Shown: positions 1 through 64,000 of the stretch, piece by piece | How the letters are laid out: every line of letters begins with the position of its first letter | Numbering within the stretch: position 1 is the stretch's first letter | The notes under the pieces: model-generated | Database searches by the model: none | Told to the model about the DNA's origin: nothing | The model's input: the letters and a program-made list of their open reading frames with translations, nothing else | Translations under genes and position numbers: made by a program | Source of the DNA: Bacillota bacterium | GTDB taxonomy: Bacteria; Bacillota; Dethiobacteria; DTU022 | Reading direction: 5' to 3' | Length of the DNA: 64,000 bases | Assembly: GCA_034189085.1 (NCBI GenBank) | Contig: JAXHVH010000005.1 | Coordinates: 2,180-66,179 of the forward strand

Positions 1-561
1 GAATTTTTCCGGTTGATCAGTCACCATTTCGGGAGGGTAGTACTGCGGCCCTTCGGGCATCATTGCCAGGGAAGCATCAACAAAACATTCCAGGTTTATT
101 TTCTTCAAAGCAGAAAGAGCAAAATGATCATCAAAGGAGCAGAGCTCTCTATAACGGTTGATGTTTTTAGCCAGAAGTTCGGGCGCGGCCAGATCTATTT
201 TGTTTAAAACCAGGAAAACCGGGCTTTCAGTCATTTCGAGAAACTCTGCAATGTAGGCATCACCCCTGCCGGGAGGTTTATCTGCTTCCACCACGAAGCA
301 AATCAAATCGACCTCCTGCATGGTTGCCCTGGCCATACGAACCATCGCTGTGCCAAGCAGGTGTTTCGGTTTGTGCAACCCCGGGGTGTCGATATAAATC
401 ATCTGCCCTTCCGGCCTGGTCAGCACAGCCCGAATCTGGTTCCTGGTAGTCTGGGGCCGGTCCGAGGTAATGGCTATTTTTTCGTCGACCAGGCTGTTGA
501 GAAGGGTCGACTTGCCCACATTAGGCCTTCCAATCAAAGCGGCAAATCCTGATTTATGCAT
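1..561 (-). CDS. era: GTPase Era (5' part; runs off the window edge)
   Basis: Manual translation from ATG at 561: MHKSGFAALIGRPNVGKSTLLN...QTTRNQI...DTPGLH...NKID (G1-G4 motifs); lies directly downstream of cdd. Confidence 0.95.
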   Translation of the reverse strand, partial: MHKSGFAALIGRPNVGKSTLLNSLVDEKIAITSDRPQTTRNQIRAVLTRPEGQMIYIDTPGLHKPKHLLGTAMVRMARATMQEVDLICFVVEADKPPGRGDAYIAEFLEMTESPVFLVLNKIDLAAPELLAKNINRYRELCSFDDHFALSALKKINLECFVDASLAMMPEGPQYYPPEMVTDQPEKF

Positions 562-579
562 GAAATACCTTCTTATTTT

Positions 580-1413
580 TTAATTGATGATTGTTTTCAG
601 ATCAAGAACCGGTGTCCCGTTGATCAGATCCAGTCCCCTGACCATGATCCGGTTACGGTCCACCGCCATAATCTCTCCGGTCGACTGGGCAATGGCATTG
701 GGACGGTGCGGGGAGTGGCAGGCAAAAATGCCATAGATTTCGTTTCCCCTGCCTCTGCGCCTATCTTTGAGGGTAAATCCCCGGGATTGATGCAGGTAAG
801 CAATAACCGTTATTTTTTCCTCTTCATCTACCCGGTAGAGTCCTTCTTCCATCTCAGGATCGAGAATGATCTGCGAAATCAATTCCCGGTAATTGTCCGG
901 TATGTCCTTTGGACTTAGAATATTATTGGCCACATAACCGATGGGGGTAAAAGATACCGGCAGGCGCCATAGATCTTCTTCCTCCTCCCGATTCCGGCCC
1001 ACAGGGTTGTCAGCCCATGCCGCCCCTCCATAAGGCTCCGGCAGGAGATCGAGTAGAGGCATCACCACCATTTCTCCTGCCAGGTTGCCCATAATCACTT
1101 CAATGTTCCCGGTTATTTCCCAGATTACCTGCCGGCAGGCTCCGCATGGAACCGGGGGTTGGGTACAGTCGGCCACGATGGCAATTTTACTGAATCGGCG
1201 ATAGCCGTAGTGCACAGCAGTCCAGCAGGCTAACCTCTCAGCACAAACAGTCAACCCCAGTGAAGAATTCTCGATGTTGCTGCCGGTTATAACGTTGCCT
1301 TCCCCTGTAAGCAAAGCCGCTCCCACCGGAAACCGGGAATAGGGCGCATAGGCTTTCAGACGCGCCGCCCGCGCAACAGCCAGTAAGGTTTCTCTTTTCA
1401 CCGGGGTAAACAC
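580..1413 (-). CDS. cdd: Cytidine deaminase fused to a C-terminal TrmO/TsaA (YaeB-like) SAM-binding domain
   Basis: N-half has AYAPYS, NIEN, CAER and PCGACRQ Zn motifs. C-half has FTPIGYV...GIFACHSPHRPN...GLDLINGTPVLDLK, which is TsaA-like. Occupies the cdd position in dgkA-cdd-era. Confidence 0.9.
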   Translation of the reverse strand: MFTPVKRETLLAVARAARLKAYAPYSRFPVGAALLTGEGNVITGSNIENSSLGLTVCAERLACWTAVHYGYRRFSKIAIVADCTQPPVPCGACRQVIWEITGNIEVIMGNLAGEMVVMPLLDLLPEPYGGAAWADNPVGRNREEEEDLWRLPVSFTPIGYVANNILSPKDIPDNYRELISQIILDPEMEEGLYRVDEEEKITVIAYLHQSRGFTLKDRRRGRGNEIYGIFACHSPHRPNAIAQSTGEIMAVDRNRIMVRGLDLINGTPVLDLKTIIN

Positions 1414-1424
1414 CTCTCTTCACT

Positions 1425-2480
1425 TTATTCGGCGTACACATAGGCCGGCAGTTTGATAAAACCGGAATGGCTGATATTAAAAACAAGGCCTCGTTTATCT
1501 TCAAGTTCTTCGATGATGATGTCCAGGCCGCTGATTAGCAAGTCCGGTTCGCCGACTGCTTGAATGGTAACCGGGTTGGTGGGAATCTGCTGGTAATTAA
1601 CCATAATTAAAGGCCCGGTACATCGAATGGCGCTGGTAACCGTCAGTCTCTGACCACCTACGCTAACTCCTCGTGCTCCCGCACTGAAAAGTTCGTTCAC
1701 TATGTCACGAATATCGGCATCGTGCACCAGAGCCCTGCTTCCCTCGGATTCCATGGCATCGTAAATCTGCAGGGTAATCCCGGGTCCGACCATCTCCGCC
1801 AGGCCGGCCTGTACCCTCATTTCATACAGCCTCAGCCGCAGTGAATTGCGATCTTCGTTTAAAGTTTCAAGCTGCTCCTGCGTTGTCTGTGGCACCACCA
1901 GGGTAGCAGTGCCATCAACAATTTCAAGATCAATGCTTTGTTCCGCAAAACAGCGATCCTGGGTGTAAATTGTTTTAATTTCCTGAACGGTGTGGGGTTC
2001 TAAAAATTGATCGGGGTAAATGTCAATTTTGCCTTCGGTTACTCTGATATATAAATGGGTTTTCTCTGCAGTTCCCTGAACAATGGCGTCTTCATTAACA
2101 GCAGCCATCACCTTCTCTTTTAACAAATCGTCGGCTTCCCTGATAATTGTTTCCTGGGCACAGCGGCCCTGGTTGAGGATAATTTGGATCAGATCATCGC
2201 TGGTTACGGCCAGATCCACGGCATAATTATATTCTGCCAGCGCTTCCCTGACTGCGGGAACATTGTCCACTTCCATGTCATTGGCCAGGCGATGAATATA
2301 ATCAGATAAATCGCGGGCCAGTTCCTGTTTGTAAGAAAAAAGGTTGTCCGCAGCTCTGACGCTTGTAATCACATAGTAGTAACCGAAAGCGATGAGAATG
2401 GTATTGATCAGAATAATTACCAGGATCACCAGCTGCACCTTACCGCTGCTGGAAGAACGGTGGTCCGAATACCCGGACAT
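1425..2480 (-). CDS. DUF881 family membrane-anchored protein with long N-terminal extension
   Basis: N-terminal TM helix; C-terminal AGLAEMVGPGITL...VHDADIRDIVNELFSAGARGVSVGGQR...AIRCTGP DUF881 signature. Confidence 0.8.
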   Translation of the reverse strand: MSGYSDHRSSSSGKVQLVILVIILINTILIAFGYYYVITSVRAADNLFSYKQELARDLSDYIHRLANDMEVDNVPAVREALAEYNYAVDLAVTSDDLIQIILNQGRCAQETIIREADDLLKEKVMAAVNEDAIVQGTAEKTHLYIRVTEGKIDIYPDQFLEPHTVQEIKTIYTQDRCFAEQSIDLEIVDGTATLVVPQTTQEQLETLNEDRNSLRLRLYEMRVQAGLAEMVGPGITLQIYDAMESEGSRALVHDADIRDIVNELFSAGARGVSVGGQRLTVTSAIRCTGPLIMVNYQQIPTNPVTIQAVGEPDLLISGLDIIIEELEDKRGLVFNISHSGFIKLPAYVYAE

Positions 2481-2514
2481 AATTAAGTCAATCCCCCATT
2501 ATAATTAATTTCAC

Positions 2515-2883
2515 TTACAAAATCCCTCTGATAATTGACCACAGGGGCGGCCCCAGAACGACAACCCCCACGATCACGGCATAGACAGCAGTAAGCAAAA
2601 CGGCCCCTGCAGCAACATCTTTGGACGTTTGAGCCAGGTGACTACGCTTTTTTGTATAAAGATCAATCGTCTTTTCTACAGACGTGTTAAAAGTTTCAGC
2701 AACCAGCACCAGCACTACGGCAGTAACCAGGAACAGCATGCCGTTAAGTCCGACTCTGAGGCTTAATCCGGCTGCCAGGGCGGCAATCCCGGCCAGGCCG
2801 TGAATGGTCATATTTCGCTGCGTCCTAAAACAATATACCAGGCCGATGCAGGCGTTTTTCAGACTTCTTTGGACTTCTCTCAT
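2515..2883 (-). CDS. dgkA: Diacylglycerol/undecaprenol kinase
   Basis: QRNMTIH, ETFNTSVEKTIDL and KDVAAGAVL motifs; ybeY-dgkA synteny. Confidence 0.92.
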   Translation of the reverse strand: MREVQRSLKNACIGLVYCFRTQRNMTIHGLAGIAALAAGLSLRVGLNGMLFLVTAVVLVLVAETFNTSVEKTIDLYTKKRSHLAQTSKDVAAGAVLLTAVYAVIVGVVVLGPPLWSIIRGIL

Positions 2884-2888
2884 TCTCT

Positions 2889-3359
2889 TTATTCCTCCAC
2901 CAGGAAGCCAGAATACAGTCTCAGCAGTTCCTGTTCCTTCTTCCTCATTCGGGCGGTATCCCCCTCTTCTTCATGATCGAATCCCAGCAAATGGAGCATG
3001 CCGTGGATGGCCAGCAGCAGTATCTCCTTTTCCAGGGAGTGACCTGCTTTTTCCGCCTGTTCACGGGCTCGATCGATGGAAATATAAATATCTCCAAAAG
3101 CAAAATCCTCTTCATGCCCCTGATCAAGATTTTCTTCTGCATCAAAATATGAGAAAGAAAGGACATCGGTCGGAGCATCCCTGTCCCTGAAACGACGGTT
3201 CAGATCATGAAGATAGCTGTCGCCGGCAATAACTACCGCCGTTTCACCACCCTTCAGGTTGTGCTCTGCCAGCAGATCATTAACCACCCTGAGCAGCTTT
3301 TCAGTGACTTTCCTGGAAAGACCTTCATTACCTTTTAAAAAGTTTATTGTAACGCTCAC
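2889..3359 (-). CDS. ybeY: rRNA maturation endoribonuclease YbeY
   Basis: PTDVLSF, GDIYIS and HGMLHLLGFDH motifs. Confidence 0.96.
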   Translation of the reverse strand: MSVTINFLKGNEGLSRKVTEKLLRVVNDLLAEHNLKGGETAVVIAGDSYLHDLNRRFRDRDAPTDVLSFSYFDAEENLDQGHEEDFAFGDIYISIDRAREQAEKAGHSLEKEILLLAIHGMLHLLGFDHEEEGDTARMRKKEQELLRLYSGFLVEE

Positions 3360-5467
3360 CTGGTAGCCCTGCTCCTTTCGATTTCCGCTTTCAGTTCCTT
3401 TTCCGGATATTCAATCCGCGAATGATAGACGCCGGACATGATGTAAATAAAAGCATCGGCTATGATGTCAAGTTCCTTCAGCGTCAGATCACTCTGGTCA
3501 AGCTGTCCGTCTTCCAATTTTTCTTTGATCATCCGCCGGACCATCATTTCGACCCGGTTACTGGTGGGCTTGGTTAAAGAACGCACTCCCGCTTCCACTG
3601 CATCAGCCAGCATAATAATGGCCGCTTCCTTGGTCTGCGGTTTTGGCCCTTCATAGCGAAATTTTTCTGCCTCTATATTCTCTTCCCCGTTCTGTTCCAC
3701 CGCTTGCTGGTAAAAAAAGGAAATCATACTGGTACCGTGATGCTGGGCAGCTATATCAATAATGGGCTCTGGTAAACGATATTTTCGCCCCATGTCCACC
3801 CCATCCTTGGGGTGAGCCCCGATTATCAAGGCGCTGAGGTTGGGTGACAGTTTTTGATGCGGATTTTCTCCCGAAAGCTGGTTTTCAGAAAAGAAATAAG
3901 GCCTTTTTAACTTGCCAATGTCATGGTAATAAGCACCAACTCTGGTCAGAAGCGAATTTGCCTTGACGCGGTCGGCTGCCGCTTCGGCCAGGTTTGAAAC
4001 CATCATGCTGTGATAATAAGTACCCGGAGCTTTGAGAAGCAGTTCTCGCAGCAGGGGATGGTTGGGGTTTGACAGTTCCAGGAGGGTAATAGCCGTAGTC
4101 ACCCCGAACAGACTTTCCAGGAATGGAAGCAGACCAATGGCCACCACTGCAGAAAAAATACCGTTGCCTACCCCGGCAATGGCACTGTAACTAAAATTGA
4201 TCAGCGAATCCGTTTCCATGCTCACATTTCCGAAAAAGAGGTAAACTGCCAGAATCAAAGTAAAATCGGTGGCCGATACATAAAATCCAGCCCTGGCCAG
4301 GTCACTGCGTTGACTGAGCCTGGTCACTGCATAAATGGAGGCCAGCCCTCCCATCAAGGCTACCAGGATATAAGAAAATTCACCGCCGGTGATCAATCCC
4401 ACCATTAAAGTGAGCGCCAGGTTGTTGATCAAGGCCAGCTTATAACCAAATAAAACTGTTATGAGGATCACACCCATGGCCACCGGGACGAAAAATCCCG
4501 AAAAATAAGAAGCAGCCACGGAAAAAACAAGGGTGATGAAAAATACCAGGCCCATCAATAAAAGTAAAGACGGGCTGTTAAAAACATCATTGACAAAGAT
4601 GTAGATATAACTGCCGGCCAATATAAAAACTACGGCCAACAGCAGAAACAGGCCAATATAGGCCGGGTAATCGGCCTGCTGCCCCCTGATCAGGCCGAGA
4701 TCTTCGAGCAGGGCATACTGGTGCTCGGTAACCGGTTCGCCCTCACTGACAATCAAAGTATCGCGGAAAACAATCACCGGCTCGACCTGCCGGCGAGCCA
4801 GCTCACGGCTTTCTTCAGTGGCCATGGCATTGTAAAACATGTTCTGTTCCACCAGGGGTTCAACCAGTGTTTCAGCAATTCTTTTTAATTCGGCACTGAC
4901 CGGATAAAGAGCAATTTCCTGATTCAATCGCCGGCGGGCCAGTGCTTCTTCGTCTTCTTTAATCCCCTGTTCAAAAACATCACGAACGGAGTTGTTGATC
5001 CTTTCCTGCAAATCCCTCAGTGTGTCCGTATCGGTGAGCAGGGCTTCTACCGCTGAAGGAGGTAAATCATTGCCAACTATGCTTTCAAGGATTTCTAATT
5101 TTTCTTCAGGTTCCAGCTCCGGGTCTTCCGTGATATCGAGGATATCATCAAAAAAGGTCCCAATTTCAGCCAGGGCTCGATCGAGGACATCCGGATCATA
5201 ATCGAAAACTTCCTCCACCGATTCTGAAGCATCCTGGCGGCGCTCTTCCGTGGCATATTCATCGACGGCATCGCGGGGCGCAAAAATCGTTTGCGGGCTT
5301 GGACGCCCTACATTAATATCCAGGCGGGCGGGCATACTGACAAAAGCCAGCAAGAAATAGATAGCCGCGAAAAGAACGACAACGAGGACAAATTTTTGCA
5401 AACCCTTGCTATCTTTAAAAGAAATTGAGCGGTTAAATATTTCTTTCCAATTAGTCTTTTTCTTCAT
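3356..5467 (-). CDS. pgpH: 7TM-HD phosphohydrolase (c-di-AMP phosphodiesterase PgpH-like)
   Basis: Extracellular domain, 7 TM helices, APGTYYHS, YYHDIGK, HHGT and MLAD motifs. Start placed at MKKKTNW (5467), overlapping the phoH end. Confidence 0.88.
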   Translation of the reverse strand: MKKKTNWKEIFNRSISFKDSKGLQKFVLVVVLFAAIYFLLAFVSMPARLDINVGRPSPQTIFAPRDAVDEYATEERRQDASESVEEVFDYDPDVLDRALAEIGTFFDDILDITEDPELEPEEKLEILESIVGNDLPPSAVEALLTDTDTLRDLQERINNSVRDVFEQGIKEDEEALARRRLNQEIALYPVSAELKRIAETLVEPLVEQNMFYNAMATEESRELARRQVEPVIVFRDTLIVSEGEPVTEHQYALLEDLGLIRGQQADYPAYIGLFLLLAVVFILAGSYIYIFVNDVFNSPSLLLLMGLVFFITLVFSVAASYFSGFFVPVAMGVILITVLFGYKLALINNLALTLMVGLITGGEFSYILVALMGGLASIYAVTRLSQRSDLARAGFYVSATDFTLILAVYLFFGNVSMETDSLINFSYSAIAGVGNGIFSAVVAIGLLPFLESLFGVTTAITLLELSNPNHPLLRELLLKAPGTYYHSMMVSNLAEAAADRVKANSLLTRVGAYYHDIGKLKRPYFFSENQLSGENPHQKLSPNLSALIIGAHPKDGVDMGRKYRLPEPIIDIAAQHHGTSMISFFYQQAVEQNGEENIEAEKFRYEGPKPQTKEAAIIMLADAVEAGVRSLTKPTSNRVEMMVRRMIKEKLEDGQLDQSDLTLKELDIIADAFIYIMSGVYHSRIEYPEKELKAEIERSRATR

Positions 5468-6461
5468 AACCGTTCCTTTCTTTACCGTTCCGTTCCTTTG
5501 AAGCCTCATATTCTTCGTAGGCTTTAATGATACTCTGAACCAGAGGGTGCCTGACAACATCTTTTTCAGTCAGGTTGACCAGGGCAATCCCTTCGATGTT
5601 GGCCAGAATACGGGATGCTTCCTCCAGGCCGGAATAACGTCCTTTCGGTAGATCAACCTGGGTAATATCGCCGGTGATTACCGCCTTTGAGCCGAAACCA
5701 AGCCGGGTGAGAAACATTTTCATTTGTTCAGAGGTAGCATTCTGCCCTTCATCAAGGATAACGAAGGAATCATCAAGGGTCCTGCCCCTCATATAGGCAA
5801 GGGGAGCAATTTCGATTACTCCTCTTTCCCGGTATTTTTGGAACACATCGATTCCCAGCAAATCATAGAGCCCGTCGTAAATGGGCCGCAGGTAGGGATC
5901 GACTTTCTCCTGGAAATCCCCGGGCAGAAAACCGAGATGCTCGCCTGCTTCAACCGCCGGGCGGGTTAAAATGAGGCGCTGGACCTGCTTGTTTTTCAAA
6001 GCATCAACAGCCATCGCCAGGGCCAGGTAGGTTTTCCCCGTTCCGGCCGGTCCGATTGAAAGAACTACATCATAACGCCGGATCGCTTCTAAATAGTGTT
6101 TCTGTCCCACTGTTTTCGGCCGGATCTGTTTCCCCCGCGGTGTCACCAGAAGCAGATCGCTGAAAACAGTCCGGATTGATTCAACATCTCCTTCAGAGGT
6201 CAGTTTTAAAGCATATTCAAATTCCCGACCCGTCAGCAGGTGCCCCTTCCGGATGTGTTCCAGCAGTTCCTGAAACATGCGATAAACCTGTTCTACATCT
6301 TCGGGGGAACCTTCTATGGCCAGTTCATGTCCTTTTGGAATCAGACGCACCGCAAAACAATCTTCAATCAGGCGGAAATGACGGTCATGTTTTCCCAATA
6401 GCTGAATTGACTCGTCTCCGCCCTTTAAAAGAATGGTCCGGCTGCTTTTAATTTCAGACAA
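5451..6461 (-). CDS. phoH: PhoH family ATPase
   Basis: GPAGTGKTYLA, RPAVEAGE, LGFLPGD, YMRGRT and GDITQVDLP motifs. Confidence 0.95.
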   Translation of the reverse strand: MSEIKSSRTILLKGGDESIQLLGKHDRHFRLIEDCFAVRLIPKGHELAIEGSPEDVEQVYRMFQELLEHIRKGHLLTGREFEYALKLTSEGDVESIRTVFSDLLLVTPRGKQIRPKTVGQKHYLEAIRRYDVVLSIGPAGTGKTYLALAMAVDALKNKQVQRLILTRPAVEAGEHLGFLPGDFQEKVDPYLRPIYDGLYDLLGIDVFQKYRERGVIEIAPLAYMRGRTLDDSFVILDEGQNATSEQMKMFLTRLGFGSKAVITGDITQVDLPKGRYSGLEEASRILANIEGIALVNLTEKDVVRHPLVQSIIKAYEEYEASKERNGKERNGYEEKD

Positions 6462-6599
6462 ATAGAAACTTCTCCCTTCAACTTAATCCCGTTAAAGATT
6501 ACCTTCCCTTTCCGAACAGCCCGGCCAATCCGAGGAAAGGTGATTTTATATTTTGTAAAATAGGGTACTTCGACGATATTTTTAATAATCCTTTAATGA

Positions 6600-6623
6600 A
6601 AAGACCGCCGGATAAGCGGTCAA
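6600..6623 (-). terminator. Probable intrinsic terminator after the floA operon
   Basis: Minus strand GACCGC-ttatccg-GCGGTC followed by TTTT. Confidence 0.55.
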
Positions 6624-6680
6624 TTTTTGCTTTATGACTATTGTTACTGCTGTTCCTGTGGTTTTAAACATATTATCTTT

Positions 6681-7169
6681 TCAACGCCTCTTCCGCAGGG
6701 AGACCGGCGGCCCCATCACTTCGTGAAATGCAATGGCCGCCACCAGCGAATCTTTATCCGTCAGGACCTGCCTGAAACTCTCTGTAAATGCTGGAGAATC
6801 TTTGATTTCTTTTTCGGGCAGTTCTGGTTCTTCTGATTCCTCCCCTGAAGATTGCTCTTCACCTATTACCATCTCTTCGCCGAAATCCTCTCCGGAAGGC
6901 TCATCGGGTTCTTTATCATCCTCGTCATAGACCCATTCGCCATAAGGTACCCCATGATCTGTCTTCGCTTCGACAACTTCGCCCAGCAGTGTAGAACCAT
7001 AATTATTTATGGCTTCCGTGGTTACATCATGATCTGACAGAACAGCTCTTTCCCCGACGGAAGATGTTTTCGGCGCAGGGTTGCTTTTTCTCCCCTTGAT
7101 TACTTTCATCAGGGTTGCAACCAGGTTAATAAGGATGATCAGCACGATCAGGAAACTGAAACCTTCCAT
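6681..7169 (-). CDS. Acidic membrane-anchored hypothetical protein (YqfB position)
   Basis: N-terminal TM helix, acidic linker, C-terminal AIAFHEVMGPPVSLRKRR; follows floA. Confidence 0.7.
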   Translation of the reverse strand: MEGFSFLIVLIILINLVATLMKVIKGRKSNPAPKTSSVGERAVLSDHDVTTEAINNYGSTLLGEVVEAKTDHGVPYGEWVYDEDDKEPDEPSGEDFGEEMVIGEEQSSGEESEEPELPEKEIKDSPAFTESFRQVLTDKDSLVAAIAFHEVMGPPVSLRKRR

Positions 7170-7190
7170 AGATGTGGTCAGACCTCCGAT

Positions 7191-8180
7191 TTACTTATTA
7201 TCGTCCTGCTGGTCCTGCTGCCCCAGTTTGCTTATACTCTTACGCATATCTGTGTCAGCAAGCACATTTTTCATCTGGTAGTAGTCCATCACCCCGAGGT
7301 TGCCTTCGCGCAGAGCCTGGGCCAGAGCTCGGGGAACTTCCGCTTCCGCCTCGACAACCTTGGCCCTCATTTCCTGCACCGAGGCAATCATTTCCTGCTC
7401 CTTGGCCACGGCCATGGCCCGCCTTTCTTCTGCTTTAGCCTGGGCAATTCTCTTGTCTGCTTCGGCCTGATCAGTCTGCAGCTGGGCTCCAATGTTTTTG
7501 CCCACGTCTACATCGGCAACATCAATAGACAGTATTTCGTAAGCAGTCCCTGAATCGAGGCCCTTGGCCAGAACAGTATTGGATATCTTATCCGGATTTT
7601 CAAGAACCATTTTATGGTTATCTGAAGAGCCGATAGTCGTGACAATCCCTTCGCCAACCCTGGCGATGATCGTTTCTTCGCCGGCCCCTCCTACCAAACG
7701 GTCAATGTTGGCCCTCACAGTTACCTTGGCCCGTGCTTTTACTTCGATACCATCCTTGGCTACCGCAACTACGACCGGGGTTTCAATAACCTTTGGATTA
7801 ACACTCATCTGCACTGCCTGCAGCACATCACGGCCGGCCAGGTCAATGGCGGCAGCCCTTTCGAAAGGCAGGGGTATTTCAGCCCGCTGGGCGGCAATCA
7901 GGGCGTTAACCACCCGGTCTACGTTACCTCCAGCCAGGAAATGGCCTTCAAGCTTGTTAACGCTCAAATCCAGGCCGGCCTTGGTAGCTTTAATCAAGGG
8001 AACCACAATCTTAATTGGGGTTACCCTGCGCAGGCGCATTCCAATCAAAGCAAAGATCCCCACGGGAACCCGGGCTGCCAGGGCTGAAATCCACAACCCC
8101 AGGGGAACAAAGCTCAAGATCACCGCCAGGGCAAGAATAATTAAACCAATAAATATTAAAAGGGTAATAATTTCAGGCAT
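7191..8180 (-). CDS. floA: Flotillin-like protein FloA (YqfA, UPF0365)
   Basis: [32 protein letters not shown] and QTDQAEADK motifs. Confidence 0.95.
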
Positions 8181-8183
8181 ATT

Positions 8184-9518
8184 TTAGTCCTCCTTCTCCT
8201 TGTTTTTCAAAGCTTGGACTATCACCCGCACTCCTTCAACCCGCTGGACAACAACCGGTTCATTTGCAGGTATATATGATCCATCGCTGACGACGTCGAT
8301 TCGTCTGCCGTCAATCAGAGCCGCCCCGGAAGGACGCAGGGCAGTAATGCTTTCTCCTTCCATCCCGAGCAATTTTTTCTGATCGAGGGGAGCTACATAA
8401 CCGAGATCCGTTCTTTCCTCATCAGATAGAATGATATGGCGCAGCGCTCCCCTGCGGGCAAAAAAGCGAAAAGCGAGAACGGCGAAAAGACCGGCCAGAA
8501 CAAAAGATATGATGAGCATTACCAGCCCTGTTTGAATCGACACGGCAGCCAGGACTATGGCCACTACCATGGCCACGATTCCCCCGATGCCAAACACGCC
8601 AAACCCCGGCATAAAAGCCTCCACCAGCAACAGGGCAATACCGAAAACAAAGAGGATCACAACCCAGTATTCAGCCATTCCTGCAACAATATTGCCGCCG
8701 AAATAAAGGGCAAAAGCAATTATGCTGACAATACCGGCAATGCCGAAACCGGCCGAAATAATTTCCACGATTAATCCACCCAGGCCAATCATCAGCAAAA
8801 TAGTGCCCACAACAGGATTGGTAGTCCAACCCACCATACTGTCTACGGCCCGTTTTTCTACTACTGTCCAGTCGGTTCCAGGCAGGCCTGCTTCTGCCAG
8901 TAATGCATCATAGTTTTCGACCGTTCCTTCACTGTAACCAACGTTCAGGGCCTCACCTGCAGTAAGAGTAAGAAGAGTCCCCTCTTCTGATAGGCCTTCA
9001 ACGACCAGGTCCCGACGGACCATGGCCGAGGCAATACTCGGATCCCTGCCTTGCCGTTCCGCCATGGCAGCCATTTCCTTTTCCCAGTAAGAAAGGGATT
9101 TTTCATCAACTTCACCCAGCCCAAGATAGCTGGGCTCGGCAGCACCAATAGTGGCACCTGGTACCATGTATATAGAGTCGGCGGCCAGGGCCAGGTAAGC
9201 ACCGGCTGAAATGGCATTGGGCCGCACAAAAGCATGAATCGGCCTGTCATATTCGTCCATCAGCCGCCTTATTTCTTCGGCCGAATTAATGTAGCCACCC
9301 GGTGTGTCAAGTTCAAGAATGACAGCTGGAGCATCGTTTTCCCTGACCATGTCAAAAGCATGCCGGGCATAGCTTACAGTCCCCGGATCGATGGTCCCTT
9401 CGATTTTGACAATCACTACCCTCTGGCTGGGTGCCGCCTCAACAGTAATTATACCACAGGCAAGCAGTCCGCAGAGAAGGCAGATTAGCCAGAAAAAACA
9501 TCTTATTTTCCTGTCCAT
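8184..9518 (-). CDS. nfeD: NfeD family membrane protease (YqeZ)
   Basis: ClpP-like LDTPGG and AISAGAYLAL, TM block, C-terminal LRPSG OB fold; upstream of floA. Confidence 0.9.
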   Translation of the reverse strand: MDRKIRCFFWLICLLCGLLACGIITVEAAPSQRVVIVKIEGTIDPGTVSYARHAFDMVRENDAPAVILELDTPGGYINSAEEIRRLMDEYDRPIHAFVRPNAISAGAYLALAADSIYMVPGATIGAAEPSYLGLGEVDEKSLSYWEKEMAAMAERQGRDPSIASAMVRRDLVVEGLSEEGTLLTLTAGEALNVGYSEGTVENYDALLAEAGLPGTDWTVVEKRAVDSMVGWTTNPVVGTILLMIGLGGLIVEIISAGFGIAGIVSIIAFALYFGGNIVAGMAEYWVVILFVFGIALLLVEAFMPGFGVFGIGGIVAMVVAIVLAAVSIQTGLVMLIISFVLAGLFAVLAFRFFARRGALRHIILSDEERTDLGYVAPLDQKKLLGMEGESITALRPSGAALIDGRRIDVVSDGSYIPANEPVVVQRVEGVRVIVQALKNKEKED

Positions 9519-9536
9519 TTCCCGATCTCCTTAAAG

Positions 9537-9561
9537 GAAAACCCGGCCATGAGGGCCGGGG
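9537..9561 (-). terminator. Probable intrinsic terminator/attenuator between yqeY and nfeD
   Basis: Minus strand CCCGGCC-ctcat-GGCCGGG followed by TTTT. Confidence 0.55.
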
Positions 9562-9563
9562 CT

Positions 9564-10016
9564 CTATCCCAGAATATTTTCCACCATTCGTCGGACAAGA
9601 TTTCCATCGGCCTTTCCTTTAACCCGGGCCATTATTAAACCCATTACTTTACCCATGTCCCGCTTGGAAACGGCCCCGCTTTCGGCGACTGCATCGCGAA
9701 CCAGTTTCTCCAGCTCGCTCTCGGAGAACTGTTCGGGAAGATATTTTTTCAAGATTTCAATCTCCCTGGCCAGATCGTCGGCCAGATCCTGCCGCCCGGC
9801 TTTTTTGAATTCATCCAGAGCTTCATGTCTTTTCTTTGCTTCATGAGCCAGGACTGCAAGCTCTTCTTCGGCTTCGAGAGGAGCTTTTTTGGCTATCGCT
9901 TCATTCTGCAGTTCAGAACGCACCATTCTGAGCACTGAAAGGCGGAAGCGGTCTTTGGCTCTTGTCGCTTCTTTCTGTTCTTCATATAGTTTTTCCGTTA
10001 TTGTCCTGTCAGACAC
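9564..10016 (-). CDS. yqeY: GatB/YqeY domain protein
   Basis: EIEILKKYLPEQ and DMGKVMG motifs; follows rpsU. Confidence 0.92.
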   Translation of the reverse strand: MSDRTITEKLYEEQKEATRAKDRFRLSVLRMVRSELQNEAIAKKAPLEAEEELAVLAHEAKKRHEALDEFKKAGRQDLADDLAREIEILKKYLPEQFSESELEKLVRDAVAESGAVSKRDMGKVMGLIMARVKGKADGNLVRRMVENILG

Positions 10017-10042
10017 AGACGAAACACCTCCGCCCAGGCTCC

Positions 10043-10216
10043 TTAATGGCGCCTCTTACGAGCAGCTTCAGCTTTTTTCTTGCGGCGAACACTCGGTTTT
10101 TCATAATGCTCACGCCGCCTCGCTTCGGATAAAACGCCCGAACGGGCGCATTGTTTTTTAAACCTCTTTAGAGCCTTATCTAGGGTCTCATTCTTCCCAA
10201 TTTTGACTTCTGCCAT
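10043..10216 (-). CDS. rpsU: 30S ribosomal protein S21
   Basis: [21 protein letters not shown]...[12 protein letters not shown]; start at ATG 10216 behind a GGGGAG RBS. Confidence 0.97.
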
Positions 10217-10283
10217 GAATATACTCCCCCCTCTCCTCGGAAACCACTGCCCATGGGCTACCCCAGGGTAGTTTAAAACTATT

Positions 10284-10646
10284 TTAAACACCCCTGCCTT
10301 TGGCAATGTTTTTCAACAAAGGTCTACCGCCAAGGAGGTGGAGATGAAGGTGAAAGACTATCTGTCCCGCATCCGGTCCGCAATTGATGACTACACGGTA
10401 ACCTTTTTTGTCAAGTTTAAATTTCTTAGCCACCTCGTTGGCCACAGTGTGCAAATGGCCTATGAGGGGTTCATCATCTTTTTCGAGATCAAGAAGGCTG
10501 GGAATGTGCTTGCGCGGTACGATCAAAATATGGACAGGAGCCACCGGATTAACATCCTTAAAGGCAACTACCTCATCATCCTCATATACAATATCGGCAT
10601 CAAGCTCCCTGTTTATGATCTTGCAAAAAATGCAGTCAGCCGACAT
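10284..10646 (-). CDS. hinT: HIT family nucleotide-binding protein
   Basis: DCIFCKI and HLHLHLLGG histidine triad. Confidence 0.93.
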
Positions 10647-10879
10647 ATTGATACCTCCTGACGGGTATTATAACACAGCCATTTTACCTTGAAAAGGAAG
10701 TTGACATAAATAAAGACCATTTTAAATAATTAACTTCGCTAAAGAGACCTTTATTACCTTTCTGGCAGAAAAAGTTTTTACACCTCCTTGGGAATACATT
10801 ATAATTATTATAAGATTTTCATTCAAGCTTATGGAACTGATTCGATCACCGGTTCATCATCTTAAGAGAGGGGAACACG

Positions 10880-11971
10880 ATGGAGATCACTATCGAAAAA
10901 GCGCTCGAGCGCACCGATCTGCAGTTCATAGATGTCCGCTCCCCGCATGAATTCAGGGAGGCCTCCATACCGGGATCTCTGAATGTCCCTCTTTTTGACG
11001 ATGCTGAACACAGCCGGCTCGGTTTGCTCTTCAGAGAAAAGGGAGAAATCGCCGCCAGGCGAGCCGGCCTGCAAATAGCCGCCCCCAAATTGCCCCACCT
11101 GGTTGAACAAATAAGCGGCGCCTGCAAAGGAAAAATACCCCTTCTTTACTGCCAGAGAGGCGGTCTTCGCAGCCTCAGCCTCTATCAGATTCTCAACCTC
11201 TGTGGAATAACAGTTTTCCGCCTGCAAAACGGTTACCGCGGTTTTCGGCAATACGTTGTCAAACGGTTGAAGGATTACCATCTGCAGAGCAGGTTGATCG
11301 TCCTTCATGGATTGACCGGCGCAGGTAAAACAGCGGTTCTCAAAGTGCTGGAAGAAGAAGGGGTGCCGGTAATAGACCTGGAAGGCCTGGCCGGACACCG
11401 CGGTTCTGTTTTCGGAGCAGTGGGGCTGCCTGAACAGCAAACCCAAAAAGAGTTTGATGCCCTGCTGCTGCAGGAACTGGATCGCCGGCGTGAAAATCCA
11501 TGGATAGTTGTTGAAGGGGAAGGCAAACGCATCGGCCGTGTAAGCCTCCCGCCTTTCCTGGTTGAAGCCCTGGATGAAGGTTTCAAGATTCTGTTGACTG
11601 CATCGCTGGAAACAAGAGTGCGAAGAATCGTCGACAGTTACATCCCGGCCGAGCCTTCACCCGAACTGCTGAACCAGCTTAAAGAAGCAGTTAATGCACT
11701 ACGCCGACGCCTTGGTAACAAAAAGGTCGATTTTTTATTGGCCGAGCTGGATCGAAAAAATTTTGACCGGGTTGCCACATCCATGTGTGTCGATTATTAC
11801 GATCACTTATATAGTGATTCACGACCGGAATGTGCCCGCTTTGACGAGCAAATAAACGCCGAAGACATCAACACAGCAGCCGGGCAAATTCAATCTCTGC
11901 TAAAAAATGCAGAAACGGCAACCATACATCCGGGCACCGGCCCAAATAATCGAGTGGGATACAATATTTAA
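10880..11971 (+). CDS. selU: tRNA 2-selenouridine synthase
   Basis: Rhodanese domain (IDVRSPHEF, YCQRGGLRS) plus P-loop GLTGAGKT and DLEGLAGHRGSVFG. Confidence 0.93.
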   Translation: MEITIEKALERTDLQFIDVRSPHEFREASIPGSLNVPLFDDAEHSRLGLLFREKGEIAARRAGLQIAAPKLPHLVEQISGACKGKIPLLYCQRGGLRSLSLYQILNLCGITVFRLQNGYRGFRQYVVKRLKDYHLQSRLIVLHGLTGAGKTAVLKVLEEEGVPVIDLEGLAGHRGSVFGAVGLPEQQTQKEFDALLLQELDRRRENPWIVVEGEGKRIGRVSLPPFLVEALDEGFKILLTASLETRVRRIVDSYIPAEPSPELLNQLKEAVNALRRRLGNKKVDFLLAELDRKNFDRVATSMCVDYYDHLYSDSRPECARFDEQINAEDINTAAGQIQSLLKNAETATIHPGTGPNNRVGYNI

Positions 11972-11999
11972 CAATTTCAGAAAAAGGAGTGACGGATTA

Positions 12000-12380
12000 A
12001 TGAACCCCCATGACGCTGCTCATGCCCTGGCCAGAGCATTACGGGAATCCGAAGAATTCAAAACTCTCAAAGAATTACAGGATAAACTGAAAGGTGAGGA
12101 GACAGCACGCAACATGCTGCTCGATTTCCGCAGGCAGCAATTTGAACTGCAGAAACAAAAGTTATCGGGAGTCGAAGTATCATCGGAACAGGAAGAAAAG
12201 CTGGAAAAGCTCTTCGAGGTAATAAATATGAATACCACTGTTAAAAATTTCCTGGAGGCGGAATACAGGGCTGCCATTTTACTGCAGGATGTCCAGAAAA
12301 TAATCGGGGAAGCAACCGAAAGTATTATCGACACCGAGCTGACCCCTCTGGGCGAAGAACTGGAAGAAGAAAAAGAATGA
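12000..12380 (+). CDS. YlbF/YmcA family regulator
   Basis: MNPHDAAHALARALRESEEF...FLEAEYR; AAGGAG RBS upstream of ATG 12000. Confidence 0.85.
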   Translation: MNPHDAAHALARALRESEEFKTLKELQDKLKGEETARNMLLDFRRQQFELQKQKLSGVEVSSEQEEKLEKLFEVINMNTTVKNFLEAEYRAAILLQDVQKIIGEATESIIDTELTPLGEELEEEKE

Positions 12381-13108
12381 CAGTAAATAATAACCAAAAA
12401 TACACAGCCCTTTTGCTGGACCTGGATGGAACCCTGCTTATCCTGGATATCGAACAATTTATCCCGGCCTATATTGACGCTCTCTCCCGGCGTTTTATAG
12501 AGCTAATAGACCGGGAATTGTTCATCAAGCATCTGATCGGGACTACAAACAAAATGGTGGCCAACGATGATCCTGATCGAAATAATGAAACCATATTTTA
12601 CCAGGAATTTTGCGGACGCACCGGCCTAACTTATGGTCAGATCAAGCCGATCATCGATGATTTCTACAGGGATGATTTCCCAAAACTTAGCTGCTGGGGG
12701 AAAGAACATCCCCATGCCCGGGAACTAATAAAAACCGCCCGGCAAAAAGATATGCAGCTGGTTCTAGCAACAAATCCAATTTTCCCGGCGATAGCGGTTC
12801 ATCAACGGCTTGCCTGGGGTGGCCTTGATAAGGATAATTTCCATTTGATTACGACCATGGAAAACATGCATTTCTGCAAACCCAATCTCCACTACTATCT
12901 GGAAATATCCGCCAAAATCGGCTGCCCGCCTGAAGAATGCTTGATGGCCGGCAACGACACCCATGAAGATCTCATCGCTGCAAAAGTGGGAATGGATACT
13001 TATCTGGTTGATGATTACATCCTGAATCGGATCGAGGGAGAAGCAAAAAGTGATCACCGGGGCAAATTGGAAGATTTGATCGGCTTTATCAAAACTCTTG
13101 ATGGTTAA
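12377..13108 (+). CDS. HAD superfamily hydrolase
   Basis: DLDGTL, LATNP, KPN and MAGND motifs. Confidence 0.88.
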   Translation: MTVNNNQKYTALLLDLDGTLLILDIEQFIPAYIDALSRRFIELIDRELFIKHLIGTTNKMVANDDPDRNNETIFYQEFCGRTGLTYGQIKPIIDDFYRDDFPKLSCWGKEHPHARELIKTARQKDMQLVLATNPIFPAIAVHQRLAWGGLDKDNFHLITTMENMHFCKPNLHYYLEISAKIGCPPEECLMAGNDTHEDLIAAKVGMDTYLVDDYILNRIEGEAKSDHRGKLEDLIGFIKTLDG

Positions 13109-13308
13109 TCAACTTTTATGGTGAAAATACTTTAATCAGTGCCGCCATATTTAGTTCCGGAGTTGATTCCTGGAACAGGGAACTCTTTCAGGCCATGCTG
13201 CAATACAGCGTCAGCACTCTGCTCATTTTGAGTGTGATTGCCCTGGTGATAGGAATAGTTTACCTTGTGGCCGGTGAAATGGAAAAACAATAGCATAGCA
13301 GCTGTAAA

Positions 13309-14616
13309 TTAACTGGTGCGGAGGGCCCTGATTATCGGTCCTTCTTCTTTTTCCAGCCGGGCTTTGATCTCTTTACCCCGCCAGTGCAGGCCTTTGATTT
13401 TGGTTTCAATTTTAACCCGCAGGTAACGAGGAGTTAACCCTTCGGCCCACTGATACGGTTCTACTTTCTCTACCAGAACCGGTTGGACAGTGCCAAGGAA
13501 TTGCTGCCGAAAATTGGAGGCCATTTTCTCCCCGAGAGCAATCATTTCTTTGCTCCTTTCTTCCTTAACATCACCGGATAACTGGCCGGGCATTTCAGCC
13601 GCTCTGGTCCCTGGCCTGGCGGAAAACTTGAAAACGTGAAGGCGGCTGAAACCGATCTCTCCAATCAACTCCACGCTGCGACGGTGATTTTCTTCCCGCT
13701 CTCCCGGAAAACCGACAATTACATCGCTGCTGAGGGAAAGATCAGGGATCGCCTGCTTGAGCCACCGGGCTAAATAAAGATATTCCACTGCTTCGTAGGG
13801 CCTGTTCATCAACTTTAAAATTTCGCTGTCCCCGCTCTGCAGGGGTAGATGTAGATGGGGGCATACAATGGGGGAGTTAATTATTTCCTCCACCAGCTCA
13901 GGGGTTATATCCCACGGCTCAAGCGAACTGAGACGCAACCTCAACAACCCGGGGACTGCCTTCAGTTCCCTGATCAGTGAGGCCAGGTTTGTCTCGCCGA
14001 GATCAACACCGTACAGGCCAAGGTGTATTCCAGTCAGGACGATCTCCGGGCAGCCCGATTCGACAAGGGCCTGTGCCCGCGCCAGCACTTCAGCGGGAGG
14101 CAGGCTCCGCATGGGGCCCCTGACGTAGGGGATAATACAATAACTGCAGTACTGGTTGCATCCTTCCTGAATTTTCACGAACCCCCTGGTCCGTCCCCTC
14201 CGTTTTACCTGGGGCAGCATTTCAAATTTCGTTTCTCCCCTGTAAGGGGTTACTATTTCCAGGAGTGAATCGTCGCCAAGCGAATCGATGATCAAGGGCA
14301 AATTCTCGCGGTCGCGGTTGCCAATGATTAAATCAACCTGCTCCATCTCTCTGATCTGATCCGGTTTACCCTGGGCATAACAGCCGGTAGCTACTATCAG
14401 TGCCTCCGGCGAACGGCGTCTCGCCCGGCGTATTGCTTTGCGGGATTTGTGCTCAGAGTATCTCGTTACAGTGCAGGTATTTATAACACAGACATCAGCC
14501 TGATCGTTAAAATCCACGATCCGGTAACCGGCCCGTTCAAAAAGCTCCTGCAGCCCCTCTGTTTCACAATAATTGACTTTGCAGCCAAGGGTAAAAAAAG
14601 CAGCCTTTTTTTTCAA
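13309..14616 (-). CDS. mtaB: tRNA t6A37 methylthiotransferase MtaB
   Basis: TLGCKVN, NTCTVT and radical-SAM CNQYCSYC; TTG start overlaps the rsmE stop. Confidence 0.93.
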   Translation of the reverse strand: MKKKAAFFTLGCKVNYCETEGLQELFERAGYRIVDFNDQADVCVINTCTVTRYSEHKSRKAIRRARRRSPEALIVATGCYAQGKPDQIREMEQVDLIIGNRDRENLPLIIDSLGDDSLLEIVTPYRGETKFEMLPQVKRRGRTRGFVKIQEGCNQYCSYCIIPYVRGPMRSLPPAEVLARAQALVESGCPEIVLTGIHLGLYGVDLGETNLASLIRELKAVPGLLRLRLSSLEPWDITPELVEEIINSPIVCPHLHLPLQSGDSEILKLMNRPYEAVEYLYLARWLKQAIPDLSLSSDVIVGFPGEREENHRRSVELIGEIGFSRLHVFKFSARPGTRAAEMPGQLSGDVKEERSKEMIALGEKMASNFRQQFLGTVQPVLVEKVEPYQWAEGLTPRYLRVKIETKIKGLHWRGKEIKARLEKEEGPIIRALRTS

Positions 14617-15371
14617 ATGGAAAATCCTTTCTCCGATAGATCGCCCCATGCTGTCTGAATCATAACCATGGAGGCGATTGCCGCCGTTTCTGTCCTTAGA
14701 ATACGCGGCCCCAGGTAGACTGTCTCGGCACCCGCTTGGTGTAATACTTTCATCTCGGCATCGCTGAAACCGCCTTCAGGTCCGATAAAAAGCAGTACAT
14801 TTTGTCCGCCCGACAGAGGCCTCTGCAGGGCATCGGCCAGAGCCAGGCTTTTTTCTTTCTCCCAGGGGACAATGGTCCTGAATTGCGCCACCTGCGGGAC
14901 AATGGAGGTAAAGTGGCGAGGCATTTCGATGGAAGGCAAATCAGGCCTCCGGCATTGAGCCGCTGCAGAGCGGGCGATGTTCCTCCAGCGCTTTATTCGC
15001 TTCTCTTCCTGCCTGCTGTTACGGCTTGGTATGCTGCGTTCCATAATCACCGGAACAATGCCATGGATACCGAGCTCGACTGCCTGTCTGACAATGAGGT
15101 CAAACTTTCCACTTTTTGGTAGAGACTGGAGAAGGTTAAGCTGGAGAGAAGGTTTTGCAATATTCAGGGGACTTCTAAGGATGATTTCAACTTTATCGGG
15201 CCGGGAGACAGTAACCTCGCCGCTGAATGCTTTGCCCCTGCCGTCAGCTACGGTAACCGCTTCCCCGCATTTCAGGCGCAGGACTCTATAAACATGATTA
15301 ATGTCATCATCAATCAGGGCAATTTTCTTCCCTGTGGAGAGCTTTTCATCTTCTTTAAAGAAAAAGGGCAT
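14613..15371 (-). CDS. rsmE: 16S rRNA m3U1498 methyltransferase
   Basis: HVYRVLR, IGPEGGFS and LGPRILRTETA motifs. Confidence 0.95.
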   Translation of the reverse strand: MPFFFKEDEKLSTGKKIALIDDDINHVYRVLRLKCGEAVTVADGRGKAFSGEVTVSRPDKVEIILRSPLNIAKPSLQLNLLQSLPKSGKFDLIVRQAVELGIHGIVPVIMERSIPSRNSRQEEKRIKRWRNIARSAAAQCRRPDLPSIEMPRHFTSIVPQVAQFRTIVPWEKEKSLALADALQRPLSGGQNVLLFIGPEGGFSDAEMKVLHQAGAETVYLGPRILRTETAAIASMVMIQTAWGDLSEKGFSI

Positions 15372-15407
15372 ATCTTTCTCCGGTCCTTTATATCTTTCTC
15401 CAGTCCT

Positions 15408-16559
15408 TTACTGTCCTCCGCTGAAAGCATCCTTCATGCGATCGATAAAACCCTTGTTGTCCAGACCGGCTTTTTCTCCACTCAGGCGGGCCAGTTCAGC
15501 CAGAAGTTCTTTCTGTTTGGGACTGAGGCGTCTGGGGACTTTCACTTTAACTGTAACCTGCAGGTCTCCTTTTCCAACCCCCTGCAGGTGAGGCATGCCG
15601 TGCCCTTTCAACCGGAAAGTGGCCCCGTGCTGCGTTCCCTCCGGTATTTTCAGTTCAGCCGGCCCTTTCATAGTAGGCACTTCCATTATTATGCCGAGCG
15701 CCGCCTGGCTGATGCTTATAGGCACCTCCAGGAATAAATCGCTGCCCCTGCGTTTGAAAAGTTTATGCGGCTTAACCCTTATGACAACATAAAGATCACC
15801 TGCAGGGCCTCCGCGCAGCCCTGCTTCTCCCCCGCCCCTGACTCTCAGTTTGGAACCGTCTTCAATACCGGCGGGGATTTTTACTTCAATTTTTCTTTCC
15901 TTCACTATTCTGCCCTGCCCGTTGCAGGTGGGGCATGGATCATTGATAATTGCACCTGTACCACCGCACCTGCTGCAGGTTTGGGTGGTGACAAAGCGGC
16001 CGAAAGGTGTATTGCGCGTGTACTGCTGCTGGCCTGTGCCACCGCAGGAAGGACATTTTTCCGGTTTTGTTCCCGGCCTGGCTCCGCTGCCCTCACAATC
16101 AGGACAGGTTTCCGTGCGTGGGATATTAAGAATCTGCGTTTTACCGTTAAAAGCTTCTTCCAGGGTTATCTCAAGGTCATAGCGCAGATGGCTGCCCTGT
16201 TCGGGGCCCGGCGGCCGGCGGCGGCTGCCGCCCATGCCGCCGAAAAACTGCTCAAAGATATCATCCATTCCACCGAAGCCGAAGCCTCCGAACCCTCTTC
16301 CTCCGAAACCTTCAAACCCGCCGCCAGACCCGCTGGAATCTGCCTGGTGGCCAAAACGGTCGTATTGTTCCCTCTTCTGAGGGTTACTTAACACGTCATA
16401 AGCTTCTTTTATTTCCTTAAACTTATTCTCGGCTTCGGTGTCATCCTTGTTGAAATCAGGATGGTATTTCTTAGCCAGGTTACGATATGCTCTTTTTATT
16501 TCATCGGCGGAAGCATTTTTCTCCACACCGAGAATTTCATAATAATCTCTTTTACTCAT
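15408..16559 (-). CDS. dnaJ: Chaperone DnaJ
   Basis: J domain with HPD, G/F region, four CxxCxGxG repeats. Confidence 0.98.
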
Positions 16560-16595
16560 TCCCCTATATCATCCCTTTGGCAGCCTTTTTTCCCA

Positions 16596-16630
16596 ATAAG
16601 TCTCTTCGGCATTATAAGTCTCTTCGGCAT
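16596..16630. repeat. 18-bp tandem repeat between dnaK and dnaJ
   Basis: ATAAGTCTCTTCGGCATT followed by ATAAGTCTCTTCGGCAT. Confidence 0.85.
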
Positions 16631-16631
16631 A

Positions 16632-18521
16632 TTAATCCTTTTTCTCTTCTTCATCTTTTTCGTCTTTTTCATCTTCAACATCATAGTCGGCATCAACTAC
16701 ATCATCAGCATCACCTTCACCGCCGGCTTGGTCACTGCCGGCTTCACTGCTGCTGGCTTCGCCGCCGGATGCGGCATCCTGCTGAGCCTTGGTCTGTTCA
16801 TACAGCTTGGCTGAAAGCTCATGCATGTAACCATTCATTTTTTCAGTGGCCTGCTTGATCTTTTCAAGATCTTCTCCTTTGGCTGCCTCACGCAGCTCTT
16901 CGGCCGCTTTTTTAACTTCTTCCGCCCTGGCTGCATCGACCTTGTCTCCCAGGTCTTTCAGTGCTTTTTCCGCACTGTAAGCAAGACTGTCAGCCTGGTT
17001 GCGAGCTTCAGCCAGTTCCTTGCGCTTGTTGTCCTCTTCGGCATATTTTTCAGCCTCGTTGACCATTTCATCAATCTGATCTTTTTCCAGACCACTGGAA
17101 GCTGTTATGGTAATGCTCTGTTCCTTATTGGTAGCCAGATCTTTAGCTGAAACATTGACAATACCGTTGGCATCAATATTAAAACTTACTTCAATCTGGG
17201 GGATTCCTCTCGGTGCCGGTGGTATGCCATCCAGCATAAATCGCCCCAGTGTTTTATTGTCTGCAGCCATGGCCCGCTCTCCCTGCAAAACATGGATGTC
17301 AACACTGGTCTGGTTATCTGCAGCCGTGGAAAAGATCTGCTTCTTCTCCGTTGGGATAGTGGTATTGCGTTCAATTATTTTTGTAAAAACTCCGCCCAAT
17401 GTTTCAATACCGAGCGACAGCGGAGTAACATCAAGCAACAGAACATCTTTTGCTTCCCCACCAAGGACAGCAGCCTGATAGGCAGCTCCCATGGCTACCA
17501 CTTCATCGGGGTTAACTCCTTTGTGCGGCTCCTTGCCAAGCAGTTTATGGATTGCTTCCTGCACAGCGGGGATTCTTGTCGAACCACCGACCAGGATAAT
17601 TTTATCAATCTCTTCAGAAGTCAATCCAGCATCGGAAAGTGCCTGTCTGGTGGGCCCCATTGTTTTCTCCACCAGGTCCGAGGTCAGTTCGTCAAATTTA
17701 GCCCTGGTGAGACTGACATTGAGATGCTTGGGCCCATCCTGCGTGGCGGTGATAAAGGGCAGGTTTATGTCAGTAGAGGTAACCGAAGAAAGCTCTACTT
17801 TGGCTTTTTCCGCCGCCTCGCTGAGGCGCTGCAAAGCCATCCGATCATTACGCAAATCAATGCCCTGGTCTTTTTTAAACTCTTCGGCAACATAATCGAC
17901 AATCCGCCTGTCAAAATCATCTCCACCAAGCCGGTTGTTACCGCTGGTCGCTTTTACTTCGACCACATCATCACCCAGCTCGAGAACGGAGACATCGAAG
18001 GTGCCGCCGCCGAGGTCAAAAACGAGAATTTTTTGTTCACCTTTTTTATCCAGGCCGTACGCCAGGGCCGCTGCGGTTGGTTCATTAATTATCCGCAAAA
18101 CCTCCAGGCCGGCAATAGTCCCGGCATCCTTGGTCGCCTGGCGCTGGCTGTCGGTAAAATAAGCAGGGACAGTGATCACGGCCTGCGTTATTTTTTCTCC
18201 CAGGAAGCTTTCGGCATCCGTTTTCAGTTTCTGCAGGATCATGGCCGATATTTCCTGAGGAGTATATTCCTTGTCGTCGATTTTTTCCTTGTGGCCCGTG
18301 CCCATTTCCCTCTTGATCGAAGTGATAGTCCGATCGGGGTTGGTAATGGCCTGGCGTTTGGCTACCTGCCCCACCAGGCGCTGGCCATCCTTGGTAAAAG
18401 CAACGACAGAGGGAGTAAGCCTGCTGCCTTCAGCATTAGCAATAATTTCCGGTTCGCTGCCGATCAGTGCGGCAATCACAGAGTTGGTAGTGCCTAAATC
18501 AATTCCCACAACTTTACCCAT
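16632..18521 (-). CDS. dnaK: Chaperone DnaK
   Basis: [15 protein letters not shown] and [10 protein letters not shown] motifs. Confidence 0.99.
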
Positions 18522-18560
18522 TTTAATTTCCTCCTATGCTATTCGATATTTCAGCCACCG

Positions 18561-19241
18561 TTAATCGCGGCAAACCTTCACCATTGACGGACGAAGGATC
18601 CTCGTGCGGTGTTTATAACCCTTTTGTAATTCCTCCAGGACGGTACCCGGTTCTTCTGCATCACTTTCTACCTGCATTACCGCATGGTGACAGTTGGGAT
18701 CAAAAGGAGTCCCTACCGCTTCAATTTCACTGACACCTTCCTGTTCGAGCAACTGCAGCATCTGCTTGTGAATCATTTCCAGTCCCTCAACATATGAAGC
18801 GGGAACCGCTTTATCTTCCCGCGCAGAATTCAACCCACGCTCCAGGTTATCCAGGACCGGGAGTAACCGACAGAGAAAATCGTGCAGGGCATAATCCCGC
18901 ATCTCTGCCTGTTCTGCCCTGGCAATGCGGCGAAGGTTGTCGATGTCCGCCTGTTTCCTTTTCAGCTGGTCAAGCAGCTCTTCGTTTTTTTGCCTCAGGT
19001 CGTCAATTTCCTGTTCCGGCCCGGAAGGAACATCCTCTTCCCGGACAGCCTTTTTCCCCGTCTCCTCTGAAACAGCTTTTACCTTTTCTGTTTCTTCCAG
19101 TTCTCGATTCTTTTCTTTTTTGTTCTCTCTGTCCTCTGCCTTCACTTTGTTCCCTTTCCTTTTCTTGTTCTTTAAATCTTCTGTTTTCGCTGCAGCTTTC
19201 ACTGCTTCTTTACTGACCCGGTTTTCTTTTTTGGCAGTCAT
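18561..19241 (-). CDS. grpE: Nucleotide exchange factor GrpE
   Basis: LLPVLDNLERG, FDPNCHHAV and GY...LRPSMVKV; long charged N-terminus. Confidence 0.95.
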   Translation of the reverse strand: MTAKKENRVSKEAVKAAAKTEDLKNKKRKGNKVKAEDRENKKEKNRELEETEKVKAVSEETGKKAVREEDVPSGPEQEIDDLRQKNEELLDQLKRKQADIDNLRRIARAEQAEMRDYALHDFLCRLLPVLDNLERGLNSAREDKAVPASYVEGLEMIHKQMLQLLEQEGVSEIEAVGTPFDPNCHHAVMQVESDAEEPGTVLEELQKGYKHRTRILRPSMVKVCRD

Positions 19242-19282
19242 TTGTAATCACCTGCATAATTTCAATTTTGTACAGCCTGCCC

Positions 19283-20317
19283 TCAGGAACTAAGGCTTTC
19301 ATTGAGGTGATCAACAAGGTGGCGTATTACAGTGATTACCCGCCCGTAGTCCATCCTTGTCGGCCCCAGGATACCGACTGTACCGATTGTTTTGTCATGT
19401 ATTTTATATGTTCCCGTAATCAGGGTACATTCCCGGATATCCTTACATTCATTCTCTGTCCCGATGCGTACGACGATATCATCTTCACTGGAGCTGTCCT
19501 CGAGTATCTTGAAAAGGAGCGGCTCCTGCTCAAAGAGATTAAGCATCCGCCTGATTTTATCCACATCTTTAAATTCAGGCTGGTTTAAAATATTGGTCGT
19601 TCCGCCGAGAAAAACCCGGATCTGTTTCTCTTCTTTAAGGCTTTCTTCCAGGAGAATAAAAGCCTGTTCAAGGATTTCTAAACGCCTGAAAAGGTCTCGT
19701 TTCAATTCATTGATCAGGGAAGTTGTGACCTGGTCAATGGTCAGCCCGTAAAGCTTCTGATTGAGATAAGAGACAACCTGCTGCAATTCTGTCGGGCTTA
19801 GCTGCTGCTGGAGATCGATAACCTTATTTTTAATGAAACCGGTATCTGTAATCAATACTACCAGGCTACGCTTCTCATCCAGTGGCAGGATTCGCATCTG
19901 TCGGAAAGCACTCTTTTTGAATTGCGGACCCATGATCAGGGAAGTCTGATTGGTCGCCGAAGAGAGGACCCTGGCGGAATGAACGATGATCTGTTCAATT
20001 TCTCGCATTTTCTCCCTGCTCAAAGTACTACTGATTTCCCGTTCGATATCATCGCTCAGTTCATCCGAGCTCATCAGGTTGTCCACATAATAACGATAAC
20101 CAAGCTGTGATGGGATTCTCCCGGCAGAAGTATGAGGCTGAACGAGATACCCCATATCCTCGAGGTCGGCCATCTCATTACGAATTGTTGCCGAGCTCAA
20201 TCCCATCCTTTGTGAACGAACCACCGTCCGTGAACCAACCGGTTCAGCTGTACTAATATAATTGACAACGACAGCGCGGAGAATTTGCCTTTTTCTCTCG
20301 CTAAGTGGTGCTCCCAT
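19283..20317 (-). CDS. hrcA: Heat-inducible repressor HrcA
   Basis: EPVGSR, SSATIRNEMADLE, PHTSAGRIPS and GPTRMDY motifs. Confidence 0.97.
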   Translation of the reverse strand: MGAPLSERKRQILRAVVVNYISTAEPVGSRTVVRSQRMGLSSATIRNEMADLEDMGYLVQPHTSAGRIPSQLGYRYYVDNLMSSDELSDDIEREISSTLSREKMREIEQIIVHSARVLSSATNQTSLIMGPQFKKSAFRQMRILPLDEKRSLVVLITDTGFIKNKVIDLQQQLSPTELQQVVSYLNQKLYGLTIDQVTTSLINELKRDLFRRLEILEQAFILLEESLKEEKQIRVFLGGTTNILNQPEFKDVDKIRRMLNLFEQEPLLFKILEDSSSEDDIVVRIGTENECKDIRECTLITGTYKIHDKTIGTVGILGPTRMDYGRVITVIRHLVDHLNESLSS

Positions 20318-20341
20318 GATTAATCCCCCCACTCACTCGCT

Positions 20342-20368
20342 TTAGCACTCTAAAGTTCAGAGTGCTAA
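20342..20368. promoter_or_regulatory. CIRCE operator (HrcA binding site)
   Basis: Perfect TTAGCACTC-N9-GAGTGCTAA just upstream of hrcA; minus-strand TTGACA at 20403-20408. Confidence 0.97.
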
Positions 20369-20449
20369 ACCTAATAAAAAAATATCATCTTTCAGGGGGG
20401 GTTGTCAAGTTCATAGCAAAATGTTTTTGTAACTTCCGCTGCCACACTC

Positions 20450-20824
20450 TTATTCGTCAGAATGCCTGGCCCGGTAATCTTTGATTGCCTCATGGAGGGC
20501 ATCAGCAGCCAGGTTGGAACAATGCCTTTTGACCGGGGGTAGACCGCCCAATTCTTCCGCTACATCCTCATTGGTTATTTCCATGGCCTCGTCAAGCGCT
20601 TTCCCCCTGACCATTTCCGTAAGCATGCTGCTGCTGGCTATGGCCGCACCACAACCATAGGTTTAAAAACGGACATCTTCGATCCACCCATCCTTCACTT
20701 TAATGTAAAGCTTCATCATATCGCCGCATTTAAAACTGGTCGTTTCCCCTACTCCATCCGCATCTGCTATTTCACCCACGTTGCGGGGATTGCTAAAATG
20801 ATCGACCACTTTTTCATCGTACAT
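20450..20824 (-). pseudogene. iscU: IscU/NifU Fe-S scaffold interrupted by one in-frame TAA (codon 54)
   Basis: Manual translation: MYDEKVVDHFSNPRNVG...KCGDMMKLYIKV...DVRF*TYGCGAAIASSS...LPPVKRHCSNLAADAL. The TAA is at 20663-20665 and the frame is otherwise intact. Confidence 0.85.
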
Positions 20825-20846
20825 GGCTGTAACATCCTCCCACCAG

Positions 20847-22010
20847 TTAATGTTTACGATAAGTGGGAGAAATACCGCGCAATTTTTTCACAATACCCGG
20901 TATTTTCCCCAGAACAAAATCAACATCCTCGTCGTTGCTGCCACGGCCCAGCGAAAAGCGAATCGAACCGTGAGCAATGGAATGATCCAGTCCGATTGCG
21001 GTGAGAACATGGGAAGGCTCCTCTGAACCTGATGAACATGCCGATCCGCTTGAAGCGGCCACTCCTTCCAGATCAAGACTGAGAAGAATTGATTCGCCCT
21101 CAATGTGCTTAAAGCTGACATTGACGTTACCAGGGAGCCGCAGGCTGGGATGGCCATTCAGAATTACCTCTTCAATTTCCAGCAGCCCGGAAATGAGGCG
21201 ATCGCGCAGGGCAGTCAATTTTTCTTTTTTCTGTGGTATTTCAGAAACGGAGAGCTCTATAGCCCGGCTCATCCCGATGATCCCGGGTACATTTTCCGTC
21301 CCCGGCCTGATCTTTTTTTCCTGACTTCCACCGCGGTAGAGAGGGGTGACCTCTGTCCCCTTTCGCATGAAAAGGGCTCCCACCCCTTTCGGACCATTAA
21401 ACTTGTGGGCTGAAAGAGAGAGAAAATCAACGGTCAGCTCATTTACATCAACCGGCAGCTGACCGACAACCTGCACTGCATCGCTATGAAAAAGGATGTC
21501 ATGCTCTTTTGCTATGCGGCCCAGTTCGCGGACAGGCTGCAGGGTGCCAATTTCATTATTGGCAGACATGATGGAAATGATAAAAGTATCGGGGGTGATC
21601 GCTTTTTCCAGATCCGCGGGATTGACTGTTCCGAATTGATCAACAGGGAGGTAGGTCACCCTGTGCCCCTCCTGTTCGAGATCCCGGCATACATCATAAA
21701 CTGCATGATGTTCTATGGCAGAGGTGATGATATGCCCCGGCTTACCAAGTTTTTTGGCCGTGCCGCGCAGGGCAATGTTGTTCGCTTCAGTCCCGCTGGC
21801 TGTAAAAAATATTTCTTCGGGATCAGCTCCAATTGACCGGGCAGTTTTCTCTCGGGCTTCTTCTACCGCACGACGCGCTTCCCGCCCCGGGGAATGGAGG
21901 CTGGAAGGATTGCCGTACAGTTCTTTAAAAAAAGGCATCATTGCTTCCATTACTTCTTCTCTTACCGGGGTAGTGGCGCCATGATCCATATAGATTAGTC
22001 GATTTTTCAT
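20847..22010 (-). CDS. iscS: Cysteine desulfurase IscS/NifS
   Basis: YMDHGATT, SAHKFNGPKG and SSGSACSS (group I) motifs. Confidence 0.95.
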   Translation of the reverse strand: MKNRLIYMDHGATTPVREEVMEAMMPFFKELYGNPSSLHSPGREARRAVEEAREKTARSIGADPEEIFFTASGTEANNIALRGTAKKLGKPGHIITSAIEHHAVYDVCRDLEQEGHRVTYLPVDQFGTVNPADLEKAITPDTFIISIMSANNEIGTLQPVRELGRIAKEHDILFHSDAVQVVGQLPVDVNELTVDFLSLSAHKFNGPKGVGALFMRKGTEVTPLYRGGSQEKKIRPGTENVPGIIGMSRAIELSVSEIPQKKEKLTALRDRLISGLLEIEEVILNGHPSLRLPGNVNVSFKHIEGESILLSLDLEGVAASSGSACSSGSEEPSHVLTAIGLDHSIAHGSIRFSLGRGSNDEDVDFVLGKIPGIVKKLRGISPTYRKH

Positions 22011-22028
22011 TGCCATTCCTCCCATGTT

Positions 22029-22454
22029 TCAGTTCTTAACCGGATCCGATTCTACCAGTTCGTTCAAGGTAATATCATCAAGGACATCGTTCATTTTATC
22101 GCGCAATTTTTCCCAGACCCGCCTGGTCAGGCACTCCTTACCATGATGACAGCACATGTCAGTCTCCTTCTCGGAAAGACAGGTTACAGGTGTAATTGGC
22201 CCATCAAGGGCTCTCACAATGTCACCAACCCGAATTCTCTCGGGGGATCGTGAAAGCATGTACCCCCCGCTGGATCCACGGACACTTAAAATCAATCCGG
22301 CTCGTTTTAAATCAGGGAATATCTGCTCCAAAAATTTAAGGGAAATCATCTCTTTTTCGGCAATTTCCCTGAGCGGCAGAGGTCGGTTCCGGGAGGTGAC
22401 AGCCAGGACAGCCATTGACCTTACCCCATACTCTACTTTCGCTGATAGCCGCAT
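22029..22454 (-). CDS. iscR: Rrf2 family regulator, IscR-like (Cys-containing)
   Basis: SVRGSSGGY wing and C-x8-CC-x5-C cluster ligands; heads the iscS-iscU operon. Confidence 0.8.
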   Translation of the reverse strand: MRLSAKVEYGVRSMAVLAVTSRNRPLPLREIAEKEMISLKFLEQIFPDLKRAGLILSVRGSSGGYMLSRSPERIRVGDIVRALDGPITPVTCLSEKETDMCCHHGKECLTRRVWEKLRDKMNDVLDDITLNELVESDPVKN

Positions 22455-22477
22455 CGCCTGCTCACTCTTCCTTTATT

Positions 22478-22543
22478 AATCCCGACAAAAAAACTCGGAT
22501 ATTTTTCAAAGCTAAGAATATCATTCCTTTTTGGCCCTGTCAA
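22478..22543 (-). promoter_or_regulatory. SigA promoter and IscR-like operator of the iscRSU operon
   Basis: Minus strand TTGACA (22543-22538), 17-bp spacer, TG-n-TATTCT (22520-22515). The downstream imperfect palindrome AATCCCGACAAAAAAACTCGGATAT (22478-22502) resembles type-1 IscR boxes. Confidence 0.65.
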
Positions 22544-22551
22544 TAAAAAAT

Positions 22552-22576
22552 AAAAGCCGGCTTAAAGATGCCGGCT
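22552..22576 (-). terminator. Intrinsic terminator of the csp gene
   Basis: AGCCGGC-N8-GCCGGCT followed by a T tract on the minus strand. Confidence 0.7.
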
Positions 22577-22622
22577 ATAAAATCGAACATTTTATATATC
22601 TGGCTAAGGAGCTAACTAGTGA

Positions 22623-22820
22623 TTATAACTTAACCACGTTTGCCGCCTGCGGCCCACGGTTTCCTTCGACTATTTCGAATTCGACTGCCTGGCCTTCATC
22701 CAGGGTCTTGAAGCCTTCTTCCTGGATTTCTGAATAGTGAACAAAAACATCTTTACCTTCTTCGACTTCAATGAATCCGTACCCCTTTTCAGGGTTAAAC
22801 CATTTTACCTTACCTTGCAT
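22623..22820 (-). CDS. Cold-shock protein
   Basis: GKVKWFN, KGYGFI and DVFVHYS (RNP1/RNP2). Confidence 0.97.
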
Positions 22821-22977
22821 TTAAAAGACTACCTCCTAAAATTGCCCGTGTTTCCAAGGCGTTATATCGAATAAACAGTATCACAACCTTGCTAAAAAAG
22901 CAAGATATTCGATGAAATATCAATTGATTCTGTATGTTATAATAAACTGCACAGCTGAAGAAAAGGGGGTGCTCTCC

Positions 22978-23397
22978 ATGATTCCCGGTATTGGCATTGA
23001 TCTTGTTTCTATAAACCGGATTGAAAAAATATACAGGCGTTATCCCTCACGCTTCCTGGCCAAAATCTTCAGCGACCCCGAAAAAGAAGATTTTCAAAAA
23101 CGAAATGGATCCACCGCCTCCCTGGCAGCCCGTTTTGCCGCCAAGGAAGCAGTTCTTAAGGCGCTTGGCTGCGGCATCGGCCCTGCCGCTCTGTGCGAAG
23201 TGGAGATTGTTGCTCCCCGGGGGCACCAGCCCCGGGTGCGCCTTCACGGCGCTGCCCTTAAAATAGCTGAACGGCAAAATGTCGCTGTTGTTGCCCTTTC
23301 AATGACCCACGAATCGCCTTTCGCCTGTGCGGCCGCTATCGTTTCGGCTGCTTTGCCTGGTATAATTGAGCAATCCCCCGGCAAGAACAACTTTTAA
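22978..23397 (+). CDS. acpS: Holo-ACP synthase
   Basis: GIGIDLV, AARFAAKEAVLKALG and SMTHE motifs; start at ATG 22978. Confidence 0.93.
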   Translation: MIPGIGIDLVSINRIEKIYRRYPSRFLAKIFSDPEKEDFQKRNGSTASLAARFAAKEAVLKALGCGIGPAALCEVEIVAPRGHQPRVRLHGAALKIAERQNVAVVALSMTHESPFACAAAIVSAALPGIIEQSPGKNNF

Positions 23398-25266
23398 TAA
23401 ACGCTTCGACAGGGAATGCGAAGCTTTTATTTCTTTCCCGCTCTCCTGATGTTTTATAATTACCGTGTCATTTTCCAGCTGGCGGGCCACATCTTCGATG
23501 ATCAACTGGTCATCCATGGCCAGATATTCATAATCACTCTCATCGACAAAAACCAGGGGCAGGACGCCGAAATTAACCAGGTTGGCATGATGAATGCGAG
23601 CAAACGATTTGGCCAGCACCGCTTTAATTCCCAGGTACATGGGGGCCAGAGCAGCATGCTCACGGCTTGAACCCTGTCCGTAGTTTTCACCGGCCACAAT
23701 TATCCCGCTGCCTGCTTCTTTCGCTCGAACGGCAAAATGCGGATCAATGGGGGCAAAAACATACTCGCTGATCGCTTCAATATTGGAACGCAGCGGAAGC
23801 ACTTTTGAACCGCCGGGTAAAATATGATCGGTGGTAATGTTGTCGCCCACTACCAGCAGCACCCTGGCCTTGATTGTTTCCGGCAGAGGCTTGTTTATCG
23901 GCAGGGGTTTGATGTTCGGGCCGCGCACAATTTTCACCCCGGTCCGGTCTTCCAGCGGAGCAATCACCATCCGGTCATCAATCACCGGGCTGGGTTCAGG
24001 TGCCAGCCTGGGATAGGGACCAAGGTCCCGGGGATCAGTGATCTCTCCCCGCAGAGCCGCGGCAGCGGCGCCTGCCGGACCGGTCAGGTAAACCATGGCA
24101 TCGGCAGTACCGCTGCGGCCGGTAAAGTTCCTGTTGAAAGTCCGCACAGAAACCCCTCCAGAGGGGGGTGCCTGTCCCATTCCAATACATGGTCCGCAGG
24201 CCGATTCCAGGATCCTTGCTCCGGAAGCAATCAATTTTTCCAGGATTCCTTCCCGCGCCAGGTTGATAAAGGTCTGCCTGGACCCGGGAGCAACAACCAG
24301 GCTAACCCGTGGATGAATTACCTTGTCTTTCAGCACTTCAGCCAGCAACTGTAAATCGCGGTAAGAACCGTTTGTGCAGCTGCCCACAGCTACCTGATCT
24401 ACGGCTACCGGCCCGATTTCACTGATCGGTTTAACGGCATCAGGGCTGTGCGGAACAGCCGCCAGCGGTTCCAGGCTGTCCAAATCGATGGTTATTTCAT
24501 CATCATAGGCAGCTTCTTCGTCAGCTTCGAATTTGCGCCATCCTTCCTCCCTGCCCTGGTTTTTAAGGAATAAGCGGGTTACTTCATCGCTGGGGAAGAT
24601 TGATGAAGTAGCGCCCAGTTCAGCACCCATGTTGGTGATCGTAGCCCTCTCCGGCACGGAAAGAGTAGACACTCCGGGGCCACCGTATTCAATAACTTTG
24701 CCAACACCACCTTTGACCGACAGGCAGCGCAGTATCTCCAGTATAATGTCCTTGGCTCCAACCCACTGTTTAAGTGCGCCAATAAGGTTAACCTTCAAAA
24801 CAACAGGTACTGTGAGATAAAAAGGACCACCGGCCATAGCCACGGCAACATCGAGGCCTCCCGCCCCAATTCCGAGCATACCCAGCCCTCCCGCAGTAGG
24901 AGTATGGCTGTCAGACCCAAGCAGGGTCCTGCCCGGTTCGCCAAAACGTTCCAAATGAACCTGGTGGCAAATGCCGTTGCCGGGCCGGGAAAACCAGATT
25001 CCAAAGCGAGCAGCCACTGACTGCAGGAAACGGTGATCGTCAGCATTCTCAAAACCGTTCTGCAGAGTATTGTGATCAACATAACTGACCGATTTTTCGG
25101 TTTTAACTCTGTCAATGCCCAGGGCTTCCAACTGCAGGTAAGCCATTGTTCCCGTGGCATCCTGGGTGAGAGTCTGGTCCATACGGATGCCAATCTCGGT
25201 TCCCCTGACCAGTTCTCCTTCCACAAGGTGTTCTCTTAGTATTTTGTACGTCAAGTTATCGGCCAT
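23299..25266 (-). CDS. Aconitate hydratase (short clostridial type)
   Basis: QDATGTMA, DSHT, GSCTN, CGPCIG, ITTDHI and GQGSSREHA motifs. Confidence 0.92.
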   Translation of the reverse strand: MADNLTYKILREHLVEGELVRGTEIGIRMDQTLTQDATGTMAYLQLEALGIDRVKTEKSVSYVDHNTLQNGFENADDHRFLQSVAARFGIWFSRPGNGICHQVHLERFGEPGRTLLGSDSHTPTAGGLGMLGIGAGGLDVAVAMAGGPFYLTVPVVLKVNLIGALKQWVGAKDIILEILRCLSVKGGVGKVIEYGGPGVSTLSVPERATITNMGAELGATSSIFPSDEVTRLFLKNQGREEGWRKFEADEEAAYDDEITIDLDSLEPLAAVPHSPDAVKPISEIGPVAVDQVAVGSCTNGSYRDLQLLAEVLKDKVIHPRVSLVVAPGSRQTFINLAREGILEKLIASGARILESACGPCIGMGQAPPSGGVSVRTFNRNFTGRSGTADAMVYLTGPAGAAAAALRGEITDPRDLGPYPRLAPEPSPVIDDRMVIAPLEDRTGVKIVRGPNIKPLPINKPLPETIKARVLLVVGDNITTDHILPGGSKVLPLRSNIEAISEYVFAPIDPHFAVRAKEAGSGIIVAGENYGQGSSREHAALAPMYLGIKAVLAKSFARIHHANLVNFGVLPLVFVDESDYEYLAMDDQLIIEDVARQLENDTVIIKHQESGKEIKASHSLSKRLLKVVLAGGLLNYTRQSSRNDSGRTGERRFVGH

Positions 25267-25328
25267 ATTTTTACATTACCTCCATTAATCCTGTCCAGGT
25301 CACTGTTGTTACCGCGTTCAGGTTTGTT

Positions 25329-26543
25329 TTATTTATCATTGATAAAATAATCCATCAGCCGCCAGCCTTCAGCAAATATTAAACCTGTCTCAGCAGCAGA
25401 TTTTTCATCAAATTTGCGTCCCCGGCTTCTCCTGCTTTCGCCACTGCGAAAAACCACAAAGGGAACCGGCTCCCTGGTGTGAGTACCCAGGGAAAGAGGT
25501 GTTGCATGATCGGTCGCCAGTAAAATCGAGAAATCCCAACCGCTCTTTGCAAGTTCCTGCCGAAGAAAACCGGCTACCTGCTTATCGATCATTTCAATTG
25601 CCTGGATCTTGTTCTCCGCTTCAAAGCGATGAGAGCACTCATCCGGTGCTTCAATGTGCAGGTAAACAAAATCCTTTCCACTTCTGAAGGCTTCGAGGAC
25701 TGCATGCACTTTCCCGGTCAAATTTGTATCTATATATCCCGTAGCTCCCTCCACGGAAATGGGTTCCAGGCCGGCAAAAAGGCCGATCCCCTTGATCAGG
25801 TCCACTGCTGATATGACAGCACCGTTCAATCCGTATTTGTCGTGAAACAGGGGCAGTTGAGGTTTGCGACCGTTACCCCAGATCCAGATGGAATTGGCCG
25901 GGTGAAGCCCTTTTTCAAGGCGCTTTTTATTGACAGGATGCTCCGAAAGAAGTTGAAAACTTTTCTCCATGAGCTCCAATATTTTTGAGCTTTTAGAACC
26001 GCCCGGAAGATGAGAACCAATCTTCTGCCCGCTGATATCATGGGGAGGGGTGAGCCGCCAGTCATCGGGTGCTCCCTCCCAAACCATCAGATTACGGTAT
26101 TGAAAACCGGTATAAAAGTTTAGTTCCGGCAAGCCAAGCTCCCGGCTGATGGCGGCAATCAGTTCTTCCGCTTCGGCAGTTGAAATTTCACCGGCACAGT
26201 AATCAACCATTTTTTTATCGGCATATCGGATTTCGTCAGAGAGGGTAACAAGGTTACAGCGAAAGGAAACATCCTCCGGCCCAAGCGCTATCCCCATACT
26301 GGCTGCCTCGAAGGGAGAGCGCCCGGTATAATACTTGAGAGGGTCATACCCCATAATTGAGAGATTGGCTGTATCACTGCCGGGGGGCAGGCCTTCCGGG
26401 ACAGTGCCGGCCAGGCCCAGCTCGCCTTCTTCAGCCAGAGAGTCAAAATTCGGTGTGCGGGCATACTGCAGCGCAGTCTGCTGATTGAACTTATCAAAGG
26501 GATAATCAGCCATTCCATCTCCAAGGATTACCAGATATTTCAA
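25329..26543 (-). CDS. apgM: ApgM-like cofactor-independent phosphoglycerate mutase family protein (proposed homoserine kinase subgroup)
   Basis: GDGMAD, PGSDTANLS, PPHDI, EAPDECSH and DHATP motifs; divergent from thrC. Confidence 0.85.
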   Translation of the reverse strand: MKYLVILGDGMADYPFDKFNQQTALQYARTPNFDSLAEEGELGLAGTVPEGLPPGSDTANLSIMGYDPLKYYTGRSPFEAASMGIALGPEDVSFRCNLVTLSDEIRYADKKMVDYCAGEISTAEAEELIAAISRELGLPELNFYTGFQYRNLMVWEGAPDDWRLTPPHDISGQKIGSHLPGGSKSSKILELMEKSFQLLSEHPVNKKRLEKGLHPANSIWIWGNGRKPQLPLFHDKYGLNGAVISAVDLIKGIGLFAGLEPISVEGATGYIDTNLTGKVHAVLEAFRSGKDFVYLHIEAPDECSHRFEAENKIQAIEMIDKQVAGFLRQELAKSGWDFSILLATDHATPLSLGTHTREPVPFVVFRSGESRRSRGRKFDEKSAAETGLIFAEGWRLMDYFINDK

Positions 26544-26721
26544 AAAATGAGCACGCTCCTTTCGCATTACCGGCTGATGAACAGGGGGATAAATGATAAA
26601 CTGTGTCCTGAAAATAACCCTTCGGCCACTTTTTGTCAAGGGTGCTTCCAACCCTGAAAGGGTTTTGCCCACGGCAGGGCGAAAATTAATCAAACAAAAC
26701 GATCTATGAAAAATAGAAGGG

Positions 26722-28227
26722 ATGGGGACAATGCATTACTACAGCACCAGGGGAAATTCAGGATCGGCAACAGCTTCTACCGTCATACTGGAGGGATTGG
26801 CGCCGGATGGAGGTCTATATGTCCCATCTGAAACGCTGCCCTCTTTTTCGATTGAAAATTTGCAGGGTAAGAGCTATCAATCTCTGGCGCTGGAAATCCT
26901 GAAGCCTTTTCTTGACGACTTTGATAAAAGAGAAATTGACGAGGCCATAAATACTGCCTACAGTGAAAAAAATTTCGATCATCCGGACATTACGCCCCTG
27001 AAAAAACTGTCCCGTGATCTTTACTCTCTCGAGCTGTGGCATGGGCCGACCTGCGCCTTCAAAGATATTGCCCTCCAGATTCTGCCTCTTTTGATGCGTT
27101 CCGCCCAGGTAAAACATAAAAATGAAATGGAAATCATCGTCCTTACCGCCACTTCCGGCGATACAGGAAAATCAGCCCTGGAAGGATTCCGTGACGTTCC
27201 AGGCATTAAAATTATCGTTTACTATCCCGAGAAAGGAGTCAGCGAGATTCAAAAACTGCAGATGACCACCCAGCAGGGCAACAACGTTTCAGTTGCAGCA
27301 GTAGAAGGCAACTTCGATCATGCCCAGAGCGGGGTTAAAGATATTTTTAGCGACCGTGAACTGGCCGATAGGCTTGCCGCCGCCGGCTACCGTCTTTCAT
27401 CGGCCAATTCCATCAACTGGGGCCGTCTGATTCCCCAGGTCGTTTATTATTTTGCCGCTTATTTAAACCTCCTGGGACAAAAGGACCTGCAGCCGGGAGA
27501 AAAAATAGACTTTGTAGTCCCTACCGGCAACTTTGGCAACATCCTGGCCGGCTATTATGCCAGGCGCCTCGGACTGCCTGTCAACCGCCTGATCTGTGCC
27601 GCTAATACGAATAATGTGCTTTCCGATTTTATCAACAGCGGGCGCTATAACAGCAACAGGAAGCTGCACCGAACGCTCTCCCCTTCCATGGATATTCTCG
27701 TTTCCAGCAATCTGGAACGGCTGTTATTTGAACTAACCGGCCACAACAACAGCCTGATTCGCCGCTGGATGACAGATCTGAAAAGCAGGGGCGAGTACCG
27801 TGTCGGCCACGGAGAAAAAGAACAAATCGAAAAACTGTTCTGGTCAGACTACGCCAACGATGACGAAACAAGCCAGATGATTACTCATATTTATGACCGC
27901 TACCATTATCTGATTGATACGCATACCGCTGTGGGCATGGCTGTCCTTCAAAAATACCGCCGCTCCAATGACCGGAACAGACCGGCTATTATTCTCTCTA
28001 CTGCCAGCCCCTTCAAATTTGCCGGCAGCGTCGCCCGGGCTCTCTTCGGAAGTGAGCGCATCCGCGGCATTGGGGAACTTGATTTGCTGGAAATGCTTGC
28101 TGTGGAAACGGGGATAGATATACCGCCAGCCCTGGCCAGGCTGACTTCTGAACCAGTTATCCATAAAGAGGTGATCGCGCGGGAAAAAATGCGCCATCAC
28201 CTCCTATCCAATCTGCCCGATTTTTAA
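26722..28227 (+). CDS. thrC: Threonine synthase
   Basis: YYSTRG, HGPTCAFKD, ATSGDTG, SANSINWGR and PTGNFGN motifs. Confidence 0.96.
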   Translation: MGTMHYYSTRGNSGSATASTVILEGLAPDGGLYVPSETLPSFSIENLQGKSYQSLALEILKPFLDDFDKREIDEAINTAYSEKNFDHPDITPLKKLSRDLYSLELWHGPTCAFKDIALQILPLLMRSAQVKHKNEMEIIVLTATSGDTGKSALEGFRDVPGIKIIVYYPEKGVSEIQKLQMTTQQGNNVSVAAVEGNFDHAQSGVKDIFSDRELADRLAAAGYRLSSANSINWGRLIPQVVYYFAAYLNLLGQKDLQPGEKIDFVVPTGNFGNILAGYYARRLGLPVNRLICAANTNNVLSDFINSGRYNSNRKLHRTLSPSMDILVSSNLERLLFELTGHNNSLIRRWMTDLKSRGEYRVGHGEKEQIEKLFWSDYANDDETSQMITHIYDRYHYLIDTHTAVGMAVLQKYRRSNDRNRPAIILSTASPFKFAGSVARALFGSERIRGIGELDLLEMLAVETGIDIPPALARLTSEPVIHKEVIAREKMRHHLLSNLPDF

Positions 28228-29714
28228 GATTCGTCCATTTCGTTTTCCGGATTGGCGTTCTCTCCATTTTCAGGTTTCATTTCCGGACGGGCACTTTCTT
28301 CTTTATTAGCTTCCCTTCCCGGCCTGTCTTCCATTTCTAGCCCGGAAGTTTGTTTACTCTGCTCTGCACTTTCCCGGATCACCGGATCGTGAGTTCCGAA
28401 ACGGGTCATCAGGACCATCCCGAGAGCAAGGACATAGAGAGCCATGGTCAGTAATCCACCCAGGATGGGAATCATGCCGAGTAAACCGAATATAATTACC
28501 CCGATAGCGATGGAAACAAGCGGGTTAACCTTTCCTCCTGAAGCGGCAGTGATAATGCGGTCACCGACCAGATTGACGATACCGGTATAACCGAGGACGG
28601 CAGCCACGGCCAGGACAACAATCTCTACTATTGCCAGTGGAATACCGATAATCGTTATAATCAGTAAAATCATCAGGGGAACGGCCAGAATAGCTGCCAG
28701 GATCCCCCATCCGATCACCGGTCCCGGTTTCACGAGAAGGGCATCACTCACTCTCTTTACCGGCTTCGGGAAAAGAGCATAGATCAGGGCAGCCAGGGCA
28801 AACATGATCAACATTCTGATGACCCCGCCTGCCACACTGCCGAAATGGTTAATTTGCATATAGGACGGGTGAGTAAATCGCCTGACCTCGAACACAGGGG
28901 GTAAAAATCTGATACTATCAGTAATCCTGTCCATGGAACGGCTTATTTCCCCGGCTATTCTGTTGAACAGATTTTCGTCCGCTCCATCAAACCGATAAGC
29001 GTTTTCAGGGGCCTCTCCTGTTGATTGATCGCCACCTGTGATCTCGCCTGCGCTTATTTCTTCTTCGATTTCAATGGAACCAACCGAGGCGCTTCCTGAT
29101 TTATTTACTGCTCCCCGGCCAACAGACACCCTGCCGGTCACTACAGCCTCCGGGCCAAGTTCCACCAGGCCCTGCTCGACTGTAACATCGCCCTCAACAA
29201 GACCGTTTATATATACGCTGCCGCCTTCGCTGTTCACATCGCCGGCTACTGTCCCCGTTATGTGGACTTCACCGAGGCCGGAGCCAACGTTGCCTCCCAC
29301 TGCCCCGTCAACCCGGGCTGTGCCCAGGTCGGCCGATAAATTGCCGCCAACGGAACCGCCAACGATTACTTCCCCCATGCGGGTCCGCACATTCCCGCTT
29401 ACGTTGCCGCGGATGACAATCTGGCCCATATTGGTTTCCACATCACCGTTAACTTCACCATCGACGCCCACCTGGCCCATATTGCTGCTTACATTGCCGT
29501 TAACCACGCCGAGGACGCTCATCTCGCCCACATTCAGGTTTACATTACCGTTTACAACAGTACCGCGGGATATTTCCAGATCACCCGCCGTTTTGTTTAT
29601 ATCTTCATTCACAATAACTTCTTCCGCTGCCATCCCGTTCTGGGCAGGCAACACCATTAATCCAAGTAACAGTACCAGACTTAAAAATAAAGGTATTTGC
29701 TTCCTCATTGTCAT
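28224..29714 (-). CDS. Signal-peptide, beta-solenoid (bactofilin/polymer-forming-like) repeat protein with C-terminal multi-TM domain
   Basis: About 10 repeats of roughly 17 aa (GxVxGNVxxxxGxVxI), followed by several TM helices. Confidence 0.75.
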   Translation of the reverse strand: MTMRKQIPLFLSLVLLLGLMVLPAQNGMAAEEVIVNEDINKTAGDLEISRGTVVNGNVNLNVGEMSVLGVVNGNVSSNMGQVGVDGEVNGDVETNMGQIVIRGNVSGNVRTRMGEVIVGGSVGGNLSADLGTARVDGAVGGNVGSGLGEVHITGTVAGDVNSEGGSVYINGLVEGDVTVEQGLVELGPEAVVTGRVSVGRGAVNKSGSASVGSIEIEEEISAGEITGGDQSTGEAPENAYRFDGADENLFNRIAGEISRSMDRITDSIRFLPPVFEVRRFTHPSYMQINHFGSVAGGVIRMLIMFALAALIYALFPKPVKRVSDALLVKPGPVIGWGILAAILAVPLMILLIITIIGIPLAIVEIVVLAVAAVLGYTGIVNLVGDRIITAASGGKVNPLVSIAIGVIIFGLLGMIPILGGLLTMALYVLALGMVLMTRFGTHDPVIRESAEQSKQTSGLEMEDRPGREANKEESARPEMKPENGENANPENEMDES

Positions 29715-30187
29715 TTTAAAGTTCCCTCCACCGTTTTCAGCTTGATCAAAATAAGCAGCTCAATCAGTACCGCAGCAGCAACAGCTGCCAGAACCAGGAC
29801 CGGAGCCAGATTTTGACCCAGTATCAAAACCCCTACAAAAGAGTCAATGATTAAACCGACCAGACCGGTTATACCCACCGAAAACCACCACTGAAGATAG
29901 CCGGGATTTAAATAACAGGCACTGAAAAGAAGGATCAAAAAGATGGCAGCAGCAGCAAGGGCGGCCGGCAGAGAACTGTTTCGAGTCTGAGCAGCGAGGA
30001 CCTGCATGAAATCTTCGGGCAGTTTTTCGTTACCGGCAAGCCGGTCGGCAGTTTCCTTCAGCTCCCTTATTTCCATCAACCGGCGGTGGCAGGAGTGACA
30101 GTCCTGCAGATGGGCAATGATGGAATCATCTGTCTTTTCCCCGTCGACATAAGCCTGTATGGTGATCATATCGGGGCATTTATCCAT
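29711..30187 (-). CDS. Zinc-binding membrane anti-sigma factor (ZAS-like)
   Basis: C...AYVDGE...HLQDCHSC (HxxxCxxC) plus three TM helices; follows the ECF sigma. Confidence 0.8.
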   Translation of the reverse strand: MDKCPDMITIQAYVDGEKTDDSIIAHLQDCHSCHRRLMEIRELKETADRLAGNEKLPEDFMQVLAAQTRNSSLPAALAAAAIFLILLFSACYLNPGYLQWWFSVGITGLVGLIIDSFVGVLILGQNLAPVLVLAAVAAAVLIELLILIKLKTVEGTLK

Positions 30188-30191
30188 ATTT

Positions 30192-30686
30192 TCACCCCCT
30201 TTCTTCAAGCAGTGCTTCCCTGAGCATTATTCTGCCGCGGTATAGCCTGTTTTTAACAACACTCAGTTCGAGTCCCAGGGTTTCAGCAATTTCCGCATAA
30301 TTCAGTTCACCAGCATGCCTCAGGAGGATAATTTCCCGATACTGCTGAGGCAGTCCGTGCAAAACCCGGTAGAGTTCAGCTTCGCTTTCCTTTTCCAGGT
30401 AGAGATCTTCCGGGCTTTTATCCGCTGCCTGCTGAATTTTTTCCGGTGCCTCAACCGGTATTTCCCGGTGGATCCGGTTCCAACTTCGGCAGAGATTGGT
30501 GGCAATTTTAAAGAGCCAGGGACCTGCCGGCCTGTTCCGGTCAAACCTATCAAGGTGTTTGTAAGCACACACGAATGTCTCCTGGGCTATATCTTCGGCC
30601 TGCTCCCGGCTCCCGGTATAACGTAAAGCCAGGCGGTAGATGCGGTCTCCATATGTTTCAACCATTTCGCGGAGCAGTTTCTGCAC
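30192..30686 (-). CDS. ECF RNA polymerase sigma factor
   Basis: AEDIAQETF, WLFKIATN and YAEIAETL...VKNRLYRGR motifs. Confidence 0.92.
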   Translation of the reverse strand: MQKLLREMVETYGDRIYRLALRYTGSREQAEDIAQETFVCAYKHLDRFDRNRPAGPWLFKIATNLCRSWNRIHREIPVEAPEKIQQAADKSPEDLYLEKESEAELYRVLHGLPQQYREIILLRHAGELNYAEIAETLGLELSVVKNRLYRGRIMLREALLEERG

Positions 30687-30759
30687 TTTAACACCACCAA
30701 TTATCTCTCCCCATAATATTAATACGCATAAAAAATGAAAAAGTCTGATCAAAATAAAA

Positions 30760-30787
30760 AAAACCGGCCCTTTCGCCGGTAATTTTT
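30760..30787 (-). terminator. Intrinsic terminator, possibly bidirectional
   Basis: ACCGGC-ccttc-type loop-GCCGGT hairpin flanked by A and T tracts. Confidence 0.6.
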
Positions 30788-30802
30788 AAAATTTCTTCCC
30801 CA

Positions 30803-31747
30803 TTATGGCAACCGTGCCTCACCGGTGGATGTGATTTCCACCCGGCTGTGAGAGAAAGAAACGGCTTTGACTCTATCACCTTCGATTTGCATTTCAACCA
30901 CAGTCAAATCAGGACCGCCAATCTCAATGCCCCCGCCTGATTCAAGATGAAGGATAACCGTTTCACTATTATCACCACCGCGGCAGCTTAATTCTTTCGC
31001 TGCAAAAATTGCTACAGCAATAGCTATCGATCCGGTTCCGCAGGAAGGCTCGAAAAAATTATCCCGGACATAATGGGGAAAAATTACCCTTAAATCGCCT
31101 TCATGCTCGGGTTTCCAATCATAAACGGCAACATTCGGTTCCTTTTCCCCGGTTACCGCCATGAAGTCATCCTGCAGGGCAGTCACTGCCTCCCGGGTGG
31201 TACTGTTCCATCTGGAAAAATCAGAATCTGGATAAACCTTCCTGAACTTATCAGCATTTATGATTAAAAATTTGCCGGATTGCATTACATCAAGATCCCC
31301 CAACCGCAGCGGTCGAACACCGCGCTTGTAACAATCTCCGACAAAACTGCTTATATCTGTTTTAATGCGGCGGGCTTTCCCCGCATCTGTTTCAATGATC
31401 AGAGGGGTTAAACCACACTCCGTTTCAAGTATAACCTTCACGGGATTAGAGGTGCCGTCTATACCAAACAATTTACCCAGACCGGTTTCAATAAGAGCAG
31501 CACCGAGCACCTGGGTAAAACCACCGCAGGCGTTGATAAAACAGGGCACAGTCGGGTCGGCTATTTTAACGGCAATCCGCCCCGGCCAACCAGTTTGATA
31601 GAGAATACCGGCTTCGTGGCCGTATAGATAATTAGGGCTCATCAGTTTAACTGCCGTTTCCAGTTCAAGGCCTGCCGGAATCTGTTCTCCACGCAGCAGG
31701 ATAATGAGGTTGCCCCCCATGTGCCCGCGGACAAAATCAAGTTTCAC
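30803..31747 (-). CDS. DapF-superfamily two-cysteine racemase/epimerase-like protein
   Basis: N-terminal GGN, NACGG and PSCGTG half-site motifs, parallel to DapF MCGNG/ACGTG. Confidence 0.6.
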   Translation of the reverse strand: MKLDFVRGHMGGNLIILLRGEQIPAGLELETAVKLMSPNYLYGHEAGILYQTGWPGRIAVKIADPTVPCFINACGGFTQVLGAALIETGLGKLFGIDGTSNPVKVILETECGLTPLIIETDAGKARRIKTDISSFVGDCYKRGVRPLRLGDLDVMQSGKFLIINADKFRKVYPDSDFSRWNSTTREAVTALQDDFMAVTGEKEPNVAVYDWKPEHEGDLRVIFPHYVRDNFFEPSCGTGSIAIAVAIFAAKELSCRGGDNSETVILHLESGGGIEIGGPDLTVVEMQIEGDRVKAVSFSHSRVEITSTGEARLP

Positions 31748-31806
31748 CAGATAAAATTCCTTTCATTTGAGCTTTTGATAAAGTTCGGATCCCCGGTTTT
31801 AACAAA

Positions 31807-31824
31807 GGGAATGAACTCACTCCC
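31807..31824 (-). promoter_or_regulatory. SECIS-like hairpin downstream of the Sec UGA
   Basis: mRNA GGGAGUG-AGUU-CAUUCCC; the loop starts 23 nt after the UGA and has G at its second position. Confidence 0.65.
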
Positions 31825-32215
31825 GCAGATGAAAAAGATTTCAGAAACAGTGCCCCGATTTGCGCACCTCGTTCATCCTTGTTTGCAGGCAGGGGCAAAT
31901 ATTTTCAGGAATATTCTCAAACCGACAGGGACAGTAAAAATCACCGTAGAGCCTGTTTTTTTCTATTAAACCTCCAATAACCAGTTCCTTGTCTTCATTG
32001 AAGGTATAGCCGCGCAGCCGGGCAAAATTTTCCGAACGATTGCGAATCTCAGTTTCTGGATCCTGAGGTCTGCGCTTCGCCAATATCTCCGGTTCCGTTT
32101 CCATTATTACCAGTTCAGCTCCACAAATGGGACAAATAATTTCCTGCCCCTTTTCAGGCTTCTCCCGATAAATAAAGGGAAGACGGCACACTTCACAATA
32201 AATTTTATTTTTCAT
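31817..32215 (-). CDS. Ferredoxin:thioredoxin reductase catalytic subunit with N-terminal Zn-ribbon; probable selenoprotein (Sec at 31841-31843)
   Basis: CEVC/CPIC ribbon, YCPCR, ICPC, then HCF-TGA-NLFHLRE-stop. The TGA aligns to the second Cys of the CxC motif. Confidence 0.85.
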
Positions 32216-32462
32216 TTTTCAAGGCCTCTTCAATTTCTTCTTTTTTAAAACCCTGAATAACCTGATCGTTAATCACCGTGACAGGAAAAGAACGCCTGCC
32301 GGTTAATTCCTCTACCTCGGCAAGAGCTTTTTGCTGCTCTTCACCCTGGGCCAGATCAACGTCGACAAAATCGTATTCAATATTATTATCTTCAAGCAGC
32401 TTTTTAACCTTCTTACACCAGGGGCAGGTACTCAAAGCATAAACTTTGATCACTTCCAACAC
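32205..32462 (-). CDS. Glutaredoxin/NrdH-like redoxin
   Basis: STCPWCKK and SFPV motifs; overlaps the FTR gene start. Confidence 0.9.
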   Translation of the reverse strand: MLEVIKVYALSTCPWCKKVKKLLEDNNIEYDFVDVDLAQGEEQQKALAEVEELTGRRSFPVTVINDQVIQGFKKEEIEEALKNEK

Positions 32463-32473
32463 CTCACAGTTTG

Positions 32474-34069
32474 TTATTGGCCACTTAAATCGCTGTTATC
32501 CAAAACAACAAATTTGGCCGTTGAAATTATATCAAGGTCCCTGACCTTATCCAGGGCTTCCCGGGACATCTCGTGGTCAACCTGCAGAATCATCATCGCT
32601 TCACCGCCGGCTTTTTTCCTTCCCAGCTGCATAGAAGCAATGTTAACCTGTTCCTCACCAAGAAGCGTACCGATCCTGCCAACTACCCCTGGCTGGTCGC
32701 TATGGGTGGTGATGAGCATGTATTTCGCCGGGATGATTTCAATATGATAGTTATCAACCCGGACAATACGGATATCGTTGTTTAAAAGTGTTCCCGAAAT
32801 ATGATGTCCTTCATTCCCGGAACGAGCACTAAGGGTTACCAGGCTGCTGTAGTTTTTAACTTCAGTGGTTGATATTTCACGCACGGTGATCCCTCTTGCT
32901 TTGGCTATGTAAGGGGCGTTGACCCAGTTTACTCCATCGCCGATGATGGGACGCAAAAATCCGATCAGGCACGAAATAGTCAGATGGCTTAACTGCAAAG
33001 AGGCTATTTCACCGCTGTAAGTCAGTTCTATCTCCTGCACATTCCCACCAAATAACTGCAAATAAAGGTTGCCGAGAACTCTCATTAATGGCAGGTAAGG
33101 CTCCAGGGCAGCCCTTGTTTCCGGAAGCAGGGTGGGTACGTTTACCGCCGAGACGATTGGTTCTCCCTGCAGAGCTTTCACTACCTGCTCCGCCACCTGT
33201 AACGCTACGTTGGTCTGCGCTTCACGAGTCGAAGCGCCCAGGTGAGGTGTGGCGATGACATTATCCAGTTCCAGAAGGCCGCATCCAACCGGGGGTTCCT
33301 TTTCAAAAACGTCTATAGCAGCTCCGGCGATTTTACCTTCCTGCAGGGCAGTGTAAAGAGCTTCTTCATCAATCAGACCACCCCGGGCACAGTTAACAAT
33401 ATGGGCATCAGGTTTCATCAGCTCAATTTCTTTAGCCCCGATAATGTGATGGGTGGAAGAACTGAGTGGAAGATGAAGAGTGATAAAATCGGCACTGGCC
33501 AGCAGCTCTTCAAGAGGAACTATCTCAATATTAATTTTTTCAGCCTGCTCAGCCGATATATAAGGATCGTAACCGATAACTTTCATCCTCATTCCCCTGG
33601 CCCGGCGGGCTACCTCGCTGCCAATGCGGCCGACTCCGACGATCCCGAGCACTTTACCGGTAAGCTCTACTCCCATGTATTCCGAACGCTTCCATTCTCC
33701 CTGTTTAAGAGAACAGCTTGCCTGGGCAATGTTTCTGGCCATGGAAGTGAGCAAAGCAATGGAATGTTCCGCCGCCGAAATAGTGTTGCCCTCCGGGGCA
33801 TTGAGAACCACAATACCCTTTTCAGTGGCCTTGTTTATATCAATATTGTCAACACCGACTCCTGCCCGGCCGATTACCTTGAGGTTCTTCGCAGCTTCAA
33901 TAACTGCTTCAGTTACTTTAGTCCGGCTTCTTACCACCAGGGCATCATAAACTCCAATTTCCTCAAGCAGTTGCTCCGGTGTTATCTTTGGTTTAAAATC
34001 AACCTCTGCATGCTCTTCCAGAATATTAAGGCCTTCTGCGGAAATGGAATCACTGACTAATATTTTCAT
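32474..34069 (-). CDS. serA: D-3-phosphoglycerate dehydrogenase
   Basis: RAGVGVDNID, GVGRIG, NCARGG, TPHLGAST and a C-terminal ACT domain. Confidence 0.96.
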   Translation of the reverse strand: MKILVSDSISAEGLNILEEHAEVDFKPKITPEQLLEEIGVYDALVVRSRTKVTEAVIEAAKNLKVIGRAGVGVDNIDINKATEKGIVVLNAPEGNTISAAEHSIALLTSMARNIAQASCSLKQGEWKRSEYMGVELTGKVLGIVGVGRIGSEVARRARGMRMKVIGYDPYISAEQAEKINIEIVPLEELLASADFITLHLPLSSSTHHIIGAKEIELMKPDAHIVNCARGGLIDEEALYTALQEGKIAGAAIDVFEKEPPVGCGLLELDNVIATPHLGASTREAQTNVALQVAEQVVKALQGEPIVSAVNVPTLLPETRAALEPYLPLMRVLGNLYLQLFGGNVQEIELTYSGEIASLQLSHLTISCLIGFLRPIIGDGVNWVNAPYIAKARGITVREISTTEVKNYSSLVTLSARSGNEGHHISGTLLNNDIRIVRVDNYHIEIIPAKYMLITTHSDQPGVVGRIGTLLGEEQVNIASMQLGRKKAGGEAMMILQVDHEMSREALDKVRDLDIISTAKFVVLDNSDLSGQ

Positions 34070-34236
34070 TTTTCTGCACCTCCGATTACTTCTGCTACTG
34101 GTGTTTTGATTTTAATAATAAATACTATATCATATCACCGGCGGAGTTCCAACTCGGTCGAACAATCTCACCTGTTAAACCATGCCACCCCTTCCTAAAC
34201 AGGTCGGTAATGTAAATCTAAGGGCCTGTGATCCAT

Positions 34237-35370
34237 TCAATTGGACGGGGAACTGACAAGCATTATCGCCCCCTGCGGGCATAGTTCATGGCAACAGTAA
34301 CAGCGGATACATTCATAATGTTCGATACTGGCCTTACCATCGGTTATTCTGATCAACTGGGTTGGACAGGCTTCCCGGCAGATTCCGCAACCTGTGCAGC
34401 GCTCCCTGTTTACCAGTGGATAGGGACGACGTGCGTAAAAGATATTTCTTAAAATAGCCACCGGGAAAAGGGCAACCAGCCAGCTCAATTTGCCGGTTGC
34501 CGCCGGGCCTCTATCAAAATCGGCTACCTTTGCTTCTTCAATCGACAAACCGACAAGATCAATATCAGCCTGTTCAGCCCCTGTTAATTTCAAAGCCCTC
34601 GCGGCGGCAACGGTCGTCACCTGATCCGGGGAAAAACCCAGGACTTCTGCAGCCACCGTATCCAGGGCAACGGGGCTGGGCGAACCCATCAGCAGGCCCA
34701 GCTGCCGCGGTTTCCCCCGGCGGGGGCCCGGCCCTTCCATACCTACAACTGCATCAAGCACTGAAAAAGCGGGTTTCACCGCCAGCGATACGCCAAGCAG
34801 TAGCCTGGAGAAATCGAACGGGAGAGGATGCTCAAGGTGAAATCTTTTTTTGTTGCCACCCACTACACAGCCGAAAAGGTTTTTCACCGCCCCGGTCATG
34901 CCGGTTAATGAATGTGTCTTCAATTTGCCCACATTAATAACCAGGTCAACCTCATCCAGTTCTGCCGCCAGGGGAAGTGTTTTCAGGCCGCTGATTGTTG
35001 ATTCCACTTCTTGGATCTTTTCAAATATAAGCATTTCCGCCCCTGTTTTTTTCATCACTTCATCCAGCCCGGAAACCCTGTGGGCAAGCTCCTGCCCGTC
35101 ATTGCCCGGGCTGTCTCCGATGAATACTTTCCCTCCCGCTTCCTGGATCATCTCCACCAGAACCTGGACTATCAGTGGATGAGTAGTAACTGCCTCAGCC
35201 GGCGGGACAGCGGCCAGCAGGTTTGGCTTGATAAGAACCTTCTGCCCTCGATTTATTACTGCTTCAATCCCGCCAAAAGGTTTAAAAATTTCTTTTAAAC
35301 CCTGCCGCACTTCCTCAGGATGATAATGTTTGCAGCCCGTGATAACCACTTTATCTCGCCCTGAATTCAA
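34237..35370 (-). CDS. DUF362 domain Fe-S protein with C-terminal 2x[4Fe-4S]
   Basis: VLIKPN, TTHP, KLKTH, KNLFG, MEGPGP; CTGCGICREACP and CIRCYCCHELCP. Confidence 0.88.
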   Translation of the reverse strand: MNSGRDKVVITGCKHYHPEEVRQGLKEIFKPFGGIEAVINRGQKVLIKPNLLAAVPPAEAVTTHPLIVQVLVEMIQEAGGKVFIGDSPGNDGQELAHRVSGLDEVMKKTGAEMLIFEKIQEVESTISGLKTLPLAAELDEVDLVINVGKLKTHSLTGMTGAVKNLFGCVVGGNKKRFHLEHPLPFDFSRLLLGVSLAVKPAFSVLDAVVGMEGPGPRRGKPRQLGLLMGSPSPVALDTVAAEVLGFSPDQVTTVAAARALKLTGAEQADIDLVGLSIEEAKVADFDRGPAATGKLSWLVALFPVAILRNIFYARRPYPLVNRERCTGCGICREACPTQLIRITDGKASIEHYECIRCYCCHELCPQGAIMLVSSPSN

Positions 35371-35404
35371 CCCGCTCACTCCTTTCCCTGCCGTACTGAT
35401 TTTA

Positions 35405-36130
35405 TCACAGTAAGGCTGCCGCTTCACAGTCCACTATGACAGTGCAGTTGCGATGCATCTGCAACAGCGAGGAGGGAACGGTGGTGGTGATTTTACCACT
35501 GACTGTTTTTTTAATAGCCCGGGCCTTATTTTTTCCGCTGGCCAGAAGAAGAATCTTTGCCGCATGCATGATCGAACCCATCCCCATAGTTACAGCCTGT
35601 TGCGGGACTTCTTCCCGGCTGTTAAAAAAACGGCTGTTGGTTTCAATTGTTTCTTCTGCCAGCTCAACAAGATGCGTGTAAACATCCAGGGAGTCGGCCG
35701 GCTCGTTAAAACCAATATGGCCGTTAACCCCGATCCCCAGGACCTGTAGATCAATTCCGCCTGCTTCCTCTATTTTCTGTTCGTATTCCCTGCAGGATCT
35801 GGCCATATCTTGAGGTGACGATTCCGGCAGATGAATGCGGCGCGGATCAATATTGACATGATCAAAAAAATGGCGGTGCATGTAGGAATAATAGCTCTGG
35901 GAATGCTCGCGAGGAAGCCCCGTATATTCGTCGAGATTAAAGGTGGTCACCCCACTGAAATCAATTTTGTTATCTCGATGATAACCGGCCAGAACTGCAT
36001 ACATCCCTTCCGGAGTGGAACCAGTGGCCAAACCCAAAATTGCCCTGCGGTTTTGCTTAACCTCGGCGGCAACAATTTCAGCTGCTTTTTCACTTAACTG
36101 ATCATAACTTTCAACAACCCTGAGTTCCAT
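35405..36130 (-). CDS. nagB: Glucosamine-6-phosphate deaminase
   Basis: GLATGSTP, FNLDEY and GIGVNGHIGFNEP motifs. Confidence 0.96.
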   Translation of the reverse strand: MELRVVESYDQLSEKAAEIVAAEVKQNRRAILGLATGSTPEGMYAVLAGYHRDNKIDFSGVTTFNLDEYTGLPREHSQSYYSYMHRHFFDHVNIDPRRIHLPESSPQDMARSCREYEQKIEEAGGIDLQVLGIGVNGHIGFNEPADSLDVYTHLVELAEETIETNSRFFNSREEVPQQAVTMGMGSIMHAAKILLLASGKNKARAIKKTVSGKITTTVPSSLLQMHRNCTVIVDCEAAALL

Positions 36131-36158
36131 TGTTTAAAACACTCCTGTCCCTTCAGTT

Positions 36159-37061
36159 TCAAAAAATCTCTTCTTTTTCTTCGGTAGTATAAAAAAGGGC
36201 CGCTAATTCATCTGTACACGGAGAATTGGCAAGGGTTAAAAGTTTCTTTTCAGCGGCAAGGCGCCCGGATTGAGCTTCCTTTTCCAGTTTTTCGAGTTTA
36301 GCGGGAACGCCCGCTTCTTCAGCCAGCCGTTTAATCCGGTTATAAAGAACACGGCTGCCATAGAGAAATTCCCCTTCATCCAGGATCTTGGAAGCAATCA
36401 TAGCTTTGAAATCATTGAATTTAAGCTGCTCCTCAACTGCCTGCAGATCCTTGATCACGTAATCAACTTCTTCTTTGACAGCAGGATTCAGCAGGAGGTT
36501 GTATTTTTCACGGTACAGCAGTTCGTCAAAACGGGCCAGAATTGTCGGTGGCAGTTTTTCAGCAACGACAATAATGTCGAGGTCCGATCCCCTGACCAGT
36601 TCACCGGTGGAAGGTTCCGGCCTCGGTTCGGCATGGGCCATGTTATAAACAACATCGCCGGCAATGATAATGCAGGCGTTCTCCTCGAACAGCGGCCCGC
36701 TTTCACAGTTTTTTATCGTACGACCAATGACCTCCCGGGCCAGCTCTTTTTTACGCCTGCTGATCAGGCAGATTTCATCGGCCAGGCGGCCAGCAAGAAA
36801 CGCGACCTTTTCTTCATCTCCGGCTGCTCCAACCACCGTGTAATTTAAGAATTCCCTCATGATGGAAGGTGAAAGTCTGGCATACCCAGTCACCCGTCGA
36901 TCCAGCCTTAAATATCGTCTACCCACAACTTGCCACCGCAATTGATCCGATATGGTGCATTCCCGCCAGGCTGTGTAGGAATCCAGGCCTGATGATTCAA
37001 CAATTTCTTTGCCCGTCAGGGGCCCGCTCCGGCGCAGTAATCTGAGCAACTTATTCATCAT
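36159..37061 (-). CDS. Uncharacterised protein: N-terminal wHTH-like region plus Pol-beta-type nucleotidyltransferase motif
   Basis: GPLTGKEI helix-turn-helix-like start; IIIAGD...GSDLDIIVV...EVDYVI catalytic-triad-like pattern. Confidence 0.6.
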   Translation of the reverse strand: MMNKLLRLLRRSGPLTGKEIVESSGLDSYTAWRECTISDQLRWQVVGRRYLRLDRRVTGYARLSPSIMREFLNYTVVGAAGDEEKVAFLAGRLADEICLISRRKKELAREVIGRTIKNCESGPLFEENACIIIAGDVVYNMAHAEPRPEPSTGELVRGSDLDIIVVAEKLPPTILARFDELLYREKYNLLLNPAVKEEVDYVIKDLQAVEEQLKFNDFKAMIASKILDEGEFLYGSRVLYNRIKRLAEEAGVPAKLEKLEKEAQSGRLAAEKKLLTLANSPCTDELAALFYTTEEKEEIF

Positions 37062-37882
37062 CCGCTTCTCTTCCCCAGATCAATCAGTTGCTGAGTTTGC
37101 CTGATTTTAATAATCATCCCGGGAGGATAGTATCCCCTCGCTGTTCCATTGGGATAAAGCAGGCATCCTTTCCCCAGCAGGGTTCCGGGAGAAGTTACAC
37201 TGTTGCAGCCGGTTTCCACTCCATCAGCCAGTACAGCCCCGAATTTGCGCAGACCCGTTTTATAAGTCTTTCCATCGATATTAAGGACCACCGGCGTATC
37301 GGTCATCTTCAGATTGGCCAGTTTTGTCCCGGCACCCAGGTTAACCCTGCCGAGAATACTGTCCCCAATATAAGCGAAATGGCCTGCCTTGCTCTCTCCC
37401 AGCATCAGTGATGATTTCATCTCCGTGGCATGACCAACCACGCAGCTGTCGCCAACTATAACCCGGCCCCGGATATAGGCACCCTGCCGGATTTCAGTAT
37501 GATCGCCGACAAAAGCAGGCCCCTTGATCAAAGCCCCGGGTTCAACAACAGTTCCCCTGCCGATGTAAATGCTCTCATCCATCAAAAAAGCTCCGGCATA
37601 AATGATACTCGCTCCTTCAAGAACGGTGCCATCTTTTTCAATCTGTGGTTTTTTACCGGAAAGATCAATCTGGAAACCATCCCTGATAACCCGCCCGTCG
37701 TAGATAACAGTGGTCCTGTCCACCATCTCTTTCCCTTTTCTGACTGCTCCCACATTGGGCTGCAGGTTGTCCTGGAGGAAAGGCTCAATTTTTTTCAGTG
37801 CTTCCCAGACATAATCAGTGCCCTCGAATATTTCGGCAAAGGAAACTGTTCTCAGATCAAAATAGTCAGAAGCATTTAACAT
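37058..37882 (-). CDS. Stand-alone left-handed beta-helix acyltransferase (GlmU C-terminal/archaeal GlmU-like)
   Basis: Hexapeptide repeats; HFAYIGDSILG, NLGAGT, TGLRKFGA and GCNSV motifs; no N-terminal NTP-transferase domain. Confidence 0.82.
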   Translation of the reverse strand: MLNASDYFDLRTVSFAEIFEGTDYVWEALKKIEPFLQDNLQPNVGAVRKGKEMVDRTTVIYDGRVIRDGFQIDLSGKKPQIEKDGTVLEGASIIYAGAFLMDESIYIGRGTVVEPGALIKGPAFVGDHTEIRQGAYIRGRVIVGDSCVVGHATEMKSSLMLGESKAGHFAYIGDSILGRVNLGAGTKLANLKMTDTPVVLNIDGKTYKTGLRKFGAVLADGVETGCNSVTSPGTLLGKGCLLYPNGTARGYYPPGMIIKIRQTQQLIDLGKRSG

Positions 37883-37923
37883 GATATCACCTTCCTGGAA
37901 AAAGTAGATTGCAACGATCAGCT

Positions 37924-38410
37924 TTAGCTGCGGCCCGGACGCTGATGATCATCATTGAACCTGATTAAAAATCTCTCCATACGAAATCGATTGTATCTCT
38001 GGGTCATGATACAGGGCATGTTAACCGCCAGCCCATAAAGAACCATTATAATCCCCACTTTCCAATCCACCCCTCCAGCAGATCACCCAAACCGCCTGGA
38101 TACACGCGAAAGTTTATCACTCCCCGGCCGCCGTAGCAGTTGACAGGAAAACCGCTGCCCTGAAAAAGCCTGCCCACTGTAAAATAGTCACTGCGCCCAC
38201 ATATGATGCAGGGACCGAAGCAGCAGGGGAAGGCGTTTTTCTTCATTCCGCGCCGGAATCACTATCGATACTGTATTGTTACCGGCACGATTAAAACGGT
38301 TGCTGTCTCCTCTTTCCCTTTCTTTTTGCAGAAGGGGAATAATTTTCCAGAGCAGCCAGAAACCGCACAGCCAGAAAAAACCCTCAAATAATAGTGAAAG
38401 TCTATAACCC
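37924..38410 (-). pseudogene. Collapsed remnants of crtQ-like GT2 glycosyltransferase and crtO-like acyltransferase
   Basis: Three minus-strand frames give TM+VSIVIPARNEEKRLPLLL, FGPCIICGRSDYFTVG/FRVYPGGLGDLLEGW, and IMVLYGLAVNMPCIMTQRYNRFR. Confidence 0.75.
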
Positions 38411-38429
38411 GAGCCTCTCTCCCCGCCGG

Positions 38430-39638
38430 TTATTGATTCACCGGGCCGAGATAATCAAGGGCCAGACCGGCGAAAATTGCCGGTCCCATCCAGAGCACGC
38501 TTTCATCAATGTCAAAACGCGAGTTGTGATGGGGATAAACTATGCCCCTGGCCGGATTGCCGGTACCGAGGACAAAATAAGCACCGGGCACCTTTTCGAA
38601 ATAGTAGGCCATATCTTCGGTTCCCATATTCGGTTTTTTAACCATAATAATATTATCCCTGCCCACTACTCTGCTTGCTGCCGAAACAACCCGTTTCACA
38701 TATTCCGGATCGTTAACTGTCGGTGGATAACCGCCCAGGATCTTTACCTCCGCTACAGCCCGGTTGGCGGCAGCAGTAGCTGTACAGATTTCCTGCAGGC
38801 GCACTGTTACAAAATCTCGATCTGATCCCTCCATGGTCCGAAAATCACCGCTAAAAGATACTTTGTCGGTGATGATATTCATGGCCTCGCCGCCTTTAAT
38901 CTTACCTATGGTCAGCACTACAGGGTTGAGGGGGTTAGTCTCGCGGCTCACTATTTTCTGCAGGGCAAGAATTATTTCAGCCGACGTGGTTATGGCATCG
39001 ACACCGAGGTGAGGGAGAGCACCGTGCGTGCTGCTGCCTTTAATCAATACCTCAAAAGCAGTTGATGCGGCAAGAATAGGCCCTGCACAGATGCCAATCT
39101 GGCCAAGGCCAACTTCAGGAAAGATCTGGCCAACATGCAGCCCCACCACTGCATCAACTGGAGGGTCCTCGAGACAACCATGGGCAATCATGCGGGCGGC
39201 ACCACCGTAACCCTCTTCACCGGGTTGGAAAAACAGTTTAACATTACCCTGCATCCGGGATCGGTAGTCCAACAAGATTTTGGCCGTTCCCAACAGCATG
39301 GCGGCATGGGCATCATGCCCGCAGGCATGCATGTTATTGTTTGTCGAAGCAAAAGGCAGTCCTGTCTCTTCCCGGATGGGCAAGGCATCCATGTCAGAGC
39401 GGAGGGCCAGGGTCGGGCCTCTGCCGGTTCCTTCAATCAAAGCTACTATCCCGGTTTCGGCAGCTATTCGGTAAGAAACGCCCATTTCTTCGAGGCGGCT
39501 GCGCACATAAGCAGATGTCTGGTGCAGATCAAAACCCAGCTCAGGAATGCGGTGTAGATCCCGGCGCCAGCTGACAATATCATCCTGCAAAGCCCGGGCT
39601 GCCCCGATGTAACCGGTAGTTTCTTTTTCATCTTTCAT
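38430..39638 (-). CDS. M20D family amidohydrolase
   Basis: RRDLHRIPELG, RSDMDALP, MHACGHD, FQPGEEG and HHNSRF motifs. Confidence 0.92.
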   Translation of the reverse strand: MKDEKETTGYIGAARALQDDIVSWRRDLHRIPELGFDLHQTSAYVRSRLEEMGVSYRIAAETGIVALIEGTGRGPTLALRSDMDALPIREETGLPFASTNNNMHACGHDAHAAMLLGTAKILLDYRSRMQGNVKLFFQPGEEGYGGAARMIAHGCLEDPPVDAVVGLHVGQIFPEVGLGQIGICAGPILAASTAFEVLIKGSSTHGALPHLGVDAITTSAEIILALQKIVSRETNPLNPVVLTIGKIKGGEAMNIITDKVSFSGDFRTMEGSDRDFVTVRLQEICTATAAANRAVAEVKILGGYPPTVNDPEYVKRVVSAASRVVGRDNIIMVKKPNMGTEDMAYYFEKVPGAYFVLGTGNPARGIVYPHHNSRFDIDESVLWMGPAIFAGLALDYLGPVNQ

Positions 39639-39670
39639 GAATTGCAGGCCTCCTTTGTCCCGGCAAAGTC

Positions 39671-40057
39671 TTATCCGAATAAAGCCTTTACGTCCTCCTT
39701 GCTCAAATTGATAACCGTAAAAATGCCGAGAATAGTCCCCAGGGGAACAATAAGGCATTCAATAAAAGCAATAACCAGGCAAAAGTTATATGATTGCTTC
39801 TGCTTTAACCTGGTCCCGGTTATGATGATCAAAACAGCCATTACCCATCCACCAATAATCAAGATTGTTGAAAGGACAAGAAAGATTGCCCCGAAAACAC
39901 GGGGAGCACCACTCCCGGTGTAGGTGCCCGAGCCTATCATGGCCAGGCCGATGAACAGATAAATAAAAGGTATGCAGGCCGAAAGAGCTGTCAACACCCC
40001 GAGGACGTAATGCAGTGTTCCCAGCAGATCAAGATTATTTTCCTTCATAGTACTCAT
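39671..40057 (-). CDS. Small integral membrane protein
   Basis: Three to four TM segments, PLGTILG motif, GGAGG RBS. Confidence 0.75.
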   Translation of the reverse strand: MSTMKENNLDLLGTLHYVLGVLTALSACIPFIYLFIGLAMIGSGTYTGSGAPRVFGAIFLVLSTILIIGGWVMAVLIIITGTRLKQKQSYNFCLVIAFIECLIVPLGTILGIFTVINLSKEDVKALFG

Positions 40058-40135
40058 TTTAATCCCTCCTCACTGCTATTGACAGTTGATACAGCAACCC
40101 GGTTACGGCCTTCTTCCTTGGCTTGATAAAGAGCC

Positions 40136-40462
40136 TTATCGGCCGCTGAAAGTACATCTTTCAGTCCGCTCATCGCTTTTAAGGCGGTCGTTTTTTTCGG
40201 TATAGGCAAGGGCAAAAAGGATGTACAGAGCAGGGATAGCCGCTATACCAATGTATTCAATCTTCAGCCAAAAAAGGACCGTTTCCAGATCAAACGATGA
40301 TATTTCCAACCCGTAGGCAGAAGAATACAAAGCGCAGGCCAGAGCGAGCAGTGAGAATTCTTTGGCTCCCCCCGCTGTTTTATAATTCCAGGCGGTAAAA
40401 GCAAGAATCAGCATTAGCAAGCTGAAAATGTAAAGTGGAAGGCTGTATAAATTAAAAAACAT
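40136..40462 (-). pseudogene. Truncated HisKA_7TM-type N-terminal sensor domain
   Basis: YGLEI...FWLKIEYIG...FALAYT covers only about three of seven helices, then reads into unrelated sequence; no signalling domain. Confidence 0.65.
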
Positions 40463-40708
40463 ATCATATCTCCAAAAACTAATTTTTGTGATTATTCGAC
40501 AGTAAACAGCAAACCCCTTTTATCAACCGGCGGCAGTGTCATTTCTCAGTTACGATTTTACCACATAAAAGAGGGCATATCTTTAAGAAAGTATACCCCT
40601 CGCTTAATCAATTGACCATGCTCACATGTTCCACCTGAGCAGGCACCCTCAGCAGCCGGCCGCTGCCTCTTCAAGAATATCTTCCACCGGTTAGCCTTTT
40701 CTCACCTT

Positions 40709-41737
40709 TCAAGCATGGGCAAGAATATCTTTTACCACCATAATCGTTTTTTCGATGTCACGATGATTTACTTCCTTGCTGGTTGTAAAACGAATCCGGT
40801 CCGGTTCAATTACTACAGTTAGGATACCCCTTTTAGCCAGTTCGTCTCCAAAGCGGTGAACGGACATGGTGGCAGGTTTAACGATAACAATATTTGTTTC
40901 CACGTCGGCAGGGTTAAACTCGATGCCCTTCAAATCAGCCAGGCCGTCGGCGAGAAAACGAGCATTGTCATGATCTTCAGCCAGCCGATCAATCATCGTC
41001 TCGAGAGCCACAATGCCGGCCGCTGCAATTATTCCCGCCTGGCGCATCCCACCACCCATTCTTTTCCGCCACCGCAGCGCCCTCTCCATGAAATCACGCG
41101 GACCCAATATAATGGAGCCGACAGGAGCACCGAGGCCCTTGGAAAGGCAAAACTGGACCGAGGTAGCGCAGGCGGCAAAATCCCTGGCCGGGACACCCGA
41201 GGCAACGGAAGCATTAAAAATACGGGCACCGTCAAGGTGAACAGGCAGATCATGCCGGCAGGCCACATCGTAAACCGCCTGCATGTCTTCGAGGGGAACA
41301 ACTGTGCCACCAGCCCTGTTATGGGTGTTTTCCATACAGATCAGCGAGGTAGGGGGAAGGTGAATGTCGTCTTCCCGGATAGCCCACTCTACCAGCTTTG
41401 CAGGTAAAGATCCCTTTTTCCCCGGCAGCGGCCGGGGTTGAACCCCGCCAAACACCGAAGCGGCAGCTGCTTCATAATAATAGATATGTGAATCCGCTTC
41501 CAGGATAATTTCAGTTCCTGGGCGGGTATGGGCCAGGACTGATATCTGGTTGCCCATTGTCCCACTGGGCACCAGCATGGCAGCTTCCTTGCCGAGCATC
41601 TCGGCAGCCATCTCCTGCAAGTGGTTAACCGACGGATCTTCACCGTAAACATCGTCTCCTACTTCGGCCCTGTAGATAGCCTGCCGCATTTCATCGGTGA
41701 GCAGGGTCACAGTATCACTGCGCAAATCAATCATCAT
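40709..41737 (-). CDS. ltaE: Low-specificity L-threonine aldolase
   Basis: DLRSDTVT, GDDVYGED, ENTHN, HLDGAR and CLSKGLGAPVG motifs. Confidence 0.95.
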   Translation of the reverse strand: MMIDLRSDTVTLLTDEMRQAIYRAEVGDDVYGEDPSVNHLQEMAAEMLGKEAAMLVPSGTMGNQISVLAHTRPGTEIILEADSHIYYYEAAAASVFGGVQPRPLPGKKGSLPAKLVEWAIREDDIHLPPTSLICMENTHNRAGGTVVPLEDMQAVYDVACRHDLPVHLDGARIFNASVASGVPARDFAACATSVQFCLSKGLGAPVGSIILGPRDFMERALRWRKRMGGGMRQAGIIAAAGIVALETMIDRLAEDHDNARFLADGLADLKGIEFNPADVETNIVIVKPATMSVHRFGDELAKRGILTVVIEPDRIRFTTSKEVNHRDIEKTIMVVKDILAHA

Positions 41738-41898
41738 ATCTTCCTCCCATAATCTTCAATGATTGTATTGTAACAAAGCGGAACGCTGTAAGAAAACCAT
41801 AGAGCTGCGCCTGCTGAAAATTGATAAAAAGCCTGCCTTCGGGCAAAAGAAAAGTTCCGGCGCCGTAATTCGGCCTGTTAGCTCATCGCCAGATCAGC

Positions 41899-44091
41899 TT
41901 ATTTGTTAAGATCGAGTGTAAAATAAAAGGTGGCTCCCTCCCCGGGTTTTCCTTCCGCCCATATTCTGCCACCGTGCCTGTCAATAATCCTCTGGACTAT
42001 GCTCAGGCCAATTCCGCTTCCGGGATATGCATCGGGAGGATGCAGTCTCCGGAAGGGATTAAAGAGATCCCCGGCATAAGCCATGTCAAAGCCGATCCCG
42101 TTGTCGCGGACGAAATAAATTTTCCTGCTCTCTTTTTTAAAACAGCCCAATTCTATGCGGCCAGGATTGGAGGCTACCGTGAACTTCCAGGCATTATCGA
42201 GCATATTTTCCAGGGCTATACGCAGCAGAGCGACATCCCCAAAAGCTTCAAGCCCTTCCGCGACGACGAATTCGACCCTGCGCTGCGGATCTTTCTCCCG
42301 CAGATGCCTGGCATAAGCCTCAGCCATGCCCGTAAGATTAACACTATCCCTGTGCAGTTCCTGCCTGGTTACACGGGACAACTTGAGTAGTTCGTCAATC
42401 AGGTTGTTCATTTGGTGAGCAGAAGCGCAAACTCTCTTTAGATAATCCACACCCTGTTCATCAAGACGTTCACCGTAGTCTTCAAGGACCGCTGCGCTGA
42501 AACCTCCTATACTGCGCAGGGGAGCGCGCAGGTCATGTGATACAGAATAAGTAAAAGCAGTGAGTTCCTGGTTGGCCTGCTCCAGCTCAGCGGTCCGTTC
42601 GCGGACTCGCTGTTCCAGTTCTTCATTGAGATGTTTCAGCTCATTTTCCGTTTCTTTCAGTTCGGTAATATCCAAAGATGTATCCAGTGCACCTATAATT
42701 TGCCCTTTTTCGTCATAAACAGGGGTGCCGTTTACCCTCCAGCAGCGGCCGCCCGGATATTCAATAGTATTCACAGTCCTGCAGCCGGTTTCCAGGCATT
42801 CCACCACCGGGCAGCCCGGACACGGTTGTGTATACCCGTGCCAGACCTGAAAACATTTTTCCCCCATATATTCATAAGGTTCTTGGCGGTGGTTTCCAGT
42901 AACCGCCCGGTTAGCCCAGATGATCCGCATTTCCCTGTCCATATACGTAACCAGTTCAGCCATGTTTTCCAGAATCAAATTCTTTTCCCGCTGTTCTTTC
43001 TGCAGCTTTTCCTCCTGTTTTTTCTTCTCAGTTATATCTTTGGAGACACAGAGAATCCCGATCGGTTCTCCAGCCCTGTTTTTCATGTACGAGATGGAAT
43101 TTTCGACCCAGATTGTCGAACCGTCCTTTTTATACTCTTCCAACTCCAGCTGGACAGTTTTGTTCAAATCGGCCTTATCATCTGCAAGCAGCAGCAATTC
43201 CCGCTGCAGGGTCTTCCGGGCCAGGCCCAGCGATTCAGGAGTAAGGGTCTGTTCCAGGGTTCGCTCCATCGCTTCTGCAGGGGTGAATCCGTGCAAATTG
43301 TAAACGGAGGGGCTGACATAGAGATAATTAAGGCCCATATCCATTACAGTAATGGTATCGGCGGTATTTTCAGCGATGAGCCGGTATTTTTCTTCGCTCT
43401 GCAATAATTCTTTTTCTTTTTGCCTGCCGCGATAGTAATAATAGGTAACGGCGGCAGCCAGGGCAAAAATAACCGTCAGGACCAGGGCAGCTATGTTTCG
43501 TTGCCAGGCAACAGCCTCCTCCAGATCCGTCAGGTAAACACCGGTTCCAATAATCCAATGCCAGGGTTCAAAAGCTGCCACATAGGAAAGTTTCTCCCCT
43601 GTCCGTTCGCTGTCGTCATAGTACTGCCACTGGTAGGTGAGGTGCCCGGCTCCCTCTTCCTGCGCAATCCTGATCATCTCCCGGAAAAGTGGGAAGCCGC
43701 TTTCATCTTCAGTATCTGAAACATCTGTTCCTTCCAGTTCCGGCCGAAAGGGGTGCACAATCACAGTGGCATCATAATCGATGATCCAGAAATAATCCAG
43801 ATCTTCTTCGCCGTAGCGCATAGAGCGGATCAACAGGGCGGCTCTTTCCCTTGCTTCTTCACCGCTTAATATTCCTTGATTCTCCAGATTATTGAAATGG
43901 TCAAGCACAGCAAGCTCACTTTCCACCATCTCACTGGTGAAAACCTCTTTTTCCTGGTAAATATCCCCGTGCAGGGCAGGCAGAACCAGGAAAAGATAGA
44001 TACTGATAACAAAAATCAACAGCAGTAAAATGACCAGCAGCAGCCGAAAATTTTCTTTTTTTATTAAAAAATTGTTTAATTTATTTTGCAA
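41899..44091 (-). CDS. Cache-PAS-PAS sensor histidine kinase (orphan)
   Basis: TM-sCache-TM, two PAS domains, SHDLRAPL H-box, NAWKF, DNGIG and GSGIGL boxes; no adjacent response regulator. Confidence 0.92.
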   Translation of the reverse strand: MQNKLNNFLIKKENFRLLLVILLLLIFVISIYLFLVLPALHGDIYQEKEVFTSEMVESELAVLDHFNNLENQGILSGEEARERAALLIRSMRYGEEDLDYFWIIDYDATVIVHPFRPELEGTDVSDTEDESGFPLFREMIRIAQEEGAGHLTYQWQYYDDSERTGEKLSYVAAFEPWHWIIGTGVYLTDLEEAVAWQRNIAALVLTVIFALAAAVTYYYYRGRQKEKELLQSEEKYRLIAENTADTITVMDMGLNYLYVSPSVYNLHGFTPAEAMERTLEQTLTPESLGLARKTLQRELLLLADDKADLNKTVQLELEEYKKDGSTIWVENSISYMKNRAGEPIGILCVSKDITEKKKQEEKLQKEQREKNLILENMAELVTYMDREMRIIWANRAVTGNHRQEPYEYMGEKCFQVWHGYTQPCPGCPVVECLETGCRTVNTIEYPGGRCWRVNGTPVYDEKGQIIGALDTSLDITELKETENELKHLNEELEQRVRERTAELEQANQELTAFTYSVSHDLRAPLRSIGGFSAAVLEDYGERLDEQGVDYLKRVCASAHQMNNLIDELLKLSRVTRQELHRDSVNLTGMAEAYARHLREKDPQRRVEFVVAEGLEAFGDVALLRIALENMLDNAWKFTVASNPGRIELGCFKKESRKIYFVRDNGIGFDMAYAGDLFNPFRRLHPPDAYPGSGIGLSIVQRIIDRHGGRIWAEGKPGEGATFYFTLDLNK

Positions 44092-44318
44092 AGGATCTCA
44101 ACCTCTTCACACAAATATTATTCGTAATATCCAATAGTAACAATCAAAACTGCTCTGAAAAGGTATAAATAACAGCAACCCGGTCGGGTTTATAATGAAA
44201 TATTCTATAAATTGCCTGAATATCCTTTTTAAGCTAAAGGGTTAAGAATCGAGAAATCCAGATAAAAACTGGGGTTCTACCGTCAATACAATCATCCTGC
44301 TTTTGCTATCGTTTTTAC

Positions 44319-45644
44319 TCAATCGATCCTGAAAAATGATTGATCGAATTCCGGCCTGTTCTCATAGCGGGCCATAAAAAAGCCGGGCAAAGTATCGATC
44401 TGTGAAAAAAGATCCGCTTTGACCGGAATCCCCGCTCCGTTGAGTGCACTGACAATCCCGTCAGGATCGGGCGGACATCCCCTGGCGGCAAATATTTTCC
44501 GGATAGCCGGGTGATTTCTGTTGCGGCGGTACATGCATTCCCCGATCAGGACAGTGGCCTTCATCCCCGGCTCCGGCTCCATCGCCTTGCCGGTAAGCAC
44601 TTCCACTCCGCCCCACGACTGGCCCTGCCAGGCCTGCCGGATAGCGGTCAGGATGAGGCCGTTCAGTCTCGAGCAGTAGGTACACAGGGTGCTGTCAAAC
44701 TTCCTGTAAAACAGCCCTTTTATACCCTGCCTGGCCAGGGCTTCAGGCATTTCGCCCCATTGTTCCCTGTAGTAGGGAAAGTCAAATTGATGATATGATG
44801 AAACTTCTTCAACATCTTCCCCCTTTATCTCCACATCAGAAAGATCATTCGGCCGTCCCACCCTGCCAATTGCCCTGGCCAGGTGTTCCACGAAGGATGG
44901 TTCATAACCCAGGATCCTGGCACCGACCATATCAGCTGAAAGAAGGTCACCAGAAGCAATCAGAAGGTTGCTGCGATGCATCCTGCCATCAAAAGCCGGT
45001 CCGCGCTCCAGGCTGAAAATACCATCAATAATAGTGAGAATCGGGGGTAGTGGATCAGCCAGTCTGGCAATATGAGAGTGAAGATTTTTCAGCTTGTCGG
45101 AGCTGTGGCATTTCCTGCGGGAGGTAATATCGATTGTCCCTTTCAGGTTTTTCAGCCCCAGGCTGACAACAGTCTGGTTATGTGTCTTGAGGACAGGAAG
45201 ATCAACCACGAAATCACTGTCCAGGATATCTTCATTGTAGCTGAGGCTTATCCCCCCTTCCAGTTTGATCTTACGGAAAGGCCTTTTCATTATATTGACG
45301 TATTTGACCCCGTATTTTTCCCGGAGGGTTTCATAGCCAAGCGACCGGAAGGCATGGAGGGGAGTTTCTTCATCATTAGGATCGGCAACCATTCCCTCCC
45401 CGATGGTAATGTCCTTTATCCCGTGCTCCTTAAGGACTGCTACCACATCTTCCACGAGACGCGATGTAGTGACTACACCCCACTTCGGAAAAGAGCAGGC
45501 CCGGGTCCAAAAAACGATGTTCGGTTTGATAAAAACTCGCGCTCCGGGGACCATCTTCGCCAGGCCGTTGCAATCCAGAATTGCTTTCCGCACCGACTGA
45601 TATGGCTTTTCGTAGCGAACAATGGAAACTTTATATTTTGGCAT
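44319..45644 (-). CDS. DUF362 domain protein with Cys-containing C-terminal domain
   Basis: FIKPN, PVLKTH and KNLKG motifs; CTYC, GEC and GCPP in the C-terminus. Confidence 0.8.
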   Translation of the reverse strand: MPKYKVSIVRYEKPYQSVRKAILDCNGLAKMVPGARVFIKPNIVFWTRACSFPKWGVVTTSRLVEDVVAVLKEHGIKDITIGEGMVADPNDEETPLHAFRSLGYETLREKYGVKYVNIMKRPFRKIKLEGGISLSYNEDILDSDFVVDLPVLKTHNQTVVSLGLKNLKGTIDITSRRKCHSSDKLKNLHSHIARLADPLPPILTIIDGIFSLERGPAFDGRMHRSNLLIASGDLLSADMVGARILGYEPSFVEHLARAIGRVGRPNDLSDVEIKGEDVEEVSSYHQFDFPYYREQWGEMPEALARQGIKGLFYRKFDSTLCTYCSRLNGLILTAIRQAWQGQSWGGVEVLTGKAMEPEPGMKATVLIGECMYRRNRNHPAIRKIFAARGCPPDPDGIVSALNGAGIPVKADLFSQIDTLPGFFMARYENRPEFDQSFFRID

Positions 45645-45689
45645 CCCCTATCCTCCCGGCAGGCATGTAAAATTCTCGCGGGTATAAAA

Positions 45690-47159
45690 TCAATGGAGGA
45701 AAGATCCGAAGATCAGAAAAGAGGCGGTGATAAAGAAAGGCACAATCAGGGTCAGCGGTAATCCTGCTTTCAGAAAATCCCGGATTGAAAAATAACCGGC
45801 AGAGTAGGGAATGACATTGGTGGGGCTGGAAGTGACCAGCAGAAAAGCCAGAGAAGTGGCAATGGCCACCGGACCGGCCAGCATCCAGGGATCCAGTTTC
45901 AACTCAACCGCAAGGGCAATGACCAGGGGCACCATAATTACACCGGTTACTGTGTTGCTGGAAAAAAACACTTTCAGAATCTCCACTGCCAGAACAGCCA
46001 GTATTATTCGAGCAGCCAGAGTAAGACTTCCCAGGGGCGAAAAGGCAATGGCCGCCAGCCAGCCGGCTGCTCCTGTTTCATAGACAACCGCTCCCAGTGA
46101 AAGTCCGGCAGCAATGAGAACAATTGCTCCCCAGTCTACATCTTTCTGGGCTTCCTTCCAGCTCAATAGATCAATCCCCGGCAGGAAGAAAAGAGCAGCC
46201 GCAGCCAGGGCAACTAATTCAATAGGCACTGAATAACCGGTCAGCAGGGCAAGGAGGGGATCGCCAACCCAGAACACAACGGCTAACAAGAATATTGCCA
46301 GCGCTTTAATTTCCCGGGCTGTTAATTTTTCTTTTTTTGCCGATCCCCTTGCAGGCAGCCCGGCAAGGATCTCTTCAGATACTGGCTCGGGAGGGAAAAC
46401 CCGGATCAGTAACAGGTAAGCAAGGGGCAAAATCAGGAGGGCTGCCGGCACTCCGACAATCATCCAGCGTAGAAAATCAATCTGGACCCCGGCCAGATCA
46501 CGCAGATAACCAAGGGCGACCACGTTAGCCCCATTGCCAACCGGAGTTGATATACCACCGATGGCCGGCCCCCAGGCTACAGCAATCATCAGGGAACGGC
46601 CAAAATTGCTTTTCAGAGGCAGGGCCTTGCAGCGATGCAAAATGTTTAAAGCTACCGGCAGCAAAATTGCCGACACCGACATGTTCACTATCCACATGGA
46701 AAGCAGCGCCCCGATCATCATAAATACAAACACCAGTTTACGGGGATTGAAGCCAACCCGATTGATGATCGCCGCCGTCAGGCGGTCGGCAAGGCCGGAG
46801 CGGGTCAGCCCTGAAGAAAGGATCAGAATTCCGATAAAAAAGACCACCACTGTGTTGCCAAAACCATAAGCTACCGTTTCTTTTAAAGGATGCAAGCCCA
46901 GCAGCGGCACCAGGAGAAGCCCAATGAGGGCGGCAATAACAAAGGGGACTGCTTCCGTAACCCAGAGGATGATGACAAAAGCAAGAACAGCCAGGGCTGC
47001 TTTCCCCTCCGCTGTCAGCATGGGCTCAACCGCAGTGGCATTAAAAATATCAAGAGGCAGGAGGTAAAAGACAACCAGAACCAGAACCGCCACCAGCAGG
47101 ATAAATATACGCCTCAATAAGGCTTGACTGTTGTTGGTTTCATCGGGGTTCCCGGACAA
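45690..47159 (-). CDS. SLC13/DASS anion:sodium symporter
   Basis: WVTEAVP, SMWIVN, TPVGNGAN, SSNT and SPTN motifs. Confidence 0.9.
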   Translation of the reverse strand: MSGNPDETNNSQALLRRIFILLVAVLVLVVFYLLPLDIFNATAVEPMLTAEGKAALAVLAFVIILWVTEAVPFVIAALIGLLLVPLLGLHPLKETVAYGFGNTVVVFFIGILILSSGLTRSGLADRLTAAIINRVGFNPRKLVFVFMMIGALLSMWIVNMSVSAILLPVALNILHRCKALPLKSNFGRSLMIAVAWGPAIGGISTPVGNGANVVALGYLRDLAGVQIDFLRWMIVGVPAALLILPLAYLLLIRVFPPEPVSEEILAGLPARGSAKKEKLTAREIKALAIFLLAVVFWVGDPLLALLTGYSVPIELVALAAAALFFLPGIDLLSWKEAQKDVDWGAIVLIAAGLSLGAVVYETGAAGWLAAIAFSPLGSLTLAARIILAVLAVEILKVFFSSNTVTGVIMVPLVIALAVELKLDPWMLAGPVAIATSLAFLLVTSSPTNVIPYSAGYFSIRDFLKAGLPLTLIVPFFITASFLIFGSFLH

Positions 47160-47381
47160 ATCATTACTATCCCTTCATCGTTTGTATGCCTGTTTCAAAT
47201 TACCCATACTGCTGTGATAATAGCACTGCAGGCTGCCGGCTATTAATATTCACCCATCTTTCATCACCCTGCAGGACTGCGCCGGCATCCCAGATATAAA
47301 ACCGGCCATCCCATTAAACTCACCTGCAGTTAACAGCTTGCTCTACATCAGATAATCCCGGCTTGATCACACCGGCAATCG

Positions 47382-47942
47382 CTATCTTTTAAGAAAATCC
47401 CAGAAGCCTTTCTTTTGTGGTTCAGGAGAATCTTCTTCCACTTCCAGAACGTCGTTTCCATTCTGCTGCTTTCTCAGTTTTTCTTCTAACTTTTGCTTTT
47501 CGGCCTCCAGCTCAGCCTGCTCCTTTGCTGTAGTTTCTTCGCGTTCTCTTCTCTGTTTGTTTAGTTCTTCGGCCAGCTCATTTTTTTCAGCTTCCAGTTT
47601 GGCTTTGGCTCTCTCTGCAGTTTTTTCACGTTCCTTTTTAAAATTCTCCAGCTCTTCTTCCAGTTTCTTGTTTTCATTTTCCAGGAATTTAACGCGGCGC
47701 TGTAATTCCTTTTTGTAGTTACGTTCACTTTCAGATTTTATATAGTTATGGATACTGCGGTAGATTCCATAAAAAATCATAACCAAAATCCCCGCCAGGG
47801 CTGAACCCAGGATCACCATAAACAGGGTCAGCTCCACCTCGCCGAAAATGTAATTTACAGTAACCATGTCATTATTTAGTACAGCTACTATGACAACAGC
47901 CAGGACCACTATTATCATCAAGATAATGAATAAAATCCTCAT
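47382..47942 (-). CDS. LapA (DUF1049) family membrane protein with coiled-coil tail
   Basis: TM-NNDMVTVNYIFG-TM followed by an E/K-rich coiled coil; GGAGG RBS. Confidence 0.75.
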   Translation of the reverse strand: MRILFIILMIIVVLAVVIVAVLNNDMVTVNYIFGEVELTLFMVILGSALAGILVMIFYGIYRSIHNYIKSESERNYKKELQRRVKFLENENKKLEEELENFKKEREKTAERAKAKLEAEKNELAEELNKQRREREETTAKEQAELEAEKQKLEEKLRKQQNGNDVLEVEEDSPEPQKKGFWDFLKR

Positions 47943-48005
47943 TTTCCTTTCCCCTCCAATCGATTTAAATTCGAGTTTGCCTGCCCGGTTAATAAGAGCA
48001 AACTT

Positions 48006-48041
48006 ATTTGTGCCTGCAGACACATTTGTGCCTGCATACAC
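48006..48041. repeat. 18-bp tandem repeat upstream of the lapA-like gene
   Basis: ATTTGTGCCTGCAGACAC followed by ATTTGTGCCTGCATACAC. Confidence 0.8.
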
Positions 48042-48197
48042 GACAAAATATAACCGGGTAACCCTATGTTTTAAATTCCACAACAACCTTGATATTCCTT
48101 TGATCATTAGAAACAAACATGTGCCGGGGTCAGGGCTCCCCACCAAGTTTAATAAGTTGAAACATACACTTTAAAGTGCTATGATGAAGAAAATGAA

Positions 48198-48295
48198 TAG
48201 TGCCAAGGGGAGCTGGGGTAACCTGGCTGAGAAAGAACTGTTCCTGTTCTGACCCTTTGACCTGATCTGGATAATGCCAGCGTAGGGATGTATTT
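48198..48295 (+). ncRNA. TPP riboswitch
   Basis: GGGG...GCTGAGA...CCC...ACCTGATCTGGATAATGCCAGCGTAGGGA THI-box consensus upstream of thiamine genes. Confidence 0.95.
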
Positions 48296-48310
48296 TAAGC
48301 ATTTTTTTTC

Positions 48311-48345
48311 AGGCTGTCGCCCATGTTGGCGACAGTTTTTATTTT
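48311..48345 (+). terminator. Riboswitch expression-platform terminator
   Basis: CTGTCGCC-catgtt-GGCGACAG followed by TTTTTATTTT. Confidence 0.8.
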
Positions 48346-48373
48346 AAATCCTCTTGAGGAAGGAAGTGTACCA

Positions 48374-48664
48374 ATGCCCGTTTGCAACCTCAGTCTGCAG
48401 ATTATTCCCGTTGTTCCAGAAGAACAGGTTTATCCCATTGTCGACCGGGTTATTGCCATGATCGCGGAATCAAAAGTGAAATATGCGGTTGGACCGATGG
48501 AGACGACCATGGAAGGAGAACTTGACAAGCTTCTGGATATTGTTAAAAAGGCCCAGGCCTTGTGTGCTAACGCCGGAGCCGAGCGTGTCCTTTCTGTCAT
48601 CAAGATCGATTACCGCACCGGGGGAGTGACCATGGATGAAAAAATGGCTAAATATAAAAAATAA
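48374..48664 (+). CDS. Thiamine-binding protein (DUF77/MTH1187 family)
   Basis: SLQIIP, VGPMETTMEG and IKID motifs; first gene after the TPP riboswitch. Confidence 0.88.
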   Translation: MPVCNLSLQIIPVVPEEQVYPIVDRVIAMIAESKVKYAVGPMETTMEGELDKLLDIVKKAQALCANAGAERVLSVIKIDYRTGGVTMDEKMAKYKK

Positions 48665-49415
48665 CCTGCCCGCTCCCCTGTTCCTGCTATGCCTCATCGC
48701 TGCATGGGAAGTGATTACTGCAACCCTGTCCATACCGGAATACATTTTGCCCTCCCCCTCAGCCATAGCCGCCGCGCTGAATGAAAATTTTGCTCTCCTG
48801 GTTGAACATTCCCGCGTCACCATGGTGGCTGTCCTGGGAGGACTTATTCTGGCCATAGCCGTAGCCTTGATTCTTGCCCTGGCCATGGACCGCTGGCGGC
48901 TCCTGAAACGAGCTTTCTATCCTATCCTGGTGATCTCGCAGGCCGTGCCGATTTTTGCTCTCGCGCCCATTTTGCTGATCTGGTTCGGAGCAGGGCTTCT
49001 GCCCAAGGTACTCATCGTCACCCTGGTCTGCTTTTTCCCTCTCGCCGTCAACCTGGTTGAGGGCTTCAGCCAGGTTAATCCTGAAACAGTTGATTTAATG
49101 CGCACTATGCAGGCCGATCGCTGGCTGATCATGCGCTCAGTCCAGTTTCCTTCAGCAATGCCCTACTTTTTCACCGGGCTCAAAATCGCCGCTACTTACA
49201 GTGTCATGGGGGCAATCATCGGCGAGTGGCTGGCAGCCAGAGCCGGCCTGGGGATATACATGCTGCGGGCAATGCATTCTTTTCGAACCAGCCATCTTTT
49301 CGCCGCAATCATTGTGGTGGTCTTTCTGAGTTTAGCCCTCTTCAAACTGGTTGAAGCAGGTGGATGGCTGGCCATGCCCTGGCAAAGAAAGGTAACAGAA
49401 AACTTGAAGGAGTGA
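48636..49415 (+). CDS. ABC permease (ThiX/SsuC-like)
   Basis: ILPSP, SQAVP and GAIIGEW motifs; six TM helices. Confidence 0.9.
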   Translation: MKKWLNIKNNLPAPLFLLCLIAAWEVITATLSIPEYILPSPSAIAAALNENFALLVEHSRVTMVAVLGGLILAIAVALILALAMDRWRLLKRAFYPILVISQAVPIFALAPILLIWFGAGLLPKVLIVTLVCFFPLAVNLVEGFSQVNPETVDLMRTMQADRWLIMRSVQFPSAMPYFFTGLKIAATYSVMGAIIGEWLAARAGLGIYMLRAMHSFRTSHLFAAIIVVVFLSLALFKLVEAGGWLAMPWQRKVTENLKE

Positions 49416-49420
49416 TTTCT

Positions 49421-50416
49421 ATGCGCAGTCATAAAAGAAAACCATTTTTGATTACCCTGTACCTGACATTTATTTTGATAATAATTACCCTGGCGGCAGG
49501 CTGTACCGGCAATGAAGCGGCAGAACCGGACCAGGTCACAGTAATCCTCGACTGGACCCCGAATACCAACCACAGCGGCCTTTTTGCCGCTATCGATAAA
49601 GGTTATTTCGAGGAAGAAAACCTGGAGGTGGAAATTATACAGGCCCCGGGCAGTGTCGTCCAGATGGTGGCTGCCGGCCAGGCTGAATTCGGGGTCAGCT
49701 ACCAGGAGGAAATTACCTATGCCCGCCTCAGCGGAATGCCGGTAGTATCGATAGCAGCTGTCATTCAACACAATACTTCAGGTTTTGCCTCCCTCAAAGA
49801 ACGGGGCATTGAAACACCGGCCGATTTTGAAGGAAAGAGCTACGGTGGTTGGGGTTCGCCGGTTGAAGAAGCAACTATCAAGGCCCTGATGGAACGCTAT
49901 GATGCTGATTTTGAAAAAGTGGATATTATTACTACTGGAGAAGTTGATTCGCTGATCGTTATCGAACGAGAAGCAGATTTTGCCTGGATCTATTATGGCT
50001 GGACCGGGATCGAAGCCGAATTGAAAGGAATGGAACTTAACTTCATCGAGCTGGGGAAAGAAGATCCGGCTCTGGATTACTACACACCTACCCTGATAAC
50101 GAGTGAAGCGCTGATAAGTGAAAATCCAGATTTGATCAATCGTTTCATGAGAGCGGTGGGCAGGGGGTATCGCCTGGCCATCGAAAATCCGGCTGAAGCG
50201 GTCGAAATTCTCCTCAACCAAGCTCCCGAACTCGATGAAGATCTGGCCAAAGCCAGCCAGGAATGGCTGAGTGAGCGTTACCAGGCAGATGCCGAAACGT
50301 GGGGGTTGCAGAAAAAAGAAACCTGGGAAGCCTACAGCCGCTGGCTTTATAAAAATGGTTTGATCGAAGAGATGCCGGATGCTGAAAAATGCTTCACCAA
50401 CGAGTTTGTCCAATGA
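49421..50416 (+). CDS. ABC substrate-binding lipoprotein (ThiY/NMT1-THI5 family)
   Basis: Lipobox LAAGC; LDWTPNTNH, SYQEE and DYYTP motifs. Confidence 0.9.
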   Translation: MRSHKRKPFLITLYLTFILIIITLAAGCTGNEAAEPDQVTVILDWTPNTNHSGLFAAIDKGYFEEENLEVEIIQAPGSVVQMVAAGQAEFGVSYQEEITYARLSGMPVVSIAAVIQHNTSGFASLKERGIETPADFEGKSYGGWGSPVEEATIKALMERYDADFEKVDIITTGEVDSLIVIEREADFAWIYYGWTGIEAELKGMELNFIELGKEDPALDYYTPTLITSEALISENPDLINRFMRAVGRGYRLAIENPAEAVEILLNQAPELDEDLAKASQEWLSERYQADAETWGLQKKETWEAYSRWLYKNGLIEEMPDAEKCFTNEFVQ

Positions 50417-51195
50417 GCAGAGACCTGAAGCTGAAACTGCATGGTATATCAGCAACTTACTCAACGGGAGAAGAAAAACTGCCGGTGCTGGACAATGTTT
50501 CCCTGGCAGTGGCCACGGGAGAATTTGTTTCCGTCATTGGGCCAAGCGGGTCGGGGAAAAGCACCCTGTTGAAGATTGCCGCCGGGCTGTTGAAACCTGA
50601 ACAAGGAAAGATTCTTATCGACGGGCGCGACGTGACCGGGCTCCCTCGCCTGGTCGGTTATATGCCCCAGCAGGATTTGCTTTTCCCCTGGAAAACGCTG
50701 CGCCAGAATGCCGCCCTGCCTCTGGTTGCTGCGCGATTAGAAAAAAAGGAGATTGAAGAACGGATAGAAAAATTACTCCCTATTTTTGGCCTGCAGGGTT
50801 TTGGTGAATATTATCCCGATCAGCTTTCAGGGGGAATGCGTCAGCGGGGAGCCCTGATGCGGACTATGCTGATCGAAAGCGATCTTCTGCTGCTTGATGA
50901 GCCCTTTGCCGCACTTGATGCCCTGACCCGGCAGAACTTGCAGGAGTGGCTGCTCAAAATATGGGACCGCTTTCGCCGGTCGGTGCTTTTTGTTACTCAC
51001 AGTATCGACGAAGCAATTTATCTCTCGGATCGAGTTTACGTCATCACCGAAAGGCCGGGAAAAAACGCCTTTGAACAGATCATTGACATACCACGGCCCC
51101 GAAGCAAATCAGTTATTACCACCCCGCCTTTTTCCCGCTACAAAAAGCTGTTGCTTGAAGCCCTGGCTGATGATGCCGCCGCCGGAACAAAGTGA
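50413..51195 (+). CDS. ABC ATPase (ThiZ-like)
   Basis: GPSGSGKST, LSGGMRQR and LLDEPF motifs. Confidence 0.92.
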   Translation: MSRDLKLKLHGISATYSTGEEKLPVLDNVSLAVATGEFVSVIGPSGSGKSTLLKIAAGLLKPEQGKILIDGRDVTGLPRLVGYMPQQDLLFPWKTLRQNAALPLVAARLEKKEIEERIEKLLPIFGLQGFGEYYPDQLSGGMRQRGALMRTMLIESDLLLLDEPFAALDALTRQNLQEWLLKIWDRFRRSVLFVTHSIDEAIYLSDRVYVITERPGKNAFEQIIDIPRPRSKSVITTPPFSRYKKLLLEALADDAAAGTK

Positions 51196-51247
51196 ACAGT
51201 CAGTTTTGACACAGGGATCGACATGAGGGGATACCTTAATCAGGGAA

Positions 51248-51931
51248 TCATGATACTTTAATCGTCAGCAGCAGACCTGATTTAATTTTCACCCTGGCCC
51301 GGGATTGGGTCAGTTCATTGCTCAGGCCCCGGGTGGAAGAAAAAAAGAGGCTTTCATCTTTCAGGGGAAATTTCAAGCCGGTGGTCTCTATAACGACGGT
51401 TTTGTCCGTCAGGGAAAAAAGCGACAGATAATCACCTTTCTTCCCTTTAAAAATTGCTTCATCGCCAATCATTCTTATTTCATGCTTTTCATCTACGATT
51501 CGCGCCGGTATACCCGCGCGGTGGGGAATCATAAGTAAAAGGAGGTTGGCAAAAGCATGGTCTACTCTTTTCCCTCCCAGGATACCGATTAGCAAGATTT
51601 CAGCAGGTTTCATATCGACAGCCTGATCAATAGCCAGCTCCAGGTCAGACTTATTTTTAGCCTGCGGATGCTTGATCAGGCGGGGTTTCAGGGAGGCAAT
51701 TCTTTCACTGTCGCCGGGAGCAAGGGAATCAAGATCGCCAATAATCAGGTCCGGGGAAAGGCCCATGGCCAGGGTATGCCCTGTCCCCCCGTTAACACAG
51801 ATCAGGTAATCATCCCCGTGCATTAGGCGGCGATAAAAATCGTGGTTTTTAAAATCGCCGTTGGCAATTATTACTACTTTTTTTAGCGGCATGAGCAATG
51901 TCCTTCCATCTTGGGCAGGATCGCCGCTCAC
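51248..51931 (-). CDS. thiN: Thiamine pyrophosphokinase
   Basis: IIANG, IGDLDS, KNKSDLELA, GGKRVDH and GLSN motifs; start may be 51892. Confidence 0.9.
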   Translation of the reverse strand: MSGDPAQDGRTLLMPLKKVVIIANGDFKNHDFYRRLMHGDDYLICVNGGTGHTLAMGLSPDLIIGDLDSLAPGDSERIASLKPRLIKHPQAKNKSDLELAIDQAVDMKPAEILLIGILGGKRVDHAFANLLLLMIPHRAGIPARIVDEKHEIRMIGDEAIFKGKKGDYLSLFSLTDKTVVIETTGLKFPLKDESLFFSSTRGLSNELTQSRARVKIKSGLLLTIKVS

Positions 51932-53124
51932 TTCTCGAGAGCGGCAAAAAACTTTTTCAACCTGGACATTCCCTCTTTCAGGTTTTCCATCGAACAGGCA
52001 TAAGAAATACGGATATACCCTTCAGCACCTGGGCCGAAATCGATGCCCGGTGTTACGGCAACACCGGTTTCTTCCAGGATGCGCTGGGCCAGGGAAAGTG
52101 AATCGTCGGTATATTTTTTTACATTAGCCAGCATGTAAAATGCACCGTCAGGCAGCCTGGCCGGGGCAATGTCTATCTGCTGCAGTGCCCTGTGAAGGTA
52201 AAGACGTCGTTCATCATAATCGCTGAAACGCTCCGCCAGGACCTCGGGGCTTTCTCTCAAAGCGGCGATGCCGGCGTCCTGAACAAAAGAACAGGCACAG
52301 ATAAATATGTTCTGCTGCAGTTTCTGCATTTCCCGGACCAGGGAAGAGGGAGCAATGAGATAACCGAGGCGCCAGCCAGTCATGATATTGCGCTTGGAAA
52401 AACCGTTCAGGACCACTGCCCGATCTGTAAATTCGAGAATGGAATGATCCCGACCCCTGTAATTGAGCCCGTGGTAAACTTCATCGGACACGATGTAAGG
52501 GCCAAGTTCGGCCAGATCCCGCAGTTCATTTTCATCGAGGACTGCCCCGGTGGGATTGGCAGGAGAATTGATCAGTATGCCCTTGACCCGGGGATCAAGT
52601 TTCTCCCTGACATCATCGGCCAGTAGTTTGAAACCATTTTCTTCCCTCACCCTGACCGGCAACGGCTCAGCCCCGATGAAATTGACAAAATTGGGGTAAC
52701 AGGCATAATAAGGATCGGGCATAATCATTTTGTCGCCTCGCTCAAGCAGGGCCGAAAAAGCAAGCAGCATAGCCGGAGAGGTACCGGAAGTAACGATAAC
52801 CTGGGAAGGATCAATTTCTACTCCGTAGGTATTTTTGTAGTATGAAGAAATTTCTTGTCGCAGGGCCGGTTTCCCCAGGCTGTGAGTATAGGCAGTATCA
52901 TTGCCCCGGACTGCCTCAATAACCGCCTCTTTGATCGCGTATGGGGTATCTCCACCCGGTTCGCCCACCTCCAGGTGAATGATCGAAACACCCTGCGTCT
53001 CCATCTGCTGGGCTTTTTCCAAAATTTCCATGGCTAAAAAGGGCTTCACCAGGCGTACCCGCTCCGGTACGGTGTAATTCGGCAGGGTTGTGTGATCACC
53101 TGTAGCCTTTTTATTATTCCCCAT
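51928..53124 (-). CDS. PLP-dependent class I/II aminotransferase
   Basis: NSPANPTG, SDEVY and GFSKRNIMTGWRLG motifs. Confidence 0.92.
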   Translation of the reverse strand: MGNNKKATGDHTTLPNYTVPERVRLVKPFLAMEILEKAQQMETQGVSIIHLEVGEPGGDTPYAIKEAVIEAVRGNDTAYTHSLGKPALRQEISSYYKNTYGVEIDPSQVIVTSGTSPAMLLAFSALLERGDKMIMPDPYYACYPNFVNFIGAEPLPVRVREENGFKLLADDVREKLDPRVKGILINSPANPTGAVLDENELRDLAELGPYIVSDEVYHGLNYRGRDHSILEFTDRAVVLNGFSKRNIMTGWRLGYLIAPSSLVREMQKLQQNIFICACSFVQDAGIAALRESPEVLAERFSDYDERRLYLHRALQQIDIAPARLPDGAFYMLANVKKYTDDSLSLAQRILEETGVAVTPGIDFGPGAEGYIRISYACSMENLKEGMSRLKKFFAALEK

Positions 53125-53137
53125 TTTTTGACCTCCC

Positions 53138-53566
53138 TCAGCTCCTGATTCTATCTTTTCCGTTTTCACGGATCAATTCTGCACAGTATTCAATAATTTC
53201 TTTCCGCCTGACAATACCAATAAATATATTTTGATCGTCCACCACCGGGACAAAGTTTTGCTCGGTGGCAAGAGATAGAAGTTCTACAATCCTTGAATCG
53301 ATGCGGGCAGGTTTGTTCTTGGCATGCAGAGCAATATCCTTGAGTAAAATCTTTTCCATGCCATTTAAATTGAGATCGGGGTTGTTCTTCAGGGTCCAGA
53401 GCAGATCACCCTCGGTAATAGTCCCGGCGTAACGTCCCTGTTCATCCACCAGGGGAACAGCTGAATAACTGTGCCGCTCCATTCTCTCAAGAGCCTGCCG
53501 CATAGTTGTTCCCGGGGTTAGATAAATCACTTCCTTTTTGGGAATCAAAAAGAATGCAACTTTCAT
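53138..53566 (-). CDS. Tandem CBS protein (YkuL/DarB-like)
   Basis: FFLIPK, YSAVP, GTITEGD and FVPVVDD...FIGIVRRKEII motifs. Confidence 0.82.
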   Translation of the reverse strand: MKVAFFLIPKKEVIYLTPGTTMRQALERMERHSYSAVPLVDEQGRYAGTITEGDLLWTLKNNPDLNLNGMEKILLKDIALHAKNKPARIDSRIVELLSLATEQNFVPVVDDQNIFIGIVRRKEIIEYCAELIRENGKDRIRS

Positions 53567-53572
53567 CGCCAA

Positions 53573-53974
53573 TCAAAACCCTTCTTCTTCAGTATCTATG
53601 ATACCGCCGCCAATAATCCTGAACCCGGCCCGGCGGTAGAAATTGGCCAGTTCCGGTTCAAAAAGAACATTAATGGTTTTAATCCGCATTTCTTTCAGCC
53701 TGTTTATAACTCTTCTCAGGAGTTCCCGGCCGATCCCCCGCCCCTGGTAAGCGGGGCGGACCATGAGGCTGCGTACCAGGGCATCATCGATACCATCGCT
53801 GAGTACATCAACATGACCGACCAGGAGATCCCTGTCAAAACAGGCTGCTACCAAAAAAGAAGAACCGCTGATCCTTTTCATCTGCTCACTGCGGGGATCC
53901 CAGCCCACTGATTCTCTCAAGGAAGCAATCTCAGCAGCCTCGAGCTCCGGATTGTCCACATACCTCAGGGTCAT
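53573..53974 (-). CDS. GNAT N-acetyltransferase
   Basis: VRPAYQGRGIG and FYRRAGF motifs. Confidence 0.9.
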   Translation of the reverse strand: MTLRYVDNPELEAAEIASLRESVGWDPRSEQMKRISGSSFLVAACFDRDLLVGHVDVLSDGIDDALVRSLMVRPAYQGRGIGRELLRRVINRLKEMRIKTINVLFEPELANFYRRAGFRIIGGGIIDTEEEGF

Positions 53975-54037
53975 CGGTTCGCCTCTTTCCCGGACAGATG
54001 TTATTATAACATCACCGGCATAAAATAAAGCCGATCC

Positions 54038-54220
54038 CTATTCTCTGCCACGGTATACCAGGTAAAGATAGACAACTATCCCTCCCACCAGCAAAGTGAG
54101 GACCAGGCTGTAAAAATCAATGTTAAATTCTTCAGATGTGAAGATCAGGTACAAACCAACACCGGCAATGATGACCAGCACAGCATAGAGTAATTTCTTT
54201 TTCAGGCTAATGACAACCAC
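54038..54220 (-). CDS. Small two-TM membrane protein
   Basis: Two hydrophobic helices and a GGAGG RBS; in operon context. Confidence 0.6.
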   Translation of the reverse strand: MVVISLKKKLLYAVLVIIAGVGLYLIFTSEEFNIDFYSLVLTLLVGGIVVYLYLVYRGRE

Positions 54221-54232
54221 CTCCTGTGCCCA

Positions 54233-54982
54233 CTACACGGTTTCAAGCTTCCGCAGCAGATCGGTCATCACGCTGCTGATATTCTCCCGGATTACTACCT
54301 CCGCCTGTTGATCGTAATCTGTGGGCTGACGGTTTATGATAGCCAGCTTTCCGGCCAGCCCCGGCAGATCGGCGACCGGATAAACAACAAGGCTACTGCC
54401 AACCACCAGCATAAAATCGCACTCTTCATCAATTTTCTGTTGCAGATCGAAGAAAAATGGAGGCATGGGATCGCCAAATAGGACAACATCCGGCCTGAGC
54501 ACATTATGACAGCTGGAACAAACAGGAGGAATTCGTTTTAATTCCACCTGGTTTACAAGTTCTTCAAAGGAGTACCTTTTCCCACAGCCCATACAGTAAC
54601 CAGAACGTAGATGACCGTGGACCTCCCATACTTTTCGGGAACCCGCTTTAACATGCAGCCCATCAATATTTTGAGTGACCAGCCCTTTAACAAAGCCAAG
54701 CCGCTCCAGTTCAACGAGGGCATAATGACCAGGATTCGGATCAGCCAGAGATATCCTGGTAAAACGGCTGAATCCAGATTCATAAAACAACCTGGGATTG
54801 CTCTGCAGAACATCCAGTGACGATACAGCAATTGGATCAACTTTTTCCCAGAGCCCGGTCCCCGGAGAACGAAAATCGGGAATGCCGCTGTCGGTGCTGA
54901 TACCCGCTCCGGTCAGCACATAAGAGCGCTCACTTTCTCTGAGCAGCCTGGCCAGGGTCTCGATCTGTTTCCGGTAATTCAT
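54233..54982 (-). CDS. cobB: Sirtuin NAD-dependent protein deacylase
   Basis: GAGISTDSGIPDFR, TQNIDGLH, HG, two CxxC and GSSL motifs. Confidence 0.93.
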   Translation of the reverse strand: MNYRKQIETLARLLRESERSYVLTGAGISTDSGIPDFRSPGTGLWEKVDPIAVSSLDVLQSNPRLFYESGFSRFTRISLADPNPGHYALVELERLGFVKGLVTQNIDGLHVKAGSRKVWEVHGHLRSGYCMGCGKRYSFEELVNQVELKRIPPVCSSCHNVLRPDVVLFGDPMPPFFFDLQQKIDEECDFMLVVGSSLVVYPVADLPGLAGKLAIINRQPTDYDQQAEVVIRENISSVMTDLLRKLETV

Positions 54983-54998
54983 CAGGGGCCCTCCGCTT

Positions 54999-55709
54999 TT
55001 ACTTTTTAATCCCACTGCCCATTGGGCAGCAGAGTGACCGACCGGCACGATCGGTTAGTGAAGGTTTATCCACTTTAATAATATCGTAAAAATCAACCCA
55101 TGGCGAGAATTTAATATCATGTTCACAACAGATCTTAGCCAGCCTGTCCCGGGCACAGATATGATCGCTCCAGAATGCTCCAAAGCGATCGTTGCTTCCA
55201 TCCCCCACGTAGATTACCGGGTAGCCTTCTTCCTTCAACCTTAACACGTGAACAGCCTTGCAATTTCCGCAAACGGGGCAAACCGGGTGGGCATAGGGAG
55301 TCTGAATTGCCAGCAGGCCACCGGCTCCAACCACCGTCCTGTTGGCATAGATCCGGTCAATGCAGTCCAAAAAACCAAATTTTTCGAGGATCGGTTCAAT
55401 ATAAAAACCGAAACCATCACTGGCTATAACCACCGGGCTTCCCTGCTCCCGGGCATGAGTAATAAACTGTTTAAAACCAGGGCGGATTGCCGCCCACTCC
55501 ACTGTTTTGGAAAGCAGCAAGTCCGGATCGGGAGGCAAAAGGCGGGCTATATTGATCAGCCACTCCCGAATGCCTATTTTCCGTTTACGGTACAGTGCTT
55601 CCACTTCCAGATACCTGTCACCGCCGAAAAAAACAGCCAGGGCTGAAGAAAGATCTTTGGTTGTAACCGTCCCATCAAAATCAACCAGGTAAGCGGCACT
55701 ACGCGTCAT
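54999..55709 (-). CDS. MtnX-like HAD-IB phosphatase
   Basis: DFDGTVT, SDG, CGNCK and GDGSND motifs. Confidence 0.85.
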   Translation of the reverse strand: MTRSAAYLVDFDGTVTTKDLSSALAVFFGGDRYLEVEALYRKRKIGIREWLINIARLLPPDPDLLLSKTVEWAAIRPGFKQFITHAREQGSPVVIASDGFGFYIEPILEKFGFLDCIDRIYANRTVVGAGGLLAIQTPYAHPVCPVCGNCKAVHVLRLKEEGYPVIYVGDGSNDRFGAFWSDHICARDRLAKICCEHDIKFSPWVDFYDIIKVDKPSLTDRAGRSLCCPMGSGIKK

Positions 55710-55766
55710 TTTCGCCTCCGGGTATTTAGTTTCACTTTCGCTTCAGACCTTCAAAAACCCGGCCGG

Positions 55767-56441
55767 TTAAATACCGGCCGGGTCATTATCTCGGAAAAGA
55801 TCTCTCAACTGAAGCGGCTTCCTGATCAACAATTGAGCCCCTTCTTTCTGCAACTCAGCGGCCGACCTGAACCCCCAGAGAACCCCCACTGCATAAAAGC
55901 CACCGGCAGCCGCTGTCCGCATATCCGTATTGGTGTCTCCTACATAAACGATTTCTTCCGGTTTAAGATGCATTTGTTCGACAATCTTTAGAGCACCGGT
56001 GGGGTCAGGTTTTCGCGGTATGCCCTCTTCAAGCCCCTGTACGGTAAAAAATTTATACTCAGGGAGAAGAGTCTCCACCGTCTGCCTGGCAAATCTATGT
56101 GGTTTATTGGAAAATATAGCCACAGGAATTTGCCTTTCTTCCAGAAAACCAAGCAGGGGGGGAATACCCGGGTACGGTTTCGTATGTTCAGGCCAGCGCC
56201 TGGCATATTCTTCATTGACCATTTTTACCAGCCCGGCAAAATTGTTTTTTTCCCCTTTTTCCGGAGGGAAGGCTCTTTTGACCAGCATATCTATGCCGTC
56301 CCCGGCAAAATATCGATAGGCTTCAATTTCATGTTCCGGAAAACCAAAGCGTTTTAAAACCGCATTAACCGAAAAAGCCAGATCTTCAAGGGTATTAAGG
56401 AGAGTTCCGTCAAGATCAAAAATTACCGCTTTGTAACGCAA
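55767..56441 (-). CDS. HAD-IA phosphatase (phosphoglycolate phosphatase-like)
   Basis: FDLDGTL, SNK, KPDP and VGDT motifs. Confidence 0.88.
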   Translation of the reverse strand: MRYKAVIFDLDGTLLNTLEDLAFSVNAVLKRFGFPEHEIEAYRYFAGDGIDMLVKRAFPPEKGEKNNFAGLVKMVNEEYARRWPEHTKPYPGIPPLLGFLEERQIPVAIFSNKPHRFARQTVETLLPEYKFFTVQGLEEGIPRKPDPTGALKIVEQMHLKPEEIVYVGDTNTDMRTAAAGGFYAVGVLWGFRSAAELQKEGAQLLIRKPLQLRDLFRDNDPAGI

Positions 56442-56558
56442 AATTGATCCGTCCTTTACATGATTTTAATATCCTCTGATGATCAATTCCCCATTCTGTT
56501 TTGCGATAACTGGTTCTTCCCCGACAGATCAACCGGGAACATTTTTCAAATATCCCTG

Positions 56559-58013
56559 TTAGCCGGTCCTGGTCCAGCGCCCAACCAGCGGTAGAACAGA
56601 TTCCGGATAAAACTGCCTGAAAATCCGGTAATAATAAAGCTCTTCCTTATTTCTGACCGGGACCGGGGCCGCTTCAGACTCGGCAGCATACTCGCTGTCG
56701 CTGATCGCTTTTTCAGCTACAGCTTCCAGCATTCCGGCGGAGCCTGATCCCTGATCAAACTGCTGCTTTTCCCGCCAGGCTATTTTTTCCCCGATCTCTT
56801 TTGCAAAAGCCCGCCGGAGAATCCACTTGTCAACCGGTTCTTCTTTCTCTTCGCGCAGCTTCCAATCAAGGGGGAACTCCCGTACCAGCTCTAACAAAGC
56901 CAGTTTCAGGAAAGGAACCCGGCATTCCAGACCATGCGCGGCGTTCATCCGGTCCACCCTCTGCAGGCCGGTCCGGCTTAACTCCCGGAAAAAGCCTTCA
57001 ATTTCAGAGGCAATCTCTTCTTCAGAATCAAGAGATTTCAGATAGCTATATCCGGCAAACATTTCATCCGAACCTTCACCAGTGAGCATGACCCGACGCC
57101 CGTCGGCAGCAGCCTCGCGGGCAGCTATAAAATTGGGGATTGATGACCGCACATAGGCAGAGTCAAAAGATTCCAGGTGGTAAATAACATCCGGCAGTAC
57201 TTTCAGCATTTCATCAAGGCCGTAAGTATAAACATGTTGTTCCGAACCGATCCGGTCGGCAACCATGGCCGCATATTCAATATCGCGGCTTCCCTTGACT
57301 CCCACCGTATAAGTGGAAATTGGCTCGTCGGATAATTCGGCTGCCAGAGCCGCAACCACCGAACTGTCCAGCCCGCCGCTCAGATAGACGCCAAGGCCTT
57401 TAACCCCGCTGATTCTTTCCTCAACAGCAAGAGCCAGCAGATGACGCATTTTTTCTTCGGCTTCCGCCAGGGACAGTTTGCTTTTTCCTTCAACAGGAGG
57501 CAGGTGATAGTACTTCACCCAGCCCTTTTTCCTGTCATAGTAACATCCGGGAGGAACCTCTTTGATTGGGCTGTCCAGATCAATCAGGGCTTTAATTTCC
57601 GAGGCAATATAAAGTGTATCGTCTTTTTTAGCATAATAAAGGGGCTTCACTCCCAGGGGATCTCTTGCCACCAGGCAGCTTCCATTACCATCGGAGAAGG
57701 TAAGAGCAAATTCTCCTTCGAGGTTGTCAAAACAGGAAAGCCCTTCATTTTTTAATATTTTACAGAAATGCTCCAGGCCTTCTGTACCCTGAATGGTTTT
57801 TCCTTCCTCGCCAGGGAACATCAAGTAACCGTCTACAGCCAGCGGCAATCCGTTGTCCTCCTCTTTTTGATTACCGCTCAGAAAAGTCATGGAGCAATTT
57901 TCTTCATCAATTTCACAGTCGCAACGTTTTCCTCTGAATTTCACCTTTTCTATAAGCGGATCCAGATCTTCACTACTTTCACTCTCGCCAAATATAGCGA
58001 TTAAGCCTGACAT
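56559..58013 (-). CDS. Asparagine synthetase-related amide ligase lacking the N-terminal catalytic Cys
   Basis: Starts MSGLIAI instead of MCGI; ARDPLGVKPLY, SGGLDSS, GEGSDEMFAGY and RVPFL motifs present. Confidence 0.82.
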   Translation of the reverse strand: MSGLIAIFGESESSEDLDPLIEKVKFRGKRCDCEIDEENCSMTFLSGNQKEEDNGLPLAVDGYLMFPGEEGKTIQGTEGLEHFCKILKNEGLSCFDNLEGEFALTFSDGNGSCLVARDPLGVKPLYYAKKDDTLYIASEIKALIDLDSPIKEVPPGCYYDRKKGWVKYYHLPPVEGKSKLSLAEAEEKMRHLLALAVEERISGVKGLGVYLSGGLDSSVVAALAAELSDEPISTYTVGVKGSRDIEYAAMVADRIGSEQHVYTYGLDEMLKVLPDVIYHLESFDSAYVRSSIPNFIAAREAAADGRRVMLTGEGSDEMFAGYSYLKSLDSEEEIASEIEGFFRELSRTGLQRVDRMNAAHGLECRVPFLKLALLELVREFPLDWKLREEKEEPVDKWILRRAFAKEIGEKIAWREKQQFDQGSGSAGMLEAVAEKAISDSEYAAESEAAPVPVRNKEELYYYRIFRQFYPESVLPLVGRWTRTG

Positions 58014-58122
58014 TAATATCAACTCCGGTAAATTATTAGTCTTCTACACATGTAGAAAACCTAATACTAGTATAACATAATTGGTGGGAATTGTAAAAAA
58101 ACGGCCAGAGCGGCCCGCTTCA

Positions 58123-58779
58123 TCAGGCTTTTTTGTCTTTTTTATAATAAAAAGCGCCTACCGGGCAAGCCTCGACACAGAGCTTGCACTGGGTGCAAAT
58201 CGATTCGGCCAGAACAACATCTTCGAAAGTGGTTATGGCACTGCTGATCCCGCGATTGGCAAAACCAATCGCTCCTACACCCGCTTCTTCCCGATCTGCC
58301 CAGATACAGCGACCGCAAAGCACACAACGGCTGGGGTCAAAAGCAAATTCATCGGGACTGTCATCAACAGTATAATCTCTCTCGATTGTTTTAAAACGCT
58401 TTTGCCTCAGTTTGAGTTTCCTTTCCCTGGCAATTTTCTGCAGTTCGCAATTTCCATTGGCAGGACACTCCCGGCAGTTAAGATTATGATCGGACAGGAG
58501 CAGCTCAAAAGCTGTTTTTACCAGTCTATCGATCCTGGGGCTCCTGGTCCTGACGACCATGTCCTCTTTCACCACCTGGGTACAGGAAGTGACAGGACGA
58601 TCCATCCCTTCTATTTTCACAAAACAAAGCCGACAGCTGGCATTGGGCCGTTCTTTCTCCCTGACCGCGCAAAGATGGGGAATGTAAATGTCATTATCCA
58701 GGGCGACCCAGAGCAACTTTTCACCGGCCCGGGCCTTGATCTTCCGGTCATCGATGGTTATGTTGACGTAATCGCTCAT
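58123..58779 (-). CDS. HoxU/NuoG-N-like Fe-S subunit (2Fe-2S, His-ligated 4Fe-4S, 2x4Fe-4S)
   Basis: IPHLC..CRLC..TSC, HNLNCREC, CVLCGRC and CTQCKLCVEACP; no catalytic domain. Confidence 0.88.
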   Translation of the reverse strand: MSDYVNITIDDRKIKARAGEKLLWVALDNDIYIPHLCAVREKERPNASCRLCFVKIEGMDRPVTSCTQVVKEDMVVRTRSPRIDRLVKTAFELLLSDHNLNCRECPANGNCELQKIARERKLKLRQKRFKTIERDYTVDDSPDEFAFDPSRCVLCGRCIWADREEAGVGAIGFANRGISSAITTFEDVVLAESICTQCKLCVEACPVGAFYYKKDKKA

Positions 58780-60686
58780 GTTTTCTTCTTCTCCTTTTCT
58801 GGCGGCAGGACGGGAGGAGACAGTTTAATTACCGCATCATATTCGGGAGGACAGGCTTTGCGGCAGTTGTCACATTTTACACATTTCTCCTGGTCTATCG
58901 CCTTTAACCCATCATCCCTGGTATAAATCGCTTCCGTGGGACAGCTACCAACACAGACGTTGCAAAGCTTGCTGCACCTGGAAGGTTCTATATAAAATAA
59001 AACCAGGTCGCGGCAGGCCCGGGCCGGGCAGCGTCCCTCCCCAATATGCACTTTGTATTCATCCCTAAAATATTTCAGGGTGGTTAAAACCGGGTTTGGC
59101 GCAGTGCGTCCCAGATTGCAGAGAGACCCGTCGCGCACATCCTCGGCCAGTTCTTCCAGCAAAGTAAGACTCTCTGCGTCGCCTTGCCCCCGCGTTATAT
59201 CTGTCAGGATATCAAGCATTTGTTTCGTTCCAAGACGGCAGAAAGTGCATTTGCCGCATGATTCCTGCTGGGTAAATTCGAGGAAATAGTGAGCAACCGA
59301 GGCCATGCAGTCATCTTCATCCATCACCACCAGGCCGCCCGATCCCATGATCGCCCCGGCTTCATGAAGAGAATCAAAATCTATGGGTACATCAAGAGCC
59401 GATTCCGGCAGGCATCCACCGGACGGCCCTCCGATCTGGACCGCTTTAAATTCCTTGCCGTCGGAAAGGCCGCCGCCCACTTCAAAAATTAATTCCCGCA
59501 GGGTTGTTCCCATGGGCACTTCAACCAGACCGGTATTGACAACTTTGCCCACCAGCGAAAAAACAGCTGTCCCCGGGCTTTCCGGGGTTCCTATACCCTT
59601 AAACCAGTCTGCTCCGCGGTTTATTATATGAGGAACATATGAAAAAGTTTTTACGTTGTTGATAACAGTAGGTTTACCCCACAAACCTTCCATGGCCGGA
59701 AAAGGCGGACGATGCCGCGGCACCCCGCGGCGGCCCTCAATGGAAGAGAGAAGAGCTGTTTCTTCACCGCAGACAAAAGCTCCGGCACCCTGAAAAACAT
59801 GGAGATCGAAGCTAAATTCCGTTCCGAGGATGGAAGAACCAAGCATCCCTTTCTCCCGGGCCTGTTTCAACGCCTCCCGGACTCGTTTGACCGCCCGCGG
59901 GTATTCAGCCCTGATATAGAGATATCCTTCTGTTGCTCCAATAGCATAAGCGCAGAGAATCATTCCCTCTATGACCTGGTGGGGATCTGATTCCAGGATA
60001 CTGCGATCCATGAAAGCCCCGGGGTCACCTTCGTCCGCATTGCAGATCACATATTTTTCATCCCCTCCAGCTTTAAGGCTCGCCTCCCATTTCCGCCCGG
60101 TGGGAAAACCGGCGCCGCCCCGCCCCCGCAGGTTGGACGCTTTTACTTCGTCCAGGACCATGACAGGTTTGTCACTTAAAGCCTTTGCCAGAGCCCGATA
60201 ACCATATTTTTCAATATAGCTGTCAATATTTTCCGGATCAATATAACCACACTGCTCAAGGATCAGTTTCTTTTCGTAAACACCACGTGGAAAATCTTCA
60301 AAAGTAGGAAAAACATCGTTACGATCTACTGCAGCCAGGGCGTATTCATAACAGGGATCTTCACCGGCGAGAAAATCTTCAACCAGCAAATGGACCAGCC
60401 CTTCATCAAGGTTCCCATAGGTTATAGCCGGATAACCGGGTTTGGCAATTACCGCCAGCGGCTCGGCATAACAGTGCCCCATGCAGCCAACTTCCACAAC
60501 TTCCGCATCGAGGCCGTGAGCCTCAATCTCTTTAAGGAAAAATTCTTTTACCTGGAGGGCACCTGCTGCCACACCGCAGGAAGCCGTACCGAGTAAAACC
60601 CGGGGCTTTTCCCGGCGAGCTTCTTCATTTTGCTTTGACACTTCGAACAGCTTTTCATAGTTATCCATGGGGCTGTCTGCGCTCAT
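58776..60686 (-). CDS. HydB/NuoF-like FMN/NADH-binding subunit
   Basis: N-terminal thioredoxin-like 2Fe-2S domain, LRGRGGAGFP, NADEGDPGAFMDR, SCGKCTFC and C-terminal 2x4Fe-4S. Confidence 0.93.
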   Translation of the reverse strand: MSADSPMDNYEKLFEVSKQNEEARREKPRVLLGTASCGVAAGALQVKEFFLKEIEAHGLDAEVVEVGCMGHCYAEPLAVIAKPGYPAITYGNLDEGLVHLLVEDFLAGEDPCYEYALAAVDRNDVFPTFEDFPRGVYEKKLILEQCGYIDPENIDSYIEKYGYRALAKALSDKPVMVLDEVKASNLRGRGGAGFPTGRKWEASLKAGGDEKYVICNADEGDPGAFMDRSILESDPHQVIEGMILCAYAIGATEGYLYIRAEYPRAVKRVREALKQAREKGMLGSSILGTEFSFDLHVFQGAGAFVCGEETALLSSIEGRRGVPRHRPPFPAMEGLWGKPTVINNVKTFSYVPHIINRGADWFKGIGTPESPGTAVFSLVGKVVNTGLVEVPMGTTLRELIFEVGGGLSDGKEFKAVQIGGPSGGCLPESALDVPIDFDSLHEAGAIMGSGGLVVMDEDDCMASVAHYFLEFTQQESCGKCTFCRLGTKQMLDILTDITRGQGDAESLTLLEELAEDVRDGSLCNLGRTAPNPVLTTLKYFRDEYKVHIGEGRCPARACRDLVLFYIEPSRCSKLCNVCVGSCPTEAIYTRDDGLKAIDQEKCVKCDNCRKACPPEYDAVIKLSPPVLPPEKEKKKT

Positions 60687-61237
60687 TTATTTTCGCCCCC
60701 TTCAGCTGTCGATGTTTCTTCTTCTGCTTCTGCTTCTTTTTCCTTCTGATCCGCTTCTTCAAACTCAAGCATCATCCCGTCAACCCTGGTCGGGGTAACA
60801 TAGCCCTCAATTTGATCATCGTTGACGACCACAACCGGGGCCAGGGTACAGCAGCCAACACAGGCTACCCTCTCCAGACTGTAGAGGCGGTCCAGGCTGG
60901 TTTCCCCTTCTTCGATCTCCATCCTTCTCTCAAATGATTCCAGGGTGATTTCGCCGCCCTTCATGTAGCAGGCGGTCCCCATACACACCTTGACCTGGAA
61001 CTTGCCCGGCGGGTTAAGACGAAACTGGTTGTAAAATGTAACTATGCCATAGATATCCACAGCAGGTATATCCAACCCCTCGGCCAATTTTTCCATCGCC
61101 AGGGCGGGAAGGTAGCCGAGTCTTGATTGGACTTTTTGTAAAGAGGGGATTAAATCTTTACGATTCCGGGAGCTGTTCTGCAAGAACTCTTCCACGGTGG
61201 AAAGGATCCGCTCCCTTTCTCCTTCCAGTAGCTGCAC
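60683..61237 (-). CDS. HydC/NuoE-like 2Fe-2S subunit
   Basis: TFYNQF, CMGTAC and CVGCC motifs. Confidence 0.92.
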   Translation of the reverse strand: MQLLEGERERILSTVEEFLQNSSRNRKDLIPSLQKVQSRLGYLPALAMEKLAEGLDIPAVDIYGIVTFYNQFRLNPPGKFQVKVCMGTACYMKGGEITLESFERRMEIEEGETSLDRLYSLERVACVGCCTLAPVVVVNDDQIEGYVTPTRVDGMMLEFEEADQKEKEAEAEEETSTAEGGENK

Positions 61238-61372
61238 GGTTACATCTCCTTATTCGATATTTACGACAGTTTAAATTATAGCTATATGATAACATACTAT
61301 TTATAAGTACGTACTAAAATATTTACTATATCTTATGAAGTTTAATTATTGGGAATTATGTATTCAATTTTT

Positions 61373-62491
61373 TCAGGAGGAGAGGCGATAAACCAGTTCT
61401 TCCCGGTAACCGGTAATAATTTTGATATATCCCTGCAGCATTGCATTAACCTGATCATTTCCCGTGTCCACAAGGAGGCGACCCTGTTCGAGAGCCATGA
61501 TTTTATCCTTAACCGCTACAACAATGATATTTTTCTTGCCCACCTTTTCTATCACCGCCGCGCTGATCTGCTGGTTGCCCCGTCCGAAGAGATAACCCTG
61601 TCCACCTATGACGGTGACAATAATTTTTGCCTTTTTCCCTTCAATCAGATCGAGAAGCTGTCGTTCGCTGGCATCCGCTGCCACGAGTTCTCCTTTACAG
61701 ACAACATCCACCCCGAGCAGGTTATTGGGCAGGTTCAGCCTTTCCATAATGGCAGCGGTGGTAGTCCCCGGTCCAACAATATAGAGGATATCCGGTTCCA
61801 TTTTTTCGATCACATATTCGGCGATTCCTTCCAGGACCGTTTTTCCCGACTCCACACTGCCTACCTTAAGATTCTGCATTAATCCCTCCGCCTCCGGGAC
61901 AATCAGGTAACCGTAAAGGCGGGCTGAAAGAAAGCCTCGACGAAATGCTTCTTCATCGATATCCATGACTTCCGCCCGGCGCAGAGGGTATCCCGGTTCC
62001 ACCAGGAACCGCCCGGCCAGCCTGCCGGCGCTGCGAGGATTGGTGGCATAAACAGCCGAATGAATTTTTACCCCGGCCGGAATCCCGATTACCGGAAGGG
62101 TTGAATTTTCACCAAAGGCTGAGCAAATATTGCGTGCCGTTCCATCTCCACCGGCAAAAAGAAGCAGATCAACATCGCGGGGAACCATCTCCCCGGCCGC
62201 CTTTTCCGTGTCTTCAGAGCTGGTGGGCTCCGTGATGCCTTCGATCAGTTCCATCTTAAAACCGCAGCCCTGCCCCGTTTCTTCGCCCATCTTTCCAGGG
62301 CAGGTAACCAGCAAAATATTCTCCCGCATCTCTGACAGCTCCTCCAGAGCCTGGGCTGCTTTCTCGTTGGCCTCCGGCTGCGCCCCCAGAGACAGGGCCT
62401 TTTCGACAATCTCCGGACCGTCGGTCCCTTTGAGGCCTACTTTTCCTCCCATGCCGGCAACAGGGTTGACGATGAGGCCTACTTTTTTCAT
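61373..62491 (-). CDS. ATP-NAD kinase-like family protein (AcoX/COG3199-like)
   Basis: NPVAGMGG, GGDGTAR, GIPAGVK and GRGNQQ motifs. Confidence 0.82.
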   Translation of the reverse strand: MKKVGLIVNPVAGMGGKVGLKGTDGPEIVEKALSLGAQPEANEKAAQALEELSEMRENILLVTCPGKMGEETGQGCGFKMELIEGITEPTSSEDTEKAAGEMVPRDVDLLLFAGGDGTARNICSAFGENSTLPVIGIPAGVKIHSAVYATNPRSAGRLAGRFLVEPGYPLRRAEVMDIDEEAFRRGFLSARLYGYLIVPEAEGLMQNLKVGSVESGKTVLEGIAEYVIEKMEPDILYIVGPGTTTAAIMERLNLPNNLLGVDVVCKGELVAADASERQLLDLIEGKKAKIIVTVIGGQGYLFGRGNQQISAAVIEKVGKKNIIVVAVKDKIMALEQGRLLVDTGNDQVNAMLQGYIKIITGYREELVYRLSS

Positions 62492-63894
62492 AGCCGTCCC
62501 AGGTGAAGAGCAGTTTTATTCACAGCCATAGCCGCTTCCCAGACTGCCTCGGAGAGGGTTGGGTGAGGATGAATCAGTTCGGCCAGCTCTGCGGCACCAA
62601 TCCCCCTGGCTACAGCCAGGGAACCTTCCTGGATCAGGTCGGAAGCGTGGGGACCCAGTATATGGAAACCTACAACCTTCTGCTCCCTGCCGGCGGCAAT
62701 TATTTTCACAACCCCTTCTGTTTCAGCCTGGGTAGCTGCTTTACCACTGGCTGAAAAGGGGAATTTGCCGATTTTCAAATCGTCAAATCCCTTTTCCTTG
62801 GCCTCTTCTTCACTTAAACCAACGCAGGCCAGCTCGGGATCGGTAAAAAGGCAGGCAGGAACAACAGAACCGTCAAAATGAGCTTCTATACCGGCAATGT
62901 TTTCAGCAGCCACTACCCCCTGGCGGTAAGCAACATGAGCAAGGTAATAACTTGGAGCGGCGACATCACCGATAGCATAAATATGGGGAACCGTGGTTTC
63001 CATCTTACTGTTCACTTTTATACCGTTATTATCATATTCAACACCGAGGGCGTCCAGATCCTGATCACCAAAAGTCGGCTTCCGGCCTACGGAAAGGAGG
63101 ACTTTTTCCGTTTCAAATATTTCTTCGCCCTTGTGGCTGGTCGCTGTCAATCTGAGCCCCCCGTCAATTTTTTCTATTTTCTGCACCGGTGTATTCATTT
63201 TAATTTCAAGGCCAGCCCGGCGAATATAGGTGGAAAGGCGGCGGACCATTTCCAGGTCCATGCGCCGCAGTAATCTTTCACTGCGGTGAACAATAGTTAC
63301 CTTTGTACCGAGCCCCAAAAATATAGAGGCCATTTCAAGGGCAATCACTCCCCCCCCTATAACAGCCATTGTTTCCGGCAGTTCTTCAAGAGCCAGTGCT
63401 TCGCGGGAAGTAATTACCCCCGGCAGATCCAGGCCGGGAGTGGGCGGGTAAATTTCTTCACTGCCTGTAGCCAGAATAACGTTTTCCGTTTCCAGCTCAA
63501 CTTCTCCCCCCTCATTCAGCCCCACAACAACACGGTGGGGGTTCAAGACCTTACCGGTCCCGGCAAAAAAATCGACCTTGCTCCTCTTCAACAGTTCGGC
63601 AACATGACCGACCAGCTCATCGACCACCGCCTTTTTCTTTTCCTGCAGCCGGGCGTAGGAAAATTCTATGTTGTTGAGCTTAAAGCCAAATTCATCAGCC
63701 CGCTGGAGGCGCCTGTAGAGGGCGGCTCCGTGAGTGAGCACTTTTGTGGGAATGCAGCCGCGGTTCAAACAAACCCCGCCGAGATCTTCTTTTTCAACCA
63801 CCGCTGTTTTCAAACCAAGCGATCCCGCCCTCAGAGCAGCCAGGTAGCCGCCGGGACCGCTGCCGATAATTACGACGCGGTACTTCTCATCCAT
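62488..63894 (-). CDS. lpdA: Dihydrolipoamide dehydrogenase
   Basis: GSGPGGY, GGVCLNRGCIP and HPHPTLSE motifs. Confidence 0.95.
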   Translation of the reverse strand: MDEKYRVVIIGSGPGGYLAALRAGSLGLKTAVVEKEDLGGVCLNRGCIPTKVLTHGAALYRRLQRADEFGFKLNNIEFSYARLQEKKKAVVDELVGHVAELLKRSKVDFFAGTGKVLNPHRVVVGLNEGGEVELETENVILATGSEEIYPPTPGLDLPGVITSREALALEELPETMAVIGGGVIALEMASIFLGLGTKVTIVHRSERLLRRMDLEMVRRLSTYIRRAGLEIKMNTPVQKIEKIDGGLRLTATSHKGEEIFETEKVLLSVGRKPTFGDQDLDALGVEYDNNGIKVNSKMETTVPHIYAIGDVAAPSYYLAHVAYRQGVVAAENIAGIEAHFDGSVVPACLFTDPELACVGLSEEEAKEKGFDDLKIGKFPFSASGKAATQAETEGVVKIIAAGREQKVVGFHILGPHASDLIQEGSLAVARGIGAAELAELIHPHPTLSEAVWEAAMAVNKTALHLGRL

Positions 63895-64000
63895 CAGTCA
63901 ATTCCCCCTTTTCCCCCTTGAAGATGCGCATGCTGGCAAATACAGCCGGGATGACCATTGAAAAAGCCTTGATTAGAGCCCTGGTCATCTTTTCATAGTT
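63887..64000 (-). CDS. 3' end of an upstream gene (identity not determinable)
   Basis: Open frame NYEKMTRALIKAFSMV...LTDG-stop overlapping the lpdA start. Confidence 0.45.
   Translation of the reverse strand, partial: NYEKMTRALIKAFSMVIPAVFASMRIFKGEKGELTDG

Follow-up and report, generated by a model that had tools for sequence, protein, structure and literature searches.

A cytidine deaminase with a C-terminal TrmO_N-type barrel in one family of uncultured Bacillota

The protein described here joins two well-known domains, a cytidine deaminase (Cdd) of the homotetrameric Bacillus subtilis type (represented by the structures 1jtk, 2d30, and 1mq0) and the β-barrel of the TrmO/TsaA proteins (E. 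coli YaeB; P. aeruginosa 7btu). Domain fusion in itself is common, and this pairing characterizes one bacterial family. Bacteria and archaea encode many short YaeB-type barrels, for which, to our knowledge, no role is established. Associations of a cytidine-deaminase-fold domain with an RNA-modification-related partner are found in CDAT8 of Methanopyrus, a deaminase plus THUMP, and in trypanosome Trm140, which acts with ADAT2/3. The partners in those systems are RNA-binding or Rossmann-type methyltransferase proteins that work on tRNA, whereas a Pfam search found no RNA-binding domain such as THUMP in the chain of the fusion, the deaminase of which is a housekeeping orthologue. For E. coli TrmO, the study by Kimura et al. 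2014 (PMC4132733) gives an AdoMet-binding tetrad of Q25, R92, D125, and K136, in which R92 binds the SAM carboxylate and the R92A replacement abolishes activity; the enzyme also needs a C-terminal domain with the DPRxxY motif. The same study reports that the Gln of E. coli TrmO and of AF0241, a short YaeB protein of A. fulgidus solved with SAM (2nv4), binds the α-amino group of SAM, that Lys122 of AF0241 reaches the SAM pocket of the other subunit, and that short YaeB proteins exist in archaea in which m6t6A was never detected, which implies another substrate. The Cdd-TrmO_N fusion is not described in the literature that we found, as the earlier note on this DNA, which knew of no such characterized protein, had supposed; Fig. 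S5 and Table S1 of Kimura et al. may list domain architectures.

The fusion gene lies near one end of the window, i.e., the whole stretch of 64,000 nucleotides that was analyzed (contig JAXHVH010000005.1 of a Bacillota bacterium). A single open frame is present at positions 580 to 1413 of the minus strand (the strand of all features given below), GTG-initiated and encoding 277 aa when counted from the GTG at 1413, with the stop codon at 580 to 582. The real start is probably the GTG at 1401, yielding 273 aa, because record P0002 has 273 aa, homologues begin there, and a GAGAGG is located at 1418 to 1413. At this gene, two further sequencing runs, X3 and X4, contain only short diverged pieces. 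The earlier note had described a 277-aa gene with two domains, and both were recovered by Pfam and NCBIfam as a Cys-ligated, tetramer-type Cdd and a TrmO_N barrel. The motifs that it listed are likewise present in the translation: CAER (residues 57 to 60), PCGACRQ (89 to 95), TPIGYV (156 to 161), GIFACHSPHRPN (228 to 239), and GLDLINGTPVLDLK (260 to 273). The fusion is genuine and not an assembly artefact. A contig from a second run (X2, record 3) spans window positions 750 to 1299 with 1 different letter and 0 gaps, so that the linker at 952 to 1026 is bridged by this run as well, and no stop or frameshift was seen in the linker, either in this contig or in the relatives.

The deaminase half (residues 7 to 129; positions 1027 to 1395) was identified by Pfam, NCBIfam, and Foldseek. 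It matches Pfam dCMP_cyt_deam_1 over residues 7 to 101 (E = 9.6e-15) and, over residues 9 to 129, the NCBIfam model cyt_deam_tetra (TIGR01354) with 118.5 bits, above the equivalog cut-off of 113.65. The best Foldseek matches are solved tetrameric CDAs, the chains of which share 40 to 48% identity with this half and superpose with TM-scores of up to 0.96 (2d30_A; by target, rmsd 0.9 over 123 columns). The Cys-Cys-Cys zinc site and the catalytic Glu of these enzymes were located in the translation and in an alignment of 121 fusion proteins. The CAER motif (1234 to 1245) supplies the Zn ligand Cys57 and the catalytic Glu59, and PCGACRQ (1129 to 1149) supplies the Zn ligands Cys90 and Cys93, roles that we take to be those of B. 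subtilis CDA. N46, E48, C57, E59, C90, and C93 are each invariant (121/121), and F28 of the homotetrameric enzymes is also kept along with N46 and E48. By this alignment, all zinc-binding and catalytic residues of Cdd are retained, and the deaminase chemistry appears intact. The difference from plain Cdd consists of ~145 added C-terminal residues, the linker and the TrmO_N barrel, which start straight after P-x-P-F/Y-G, the conserved motif that closes the deaminase. A TIGR01354 search of the source genome (97% complete) for a separate cdd returned a single Cdd locus, the fusion gene, which is therefore the sole Cdd detected there. Other salvage genes are present, namely, pdp and deoC, which adjoin each other on C8, and upp on C23; udk (TIGR00235) was not found in this 97%-complete genome.

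The linker (residues 130 to 154; positions 952 to 1026), delimited by the alignment and by its low pLDDT in the AlphaFold2 model, ends in WRLP. It had been called acidic, and a REEEED run is indeed present, but this run is not conserved: mean pairwise identity across the fusion proteins is 0.330 (33%) in the linker. W149, in contrast to its variable surroundings, is found in 121/121 and R150 in 120/121 of the aligned proteins.

The barrel half (residues 155 to 274; positions 592 to 951), recognized by Pfam, phmmer, and Foldseek, is a YaeB-type TrmO_N barrel of a subtype that lacks the SAM-binding Gln. Pfam TrmO_N (PF01980) matches residues 176 to 274 with E = 2.5e-20 and 73.2 bits against a cut-off of 26.8, so the C-terminal part does hit the TrmO HMM. 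Among solved structures, AF0241 (2nv4) is the best sequence match (phmmer E = 1.3e-14), and 2nv4_A is matched by fold as well (Foldseek E = 5.5e-10, TM-score 0.72 by target), as is 7btu. The barrel shares with TrmO/TsaA the TrmO_N fold and the RPN, G-x-F, GLD, and D-I/L-K motifs, and with AF0241 the short, barrel-only form; however, AF0241 is a stand-alone protein with Gln in a PRQG loop, whereas this barrel is joined to Cdd and its corresponding loop is 2 residues shorter. The earlier description of a full TsaA barrel thus holds for the TrmO_N match but not for the Gln loop. Clusters of the ESM Atlas matched by this barrel are auto-named TsaA/TrmO only.

The four AdoMet-binding positions of TrmO have fared unequally. 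Asp262 and Lys273 are kept, the Gln falls into the 2-residue gap, and the Arg is replaced by His233. The latter occupies the place of AF0241 Arg82 within ACHSPHRPN (residues 231 to 239; positions 697 to 723), and Lys273, in D271-L-K273 (595 to 603), is equivalent to AF0241 Lys122, as judged from the alignment with AF0241. The note had contrasted ACHSP and DLKTI with the usual ATRSP and DIKPY; His does replace Arg, but this is peculiar to the source genus and not family-wide, since the Arg82 position holds R in 118/121 and H in 3/121 fusion proteins and the family consensus reads ACR(A/S/T)P. D262, K273, R237, P238, N239, and D271 are invariant in 121/121. The chain ends 4 residues past DLK, so a C-terminal domain with DPRxxY is absent, and the score against NCBIfam tRNA_TsaA (TIGR00104) is 64 bits, below the cut-off of 93.25. 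Together, the sub-cut-off score, the lack of DPRxxY and of Gln, the His for Arg, and DLKT in place of DIKPY mark the fusion barrel, on sequence grounds, as not being a tRNA m6t6A methyltransferase, which bears out the earlier doubt about its tRNA activity. SAM itself may not be the ligand, because the Gln is missing and His stands at the place of an Arg whose R92A replacement kills the E. coli enzyme. In the source genus, the change of Arg233 to His would accordingly alter the carboxylate contact, even though the domain is under selection. The AlphaFold2 monomer model has a pTM of 0.48, with low confidence in the pocket loop, residues 213 to 238.

Fusion-length matches were found in 65 of the 72 other genomes of the same family (f1) and in 0 of 76 genomes from the remaining families of the class; in a sample of the phylum, 6/6 genomes of this family but 0/394 others contained one. 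The fusion is therefore intact in close relatives, the absence from which would, by the earlier note, have counted against it, and the family that carries it comprises 23 genera among the genomes searched. In a FastTree phylogeny of 165 barrels, all 13 tips of the fusion type fall into a single clade (support 0.985), which is sister to stand-alone proteins of 137 to 167 aa (support 0.79). The tree indicates that the fusion arose once. One record (P0017) carries the label Limnocylindrales, and the limits of the fusion-bearing clade thus depend on binned genomes. Several members of the family have lost the fusion. G015 shows a clean absence of the gene between the DUF881 gene and era, and in G039, a 40-aa barrel remnant remains at the locus and a 135-aa Cdd is encoded on another contig, which may be a contaminant, because G039 is an 84%-complete metagenome bin. 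The gene is evidently dispensable in these genomes, and the deaminase is what gets replaced.

Two local sources of the barrel were considered and rejected. In the sister families, the space between cdd and era measures 35 to 500 nt and is either empty or contains a small membrane ORF on the opposite strand, which speaks against capture of a neighboring gene. The local canonical TsaA has APRQG, ACRSP, and DLKPY motifs, is at most 38% identical, and falls outside the fusion clade. Such a canonical short TsaA, with Gln, Arg, and DLKPY, is present as a separate protein within the same order and scores 154 bits against TIGR00104. Among the nearest 149 barrel representatives, 22 carry FmdE, and Ni_insertion, MOSC, NUDIX, and Cupin+YkoF occur once each. 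Thus, Gln-less barrels like that of the fusion are joined to FmdE, LarC, MOSC, and NUDIX domains, and a known RNA-binding domain is attached to 0/149, which fits a small-molecule role. A 2010 paper on an FmdE structure mentions an FmdE-UPF0066 architecture.

The surroundings of the gene are conserved. Downstream of it, after 18 nt, lies the 5' part of the era GTPase gene (positions 1 to 561, cut by the window; Pfam MMR_HSR1), the full-length orthologue of which, at the same place in G048, passes the cut-offs of the NCBIfam Era models. Directly upstream, with a gap of 11 to 23 nt, is a gene for a 351-aa DUF881 protein (1425 to 2480), followed by dgkA of the prokaryotic diacylglycerol kinase family (2515 to 2883), the endoribonuclease gene ybeY (2889 to 3359), and a 7TM-HD (PgpH-like) gene at the head of the conserved cluster (3356 to 5560), all four assigned by Pfam. 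The gene had been placed in a dgkA-cdd-era slot; cdd is indeed beside era, but the DUF881 gene intervenes, and the real order is ybeY-dgkA-DUF881-cdd-era. Rfam detected no family at gathering score in window positions 1 to 12000, hence no riboswitch or leader was seen there. The gene order in G048, of the same family, is identical, with a 275-aa fusion in place of cdd. Genomes from sister families (G075, G078 of f4, and G097 of f5) have the arrangement pgpH-ybeY-(dgkA)-DUF881-cdd-era with a barrel-less Cdd of 127 to 143 aa, and the Cdd half of the fusion is the positional orthologue of this plain cdd. The cdd-era linkage is therefore older than the fusion. In B. subtilis, cdd is presumably next to era as well.

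We consider the fusion gene to be a housekeeping pyrimidine-salvage Cdd equipped with an accessory ligand-binding, dimerizing barrel, with a probability of about 0.5. The same genomic setting could be read differently, as that of an RNA-directed enzyme, with a barrel for the targeting or methylation of tRNA or rRNA and a deaminase for C-to-U editing in RNA. Its position between ybeY/dgkA/DUF881 and era, i.e., among the ribosome-biogenesis genes ybeY and era, would suit such an enzyme, as would the basic, conserved loop K216-R219-G221-R222. Moreover, yeast CDD1 (1r5t), one of the tetrameric CDAs in the Foldseek list, is titled an orphan C-to-U editase, and, according to PMC4132733, a tRNA methyltransferase has TrmO_N as its catalytic domain. 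However, plain cdd was linked to era before the fusion and still occupies the sister slot. The chain contains only dCMP_cyt_deam_1/2 and TrmO_N by Pfam, with neither the DPRxxY domain that E. coli TrmO needs nor another RNA-binding domain; the score of the barrel falls short of the TrmO equivalog cut-off, metabolic domains are the fusion partners of its nearest relatives, and the canonical short TsaA exists separately within the order. The RNA C-to-U editing proposed in the earlier note has thus gained no positive support: the deaminase is the orthologue of an ordinary cdd and the sole Cdd of a genome that has pdp, deoC, and upp, the gene is dispensable in several members of the family, and Gln-less relatives of the barrel are joined to metabolic rather than RNA-binding domains. 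We regard an RNA-directed function as highly improbable. As for the other proposals of the note, the protein may be a SAM-regulated deaminase or an enzyme that couples methylation with deamination.

We picture the salvage deaminase with an accessory barrel as follows. A cdd of the zinc-dependent, homotetrameric type gained a C-terminal barrel once, in the ancestor of a single family-level clade of uncultured anaerobic Bacillota, the donor being a short YaeB/TrmO_N barrel from the subfamily without the SAM-binding Gln. This barrel would pair with that of a second subunit about the two-fold axis of the Cdd dimer, and the pairing would rebuild the inter-subunit pocket of solved YaeB proteins from Asp262, the Lys273 of the partner, RPN, and, in most members, Arg233. 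Such a pocket may bind SAM or a related amino-acid-bearing nucleoside, and the barrel would tune or extend the deaminase through regulation or substrate handling; we infer this accessory role.

Pairing of the barrels, as in TrmO/TsaA, is predicted by a dimer model built from two protein copies and two SAM molecules. Its ipSAE is 0.77 (0.77, 0.69, and 0.77 in the three runs), compared with 0.01 for the best control; the score of the dimer may echo known structures, because Cdd tetramers and YaeB dimers have already been solved. The ipSAE mark that we applied is reached by 20 of 30 proteins solved as one-chain pairs and, among those with a single-chain structure, by 1 of 23. At least 89% of the contacts are common to the runs, and the pLDDT of the partner is at least 88. 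The modeled interface takes in Cdd residues 12 to 70 and 92 to 100, linker residues 128 to 160, and barrel residues 185 to 276, and K273 touches residue 230 of the other copy. Since both domains and the invariant WRLP segment are predicted to share one continuous interface, the model would also agree with a barrel that is dead with respect to ligand and catalysis and merely clamps the Cdd subunits for stability or assembly; the family-wide loss of Gln and the change of Arg to His in the source genus point the same way. Such a clamp leaves unexplained why D262, K273, and R237-P238-N239 are invariant in 121/121 proteins and why the barrel is constrained more tightly than the deaminase, and we consider it improbable. 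Mean pairwise identity across the fusion proteins is 0.644 in the barrel and 0.664 in Cdd (about 64% versus 66%), and dN/dS, computed against two genes of the same genus, amounts to 0.12 for the barrel and 0.21 to 0.23 for Cdd, the estimate being limited to same-genus pairs because dS is saturated for the more distant pairs L006 and L009. These values indicate strong purifying selection on the barrel. The fusion is thus old and constrained, being fixed across a family of uncultured anaerobes with a barrel held more tightly than its deaminase. If the barrel merely stabilizes the tetramer, this amounts to a minor annotation note, namely, that such genes are not to be auto-named TrmO.

The constraint bears equally on a two-step bifunctional enzyme, in which the barrel would be an active transferase that depends on SAM and takes as its acceptor a free pyrimidine nucleoside or nucleotide, or else the substrate or product of the deaminase, to which it would be fused for channeling, for example, in the handling of methylated cytidines freed by RNA turnover. 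In the pocket, the motifs with D262, K273, RPN, and Arg (118/121) are as invariant as the catalytic residues of Cdd, a degree of conservation that an active second enzyme should show as well, and the dN/dS of 0.12 agrees with this. AF0241, the closest solved relative, was crystallized with SAM, and the archaeal short YaeB proteins that, according to PMC4132733, occur without m6t6A imply another substrate for this group. Furthermore, fusions of Cdd with short TrmO_N arose in at least two unrelated ways, one of them in reverse order, which is typical of proteins of one pathway; with forward and reverse fusions in different lineages, a two-enzyme pathway fits at least as well as a regulatory add-on. 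On the other hand, no substrate suggests itself, the Gln has been lost throughout and the Arg in the source genus, the genome in which the fusion decayed (G039) holds a plain 135-aa Cdd, and Cdd is also fused to unrelated domains, e.g., PF01996, which makes fusion alone weak evidence. A bifunctional enzyme of this kind appears to us unlikely, and the accessory barrel on a salvage Cdd remains our preferred reading.

A broader proposal, which we would call rather improbable, is that short Gln-less YaeB/TrmO_N barrels are widespread nucleoside-directed SAM enzymes or sensors and not tRNA enzymes. In the present family, barrel and Cdd would then work as a single unit on the same cytidine-type compound, which they would methylate (or modify with SAM in another way) and deaminate. 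Candidate substrates are free modified nucleosides and cytidines of rRNA or tRNA that are processed in the course of ribosome maturation, a process served by the neighboring ybeY and era. Were this true, the repeated, order-independent fusion of Cdd and the barrel would be a clue to what the many short YaeB orphans of bacteria and archaea do, and a connection with the metabolism of pyrimidine nucleosides would give this group its first functional lead.

Fusions of the two domains outside the family are rare, with 3 clusters seen. A scan of metagenome contigs with P0254 yielded at least 80 loci that matched its Cdd half only, and gave no context for the reverse-order fusion. Two of the clusters, P0254 and P0271, have the same domains in the opposite, TrmO_N-Cdd order, and the third, P0272, is a Cdd-TrmO_N protein of 315 aa with another barrel type. 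That the two domains were joined again elsewhere, once in the opposite order, argues that both work together. The three barrels are ~34% identical to that of the source protein and are placed apart from the fusion clade in the tree. In all three proteins, CAER and PCGACRQ are intact, and a P[RKH]Q Gln motif was not seen by eye; the barrel of P0254 scores 127 bits against TIGR00104, above its cut-off. P0271 is labelled as a Thermoproteota archaeon MAG in one source.

The open reading frame at 580..1413 on the minus strand is a single frame of 277 codons from a GTG, and its translation contains all the sequence motifs cited in the earlier note. Another GTG at 1401, four codons inside this frame, is the likelier start, giving a protein of 273 aa, because the identical database record (P0002) has this length, the homologues begin there, and a GAGAGG sequence is found at 1418-1413. 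Pfam assigns residues 7-101 to dCMP_cyt_deam_1 (E 9.6e-15) and residues 176-274 to TrmO_N (E 2.5e-20; 73.2 bits vs. a cut-off of 26.8), and the protein passes the NCBIfam model for homotetrameric cytidine deaminase (TIGR01354; 118.5 bits vs. 113.65). The proposed match of the C-terminal part to the TrmO HMM holds for Pfam TrmO_N but not for the NCBIfam TrmO model (TIGR00104), where the fusion scores 64 bits against a cut-off of 93.25. Both domains are already known; the Cdd-TrmO_N architecture receives the automatic annotation “cytidine deaminase,” and literature searches found no published description of it.

The fusion is genuine, ancient, of single origin, and clade-defining. The 120 best-matching database clusters are all 271-303 aa long and contain both domains. 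A whole-genome search at E <= 1e-50 detected it in 65 of the 72 other genomes of the family, in 23 genera, and in none of the 76 genomes that represent the class's seven other families; when the phylum was sampled evenly, 6/6 family members had it and 0/394 others did. Nearly all matches at E <= 1e-50 cover residues 5-276, four end at contig ends yet reach both domains, and none of the matches found contains an internal stop. A second sequencing run of the same study supplied a contig that matches window positions 750-1299, and therefore crosses the linker, with one letter different and no gap; run X1 has full coverage, but the assembly may derive from it. The two doubts raised in the earlier note, absence from close relatives and a stop or frameshift in the linker, are removed by these data. 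In a FastTree tree built from 165 barrels, one clade with a support of 0.985 unites the 13 tips of fusion type, of which 11 are chosen fusion barrels and two are the fragments P0122 and P0123; the sister group of this clade (support 0.79) comprises three stand-alone proteins of 137-167 aa. The 240-aa P0122 agrees in its C-terminal part with a 283-aa fusion from the family member G036 (locus L016, 1411-2262, minus strand), but its N terminus is garbled; it is probably a frameshifted or mis-called fusion copy with no distinct architecture. Related contigs are labelled Syntrophomonadaceae, Bacillota, or Dethiobacteria, and one is labelled Limnocylindrales.

The first half of the fusion is orthologous to the housekeeping cdd, with the deaminase residues intact: N46, E48, C57, E59, C90, and C93 are constant in 121/121 fusion proteins, F28 is kept in 118 of them, and position 128 is always F or Y. 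The AlphaFold2 model (mean pLDDT 75.8, pTM 0.48) best matches solved tetrameric cytidine deaminases, e.g., 2d30_A (TM 0.96 by target, 47% identity). A search for a separate cdd, as suggested earlier, left the fusion as the sole tetramer-type Cdd found in its own 97%-complete genome. The genome also has the genes expected to use the product of the deaminase: those for pyrimidine-nucleoside phosphorylase and deoC adjoin each other on contig 8, and contig 23 carries upp; udk was not found in this 97%-complete genome.

The proposed dgkA-cdd-era slot is correct as to era but not as to dgkA. An era-type GTPase gene, cut by the window edge, lies 18 nt downstream of the fusion on the minus strand, and in a relative the full-length counterpart of this gene is recognised by both Era models. 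On the other side, a gene for a 351-aa DUF881 protein (1425-2480, minus strand) separates the fusion from dgkA, and the dgkA, ybeY, and 7TM-HD protein genes lie beyond it on the same strand. In the classic Bacillus cluster, dgkA adjoins cdd. The DUF881 gene is kept at this position in each of the 6 loci examined, which come from three of the order's families. Sister families (three genomes of two families) have the order 7TM-HD, ybeY, (dgkA), DUF881, cdd, era, where cdd is 127-143 aa long, and the family member G048 has the identical order with a 275-aa fusion in the cdd slot. On contig 91 of G036, a 257-aa gene (L016, 580-1353, minus strand), which we take to be recO from the look of its sequence, follows the fusion in place of era, so the cdd-era linkage is broken in this genus.

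Several family members have lost the gene. In G015 (94% complete), era follows DUF881 after ~48 nt, and no Cdd was found in that 94%-complete genome with the fusion query; in G002, the gap at the site of the missing fusion is filled by an 85-aa opposite-strand ORF. In G039 (84% complete), DUF881 and era flank a 40-aa ORF (contig 53; locus L024, 1364-1486, minus strand) that is a decayed remnant of the last strands of the barrel (…DLIDGTPVLDRKTV…), and a 135-aa stand-alone Cdd is encoded on another contig in an unrelated context. Neither Cdd nor DUF881 was found with the queries used in G013 (100% complete), which has a canonical TsaA. Each single case is weak, since all are metagenome bins; the pattern suits a dispensable salvage enzyme, and in the single case of replacement it is the deaminase that the genome has. 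Small hydrophobic opposite-strand ORFs just upstream of era are seen both after the plain cdd of a sister-family genome (71 aa; G075, locus L011, 3441-3656, minus strand) and in G002 (85 aa; L022, 2591-2848, minus strand).

The barrel is a constrained, Gln-less, non-TrmO subtype. Among solved structures, the best sequence matches of the C-terminal 139 residues are the short YaeB protein AF0241 of the archaeon Archaeoglobus fulgidus (2nv4; E 1.3e-14), Pseudomonas aeruginosa TrmO (7btu), RPA0152 (3okx), and HI0510 (1xqb), and a fold search with the fusion model also recovers 2nv4 (E 5.5e-10). According to Kimura et al. (2014, PMC4132733), AF0241 contacts AdoMet through Gln22, Arg82, Asp111, and Lys122, the last from the other subunit; in Escherichia coli TrmO, m6t6A is abolished by R92A and by K136A, and activity also requires the C-terminal DPRxxY domain. 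Alignment to AF0241 equates Asp111 and Lys122 with D262 and K273, both invariant in 121 fusion proteins, and Arg82 with H233, a position that is Arg in 118/121 and His only in the window's own protein, the database record identical to it, and P0003 (86% identity); Gln22 has no equivalent, since the alignment has a gap of two residues there. ACHSP is also read in the same-genus genes L004 and L005. Unlike E. coli TrmO, the fusion, which ends four residues past DLK, lacks the C-terminal domain. Across the 121 fusion proteins, pairs are on average 0.664 identical in Cdd, 0.644 in the barrel, and 0.330 in the linker, and W149, P157, Y175, R237, P238, N239, D262, D271, and K273 are constant in all of them. 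Compared with L004 and L005, the barrel has a dN/dS of 0.12 and Cdd one of 0.21-0.23, so the Arg-to-His change in this genus came without release from constraint.

The check for a separate trmO in the same genome yielded one further TrmO_N gene (contig 43; locus L001, 1471-1887, plus strand), directly upstream of a NifU_N gene. Its 138-aa product is non-canonical, as it has neither the first strand nor the Gln loop and carries ATCSP, with Cys at the critical Arg of TrmO, and so this genome seems to have no canonical TrmO.

A model of two fusion copies, built from the family alignment along with two SAM molecules, reached an ipSAE of 0.77 (runs of 0.77, 0.69, and 0.77) against 0.01 for the best control, a mark attained in a ligand-free calibration by 20/30 proteins solved as one-chain pairs and 1/23 solved as single chains. 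At least 89% of contacts recur between runs, with partner pLDDT of at least 88. The predicted symmetric interface takes in residues 12-70 and 92-100 of Cdd, the linker at 128-160, where the invariant WRLP lies, and the barrel at 185-276, and D271-K273 of one chain contact the partner chain at residues 230, 239, and 243, the same inter-subunit arrangement as described for YaeB proteins (PMC4132733). Since Cdd tetramers and YaeB dimers have already been solved, the model offers a likeness and not a proof. We favor, at roughly even odds, a fusion that would still act as a salvage cytidine deaminase, with a barrel that may pair across the two-fold axis of Cdd, retain a pocket that accepts SAM or an amino-acid nucleoside related to it, and tune or extend the enzyme. 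That the barrel is a purely structural clamp appears improbable.

With the barrel as query, a full HMMER scan across 1.84 billion representatives yielded 2,663 matches at E <= 0.001. TrmO_N is present in all 149 best relatives outside the query's own cluster, and only 12 of these have P[RKH]Q at the Gln-loop position, which places the barrel in a large Gln-less subfamily. Their additional domains are FmdE (22 proteins), Cupin_2 and YkoF (2 each), and DUF1847, Ni_insertion, NUDIX, MOSC, and Transket_pyr (1 each), and no recognised RNA-binding domain was found among the 149. By its domain partners, the Gln-less barrel looks like a mobile small-molecule module. Such fused relatives include P0125, P0133, P0141, P0163, P0152, P0191, P0192, and others; Ni_insertion corresponds to LarC, and Cupin and YkoF occur together. 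An RNA-directed editor or methylase is highly improbable: no positive evidence was found for it, nor for the C-to-U editing suggested in the earlier note. The fusion offers a plausible clue to what orphan short YaeB barrels do; it provides no evidence of a novel type of RNA editing. Separate, canonical short TsaA proteins with APRQG, ACRSP, and DLKPY (140-148 aa; one scores 154 bits on TIGR00104) occur within the same taxonomic order, including in two family members, and are not the source of the barrel.

Other Cdd/TrmO_N fusions are rare, with three clusters seen, two of them in reverse order. P0254 (283 aa, one of the 149 representatives) has TrmO_N at 26-125 and Cdd at 154-253; P0271, 84% identical to it, is labelled a Thermoproteota archaeon metagenome-assembled genome by one source; and P0272 (315 aa) combines Cdd with a following TrmO_N of another barrel type. 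Their barrels are ~34% identical to the fusion barrel, and in a tree of 167 tips the ancestor that they share with the family clade subtends 162 of them, so these fusions are independent of the one in the family. This recurrence in either order favors an active second enzyme on a nucleoside substrate common to both domains, a reading that we nevertheless consider rather unlikely. In a metagenome scan for the reverse-order fusion, the 80 loci kept were all ordinary Cdd loci. Fusion as such is not rare for Cdd, since the tetramer-type enzyme is also joined to PF01996 (about a dozen clusters) and, in a single protein of 424 aa, to PF01048. These proteins include P0320, P0322, P0339, P0298, and others, and one source names a PF01996-Cdd protein [quoted passage not shown]
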